Below, piece by piece: positions 1 to 19,052 of a stretch of 19,052 nucleotides of DNA. Source of the DNA: Gemmatimonadota bacterium (GTDB lineage: Bacteria; Latescibacterota; UBA2968; UBA8231); contig JAYPJE010000058.1 of NCBI GenBank assembly GCA_038128265.1, positions 1-19,052 of the forward strand, in the 5' to 3' direction. The notes below the pieces were generated by a model. That model was not told the origin of the DNA. It did not search any database and saw only the letters and a program-made list of their open reading frames with translations. Position 1 is the stretch's first letter; every line of letters starts with the position of its first letter. The position numbers and the translations under genes were made by a program.

Positions 1-1
1 C

Positions 2-1063
2 CATCCGCGCATTACGATTGCCGGGCAGACGGCGCCGGGCGATGGGATTTGTCTGCGTCGCTATCCGCTCGTCATTTCCGCCGACGATGTCATCGTGCGC
101 TTTTTGCGCGTGCGGTTGGGCGATGAGGCCGGTAGAAAAATGGACGGTATCGACGTGTCAGATGCGGAGAACGTCATCGTCGACCACTGCTCCGTCAGCT
201 GGACCTTGGACGAGGCGGTCAACACCTACCACGGCTCAAAAAATATCACGATTCAATGGTGTTTGATCTCCGAATCGCTGCACGACTCGCCCCTGCAGGA
301 GGGACACGGCTTTGCCGCGTCGCTGGGGGGCTTCAACACGTCGTACCACCACAACCTGCTGGCCAACAACGCCGGGCGCAATCCGAGCATTGCCGGCGAG
401 GAAGACGCGCCGACGATCAACCTCGACTTTCGCAACAACGTCATCTTTAACTGGGGACACCGCACGCTGGACGGGCGGCCGCGCAGCATCAACGTCGTCA
501 ACAACTACTACAAGGCCGGCCCGGCTTCGCGCAGAGACCACATCGTGAAGATGCAAACGATTTACGACGGCTCGTTTGGCCGCTGGTATATAGACGGCAA
601 CGTGTTGGTCGACACCACCGGTGCACAGCGGCGCACCGACATTATTCGCATTGATTCAGAGGATGTGCCGGTCGCCGCGGCGCTGGTGGATGAGCCGGTC
701 GAGTTTGCGCCCGTCCAGACGGAATCGGCCGAGGACGCCTTTGAGCGTGTGTTAGATGCGGCCGGCGCCACCCTGCCGCGGCGCGATGTGCACGATGTGC
801 GCATTATCGGCGAAGTGCGCTCGGGCAAGACGACCTACGGCAACGGGATTATCAGCAGGCAGACAGACGTGGGCGGCTGGCCCGAGCTGACGTCTGCTGA
901 GCCACCGCTGGATGCAGACGGCGACGGCATGCCCGACGCGTGGGAACGGCCGTTTACCGCGGCGGGCGATCTGTCACTAGAGAGCGCACAGGATGCCGAC
1001 GGCGACGGCTATACGAACATAGAAGAATACCTAAACGGGACAGATCCAACCGCAGGCGACTAG
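2..1063 (+). CDS. Pectate lyase, polysaccharide lyase family 1 (beta-helix), 5'-truncated by the window edge
   Basis: The frame is open from base 2 (HPRITIAGQTAPGDGICLRRYPLVISADDVIVRFLRVRLGD), upstream of the GTG at 95 used by the ORF track. PL1 motifs: ITIAGQTAPGDGI, NVIVDHCSVSWTLDE, NITIQWCLISE, HHNLLANNAGRNP, DFRNNVIFNWG, NVVNNYYKAGP. C-terminal DADGDGMPDAWE...DADGDGYTNIEEYLNGTDP Ca-binding-type repeats. Confidence 0.9.
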   Translation, partial: HPRITIAGQTAPGDGICLRRYPLVISADDVIVRFLRVRLGDEAGRKMDGIDVSDAENVIVDHCSVSWTLDEAVNTYHGSKNITIQWCLISESLHDSPLQEGHGFAASLGGFNTSYHHNLLANNAGRNPSIAGEEDAPTINLDFRNNVIFNWGHRTLDGRPRSINVVNNYYKAGPASRRDHIVKMQTIYDGSFGRWYIDGNVLVDTTGAQRRTDIIRIDSEDVPVAAALVDEPVEFAPVQTESAEDAFERVLDAAGATLPRRDVHDVRIIGEVRSGKTTYGNGIISRQTDVGGWPELTSAEPPLDADGDGMPDAWERPFTAAGDLSLESAQDADGDGYTNIEEYLNGTDPTAGD

Positions 1064-1070
1064 GCTGCGC

Positions 1071-2045
1071 CTATGGATGCGCTATCGCCAGGCCTGACTG
1101 CACTTCGGATACGCGGTTCCAGCCCGTTCCTTTGAGGCCGGCGTAGAGCATGTAGTATGCGCCGTTCATAACGAACACCTGCGGGGTCAATAGGCCGCTG
1201 CTGTCCCATGCTTGCGGGTTGGAGGAGGGCGTGAAGATGGGATTGTGTGGATTGGGCTCGAATTCGACAAAGTCGCGCGTGCGCACATGTCCGATGCTCC
1301 ACACCGCGCCGTCGTAGCCTCCGTAGAACAAATCGAAATAGCCCGGTCCCCTGAGTATTTCTGCTTCACGCACGCCGTGTCGATCCCAGGCCTGGCCCGA
1401 GCCGCTAAATACCGGGTTGGCGGAATTCTTGGTAACGCGTGCAGGGTCTGAGGTCGGCGCCGTTGCATGGCAGATCGTCGGCACGTTGTAGAGGATCGCT
1501 CGTCGCTCGGTCGGCGCCGGCCGCTCGCCGGTGTAGACCATGTGGATCGTCTCGCCATCTACGGCGACCGAGGGATGCGAGCAGCCGCTCTCCTCGTGTG
1601 CGCCCGCGCGCGCAACCACCGGTTCGGTGCAGACCCTCGTCCAAGATCCCAAATCGCCATTGCTGACCAACAGGCCCGTCTGTTTACAGCGCGGCATCGT
1701 CTGATTGCCCAGATAATACATGTAGTAGCGGTTGTCTGCGGGGTTGTAGAATGGGAAGGGATATTCCACATCGCGGCTGTCAAAGCCCTCCGCCGCGGGC
1801 CCCAGGATGGGGTTGCGCGGATCGTGGCATACGGCGGTGGGATCGCGGGTCGGCGCCCAGCTGTGCATGAGCAGCCAACGGTCCTCTACCGTCCTTTGGG
1901 CCCATAGGTAGTGCACCTGCTCATCGACGACAATGGCGTGGGCGGCGGCGGCCCATGCGGGTGGTTCGACGGAGAGCAGTGGCTGGTCTGGCGTTAGCCG
2001 TTCAAAATGGGCGAACGTCGCAAACGGAACGGGATCGGTTTTCAT
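1071..2045 (-). CDS. Five-bladed beta-propeller glycoside hydrolase-like protein (GH43/GH32/GH130-type fold), no signal peptide
   Basis: Repeated blade units: NPIL..FDSRDVEYP..YYMYYLG; EPVV..CSHPSV..IHMVYTG; NPVF..WDRHGVREAEI..FDLFYGG; NPIF..WDSSGLLTPQV..YYMLYAG. ATG at 2045 is preferred because GAGTGGA lies just upstream; GTG at 2054 is the alternative start. Confidence 0.7.
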   Translation of the reverse strand: MKTDPVPFATFAHFERLTPDQPLLSVEPPAWAAAAHAIVVDEQVHYLWAQRTVEDRWLLMHSWAPTRDPTAVCHDPRNPILGPAAEGFDSRDVEYPFPFYNPADNRYYMYYLGNQTMPRCKQTGLLVSNGDLGSWTRVCTEPVVARAGAHEESGCSHPSVAVDGETIHMVYTGERPAPTERRAILYNVPTICHATAPTSDPARVTKNSANPVFSGSGQAWDRHGVREAEILRGPGYFDLFYGGYDGAVWSIGHVRTRDFVEFEPNPHNPIFTPSSNPQAWDSSGLLTPQVFVMNGAYYMLYAGLKGTGWNRVSEVQSGLAIAHP

Positions 2046-2091
2046 AGTATCCACTCAAGCATGGCAAATAGTGTAAGCGACGCGGATTACC

Positions 2092-3648
2092 CTAGCGCAG
2101 CAGGGCTATGCGTCGAGTCAGCGTCTGCGCGGAGCCCCCGTCGCTCGTGTAGCGAAAACGAATTGAATACATGCCTGAGGCTGCTTCCGCGCCGGTGCGG
2201 TCGCGGCCGTCCCAGCGCCATGCAAAAGGGCCGGCGCTTTCCACGCGCCGATTCCACGAGCGCACTCGACGTCCAAGCACGTCGTAGAGGTCGACCTGCA
2301 CGCGGCCCGGTGCCCGCACGCGGTAGCTCGTCCCGACCTGGGCGTTGAAGGGGTTGGGATATGGCAGGTCGACTTGGAAGGCCGTTGGAACGGATGCCGC
2401 ATGCGCGATCCAGGTCGGCGTGCGGCGGCCGTTGACTGCTTCGATCAGCTGCCACGGCTCGGGCTGCGTCCCCTCGTAGCCGAGCGCCCACAGGCCGAAA
2501 CCGCGCAGGCGGCTGTTGAGCGCCAAAGCGTATTTTAGGCGCAGGCTGGCCATATCGTCAAACCACACCTGTGTCCACTGCGCGCCGTCTGGGTAGCGAT
2601 ACCACGCCGTCTGCGATCTCTCGTCCCAGCGCACGCCCCATTGCTCGGCCTGCGGCATCGCGTCGCGCAGGCGGGGATAGTTGATGAATTCGTCGATGCC
2701 GGCGCCGGGCTCGCCGCTGCTCGTTTTCCACCTGCAGCCGTAGTAGGGCACGCCGAGGATCAGTTTTTCGGGGTGGTCGCGCACGACCTGGCCGTAGTCG
2801 CGCTCGTCGCTGAGCATGGACGCGACGGTGCGACCGGGGCCTTCCAGCGGCGCCGTTGCCCCAGCCGTACTACTCCAACTACCGGAGAACGCATAGCCCA
2901 TCACAAAGAGGTAGTCGCAGCTGGCGGCGATTTCGGCGAAATCCCAGCGGTTGCCCCAGTCGATGGCCGGGCTGGCAAAGCTCACCTCGCTGCCGGGTAT
3001 TTCAGCGTGTAGATAGTCCGTTAGATCGCGGAGAAACCCGCCCAGTTGGTCGGGCCAGCCGTTTTGACCAGGCCCCTCGAAGTCGACGATGACGCCGTCG
3101 GCGCTGCCGGCCTGCACGGCGTTGCGTATCTGGCGCATAAAGCGCGTGCGATGGGTCTCGCTGCTGAGCAGGGTGTGCACGTCCGCGTCGCCAAACAGCG
3201 TAGCCGTTAGCATGACGCGCACGCCGTGGCGGTGCGCCCGATCGACCAGCGCCGTCCAGGGCCAGCCGTGATGCTCGCCGATCGAACCGTCGGGATTTAT
3301 TTCGACAGAGAAGGGGGCGATATGGGTCAGCAGGTCGAAGTCGATCGACTCGTAGTAGTCGGCGCTGATCCAATAGGGCAAAAAGCCGAATACGGTTGGG
3401 CGCGTTTGGGCGGTGCGCGCGGCGCGTAGCTGGAGCGCCTGCGGCTGCCCACCCGATCCGACCAGCGCCGGTTGGGTGGGCTGGTCGCGGTGGTGCAGCA
3501 AGGCCTGGCGATGGGCGCTGAGCGGCGCAGAATCGGCGACAGCTCGGTCTACAGCGATGATCTGCGGAAGCAGCGCAAACAGGGGAACAAGGACGACAGC
3601 GCGTTGCAAACGCCGTATGATGTGCATAGAAACGAGCATGTTGACCAT
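2092..3648 (-). CDS. Secreted glycoside hydrolase family 18 protein (chitinase/chitobiase-like) with C-terminal FlgD-Ig/T9SS-type sorting-like domain
   Basis: N-terminal basic plus hydrophobic signal-like segment. GH18 features: VFGFLPYW, LLTHIAPF, ADGVIVDFEG, DYLFVMGY, PEKLILGVPYYG, QVWFDD..SLRLKY, LRGFGLWALGYE. Tail: PYPNPFN...DLYDVLGRRVR...WDGRDRTG..ASGMYSIR...RRIALLR. Start could also be 3639 or 3627. Confidence 0.88.
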   Translation of the reverse strand: MVNMLVSMHIIRRLQRAVVLVPLFALLPQIIAVDRAVADSAPLSAHRQALLHHRDQPTQPALVGSGGQPQALQLRAARTAQTRPTVFGFLPYWISADYYESIDFDLLTHIAPFSVEINPDGSIGEHHGWPWTALVDRAHRHGVRVMLTATLFGDADVHTLLSSETHRTRFMRQIRNAVQAGSADGVIVDFEGPGQNGWPDQLGGFLRDLTDYLHAEIPGSEVSFASPAIDWGNRWDFAEIAASCDYLFVMGYAFSGSWSSTAGATAPLEGPGRTVASMLSDERDYGQVVRDHPEKLILGVPYYGCRWKTSSGEPGAGIDEFINYPRLRDAMPQAEQWGVRWDERSQTAWYRYPDGAQWTQVWFDDMASLRLKYALALNSRLRGFGLWALGYEGTQPEPWQLIEAVNGRRTPTWIAHAASVPTAFQVDLPYPNPFNAQVGTSYRVRAPGRVQVDLYDVLGRRVRSWNRRVESAGPFAWRWDGRDRTGAEAASGMYSIRFRYTSDGGSAQTLTRRIALLR

Positions 3649-3680
3649 TGCGTAAGAAAGAGCATGCGCTCTATGAGGCC

Positions 3681-3709
3681 ATTATACGGGACGCGTAGCA
3701 GGGGGGCAA
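3681..3709 (-). promoter_or_regulatory. Sigma70-type promoter for the GH18 gene
   Basis: Minus strand reads TTGCCC (3709-3704), a 17-nt spacer, then TATAAT (3686-3681), about 30 nt upstream of the GH18 ATG. Confidence 0.65.
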
Positions 3710-3806
3710 GCCCGCTGCCACCCGGTCCGCTTTACATCGGATGCGATTTGATTACTGTAGGTTTACACCTGCGTATGTTTCCCTTTAGGCATAGAGGAGC
3801 CATTGG

Positions 3807-4841
3807 ATGGTTGAATTGGTGTTCTTCGTGAGCTTTGCCGTCTTCTTCTCTTTTTTGTGCTCGCTGTTTGAGGCGGCTCTGTATTCGGTGCCGATCGCTC
3901 ATATTGAGCTGCTGGACAAATCGGGCAGCGCTTCGGGGCGGCTGATGAAAAAATTTAGAGAAAATATAGATGCGCCGATCGCGGGCATTCTATCGCTCAA
4001 TACCATTGCGCATACGGTCGGTGCGGCCCTTGCCGGTGCCGCCGCCGCACAGGTGTTGGGCGATCGGTGGTTGCCGTACTTTTCGGCGGTGTTTACCCTC
4101 GTCATCCTAATGTTTTCGGAAATTATTCCAAAGACGATGGGCGTGGTTTATGCTCGCCAGCTCGTATCTTGGGTTGCCTATCCCATCCAGCTTCTAGTTT
4201 GGACGCAGGCGCCGCTCATATGGCTGTGCAAATTTGTAACGGGGCTTATCTCGCGTGGAAAGGTCGAGCACGTCGTCTCTTCGGAGGAGCTTGTGGCGCT
4301 AGTGCACATGGGGCGCCGGGCGGGCACTATTGAAGTAGAAGAAGGCCATGCCATTGAGAATATTCTCTCCCTAAAGGAAAAGCCCGTTCAGCAGGTTATG
4401 ACGCCGCGCACCGTTATGTATTCGCTTCAGGCACAGCAGAACGTAGCCGAGGTGCTGGAGGCGGGCGTGCCGTCGTACGCGCGCATTCCCATCGTCGACG
4501 GCGAAGACGCAGAGGAGGTGGTCGGCATCGTTCACCGCCGAGATATCCTCTCCGCGCTGGCCGAGGGACGCCAAGAGGCGACCATGCAGAACCTGGCGCG
4601 CTCCGCGCACTTCGTGCCGGCCACGCTGACGCTGGACCGCGTGCTGCGCCGATTTCTCGAGGCTCAGCAGCACCTCTTTATCGTAATCGACGAGTACGGC
4701 GGACTGGATGGTGTAGTGACTTTGGAAGACGTGTTGGAGGAGCTGCTCGGACGCGAAATTGTCGATGAGACGGATACGGTGGTCGACTTGCGTGCGCTGG
4801 CGCGTCGCCGTCGGCGCGAGGCTATGGGAGACGTCGAGTAG
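3807..4841 (+). CDS. CNNM (DUF21) transmembrane plus tandem CBS domain protein (CorB/hemolysin-family, putative Mg2+/Co2+ transport-associated)
   Basis: SFLCSLFEAALYS, ILSLNTIAHTVGA, LMFSEIIPKTMG, VMTPR, YARIPI, FIVIDEYGGLDGVVTLEDVLEELLGREIVDETD. RBS AGAGGAG upstream. Confidence 0.92.
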   Translation: MVELVFFVSFAVFFSFLCSLFEAALYSVPIAHIELLDKSGSASGRLMKKFRENIDAPIAGILSLNTIAHTVGAALAGAAAAQVLGDRWLPYFSAVFTLVILMFSEIIPKTMGVVYARQLVSWVAYPIQLLVWTQAPLIWLCKFVTGLISRGKVEHVVSSEELVALVHMGRRAGTIEVEEGHAIENILSLKEKPVQQVMTPRTVMYSLQAQQNVAEVLEAGVPSYARIPIVDGEDAEEVVGIVHRRDILSALAEGRQEATMQNLARSAHFVPATLTLDRVLRRFLEAQQHLFIVIDEYGGLDGVVTLEDVLEELLGREIVDETDTVVDLRALARRRRREAMGDVE

Positions 4842-4884
4842 GTGTATGTAGAAACTCTATTAACCAAGGAGCAGCAGATCAACA

Positions 4885-6111
4885 ATGGGTCAGGTTGAAT
4901 TCCGACAGGCGCTATCGTCCGACGCGGAGGCGATACTCGAGGTGATGTCGCAGGCCTTTGACCGGCCACTCGGCTCGGAGCGCTACGAGCGCGATCGGGA
5001 AACGCTTGCACGCAATATTGGTGCACATTGGGTGCTTTTACGGGCGGGAGAGATCGTCGGGGCGCTGCACATTTTTCGCGAAGAAATGCAGGTGGGCAGG
5101 GCTGTTATAGGCAAAGCCGATATTGGTGAGGTCTGCATTGCGCCGCGCTGTCAGAGCGAAGGGCTCGGAACGGTGCTGATGCAGAGAGCGGTTGCGCAGC
5201 TAAAAGCCGACGGCCACTACCTGTCGCGGCTGGGGGGCTACCGACCGTTTTACGAACGCTTTGGCTGGGTGCCGTTTCCGCGCGGGTCGATCGACTTCGC
5301 GCTGCAGGGACTCACGTCGCGGGGTGGATTTACCGATCCGGTGCGCTTTTTGAATCGGCCGCAGGAGGCGGCGCAGATTCGAACCTATGACGGACGTCGA
5401 GATGCGGATGCGTGCACTGCGCTGTGGGCGGCTTTTAATGGAGGGCGTACGGGATCTGCGCCGACGCGTTCATTTGGCACAGGCAGCGACAATCCGTGGC
5501 GGGTGGTATACGAAGAAGGCGGTGTAGTGCGCGCCTACGTTTTCGCATCGCACCAGGCACCGCCCTACACGCGGCTATCGCCGGCTGTGTCAATTTCCGA
5601 TGCGGCGTGCGATCTCGACGATGCGCAGCCGCTCGAAGCCGTGCTGCGATACGTTCTGCGCCAGGCGGCCCTCGTCGGCGCAGAAGCCGTGCGGGCGCGG
5701 CTGCCGTTAGACCCGGCGCTCTACGATCTATACCGAGATGCCAGCTGCGGGTTTGTGCCGTCGCTTTGGCAGTCGTCGGAGGGTGGAAATATGCTGCAGG
5801 TGCTGAGTCTGCGCGGACTACTGGAGGCGATTAGAGGCGAGCTAGAAGAGCGCTTGCAAACGGCTCGGTGCGCGCCGGGCGCGGTCGACCTATGCGTGCG
5901 CGAAGAGTCGGTTTGCTTGGACTGGGATGGAGCGGACCTGGCCTTGGTTGCGGGCGATGGGAACGGCGTGCAGGTCGGCCAGGATGGCTTGATGAAAATC
6001 GTGCTGGGATTGGCGCCGGTGGAGCAGGCCGTGCGCGCGGACAGCCCAGAGATCGCCATGCTGAGGGCAGCGTTTCCAGTGCAGGGCACGGCGACGGGGA
6101 TCTGGGGTTGA
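4885..6111 (+). CDS. GNAT family N-acetyltransferase, Eis-like (tandem GNAT plus SCP2-like C-terminus)
   Basis: IGEVCIAPRCQSEGLGTVLM (acetyl-CoA motif A) and FYERFGW. A 408-aa length with a second GNAT-like region and a beta-rich C-terminus fits the Eis architecture. AAGGAG upstream. Confidence 0.75.
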   Translation: MGQVEFRQALSSDAEAILEVMSQAFDRPLGSERYERDRETLARNIGAHWVLLRAGEIVGALHIFREEMQVGRAVIGKADIGEVCIAPRCQSEGLGTVLMQRAVAQLKADGHYLSRLGGYRPFYERFGWVPFPRGSIDFALQGLTSRGGFTDPVRFLNRPQEAAQIRTYDGRRDADACTALWAAFNGGRTGSAPTRSFGTGSDNPWRVVYEEGGVVRAYVFASHQAPPYTRLSPAVSISDAACDLDDAQPLEAVLRYVLRQAALVGAEAVRARLPLDPALYDLYRDASCGFVPSLWQSSEGGNMLQVLSLRGLLEAIRGELEERLQTARCAPGAVDLCVREESVCLDWDGADLALVAGDGNGVQVGQDGLMKIVLGLAPVEQAVRADSPEIAMLRAAFPVQGTATGIWG

Positions 6112-6231
6112 TGGAGCGACGACTGGATGGTCGGCAGCGGGTTTTCCATACTATAGGTTGATGATATGCGCGGTTGCAGAGCGTGCCGCGCTGCTATGAA
6201 TACGCTTCCCACGCTAAAAAGAGAGGGAATC

Positions 6232-8910
6232 ATGCATCTAATGGTCTTATGGCTGCTGCTGGCGGCTATGATAGGGACGCAAGGGGCCCGTGCGGCCGAA
6301 GAGGGGGGAGCGGCTCAGGCCGATAGCGCGGCGGTAGAGGAACGGGGAGAGGCGGAAGAAGAGGAAGAAGAAGACAAAGGGCCGACGTTTAAGGAACTCG
6401 TTAAAAAATACGAGAAGATAGAGGGCCTGTTTACGCTTTACCGCAATAGGGAAGACAATGCGGTGTACATCGCGATCCGACCCGAGCAGTTCGACAAAGT
6501 GCATCTCTGCAACATCACGCGGACGCAGGGCGACGGCTACTTTTTCGACTCGGCCTCACTGATTTCTCTGGGTCGCGGCTGGGGCACCTTTCCCTTTGTC
6601 TTTGAGCGCGTTGGTAAAAAGGTGTTTTTCAAACACGAGAATGTGTACTATCGCGCCGAGTCCGATGCCGCCGTGCACCGCGCCGTCGAACGGCTGTCCG
6701 ACTCGATCATGGGCGTGGGCACAGTTGAAGGTCAGCCCCACCCAGAGACCGGTGCGGTGCTAGTGGACGCCAGCAGTTTCTTCCTGCAGGATATTGCGCT
6801 TATCGGCTTTATACTGGGTGAGTTTGTCGACGGTGCGTCTTATGGCTTTGACGGAGAGAACAGCTACTTTGGCGAGCTGGCGAATTTTCCGCAGAATACC
6901 GAGATACCGGTCGTGCTGCACTTTTCTACGGGTGCGCCCAAAATGGACGTGCCCACTATGCCGGACAATCGCAGCTTCCAACACACCTATCACTACAGCC
7001 TGAGCAGGTTGCCCGATAGCGACTTCGAGCCGCGCGTGGCCGACGATAGGGTGGGGCACTTTCTGACGATGTATCAGGATTATACATCGGTGCTCAAAGA
7101 CGACCCGTATACGCGCTACGTCATCCGCTGGCATCTGGAAAAGGCCGAGCCCAAGTTTAAGCTATCTCCTCCCAAAGAGCCCATCGTCTACTGGTTGGAA
7201 AATACCGTACCGGTGGAATACCGCGCCGCCGTTACGGAGGGCATCCTGCTGTGGAACAAGGCGTTTGAGCGCATCGGCATAAAGGATGCCATCGTCGTTA
7301 AGCAGCAGCCCGACGATGCGGATTGGAATGCGGGGGACGTGCGCTATAGCACCGTGCGCTGGATGGTACAGCCCGGACAGGCGTATGCGGTGGGTCCATC
7401 GCGGGCCAATCCCTATACCGGAGAGATCTTTGATGCCGATATTCGCATCAGCGCCGACTTCATCCGCTATGTCCACTTAGAGTTCACTGAATTTGCCGAT
7501 CCAGTAGGCCGGTCGCAGCGAGCCATTGGCGATTCGATCTCCGCGGCGCTGGGCCTGACCGGCAATCCGGCGCTGGGGTATTGCGATATGGCCGACGGGC
7601 TGGCACAGCAGGCGGCGTTTGGCTGGAATGTGCTGGCGGCTCGCTCGGCCAGCGGCGGTTCGGTGGACGAGGAAGAGTATATACGCCAGCTGATTGTCGA
7701 ATTGGTTGCGCACGAGGTGGGGCATACGCTGGGGCTGCGCCACAACTTCAAGGCGAGCACGATCCACAGTATAGAAGAACTGCACGACGAGAGCGTTTCG
7801 CGCACCGAGGGGCTTTCCAGTTCGGTCATGGACTACAATCCGGTCAATATCGCGCCTGAAGGCATGCAGCAGGGAGCGTATTATCAGACGGCACTGGGGC
7901 CGTACGACTATTGGGCGATCGAATATGCCTACCGGACGTTTGACGGCGAGAGCGAAACGAGCGAGGTAGCGGCGCTCAAAAAGATTGCGCGCAAGGGAAC
8001 GTCCCCGGACCTGCCGTACGGCACCGACGAAGACGCCTTCTGGTGGACGCAGGGCATTGATCCATCGGCGGCGCGCTGGGATATGGGAGACGATCCGTTC
8101 GCCTACTACAGCAATCGCCTGAATTTGTCGCGCGAACTGTGGCGCAATCTGGAGGATACATTCGAGAAAAAGGGGGCGCGATACCAGAAGCTGCGTCGGG
8201 TGTTCAACTGGGGATTTAGCCCCTATTGGCGAGACTCGCATAATCTCGCAAAGCATATAGGGGGTATTTACCATCACCGAGATCACGTCGGCGATCCAGA
8301 CGGCCGCGTGCCGATGGTGCCCGTGCCGGCTGACCAGCAGCGGCGTGCGTTGGCGCTGCTAGTGGAGCACGTATTCAGCGCCGATGCCTTTGCCTGGGAT
8401 GCCGAGTTGCTGAACAAGCTGGCGCCCGAGCGCTGGTGGGACTTCACCGGTTCGGTTTGGCGCACACAGCGCATCGATATGCCGATCCACAACACGGTGC
8501 TGGGTATTCAGCGCGACGTGCTAAACCGTCTGTATGATGGGCTGCTGCTGGCGCGGCTGCAGGATCTCGAACTGCGCACCGCGGCCGACGAGGTGTTCAC
8601 TATGGACGAACTCTTTGTCGGTCTGCGCCAGGCCATTTGGTCGGAGCTGAATGAAGGCGCGTCGGTCAATAGCTTCCGCCGCAACCTGCAGCGGGTGCAC
8701 CTACGCATATTGACCGACCTGGTGCTCCGCGCTGGATCGGCGCCAGAAGATGCGCGCACGCTAGCGCGTGCGGATTTGAAAAAGTTGAACGAGCGCATTG
8801 AAAGTGCGCTGGGTCGGGGGACTATGGACGCCTATACGCAGGCCCACTTGGATGAGACACAGGCGCGGATCGAGGCGGCGTTAGAAGCGGGACTAATGCG
8901 AAGCCTGTAG
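6232..8910 (+). CDS. Secreted zinc-dependent metzincin metalloprotease (DUF5117/DUF4953, EcxA-like)
   Basis: HEVGHTLGLRH zinc motif and SVMDY Met-turn. Family motifs PRVADDRVGHF, KEPIVYW, WNKAFERIG, ANPYTGEIFDADI, LGPYDYWAIEYAY. Signal peptide MHLMVLWLLLAAMIGTQGARA follows RBS AGAGGGA, so the start is 6232 rather than 6166. Confidence 0.92.
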   Translation: MHLMVLWLLLAAMIGTQGARAAEEGGAAQADSAAVEERGEAEEEEEEDKGPTFKELVKKYEKIEGLFTLYRNREDNAVYIAIRPEQFDKVHLCNITRTQGDGYFFDSASLISLGRGWGTFPFVFERVGKKVFFKHENVYYRAESDAAVHRAVERLSDSIMGVGTVEGQPHPETGAVLVDASSFFLQDIALIGFILGEFVDGASYGFDGENSYFGELANFPQNTEIPVVLHFSTGAPKMDVPTMPDNRSFQHTYHYSLSRLPDSDFEPRVADDRVGHFLTMYQDYTSVLKDDPYTRYVIRWHLEKAEPKFKLSPPKEPIVYWLENTVPVEYRAAVTEGILLWNKAFERIGIKDAIVVKQQPDDADWNAGDVRYSTVRWMVQPGQAYAVGPSRANPYTGEIFDADIRISADFIRYVHLEFTEFADPVGRSQRAIGDSISAALGLTGNPALGYCDMADGLAQQAAFGWNVLAARSASGGSVDEEEYIRQLIVELVAHEVGHTLGLRHNFKASTIHSIEELHDESVSRTEGLSSSVMDYNPVNIAPEGMQQGAYYQTALGPYDYWAIEYAYRTFDGESETSEVAALKKIARKGTSPDLPYGTDEDAFWWTQGIDPSAARWDMGDDPFAYYSNRLNLSRELWRNLEDTFEKKGARYQKLRRVFNWGFSPYWRDSHNLAKHIGGIYHHRDHVGDPDGRVPMVPVPADQQRRALALLVEHVFSADAFAWDAELLNKLAPERWWDFTGSVWRTQRIDMPIHNTVLGIQRDVLNRLYDGLLLARLQDLELRTAADEVFTMDELFVGLRQAIWSELNEGASVNSFRRNLQRVHLRILTDLVLRAGSAPEDARTLARADLKKLNERIESALGRGTMDAYTQAHLDETQARIEAALEAGLMRSL

Positions 8911-9035
8911 CACACCGCATCACAACAGTAGCAACCGACAGTTAGCGGAGGACGGAAACGGGCAATGGGTGCTGAGCGGGTGCGGCCTGCTCGCATCAGT
9001 CGCGCTTTCCATATACGTCAAGCAAGTAGGGCGCG

Positions 9036-9695
9036 ATGAACAGTCAGTGCGTATGGGGCCTCATTCTGTTAGCCGGTCCATTTTACTTGAACGATTTCTC
9101 AAGTATATATGTCGAGGACTGGCGCTGGTGGCTGCTTATAGACTATGTCGGTGTAAAGCTACTTCCCTTCGCAGGAGTGCTCTGGCTGCTTCTCAGTAAG
9201 AAAATGCGACCTGCGGAATTTGGTCTGACGACGCAGGCTCTGCCGCTGTTTTTGGTGACGTTTTTATCCGTTGCGCTCGTTGGTACAGTAATCGATCAAA
9301 ATGGATATGTGCTGATAGAAAACCTGCCCGGCTATGCTGCCTTAGGTGGTATGCCGGCGATTGCCAATCCAACCTGGGACTGGATAGACCTCACGTTTGG
9401 CCTGCTCATGGTTGGGATATGTGAAGAGTTGGTTTTCCGCGGTTATATGCACGCACTGCTCAGCAGATATCTTCAGCGTCCGGTTCTCATAGTGGCTATT
9501 TCTTCTGTCGCGTTTGGGTTAATCCACTGGAGCCTCGGCCTACACGCCGTGCTGGTCACATCCATCATCGGCGCCGTATTTATGACAGCCTACCAATTAA
9601 CGCGCGCGCTCCCTGCCATTATGCTGGCTCATTTTATGATCAACTTTATCGATTTTGCCAACGTCATACCCAAATCGACATTTCGTTTCTTTTAG
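9036..9695 (+). CDS. CPBP (Abi/CAAX type II) intramembrane glutamic endopeptidase
   Basis: Multi-TM protein with CEELVFRG, FGLIHW and AIMLAHFMINF motifs. Confidence 0.88.
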   Translation: MNSQCVWGLILLAGPFYLNDFSSIYVEDWRWWLLIDYVGVKLLPFAGVLWLLLSKKMRPAEFGLTTQALPLFLVTFLSVALVGTVIDQNGYVLIENLPGYAALGGMPAIANPTWDWIDLTFGLLMVGICEELVFRGYMHALLSRYLQRPVLIVAISSVAFGLIHWSLGLHAVLVTSIIGAVFMTAYQLTRALPAIMLAHFMINFIDFANVIPKSTFRFF

Positions 9696-9919
9696 AAAGT
9701 GCAGACCTGTCACGAACCTCTGGGTTAATGGGCTGTTTATCGCAGGGCTGGCTGGCGATCATGCGCCTCGTATAAGCGAGCAAGCGGCACGTCGTTTATC
9801 TGGGTACGGCGTTTTGGACGATGAGATTTTACATCTGAACGATGAAAAGCTTCGCTATTATAGGGTAGAACAGGCGCAGTTCAAACCGTTGGGGAAAGTT
9901 TATCTTGGAAAATTATGTT

Positions 9920-10948
9920 ATGCACGTGTCGCAATTGGTGCGGATTTCTCGTTTTGGTTATTGGCTGTTACTTGTCCTTTATCAATTGGGTGCGATCAAT
10001 TCTGCAGGGGCAGATAGTGAAACGCATGCCGTACATGGCACGTGGGTGCTGAACACGCAGTCGTATGTGGGTTTGGAACAGGCATATGTTTTGACCCTTC
10101 AGCCCAGTGGGGAATTTCACTTGGTGATCAAAGAAACCCGTCCTCTCGCTGCGGATTCACTGCTCTACGATAGAGGCGATCAAGAGATGGAAGGGTGGGC
10201 GAGTTGGGATGATTTTATAGCGGAAGTTGACACAAATGAAAACGGAGTCGCCGACGAGGAGGATTATGAGGCAAGTCGGGATCCAGAAGACGACGATTCT
10301 TGGGATGACGTGTTGCAAGAGTTTGGCGATGCGAACGGCGATAGGGTTATCGACCAAGAGGAATACGAGAGCGTAATGGGCCGCTATGAGGCCGCGATGG
10401 ACTTGGAGGCCGAATACGAGCGGTGGATGATGGACGTTTTCGGTGATACCATGGTCACAACGACGGCGATCAGGGGCACGTGGGAAGCGTCGGAGTCCGA
10501 CATTACCCTCACGCGCGGCGCAGTGGAATACGCGTTCAACGAGCTAACGCTTGAGGAATACTTCGCGTATATGGTCGATTTCAGCTACAAGATAATGGTA
10601 CTGCAGGCAGAGCTAGTTGACCAAGAAGCCGTGTCAGAAGAAGCATTTTACCAAATGCTCCTAGCCGACTCGATGGACAGCGAGGGCAATCCGATTGAGG
10701 TACCAGAGGCTGCTTCTGCAGATCAGCTGCGCGAAGCCGCAGTCAACAACATGGTGCAGCTCTTTGTTCTCTTAGCAGACAAACCCGCGGAGTTTGGTAT
10801 GGAAACGGAGGCGTTTGTTCTTTCTATAAGCGACGACGGAACGACCTTGACGCATAGAGACCGCCAAACGCTCGTATTTACTCGGTTGGACGTCAACAGC
10901 GCAGTCGAGGCCGCCTCTTGGGGCCGTATCAAAGCGTCGTACAGATAG
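9920..10948 (+). CDS. Hypothetical secreted acidic protein: lipocalin-like strands, EF-hand pair, C-terminal SWGxIK tail
   Basis: Signal peptide ending in ..INSAGA. VHGTWVL, IRGTWE and TLVFTRL strands. EF-hand loops DTNENGVADEED and DANGDRVIDQEE. Ends SAVEAASWGRIKASYR. ATG at 9920 (TTG at 9905 is the alternative). Confidence 0.75.
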   Translation: MHVSQLVRISRFGYWLLLVLYQLGAINSAGADSETHAVHGTWVLNTQSYVGLEQAYVLTLQPSGEFHLVIKETRPLAADSLLYDRGDQEMEGWASWDDFIAEVDTNENGVADEEDYEASRDPEDDDSWDDVLQEFGDANGDRVIDQEEYESVMGRYEAAMDLEAEYERWMMDVFGDTMVTTTAIRGTWEASESDITLTRGAVEYAFNELTLEEYFAYMVDFSYKIMVLQAELVDQEAVSEEAFYQMLLADSMDSEGNPIEVPEAASADQLREAAVNNMVQLFVLLADKPAEFGMETEAFVLSISDDGTTLTHRDRQTLVFTRLDVNSAVEAASWGRIKASYR

Positions 10949-10951
10949 CGT

Positions 10952-12052
10952 TCAGTCGCCGATACTATCTGCCCTATGTGCCGCTAGCAGCGCTGGGTTT
11001 AGCGCGATGCCCAGACCGGGGCGCTCTGGCAGCGCGTAGTGTGAATTGGCGATGCGCTCTGCAGGCACCGCTAGCTCGGCGCGCCAATCGTTGAGTCCCC
11101 ACGGATATTCCATTACCAAAAAACCTGGATGGGCCGCCATTACCTGCGCTGACGCGGCTAGCGTCACCGGGCCAAATGGCCCGTGCGGGGCGACCTGCAC
11201 GCCGCGACAGGCGGCCATGGACGCCACCGCGTTTAGGGCACCGATACCGCCGACAATGCCGACATCGGGCATGGCGATGTGGAAAATTTGTCGTTCCAGT
11301 GCCGGCCAAAATCCCTGGCCAAACTCGTAGCGTTCGCCGCCGGCCAACGGCACCGGGCAGGCGGCTTTAACCTGTAGGTAACCGGTAAAATCGTCGTCGG
11401 CTACCGGCTCTTCAAACCAGTAGAGTCCCACGTCTTCCAGCTCCCGTATTAAGGCCAAGGCTGCATCGGCCGTAAACAGTCCGTAGCAGTCTAACATGAT
11501 ACCTATATCTGGCCCCAGTGCCTGGCGCACGGCACGCACGCATTCAATACCTTCTGCCAGGTGATCGATTTGCTCAATGGGGTAGGTGCCGCCAAACGGA
11601 GCCAATTTGACGGCGGTAAAGCCGTCTGCTGCCGCGCCGCGGGCGCTGCGGGCAAATGCCTCAGGCGTCAGCTGCGGTGTAGCTCGCGTGATATTGGCGT
11701 ATAGCCGAATCGAATCGCGACAGGCTCCGCCCAGCAGCGCGTGTAGTGGCGCCTGCAGTGCTTGCCCCAGAACGTCCCATAGACACTGCTCTACCGCGCT
11801 CAGCGCTCGCACTCCGGCCAGGTCCAACGACCCGGTATTTAGCTGTTCAACGAGTGCCGCAATGCGCCGCGGGTCGCGGCCCTGTAGCCATTGGCCCATC
11901 TGCCTAAGCGCAGCCAGACAGGCTTGTCGCGGGGCCGACGGATTTAATTCGCCCAATCCCGTTAGACCGCAATCGGTGTGCAGCAGCACAAAAACCCAAG
12001 TTTCTCGCGCATTCACCTGCACGGTTTCTAAATCTACGCTAGTGATCTTCAT
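10952..12052 (-). CDS. Mandelate racemase/muconate lactonizing enzyme family protein (DgoD-like sugar-acid dehydratase)
   Basis: WVFVLLHTDCGLTGLGE, SAVEQCLWDVLG, LLGGACRDSIRLYAN, GFTAVK, metal ligands in LDC / WFEEP / AGGER, MPD, APHGP, MEY, PERPGLGI. Confidence 0.9.
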   Translation of the reverse strand: MKITSVDLETVQVNARETWVFVLLHTDCGLTGLGELNPSAPRQACLAALRQMGQWLQGRDPRRIAALVEQLNTGSLDLAGVRALSAVEQCLWDVLGQALQAPLHALLGGACRDSIRLYANITRATPQLTPEAFARSARGAAADGFTAVKLAPFGGTYPIEQIDHLAEGIECVRAVRQALGPDIGIMLDCYGLFTADAALALIRELEDVGLYWFEEPVADDDFTGYLQVKAACPVPLAGGERYEFGQGFWPALERQIFHIAMPDVGIVGGIGALNAVASMAACRGVQVAPHGPFGPVTLAASAQVMAAHPGFLVMEYPWGLNDWRAELAVPAERIANSHYALPERPGLGIALNPALLAAHRADSIGD

Positions 12053-12247
12053 CGTGAATAGGCCTTTATCGTTGATGTTGCTCGCACTCTCCGGCCGTAG
12101 CCCGCTTTTCCTTGTTCATGGTTGGACCTTTGCGTATTCTTCTGACCTACTGTGCCAAAACTTCGCCACTGGCTTGCAAAGGGGCAAAGGGTTAACCGGC
12201 GCGCAGGCCGTTGCACGTGCTCGACCGCTTTGGCCCCGTAAAAGAAT

Positions 12248-12970
12248 ATGGAAAAACGCACCGTCTTACTCACCGGCGCCGCTGGCCGGGTCGGCACCCT
12301 GCTGCGCCAGCACTGGGGGGATCGCTATCGCCTCCGCCTAGCCGATGTTCGTCCGATTGCCGACCTGAAGGACCACGAAGAATTCCACGCGTTTGATATG
12401 ACTAGTCCAGAAACCTGCGAGCGAGTCTGTCGGGACGTCCACACCGTGGTGCATTTGGCCGCAGATGCTGGCAGCGAGGATTTTGCCGGCTCCCTGCTGC
12501 CGCGCAACATTGTCGGTCCGTATAACGTCTTCAGCGCAGCGGCACGAGCAAACTGTCGCCGTTTGATTTTTACCAGCAGCATTTATGCGGTGCGCGGTCA
12601 CGGTCCCAACCCACCGGTAGAGCCGGGTGGTCCCGTTTTTCCCCAGGGGTTATACGGTGCGACCAAGTGCTGGGGCGAGGCGCTCGCGCGCGTGGTTGCC
12701 AGCCAGCACCGGCTGTCCACTATAGTGCTGCGCCTGGGTAACCCCACCTTTGATCAGGCCGGAGACTGGGACCCAGACGAACCATCGTACATGATTTCCC
12801 CGCGCGACACGGCTGCGCTATTTGCCCACTGTATCGACGTGGAGGACGTCGAATTTGCAGTCGTGCACGGGTCTTCGCAGCATCGCCGCTTGTGGCTGGG
12901 CTTGGATGCAACGCGACGCCTGTTGGGCTACGAACCTCAGGATGGCACCGCCCTCCCCCGTACTTCTTGA
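12248..12970 (+). CDS. NAD-dependent epimerase/dehydratase family SDR, uronate dehydrogenase-like
   Basis: LLTGAAGRVG Rossmann motif, VVHLAA, NIVGPYNVFSAA, YGATK catalytic YxxxK, LRLG, ISPRD, LGYEPQD. Confidence 0.85.
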   Translation: MEKRTVLLTGAAGRVGTLLRQHWGDRYRLRLADVRPIADLKDHEEFHAFDMTSPETCERVCRDVHTVVHLAADAGSEDFAGSLLPRNIVGPYNVFSAAARANCRRLIFTSSIYAVRGHGPNPPVEPGGPVFPQGLYGATKCWGEALARVVASQHRLSTIVLRLGNPTFDQAGDWDPDEPSYMISPRDTAALFAHCIDVEDVEFAVVHGSSQHRRLWLGLDATRRLLGYEPQDGTALPRTS

Positions 12971-13082
12971 CGGCGTTCAAAATCGTCTAATCTGAGGGTT
13001 ATTGTAACGCTCAGAGCTGCAGCAAAACGCTTGCGTGTGCTGAATACTGCACGAGCGAACACTTACTATAGAGGATGAGCTG

Positions 13083-14045
13083 ATGAGCCTAACTCAAACG
13101 CAACTCGACCAGTTCCACCGCGACGGCTATATCGTCGTTCCCGACGTATTCTCCGATGCCGAAATGGATGCAGCCCAAGAGGCGATGGACAACATATTCT
13201 ACGGCAAGCGCTTTGACGCCTGGCTAGCGGAAGTCGACGGTGGACAGGCGAGTGGGGTGTCTGATGGCTTCACCACCACGCATAACCACCAGGAGGGTCG
13301 TGCGCAGTTTCCCACCGGTGCCCACGCGCTCGACTGTCTTATTGAGAACGAGACGTATCTCGACATCTTCGAGCAGTGCCTCGGAGACCGGCCTGCCTAC
13401 TGCAATGCGCACCTGTTTCTGCGCTCGGGTCCCACCGACAAACGCCATGCCGAACACCCTTGGCAGGGCTACCACATCGACCACTACACCAACTGTTTAT
13501 TGCCGCCGGCCGATCAGGTCGGTCTCTACGACTATATCAACTCCGGCGTATTTCTGCACGACGTGTTGGACGACGGTGCGCCGATGCTGGTGATTCCCGG
13601 CTCGCACCACGTCGCGCAGCAGGTATATCTCGATGCCTTTGCCAGCGGCAATGCCAGCGGCGGGTCGATTGACGATATGCGCAAGGTGAGTGGGTTGGCC
13701 GACCCCGTGCCGCAGGTGGGATCGCGCGGATCGGCCGCCTTTTATTCGTCGTATGCCATTCACGCGGCTCAGCCCTTTCGCAACAAGCGCGTCCAGCGCG
13801 CCTTCTGGACGCTTTCGCTCTGTCGTCGCGACAACGCGGGCTGGACCCGTTTCGCCAATCCTTTTATCTACGGCGAGCGCGAACATATGATGCCCTTTTT
13901 GACGCAGACCACACCGCGCGTGCGTTCGGTCTTTGGCTTTCCCGAACCGGGGCACGCCTACTACACCGAAAAGACGCTCAACTTGCTCGAGTCGACGATT
14001 CCCGGAATGGATGTGACGCCCTACCGCGAGGCGATGCGGAAGTAG
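13083..14045 (+). CDS. Phytanoyl-CoA dioxygenase (PhyH) family Fe(II)/2-oxoglutarate oxygenase
   Basis: LTQTQLDQFHRDGYIVVPDVFS N-terminus, YHID (HxD), VFLHDV..DGAPMLVIPGSH, distal His in AIHAA, then N..R. RBS GAGGA. Confidence 0.88.
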   Translation: MSLTQTQLDQFHRDGYIVVPDVFSDAEMDAAQEAMDNIFYGKRFDAWLAEVDGGQASGVSDGFTTTHNHQEGRAQFPTGAHALDCLIENETYLDIFEQCLGDRPAYCNAHLFLRSGPTDKRHAEHPWQGYHIDHYTNCLLPPADQVGLYDYINSGVFLHDVLDDGAPMLVIPGSHHVAQQVYLDAFASGNASGGSIDDMRKVSGLADPVPQVGSRGSAAFYSSYAIHAAQPFRNKRVQRAFWTLSLCRRDNAGWTRFANPFIYGEREHMMPFLTQTTPRVRSVFGFPEPGHAYYTEKTLNLLESTIPGMDVTPYREAMRK

Positions 14046-14072
14046 CGCCATTCCATGCGTTGAGGGAGCTGT

Positions 14073-15365
14073 TTAATGCGGGTCTACAGCGGGCGGCACG
14101 ATGGCTCCATGCGCTTTGAGCACGGCGCGCAGATCGGCAAGCGGCACGTCGCCCGGCGTGCACTGTTGGTTGGTCGCAAGCGCGGCCAACGCGCCGGCTC
14201 CCTGGCCCGTCGCCATGCTTGTCGCCTGCACGCGTAGCGCAGAGTTGGCGAGTCGATCGCTCGAGATACAGCGGCCTGCCACGATAAAGTGCTGGCTCCC
14301 TTCGGGGATCATAGCACCGCGCGGTATGGTGGGCACCACGCCTTCGGCTAGCATCTCCATATCCAACCCCGAACCAGAGGATACGTGCAGATCAATCGGG
14401 TAAAACGAGTAGCATATCGCGTCGTCCCACAGGCGGCCCGACTGGTAGTCGCGTACGGTGACGGTTGCATTGCCGCAGATGGTAACGGTTTCGCGCACGC
14501 CGCATTCGGGAGCGACGTATTCAATCGTCAAGCCCTCTAAGCCGGGCTGCTTGCGCAGAAAGCGGTATAGCGATAGTAAGCTTTTGCGCGCTTGCAGCTC
14601 CAGCTGCGACTTACCCGTGCTGTTGCGTGCATCGATGTGGTGTATGTGATTGGACTGCACGCCGCGACTGCGCAACCAGCGGTTGAGGTCGGGCCCGGTC
14701 GTATTCCACGAGGCATCCGTATAGGATAGGCGCCCTGCTTTTACTTCCGCATCAAAAGCCCGGTTCAGGCTTTCCATGTCGAGCTGGGCTGGATCGTATC
14801 CCCCAACCCGATAGGTCAGGGTGGCCGGCTGCCGCTCTTCGGGTATGCGCAGGGGAAAGCCGGCCAAGGCGGTCGCGTTGGCATCGCCGCTTGTATCCAC
14901 TACGATGGAACTCCCGCAGCGCACCAACCCTCCTTTTGTGCACAGGGTGACGACCCAGCCCTCGGCATCCACGTGCTGCAGATCGGCTACCATGCTATGG
15001 AACAGCACGTCGACGCCGGCATCGACGGCGGCCTCGTCGCACAGCGCGCTGTAGACGTGGGGGTTTACGCGTATTTGTAGCCGGTGATGCGGCTGTTGAT
15101 AGTGAGAAAAGTCGGGCAGCGTCTCTCCGCACTCGTCTACACAGGAACGGACTAGCTCCCAGCCGATGCCGGCTATGATCTGGCGCCCCCAGGCGTGAAA
15201 AAGACCGGGGAAGTTGACGCCTCCTGCCGTCGTGGTTCCGCCAAGCATAGCCGATTTTTCTACGAGCAGCGTGCGGGCGCCGCTCCGCCCGGCTTGTACG
15301 GCCGCCACGACGCCTGCCGTGCCGCCGCCAATTACCACCACATCATACTGATTGGCAAGGTCCAT
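14073..15365 (-). CDS. FAD-dependent oxidoreductase (FAD_oxidored/PF12831-type)
   Basis: YDVVVIGGGTAGVVAAVQA, LLVEK..LGGTTT, VDTSGDA, GVRET, YPIDLH, TIPRGAMIP, VAGRCISSD..ANSALRVQATSMATGQGAG. RBS AGGAG supports the ATG at 15365. Confidence 0.9.
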   Translation of the reverse strand: MDLANQYDVVVIGGGTAGVVAAVQAGRSGARTLLVEKSAMLGGTTTAGGVNFPGLFHAWGRQIIAGIGWELVRSCVDECGETLPDFSHYQQPHHRLQIRVNPHVYSALCDEAAVDAGVDVLFHSMVADLQHVDAEGWVVTLCTKGGLVRCGSSIVVDTSGDANATALAGFPLRIPEERQPATLTYRVGGYDPAQLDMESLNRAFDAEVKAGRLSYTDASWNTTGPDLNRWLRSRGVQSNHIHHIDARNSTGKSQLELQARKSLLSLYRFLRKQPGLEGLTIEYVAPECGVRETVTICGNATVTVRDYQSGRLWDDAICYSFYPIDLHVSSGSGLDMEMLAEGVVPTIPRGAMIPEGSQHFIVAGRCISSDRLANSALRVQATSMATGQGAGALAALATNQQCTPGDVPLADLRAVLKAHGAIVPPAVDPH

Positions 15366-15484
15366 ATAAGATCTCCTGCGAATGCGTGCTGTTCGCATTG
15401 ATCCACGCGTTCGCTATACATATGACGCATCTGATTTTTTCGCTGCACCGATCTGCCTGCACATCCAGGGGAGCGCAGAAGCGC

Positions 15485-15513
15485 TTGGATGCAGCTTTCA
15501 TACTGCCTATACT
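15485..15513 (+). promoter_or_regulatory. Candidate sigma70 promoter for the symporter
   Basis: TTGGAT (15485-15490), 17-nt spacer, TATACT (15508-15513), about 60 nt upstream of the ATG at 15573. Confidence 0.5.
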
Positions 15514-15572
15514 TTGCATAGGTAACATGCGGCGGATCGTGCCGCGATGCAAAAATAGAGAGAGAGTGAATT

Positions 15573-17276
15573 ATGCTGGGTTTGCACATCGCCGACATTA
15601 TTGTGCTCGTAACGTATTTGGTGGGCATTATCGCCATAGGTATTGGCGCGGCGCGGTTGGTCACCAATATCGGCAACTATTTTATGCCGCGTTCGTTTGG
15701 CAAGGGCATGCTGGTTATGCACGCCTTTGGTACGGGCACCCATTCGGACCAGGCCGTTGGCGTTGCTTCCAAAACCTTCACTAGCGGCCTGTCGGGCATA
15801 TGGTATCAGTGGCTGTGGCTATTTTGCACGCCGTTCTACTGGCTGATTGCGCCGATTATGCGCCGCTTTCGCGCCATCACAGTGGCCGATGTGTTTACCG
15901 TGCGCTATCACCAGAGCGTCGGTATGCTCTTTGCCATAGTGGGGATGTTCAACCTGATGGTCAATATCGGCGTGATGCTCAAAGGCTCGAGTGCGGTTGT
16001 CGCCTCCTGCTTTGGCGATGCGGTATCGCCCAATGCCATCATTGCCGTGATGACGGTTATGTTTCTGATCTATGGGCTGGCTGGCGGTTTGGCAGCGGCG
16101 ATTGTCACAGACTTTATCCAAGGCATTATGACCATTGTCTTTTCGTTTGTCCTACTGCCCTTTGTGCTCTCGGCTGTAGGAGGGCTAGATGGTCTGCGCC
16201 AGACAATCACCGACCCGCAGATGTTTTCGCTGGTGGCGCCGGCGGAGATTGGAGCATTCTATATCGCCGTCATTGCGGTAAACGCCTTGATTGGCATTGT
16301 CACGCAGCCGCACACTATGGGCAATTGTGCGGCCGGGCGGACCGAGTCGGATGGCCGTTTCGGCTTTACCATCGGCAGCTTTATCAAGCGGGTATGCACT
16401 ATGGCCTGGAGTCTGACCGGGCTCGCCGCGGTGGCCTATTTCGCCGGTCGCGAAGTGCATCCGGATCAGGTTTACGGGCTGATGGCGCGCGAGTTTCTGC
16501 CGGCTATTCTGCCGGGTCTGCTCGGCGTCTTTCTCGCTGCCCTGCTGGCATCGGTGATGAGCTCCTGCGATTCGTTTATGATCGCATCGTCGGCGCTCTT
16601 TACGGAAAATGTCTACAAGCAGCTGCGACCCGACCGCTCGGCTAGTCACTATTTGGCGGTGGGAAGGCTCACTTCGCTGGCGGTGGTTGCCGGGGGCGTA
16701 TTCTTCGCGTTTTGGCTTACGGGCGTAGTTGAGGGGTTGGAGATTTTCTGGAAGATTTCGCCGATGATGGGGATCGCCTTTTGGCTTGGCCTCTTCTGGC
16801 GGCGGGCGACGGCGGCCGGTGCTTGGGCGTCGACGATGGCGGCTCTATTTGCCTGGTGGCTGACGACGACATCGGCTTTTATTGGCTGGGCTGGCAGTCT
16901 GCCTATCAACGAATCGCTGCGCCTGGTCATTGAGCGCAGCGGCGGCGCCGAGATCTACCTACCCTGGCAGATGATTTTTTATCTAGTTGTCGGCACGCTG
17001 GTCGGCATCGTGGTCAGCCTGCTGACGCGGCCGGTCGACGAAGCGCAGTTAGACCGCTACTACGCGCTAGTGCGCACGCCGGTAAAAACCGGCGAACCGG
17101 CTCCGGAAGAGCCCTGTATGATTCCGGCTGGAATCGAGGTGCCGCCCAAGCACAACGTCTTTGCCGATAGCAGCATCGAGGTCATGGTGCCGGACAAGAG
17201 CTCGGTATACGGTTTCGTGGCTTCGTGGGCCTTGGTCGGCGCGATGATCTATTTTTTCTTTGCCGTAACGCGCTAG
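15573..17276 (+). CDS. Sodium:solute symporter (SSS) family protein
   Basis: Many hydrophobic helices; YFMPRSFG, YGLAGGLAAAIVTDFIQG, PGLLGVFLAALLASVMSSCDS, LGLFWRRAT motifs. Confidence 0.93.
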   Translation: MLGLHIADIIVLVTYLVGIIAIGIGAARLVTNIGNYFMPRSFGKGMLVMHAFGTGTHSDQAVGVASKTFTSGLSGIWYQWLWLFCTPFYWLIAPIMRRFRAITVADVFTVRYHQSVGMLFAIVGMFNLMVNIGVMLKGSSAVVASCFGDAVSPNAIIAVMTVMFLIYGLAGGLAAAIVTDFIQGIMTIVFSFVLLPFVLSAVGGLDGLRQTITDPQMFSLVAPAEIGAFYIAVIAVNALIGIVTQPHTMGNCAAGRTESDGRFGFTIGSFIKRVCTMAWSLTGLAAVAYFAGREVHPDQVYGLMAREFLPAILPGLLGVFLAALLASVMSSCDSFMIASSALFTENVYKQLRPDRSASHYLAVGRLTSLAVVAGGVFFAFWLTGVVEGLEIFWKISPMMGIAFWLGLFWRRATAAGAWASTMAALFAWWLTTTSAFIGWAGSLPINESLRLVIERSGGAEIYLPWQMIFYLVVGTLVGIVVSLLTRPVDEAQLDRYYALVRTPVKTGEPAPEEPCMIPAGIEVPPKHNVFADSSIEVMVPDKSSVYGFVASWALVGAMIYFFFAVTR

Positions 17277-17294
17277 ATCGACGGATTTAAAAAG

Positions 17295-18422
17295 CTAATG
17301 ATCTTGCGTTCCTACCTGTAGCCACCAGGCTTCACTAGTTGGTGGGCCGGGCACCGTCAGGATCTCGCCAAGCTGCGGCGTCAGCAGGGGTACGCTGTTT
17401 TCGTCGCGCAGCTCGGCCAGCTGTCGTATGGGCTCATCCCAGTCGTGTAGCGCCAGTTCGAACATCCCCCAATGGACCGGGAAGTGGTGCTGGGCGCGAA
17501 GCGCTCGCGCTGCCTGCATAGCCTCTTCGGGAAACATGTGCACTTCTCGCCACCGCTCGTTATACTGACCGCTGTCCAAAAAAGCCACGTCAAACGGCCC
17601 GTAGCGTTCGCCGATGGTTTGAAAATGGGTGTCGTAACCCGAATCGCCGCTAAAGTAGACGGCATGCTGGGCGCTTTGAATCACCCAAGAAGCCCACAGC
17701 GTTTCGTTCGGATGGATTCCATCCCGGCCAGAAAAGTGCTGCGCCGGCGTCGCGATAAACGTTAGGTCGGGAAAGGTGGCTATTTCCCACCAGTCTTTTT
17801 CCGTCGTGCGCTCGGCGGCAATGCCCCAACCGATCAGGTGGTTGGCCACGCCCAGCGGCACCACAAACTGGGTTTCGCTGTCGGTGAAGAATTGGACGGT
17901 TTCCATGTCCAAGTGGTCGTAGTGATCGTGCGAAATCAGCACGTAATCGATGGGGGGCAGTTCGCGTAGGGCAATGGGCGGATCTTGGAATCGGCGCACG
18001 AAAAAGGGCACGGGAGCCGCTGCGCCAGAAAAGACTGGGTCGACGAGGACGATGCTGCCATCCATGTTCAGCAGAAAGCTCGAATGCCCTAGCCAGATGA
18101 CTTTGAGCGTTGCGTCCGTCGCACAAAACGCATTTAGGTCAGGGCGTTGCGAAGGCAAGAGCCCCGGCGGATGCCCCTGTGCCGGCCCGTCCCACCAGGC
18201 CTTTAGCGAATCAAAGCTGTAGATGCGTTTGTTCATGGCTTCCATCGTGCCGGGCAGGCGATTTTCAAACTGCTCCTTATCGACGTCGTAGTTTGCCGAC
18301 GAGGAAAAGCGTTCGATATCTGCGTCGGAAGGACGCGTTCCCAAGGGCGCGCAGCCCAGCAGGATCATGGCCAAACTGCACGCAACCCAATACGCCTGTC
18401 GCATCTGAAAGCTCTGTTGCAC
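17295..18422 (-). CDS. MBL-fold metallo-hydrolase lipoprotein (NAPE-PLD/RomA-like)
   Basis: Lipobox ILLGC; WLGHSS, LVDPVFS, LISHDHYDHLD, TPAQHFSGR, LWASW, YFSGDSGY, PVHWGMF. GTG start with AAGGAG RBS. Confidence 0.9.
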   Translation of the reverse strand: MQQSFQMRQAYWVACSLAMILLGCAPLGTRPSDADIERFSSSANYDVDKEQFENRLPGTMEAMNKRIYSFDSLKAWWDGPAQGHPPGLLPSQRPDLNAFCATDATLKVIWLGHSSFLLNMDGSIVLVDPVFSGAAAPVPFFVRRFQDPPIALRELPPIDYVLISHDHYDHLDMETVQFFTDSETQFVVPLGVANHLIGWGIAAERTTEKDWWEIATFPDLTFIATPAQHFSGRDGIHPNETLWASWVIQSAQHAVYFSGDSGYDTHFQTIGERYGPFDVAFLDSGQYNERWREVHMFPEEAMQAARALRAQHHFPVHWGMFELALHDWDEPIRQLAELRDENSVPLLTPQLGEILTVPGPPTSEAWWLQVGTQDH

Positions 18423-18532
18423 CTATTGCTCCTTTTCGGGGTGTAGACCAGTATGCGCGCTCTGTTTTTGTCTCCCTGGCGTCCCCGCTGGTGCGGTTCG
18501 ATGCATAGGGCGCAACGGCGCGCTTCTCTACC

Positions 18533-18578
18533 AAATAAAAAGAGAAGGCGCCAGTTGTCGATAACCAGCGCCTTCTCT
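18533..18578 (-). terminator. Rho-independent terminator of the His-rich gene
   Basis: Perfect 11-bp inverted repeat AGAGAAGGCGC (18541-18551) / GCGCCTTCTCT (18568-18578), extendable with G-U pairs, followed on the minus strand by TTTTATTT. Confidence 0.85.
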
Positions 18579-18632
18579 ATCTACCGTTCGAGGCCGTTAT
18601 AGCCTCAGAGCGTTACATCATTTGCAGGGTTA

Positions 18633-19052
18633 TTACTCACCTTCGTGGTGCTCACCCTCGTGATGCTCGCCCTCGTGGGTTCCACCTTCGTGGTGCTCAC
18701 CCTCGTGATGCTCGCCCTCGTGATGCTCGCCCTCGTGATGCTCGCCTTCGTGGGTTCCACCTTCGTGGTGCTCGCCCTCGTGATGCTCGCCCTCGTGATG
18801 CTCGCCCTCGTGGGTTCCACCTTCGTGGTGCTCACCTTCGTGGTGCTCGCCTTCGTGGTGCTCCAGGTGTCCGGCCTCTTCGGCGTGGGCATCCATCTCT
18901 TCGCTAGTTTCGAAGTGTAGGTCGCAGATCTGGCAGTACCAGCCATCGTGATGGTCGAGGTGTCCGGCTTCTTCGGCGTGGGCATCCATCTCTTCCCGGG
19001 TCTCGAAGTGCAGGTCGCAGATCTGGCAGTACCAGCCATCCGCATGCCCGCC
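18633..19052 (-). CDS. Hypothetical protein C-terminus with two tandem C2H2-type zinc fingers and a His/Glu-rich pentapeptide tail (5'-truncated)
   Basis: The frame is open to the window end: GGHA-DGWYCQICDLHFETREEMDAHAEEAGHLDHH-DGWYCQICDLHFETSEEMDAHAEEAGHL-(EHHEG/GTHEG)x15-E, then TAA TAA. Differences between repeat copies are mostly synonymous in this frame, and a terminator follows. Confidence 0.85.
   Translation of the reverse strand, partial: GGHADGWYCQICDLHFETREEMDAHAEEAGHLDHHDGWYCQICDLHFETSEEMDAHAEEAGHLEHHEGEHHEGEHHEGGTHEGEHHEGEHHEGEHHEGGTHEGEHHEGEHHEGEHHEGEHHEGGTHEGEHHEGEHHEGE
18639..18863 (-). repeat. 15 x 15-nt coding tandem repeat (12 EHHEG + 3 GTHEG)
   Basis: Units GAGCAYCACGARGGY and GGAACCCACGARGGC arranged 3-1-3-1-4-1-2. 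Confidence 0.95.
18855..19040 (-). repeat. Two 93-nt tandem copies encoding the zinc-finger module
   Basis: Copies at 19040-18948 and 18947-18855 differ at 8 of 31 codons: 6 synonymous, plus R/S and D/E. Confidence 0.92.

Follow-up and report, generated by a model that had tools for sequence, protein, structure and literature searches.

A gene at the end of the DNA analyzed here encodes two tandem C2H2 zinc fingers in a context unexpected for a classical zinc finger, combining predicted export, a polyanionic and nearly invariant helix, a His-rich tail, and a putative common operator. The stretch analyzed, hereafter the window, comprises 19,052 nt (positions 1-19052 of contig C58 of the source genome, G000). 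We conclude that the finger gene is real and under selection, and that its product carries a variant of the C2H2 domain that is so far undescribed. C2H2 fingers are the archetypal intracellular readers of nucleic acids, and the studied bacterial example is the cytoplasmic Ros/MucR type.

The C-terminal 139 codons and the stop of the finger gene occupy positions 18633..19052 on the minus strand, in a reading frame that is still open at the window end. In gene order, the window portion reads GGHA, the two fingers, and then (EHHEG)n. All parts lie on the minus strand: finger 1, DGWYCQICDLHFETREEMDAHAEEAGHLDHH, at 18948..19040; finger 2, DGWYCQICDLHFETSEEMDAHAEEAGHLEHH, at 18855..18947; a 73-residue tail of ~15 (E/G)(H/T)HEG units, delimited by repeat and composition analysis, at 18636..18854; and a TAA stop at 18633..18635, followed by a second in-frame TAA. 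An ORF called from an ATG (18633..18989) begins at the M of EEMD, so that, as the original prediction had noticed, an ORF track starts inside the first finger. An ORF on the plus strand (18645-18920) was rejected as a gene, its hydrophobic repeats being the antisense of the His/Glu repeats. A strong hairpin resembling an intrinsic terminator, which also showed up as an inverted match, lies 55 nt after the stop on the minus strand (18541..18578), with a 16-bp stem that includes 8 G-C pairs and is followed by a T-run. It divides the finger gene from a downstream gene for an MBL-fold lipoprotein, and the finger gene is thus a predicted transcription unit of its own.

Both repeats are 31 residues long and place their ligands as C-x2-C-x12-H-x5-H, which fits the classical C-x2-4-C-x12-H-x3-5-H pattern. 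Tandem Repeats Finder returned the duplication with a 93-nt period and 2.1 copies (89% matches, score 314). Codon by codon, comparison of the two gives 8 differences, 6 of them synonymous and 2 not, a recount identical to that first reported. When searched against Pfam, both fingers were matched by zf-C2H2_jaz (PF12171) in two stretches, with an E value of 8.1e-11 and 42.3 bits against a cut-off of 22.6, the alignment spanning positions 2-20 of the 27-position model and hence the Cys knuckle and helix start only. Two other finger models fell under their cut-offs with the window protein, namely zf-met (PF12874; 20.2 versus 21.2 bits) and zf-C2H2 (PF00096; 17.5 versus 25.2 bits), and PF12874 was above cut-off in the relatives P0151 and P0016. 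The motif and profile match is far beyond chance. Finger 1 carries a net charge (K+R less D+E) of -8 and finger 2 one of -9; the pair contains a single Arg and lacks Lys, and the linker between them is DHHDG rather than TGEKP.

The 66-residue finger region was then modeled with AlphaFold2 from a 10-row alignment (mean pLDDT 79). The model has the beta-beta-alpha arrangement twice, with strands at residues 7-9 and 14-16 and a helix at 19-29 in finger 1, and strands at 38-40 and 45-47 and a helix at 50-60 in finger 2. The top 50 rows returned by Foldseek for this model were all C2H2 finger proteins, with 2drp_A the best at an E value of 0.021 and a probability of 0.99, and zero matches at E <= 0.001. 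Structure comparison by VIA pointed to ADR1 (Z 4.3), and a sequence search of the PDB returned C2H2 fingers only, led by 2yt9_A (E 3.5e-4). Profile match and predicted beta-beta-alpha fold both place the repeats among the classical-type C2H2 fingers. The tandem pair with its coordinates and spacing, its assignment to the classical type, its polyanionic character, and its unusual linker had all been proposed from the letters of the window, and were here recovered by the ORF, Tandem Repeats Finder, PF12171, the modeled fold, and the charge count.

The remainder of the gene was found by following the contig upstream, a check that had been proposed with the original prediction. Directly beyond the window end and inside the finger gene is a scaffold gap of exactly 100 N (contig 19053-19152), the conventional length for such gaps, and past it lie the N-terminal 147 codons on the minus strand (contig 19153-19595), outside the window. 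This half of the protein contains a putative signal peptide and a short helical domain. The N-terminus reads MFAKRVLVLIGLYALCVLGNPFSAVA, with a cleavage point placed before AGHGGGEEHHEGEH (which starts AG), and has a basic n-region, a hydrophobic core, and an AxA site; on examination of the sequence it has neither lipobox nor twin arginine. These features, judged, as were all signal peptides in this study, by a home-made hydrophobicity rule and by eye, predict a Sec-type signal peptide and export of the protein.

In gene order, the piece before the gap ends in EHHEGEHH plus two bases (GA), and the next piece begins GGHADGWYC. P0001, a full-length relative of 242 residues from another assembly that matches the source protein at 100% identity in the fingers and 87% in the N-terminal piece, reads EHHEGEHHEGGHADGWYC across the corresponding junction. 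By this comparison, as little as one base may be missing. P0001 has exactly two fingers, and therefore two are likely in the source strain as well. The suggestion that more fingers might lie beyond the window was accordingly not upheld for this gene, for what follows is the gap and then the N-terminal half; an orthologue of 309 residues that matches the gene pieces of G002 (P0151) does have three. DNA contigs from two public runs extend past the window end with 48 nt of His-rich repeat sequence. None of the three genomes of the genus has the finger gene in one assembled piece: the gap interrupts it in G000, and contig ends do so in G001 and G002. These breaks were probably caused by the nested repeats.

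The tail is composed of 34% His, 37% Glu, and 25% Gly and is devoid of Lys and Arg. Tandem Repeats Finder resolved it into 14.7 copies of a 15-nt period. Throughout the 4.29-Mb genome, just one other ORF besides the finger gene reaches 12 or more His within 40 residues. In a full-length model of P0001 (mean pLDDT 61), the helical domain at residues ~45-127 scored 77-95, the fingers ~70, and the His-rich segments below 50; the P0001 tail, which is the equivalent of the tail in the window, is thus predicted to be disordered. Mature P0001 has a net charge of -62 and a pI of 4.4. Neither Pfam nor NCBIfam has a match for the helical domain, the one Pfam row being TetR_C_41 at E 0.22, and its best VIA score, Z 5.2, is meaningless for a helical bundle. 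Kinship of this domain with CpxP/Spy/ZraP was considered and set aside: an LTPEER string resembles LTXXQ, a motif of those proteins, yet no profile match supports the relationship. The NCBIfam scan gave no family near its cut-off, and EF-hand profiles did not match the window protein or P0001.

When 1.84 billion representative proteins were searched with the finger region, 281 matched at E <= 0.001, 14 of them at E <= 1e-10. Charge and export were compared in 155 proteins (150 listed matches plus 5 added), of which 146 bear fingers. Among these matches listed, finger charge is bimodal, 24 proteins carrying -5 to -9 per finger and 122 having ordinary charges, mostly 0 to +4. A crude signal-peptide test was passed by 17 of the 24 acidic-finger proteins versus 7 of the 122 with ordinary charge, again among the matches listed and the 5 added. 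A profile search of 5.8 billion clusters then gave 44 clusters at E <= 1e-5, every one named 'hypothetical protein' and every one with a finger charge of -4 to -10 per finger. The signal-peptide rule was passed by 37 of the 44, and the remaining 7 look like fragments, 2 being without an M start and 5 having N-termini that by eye appear truncated. Less was gained from the ESM Atlas, where the best score of 0.81 lay below the lead threshold of 0.9 and shows only that small prokaryotic C2H2 clusters exist, or from a homologue search among proteins of 659-2000 residues, where the one match was eukaryotic and uninformative.

That the protein might belong to a family already described was considered from the outset. 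In Pfam and NCBIfam we found no family name beyond the generic finger model and no named bacterial family, and a full-text search of the literature, to the extent of the text it returned, yielded no report of bacterial C2H2 fingers that are exported or acidic. The wide search also brought up P0004, a protein of 685 residues that begins with a signal-peptide-like sequence, carries numerous genuine C2H2 fingers, and ends in a hydrophobic anchor at its C-terminus. Given these features, exported bacterial C2H2 fingers may be a wider phenomenon than the acidic-finger family.

Conservation of the ligands was assessed with a core pattern independent of them. In 51 family proteins, 70 of 71 such cores keep Cys, Cys, His, and His in register, and the sole exception is a chance match to low-complexity sequence; loss of the ligands among homologues, which would have spoken against the fingers, was thus not seen. 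The consensus is [WFY]-[YH]-C-x-I-C-D-[LI]-[HD]-F-[DE]-T-x-E-E-M-D-x-H-A-E-E-[AM]-G-H. The acidic helix lies within this consensus and is therefore itself conserved. In a set of 38 units, gathered by a pattern requiring the ligands, which is why ligand conservation was taken from the cores above, the non-ligand residues of the helix T-x-E-E-M-D-x-H-A-E-E are almost as conserved as the ligands (numbered by core position, E12 in 30/38, M13 in 36/38, D14 in 36/38, and A17 in 33/38). The residues of the hydrophobic core of a finger are likewise present, with W/F/Y-Y/H ahead of the first Cys, Phe after the second Cys in 36/38 units, and Met before the first His in 36/38.

Purifying selection on the peptide had been proposed from the synonymous codon differences, and the rates agree. 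On 25-codon cores, dN/dS is 0.03 between the two fingers (5 synonymous changes and 1 non-synonymous) and 0.09-0.14 between orthologues where synonymous sites are unsaturated. The finger peptide is under purifying selection, as judged from these small counts. The fingers of the G014 gene are identical at the DNA level and those of the G159 gene differ at one site, which points to recent duplication or gene conversion in these two genomes.

Relatives carry one to three copies of the finger, accompanied by EF-hand modules and by acidic or His-rich stretches. Their linkers are His-rich and range from 0 to ~40 residues, and tail and linkers together are His-rich in most members. An EF-hand was above the Pfam cut-off in P0010, P0017, P0045, and P0154, with 1 to 6 EF-hand-type loops in relatives; P0045 additionally matched Dockerin_1 (26.9 bits versus a cut-off of 22.9). 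By eye, some relatives have a four-cysteine module centered on an EF-hand-type loop, D-C-N-x-N-G-x-F-D-x-G-E. Enzyme domains were found in none of the 17 family proteins scanned against Pfam. As predicted from sequence, the companions of the finger are all small modules of extracytoplasmic, cation-binding, or disulfide type.

Distribution was examined within the phylum of the source organism, which has no known cultured members. Matches to the 66-residue query were found in 4 of 41 close relatives, counting G000. Profile matches were found in 5 of 168 genomes of the phylum, all in one family (4/75 when G000 is left out), and in 0 of the 92 genomes of the phylum's other 13 families. The matching loci come from metagenome-assembled genomes named Gemmatimonadota or Candidatus Latescibacterota, with a single locus from one of Candidatus Marinimicrobia; one protein cluster is likewise named Marinimicrobia. 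Contigs at least 99% alike were present in an estuary run (X1) and a marine run (X5), the two used for habitat among 20 runs containing the sequence, and the source organism thus appears to be an uncultured estuarine or marine bacterium. Contigs from RNA libraries also cover the gene, 139 nt of the finger region without mismatch in X19 and 95 plus 56 nt in X20; as DNA is possible in such libraries, they are at most a weak hint of transcription.

Gene neighborhoods were examined for functional clues. The MBL-fold lipoprotein gene lies downstream of the finger gene in both G000 and G001, and a PhyH gene lies upstream in G000. In G002 the finger gene sits beside genes for a probable cation symporter and for an SSF transporter, and in G014 beside oxidoreductase-like genes, both sets assigned by eye. 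Operon context was rejected as a functional clue, as the neighbors vary among genomes and have no common theme. No gene for a metal transporter, metallochaperone, or Zur/Fur-type regulator adjoins the finger gene in any genome examined, and no conserved partner gene is nearby among the genomes compared.

The region upstream of the start codon was more consistent. The upstream regions of G000 and G002 have a common block with TGTGA-N6-TCAC, and a palindrome with the consensus GTGAT-N4-ATCACA, found in G000, G002, and G159 and in two copies in G014, has its center 102-182 nt ahead of the start codon. It is thus present in all four Latescibacterota genomes with upstream sequence, against an expectation of 0.002 per 250-nt region, and is absent from the one Marinimicrobia locus. 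The palindrome resembles the CRP consensus TGTGA-N6-TCACA more than the FNR consensus TTGAT-N4-ATCAA, and this CRP/FNR-like site, the only conserved operator seen, differs from the AT-rich box expected of Fur or Zur. It thus offers nothing to connect expression with metal supply.

The pattern TGTGA-N6-TCAC[AT] occurs at only 4 sites in the whole of G000. One is 88 nt upstream of the gene for a second putatively exported protein, of EF-hand/His-rich repeat type: its EF-hand exceeds the Pfam cut-off, and it contains (GDK)9 and (GGDH)n repeats. This gene, like the finger gene, is split by a scaffold gap. A similar site, CGTGATGTAGATCACA, is ~190 nt upstream of the gene for a 319-residue acidic protein with, by eye, a signal-peptide-like start. 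Downstream of the TGTGA-N6-TCAC site at C20:51235, the sole ORF is one of 29 codons. On these few cases, the sites suggest a small regulon of putatively exported, acidic, cation-binding proteins.

The above considerations lead us to favor, tentatively and at somewhat less than even confidence, an extracytoplasmic protein that binds or buffers metal, acting as buffer, store, or chaperone for zinc or another borderline metal, and not a nucleic-acid factor. The Cys/His sites of the fingers, the ~25 His of the tail with their flanking Glu, and the EF-hands of relatives argue for metal binding outside the cytoplasm. In the mechanism we propose, the signal peptide would export the protein to the periplasm or cell surface, each finger would hold one Zn(II) in a tetrahedral S2N2 site, and the tail His with neighboring Glu would add many weaker, exchangeable metal sites. 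With finger sites and exchangeable tail sites combined, the protein would store, buffer, or hand over divalent metal, zinc first, outside the cytoplasm. A CRP/FNR-type regulator would control it together with other exported cation-binding proteins. Against metal buffering stand the gene neighborhood, since no metal genes adjoin the finger gene and the neighbors differ between genomes, the CRP/FNR-like operator, the conservation of the helix beyond the ligands, and the chance that an exported CxxC pair would be oxidized. A bolder form of the same proposal, which we regard as improbable, would have the invariant polyanionic Cys2His2 finger be a portable extracytoplasmic metal module in Latescibacterota and Marinimicrobia, possibly a redox-gated zinc store. 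The module would be reshuffled among EF-hands and His-rich repeats, and one CRP/FNR-type regulator would govern the regulon of exported cation-binding proteins to which it belongs.

The conservation of the helix bears on another explanation, in which the fingers would be zinc-stabilized docking modules whose acidic helix is recognized by a basic partner or surface, so that the protein would be a cell-surface adaptor or scaffold with the tail secondary. The near-invariance of the non-ligand helix positions, from E12 to A17, fits recognition by a defined partner no less well than nonspecific uptake of metal, and the shuffling of one to three fingers with EF-hand and, in P0045, dockerin-like modules recalls modular extracellular scaffolds. 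We nonetheless consider docking unlikely, as no conserved partner gene is nearby and pure docking leaves the His-rich tail and linkers of most members unexplained. The fingers could instead form an exported zinc-thiolate redox switch, holding zinc under anoxia and releasing it with formation of a CxxC disulfide on exposure to oxidants, under FNR-like control, and so coupling metal availability or signaling to redox. An exported CxxC pair could be oxidized to a disulfide, export is predicted for the protein that bears these pairs, the palindrome conserved ahead of its gene is of CRP/FNR type, and the organism occurs in estuary and marine metagenomes. We hold such a switch to be decidedly doubtful: it is pure inference, and the palindrome fits the CRP pattern better than the FNR pattern. 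The disulfide machinery found in the 84%-complete G000 genome was one DsbA-like Thioredoxin_4 gene, with no DsbB or VKOR.

The charge of the protein invites a further explanation, in which the polyanionic protein would bind calcium, magnesium, or mineral surfaces and serve in cation exchange, mineral nucleation, or adhesion, with the fingers mere small stable folds. The strongly negative charge and low pI of mature P0001, the EF-hand-type loops of relatives, and the second exported EF-hand repeat protein under the common operator are all in keeping with it. The window protein is itself without an EF-hand match, however, and by established coordination chemistry its His/Cys ligands point to soft or borderline metals, and we give this explanation a small chance, slightly below that of the redox switch. 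Smaller by far is the chance that the protein binds nucleic acids, either dsRNA in the manner of JAZ/U1-type fingers or extracellular DNA, even though the JAZ finger, a dsRNA binder, is its best-scoring Pfam model and its H-x5-H spacing is typical of U1-like/matrin fingers. The original prediction had already argued from the acidic helix that the fingers do not read DNA, and the predicted Sec-type signal peptide adds a strong new argument. DNA or RNA reading is unlikely because of the predicted export, the net charge of each finger (-8 or -9), and the near absence of basic residues (the single Arg noted above), and the profile match covers only part of the JAZ model.

If the bolder proposal is right, classical zinc fingers would have a second, unrecognized use outside the bacterial cytoplasm. 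A finger that is conserved, selected, export-tagged, and implausible as a nucleic-acid binder would represent a different use of the fold, acting as an extracytoplasmic metal or interaction module, and one would then have to ask how a zinc-thiolate site can persist beyond the cytoplasm. At 31 residues, the unit lies within reach of chemical synthesis, making its zinc binding, affinity, and redox stability directly testable, and the putative common operator would give access to a so far unstudied regulon of exported proteins that bind cations.

Several known systems bear comparison with this protein. Regulators of the Ros/MucR type bind DNA in the cytoplasm and have a single finger of a different and larger fold with shorter ligand spacing. 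One report describes the bacterial Cys2His2 zinc site of Ros/MucR (PMC9779718). The source protein likewise has bacterial Cys2His2 sites, but with x12 spacing and in two tandem units, and the Pfam scan at E up to 10 gave no ROS_MUCR row for the window protein; with no profile match, it is by sequence criteria not a Ros/MucR protein.

Periplasmic His-rich proteins that capture metal offer a second comparison. The His-rich loop of ZnuA, SilE, and Hpn are exported or otherwise metal-handling examples. In such proteins, flexible stretches rich in His, along with Asp/Glu or Met, capture metal ions. To these can be added CopI, whose His-rich domains are described as capturing metal ions (PMC13308877). 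The source protein resembles this group in its predicted export signal and its flexible His-rich segment, the tail being about one-third His, and the Pfam and NCBIfam scans found no sequence relationship with proteins of the CopI, ZnuA, SilE, or Hpn type. To our knowledge, none of these proteins contains a C2H2 finger.

The closest likenesses are among eukaryotic-style fingers. The TFIIIA/Krueppel fingers (PF00096; Zif268, CTCF, ZBTB7A, and Tramtrack, 2drp) share the predicted fold and supply the top PDB neighbors by sequence and structure. They differ in that the source protein is below the PF00096 cut-off, has H-x5-H in place of H-x3-4-H, lacks the TGEKP linker, and has an acidic, nearly invariant helix in contrast to their variable, basic recognition helix. 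The U1-like/JAZ/matrin fingers (PF12171, PF12874) share the C-x2-C-x12-H-x5-H spacing, the PF12171 match above cut-off, the predicted beta-beta-alpha fold, the aromatic residue two before the first Cys, the conserved Phe, and the hydrophobic residue, here Met, three before the first His. JAZ-type fingers are intracellular and bind dsRNA through basic surfaces, whereas the source family is polyanionic throughout its range of -4 to -10 per finger, stands behind predicted signal peptides, and has His-rich linkers. By charge and predicted location, then, the source protein would not be a functional dsRNA-binding JAZ member, and by predicted fold and motif it is closest to the U1-like/JAZ/matrin spacing class.

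The two finger cores within each finger gene were compared at the DNA level. The cores of the G014 gene are identical in DNA (L007 1498-1725), and those of the G159 gene (L009) are separated by a single, synonymous difference. The two cores in the source genome, G000, and in its congener G001 differ at five synonymous sites and one non-synonymous site. This pattern suggests that duplication or gene conversion has acted repeatedly on the finger unit.

The finger gene of G000 is split by a scaffold gap of exactly 100 N (contig G000:C58:19053-19152), which starts just past the end of the window at 19052. The reading frame survives this gap by coincidence alone, since 2 + 100 bases make a multiple of three. 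In G001 and G002, the other two genomes of the genus, the gene also runs into contig ends, so its nested repeats appear to disrupt assembly from short reads.

Upstream of the finger gene, by 102-182 nt, is a CRP/FNR-like palindrome, GTGAT-N4-ATCACA (TGTGA-N6-TCAC), found in all four of the Latescibacterota genomes having upstream sequence. It is located outside the window in G000 (G000:C58:19703-19718; L002 2052-2066), at L014 1377-1392, at L009 1318-1332 in G159, and in two copies in G014 (L007 1925-1939 and 2000-2014). The same palindrome also occurs elsewhere in G000, at G000:C5:113925-113940, centred 88 nt upstream of the start of a second exported repeat protein (G000:C5:113006-113920, minus strand; L023 1507-2421). 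This protein carries a signal peptide, an EF-hand that exceeds the Pfam cut-off, and (GDK)9 and (GGDH)n repeats, and its gene is also interrupted by a scaffold gap. A similar palindrome, CGTGATGTAGATCACA, at G000:C25:2188-2203 precedes a gene (G000:C25:2369-3328, plus strand) encoding a very acidic protein of 319 residues with a signal-peptide-like N-terminus.

An estuary metatranscriptome library (X19) yielded contigs that cover the finger region with zero mismatches, and part of the finger gene is present in a freshwater RNA library (X20). Together the RNA-library contigs cover L002 1209-1347 and 1513-1655 of the gene body, which is no more than a weak hint of transcription.

Downstream of the finger-gene terminator is a gene for an MBL-fold (Lactamase_B_2) protein having a lipoprotein-like start, LLGC (window 17295-18422, minus strand). 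G001 keeps the gene in this position, whereas G002 and G014 do not, and thus no functional link to the finger gene is shown. A plus-strand ORF of 91 codons (window 18645-18920) encoding hydrophobic repeats (MVLTLVMLALVGSTF...) arises from reading the His/Glu repeats on the opposite strand, and in all likelihood is not a gene.

Apart from the finger gene, only one ORF of G000 reaches 12 or more His in a 40-residue window, namely G000:C4:88329-90197 (minus strand), whose product, a polytopic membrane protein of 623 residues, is possibly a metal transporter. Among the proteins retrieved by database searches, a four-cysteine module, C-D-P-N...Y-P-x-N-P-P-G-x-x-G-G-C-x-D-Y-x-D-C-N-x-N-G-x-F-D-x-G-E-P-C, recurs in P0153, P0155, P0039, P0010, and P0050, as well as at L019 3386-4300. 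The module matched no Pfam family, and its centre reads as an EF-hand-type loop. P0004, a 685-residue match from the wide search, begins with a signal-peptide-like segment that leads directly into numerous bona fide C2H2 fingers (PF00096, 101.8 bits), and it carries a hydrophobic anchor at its C-terminus. It is apparently a further exported or surface-anchored finger array of the prokaryote style.
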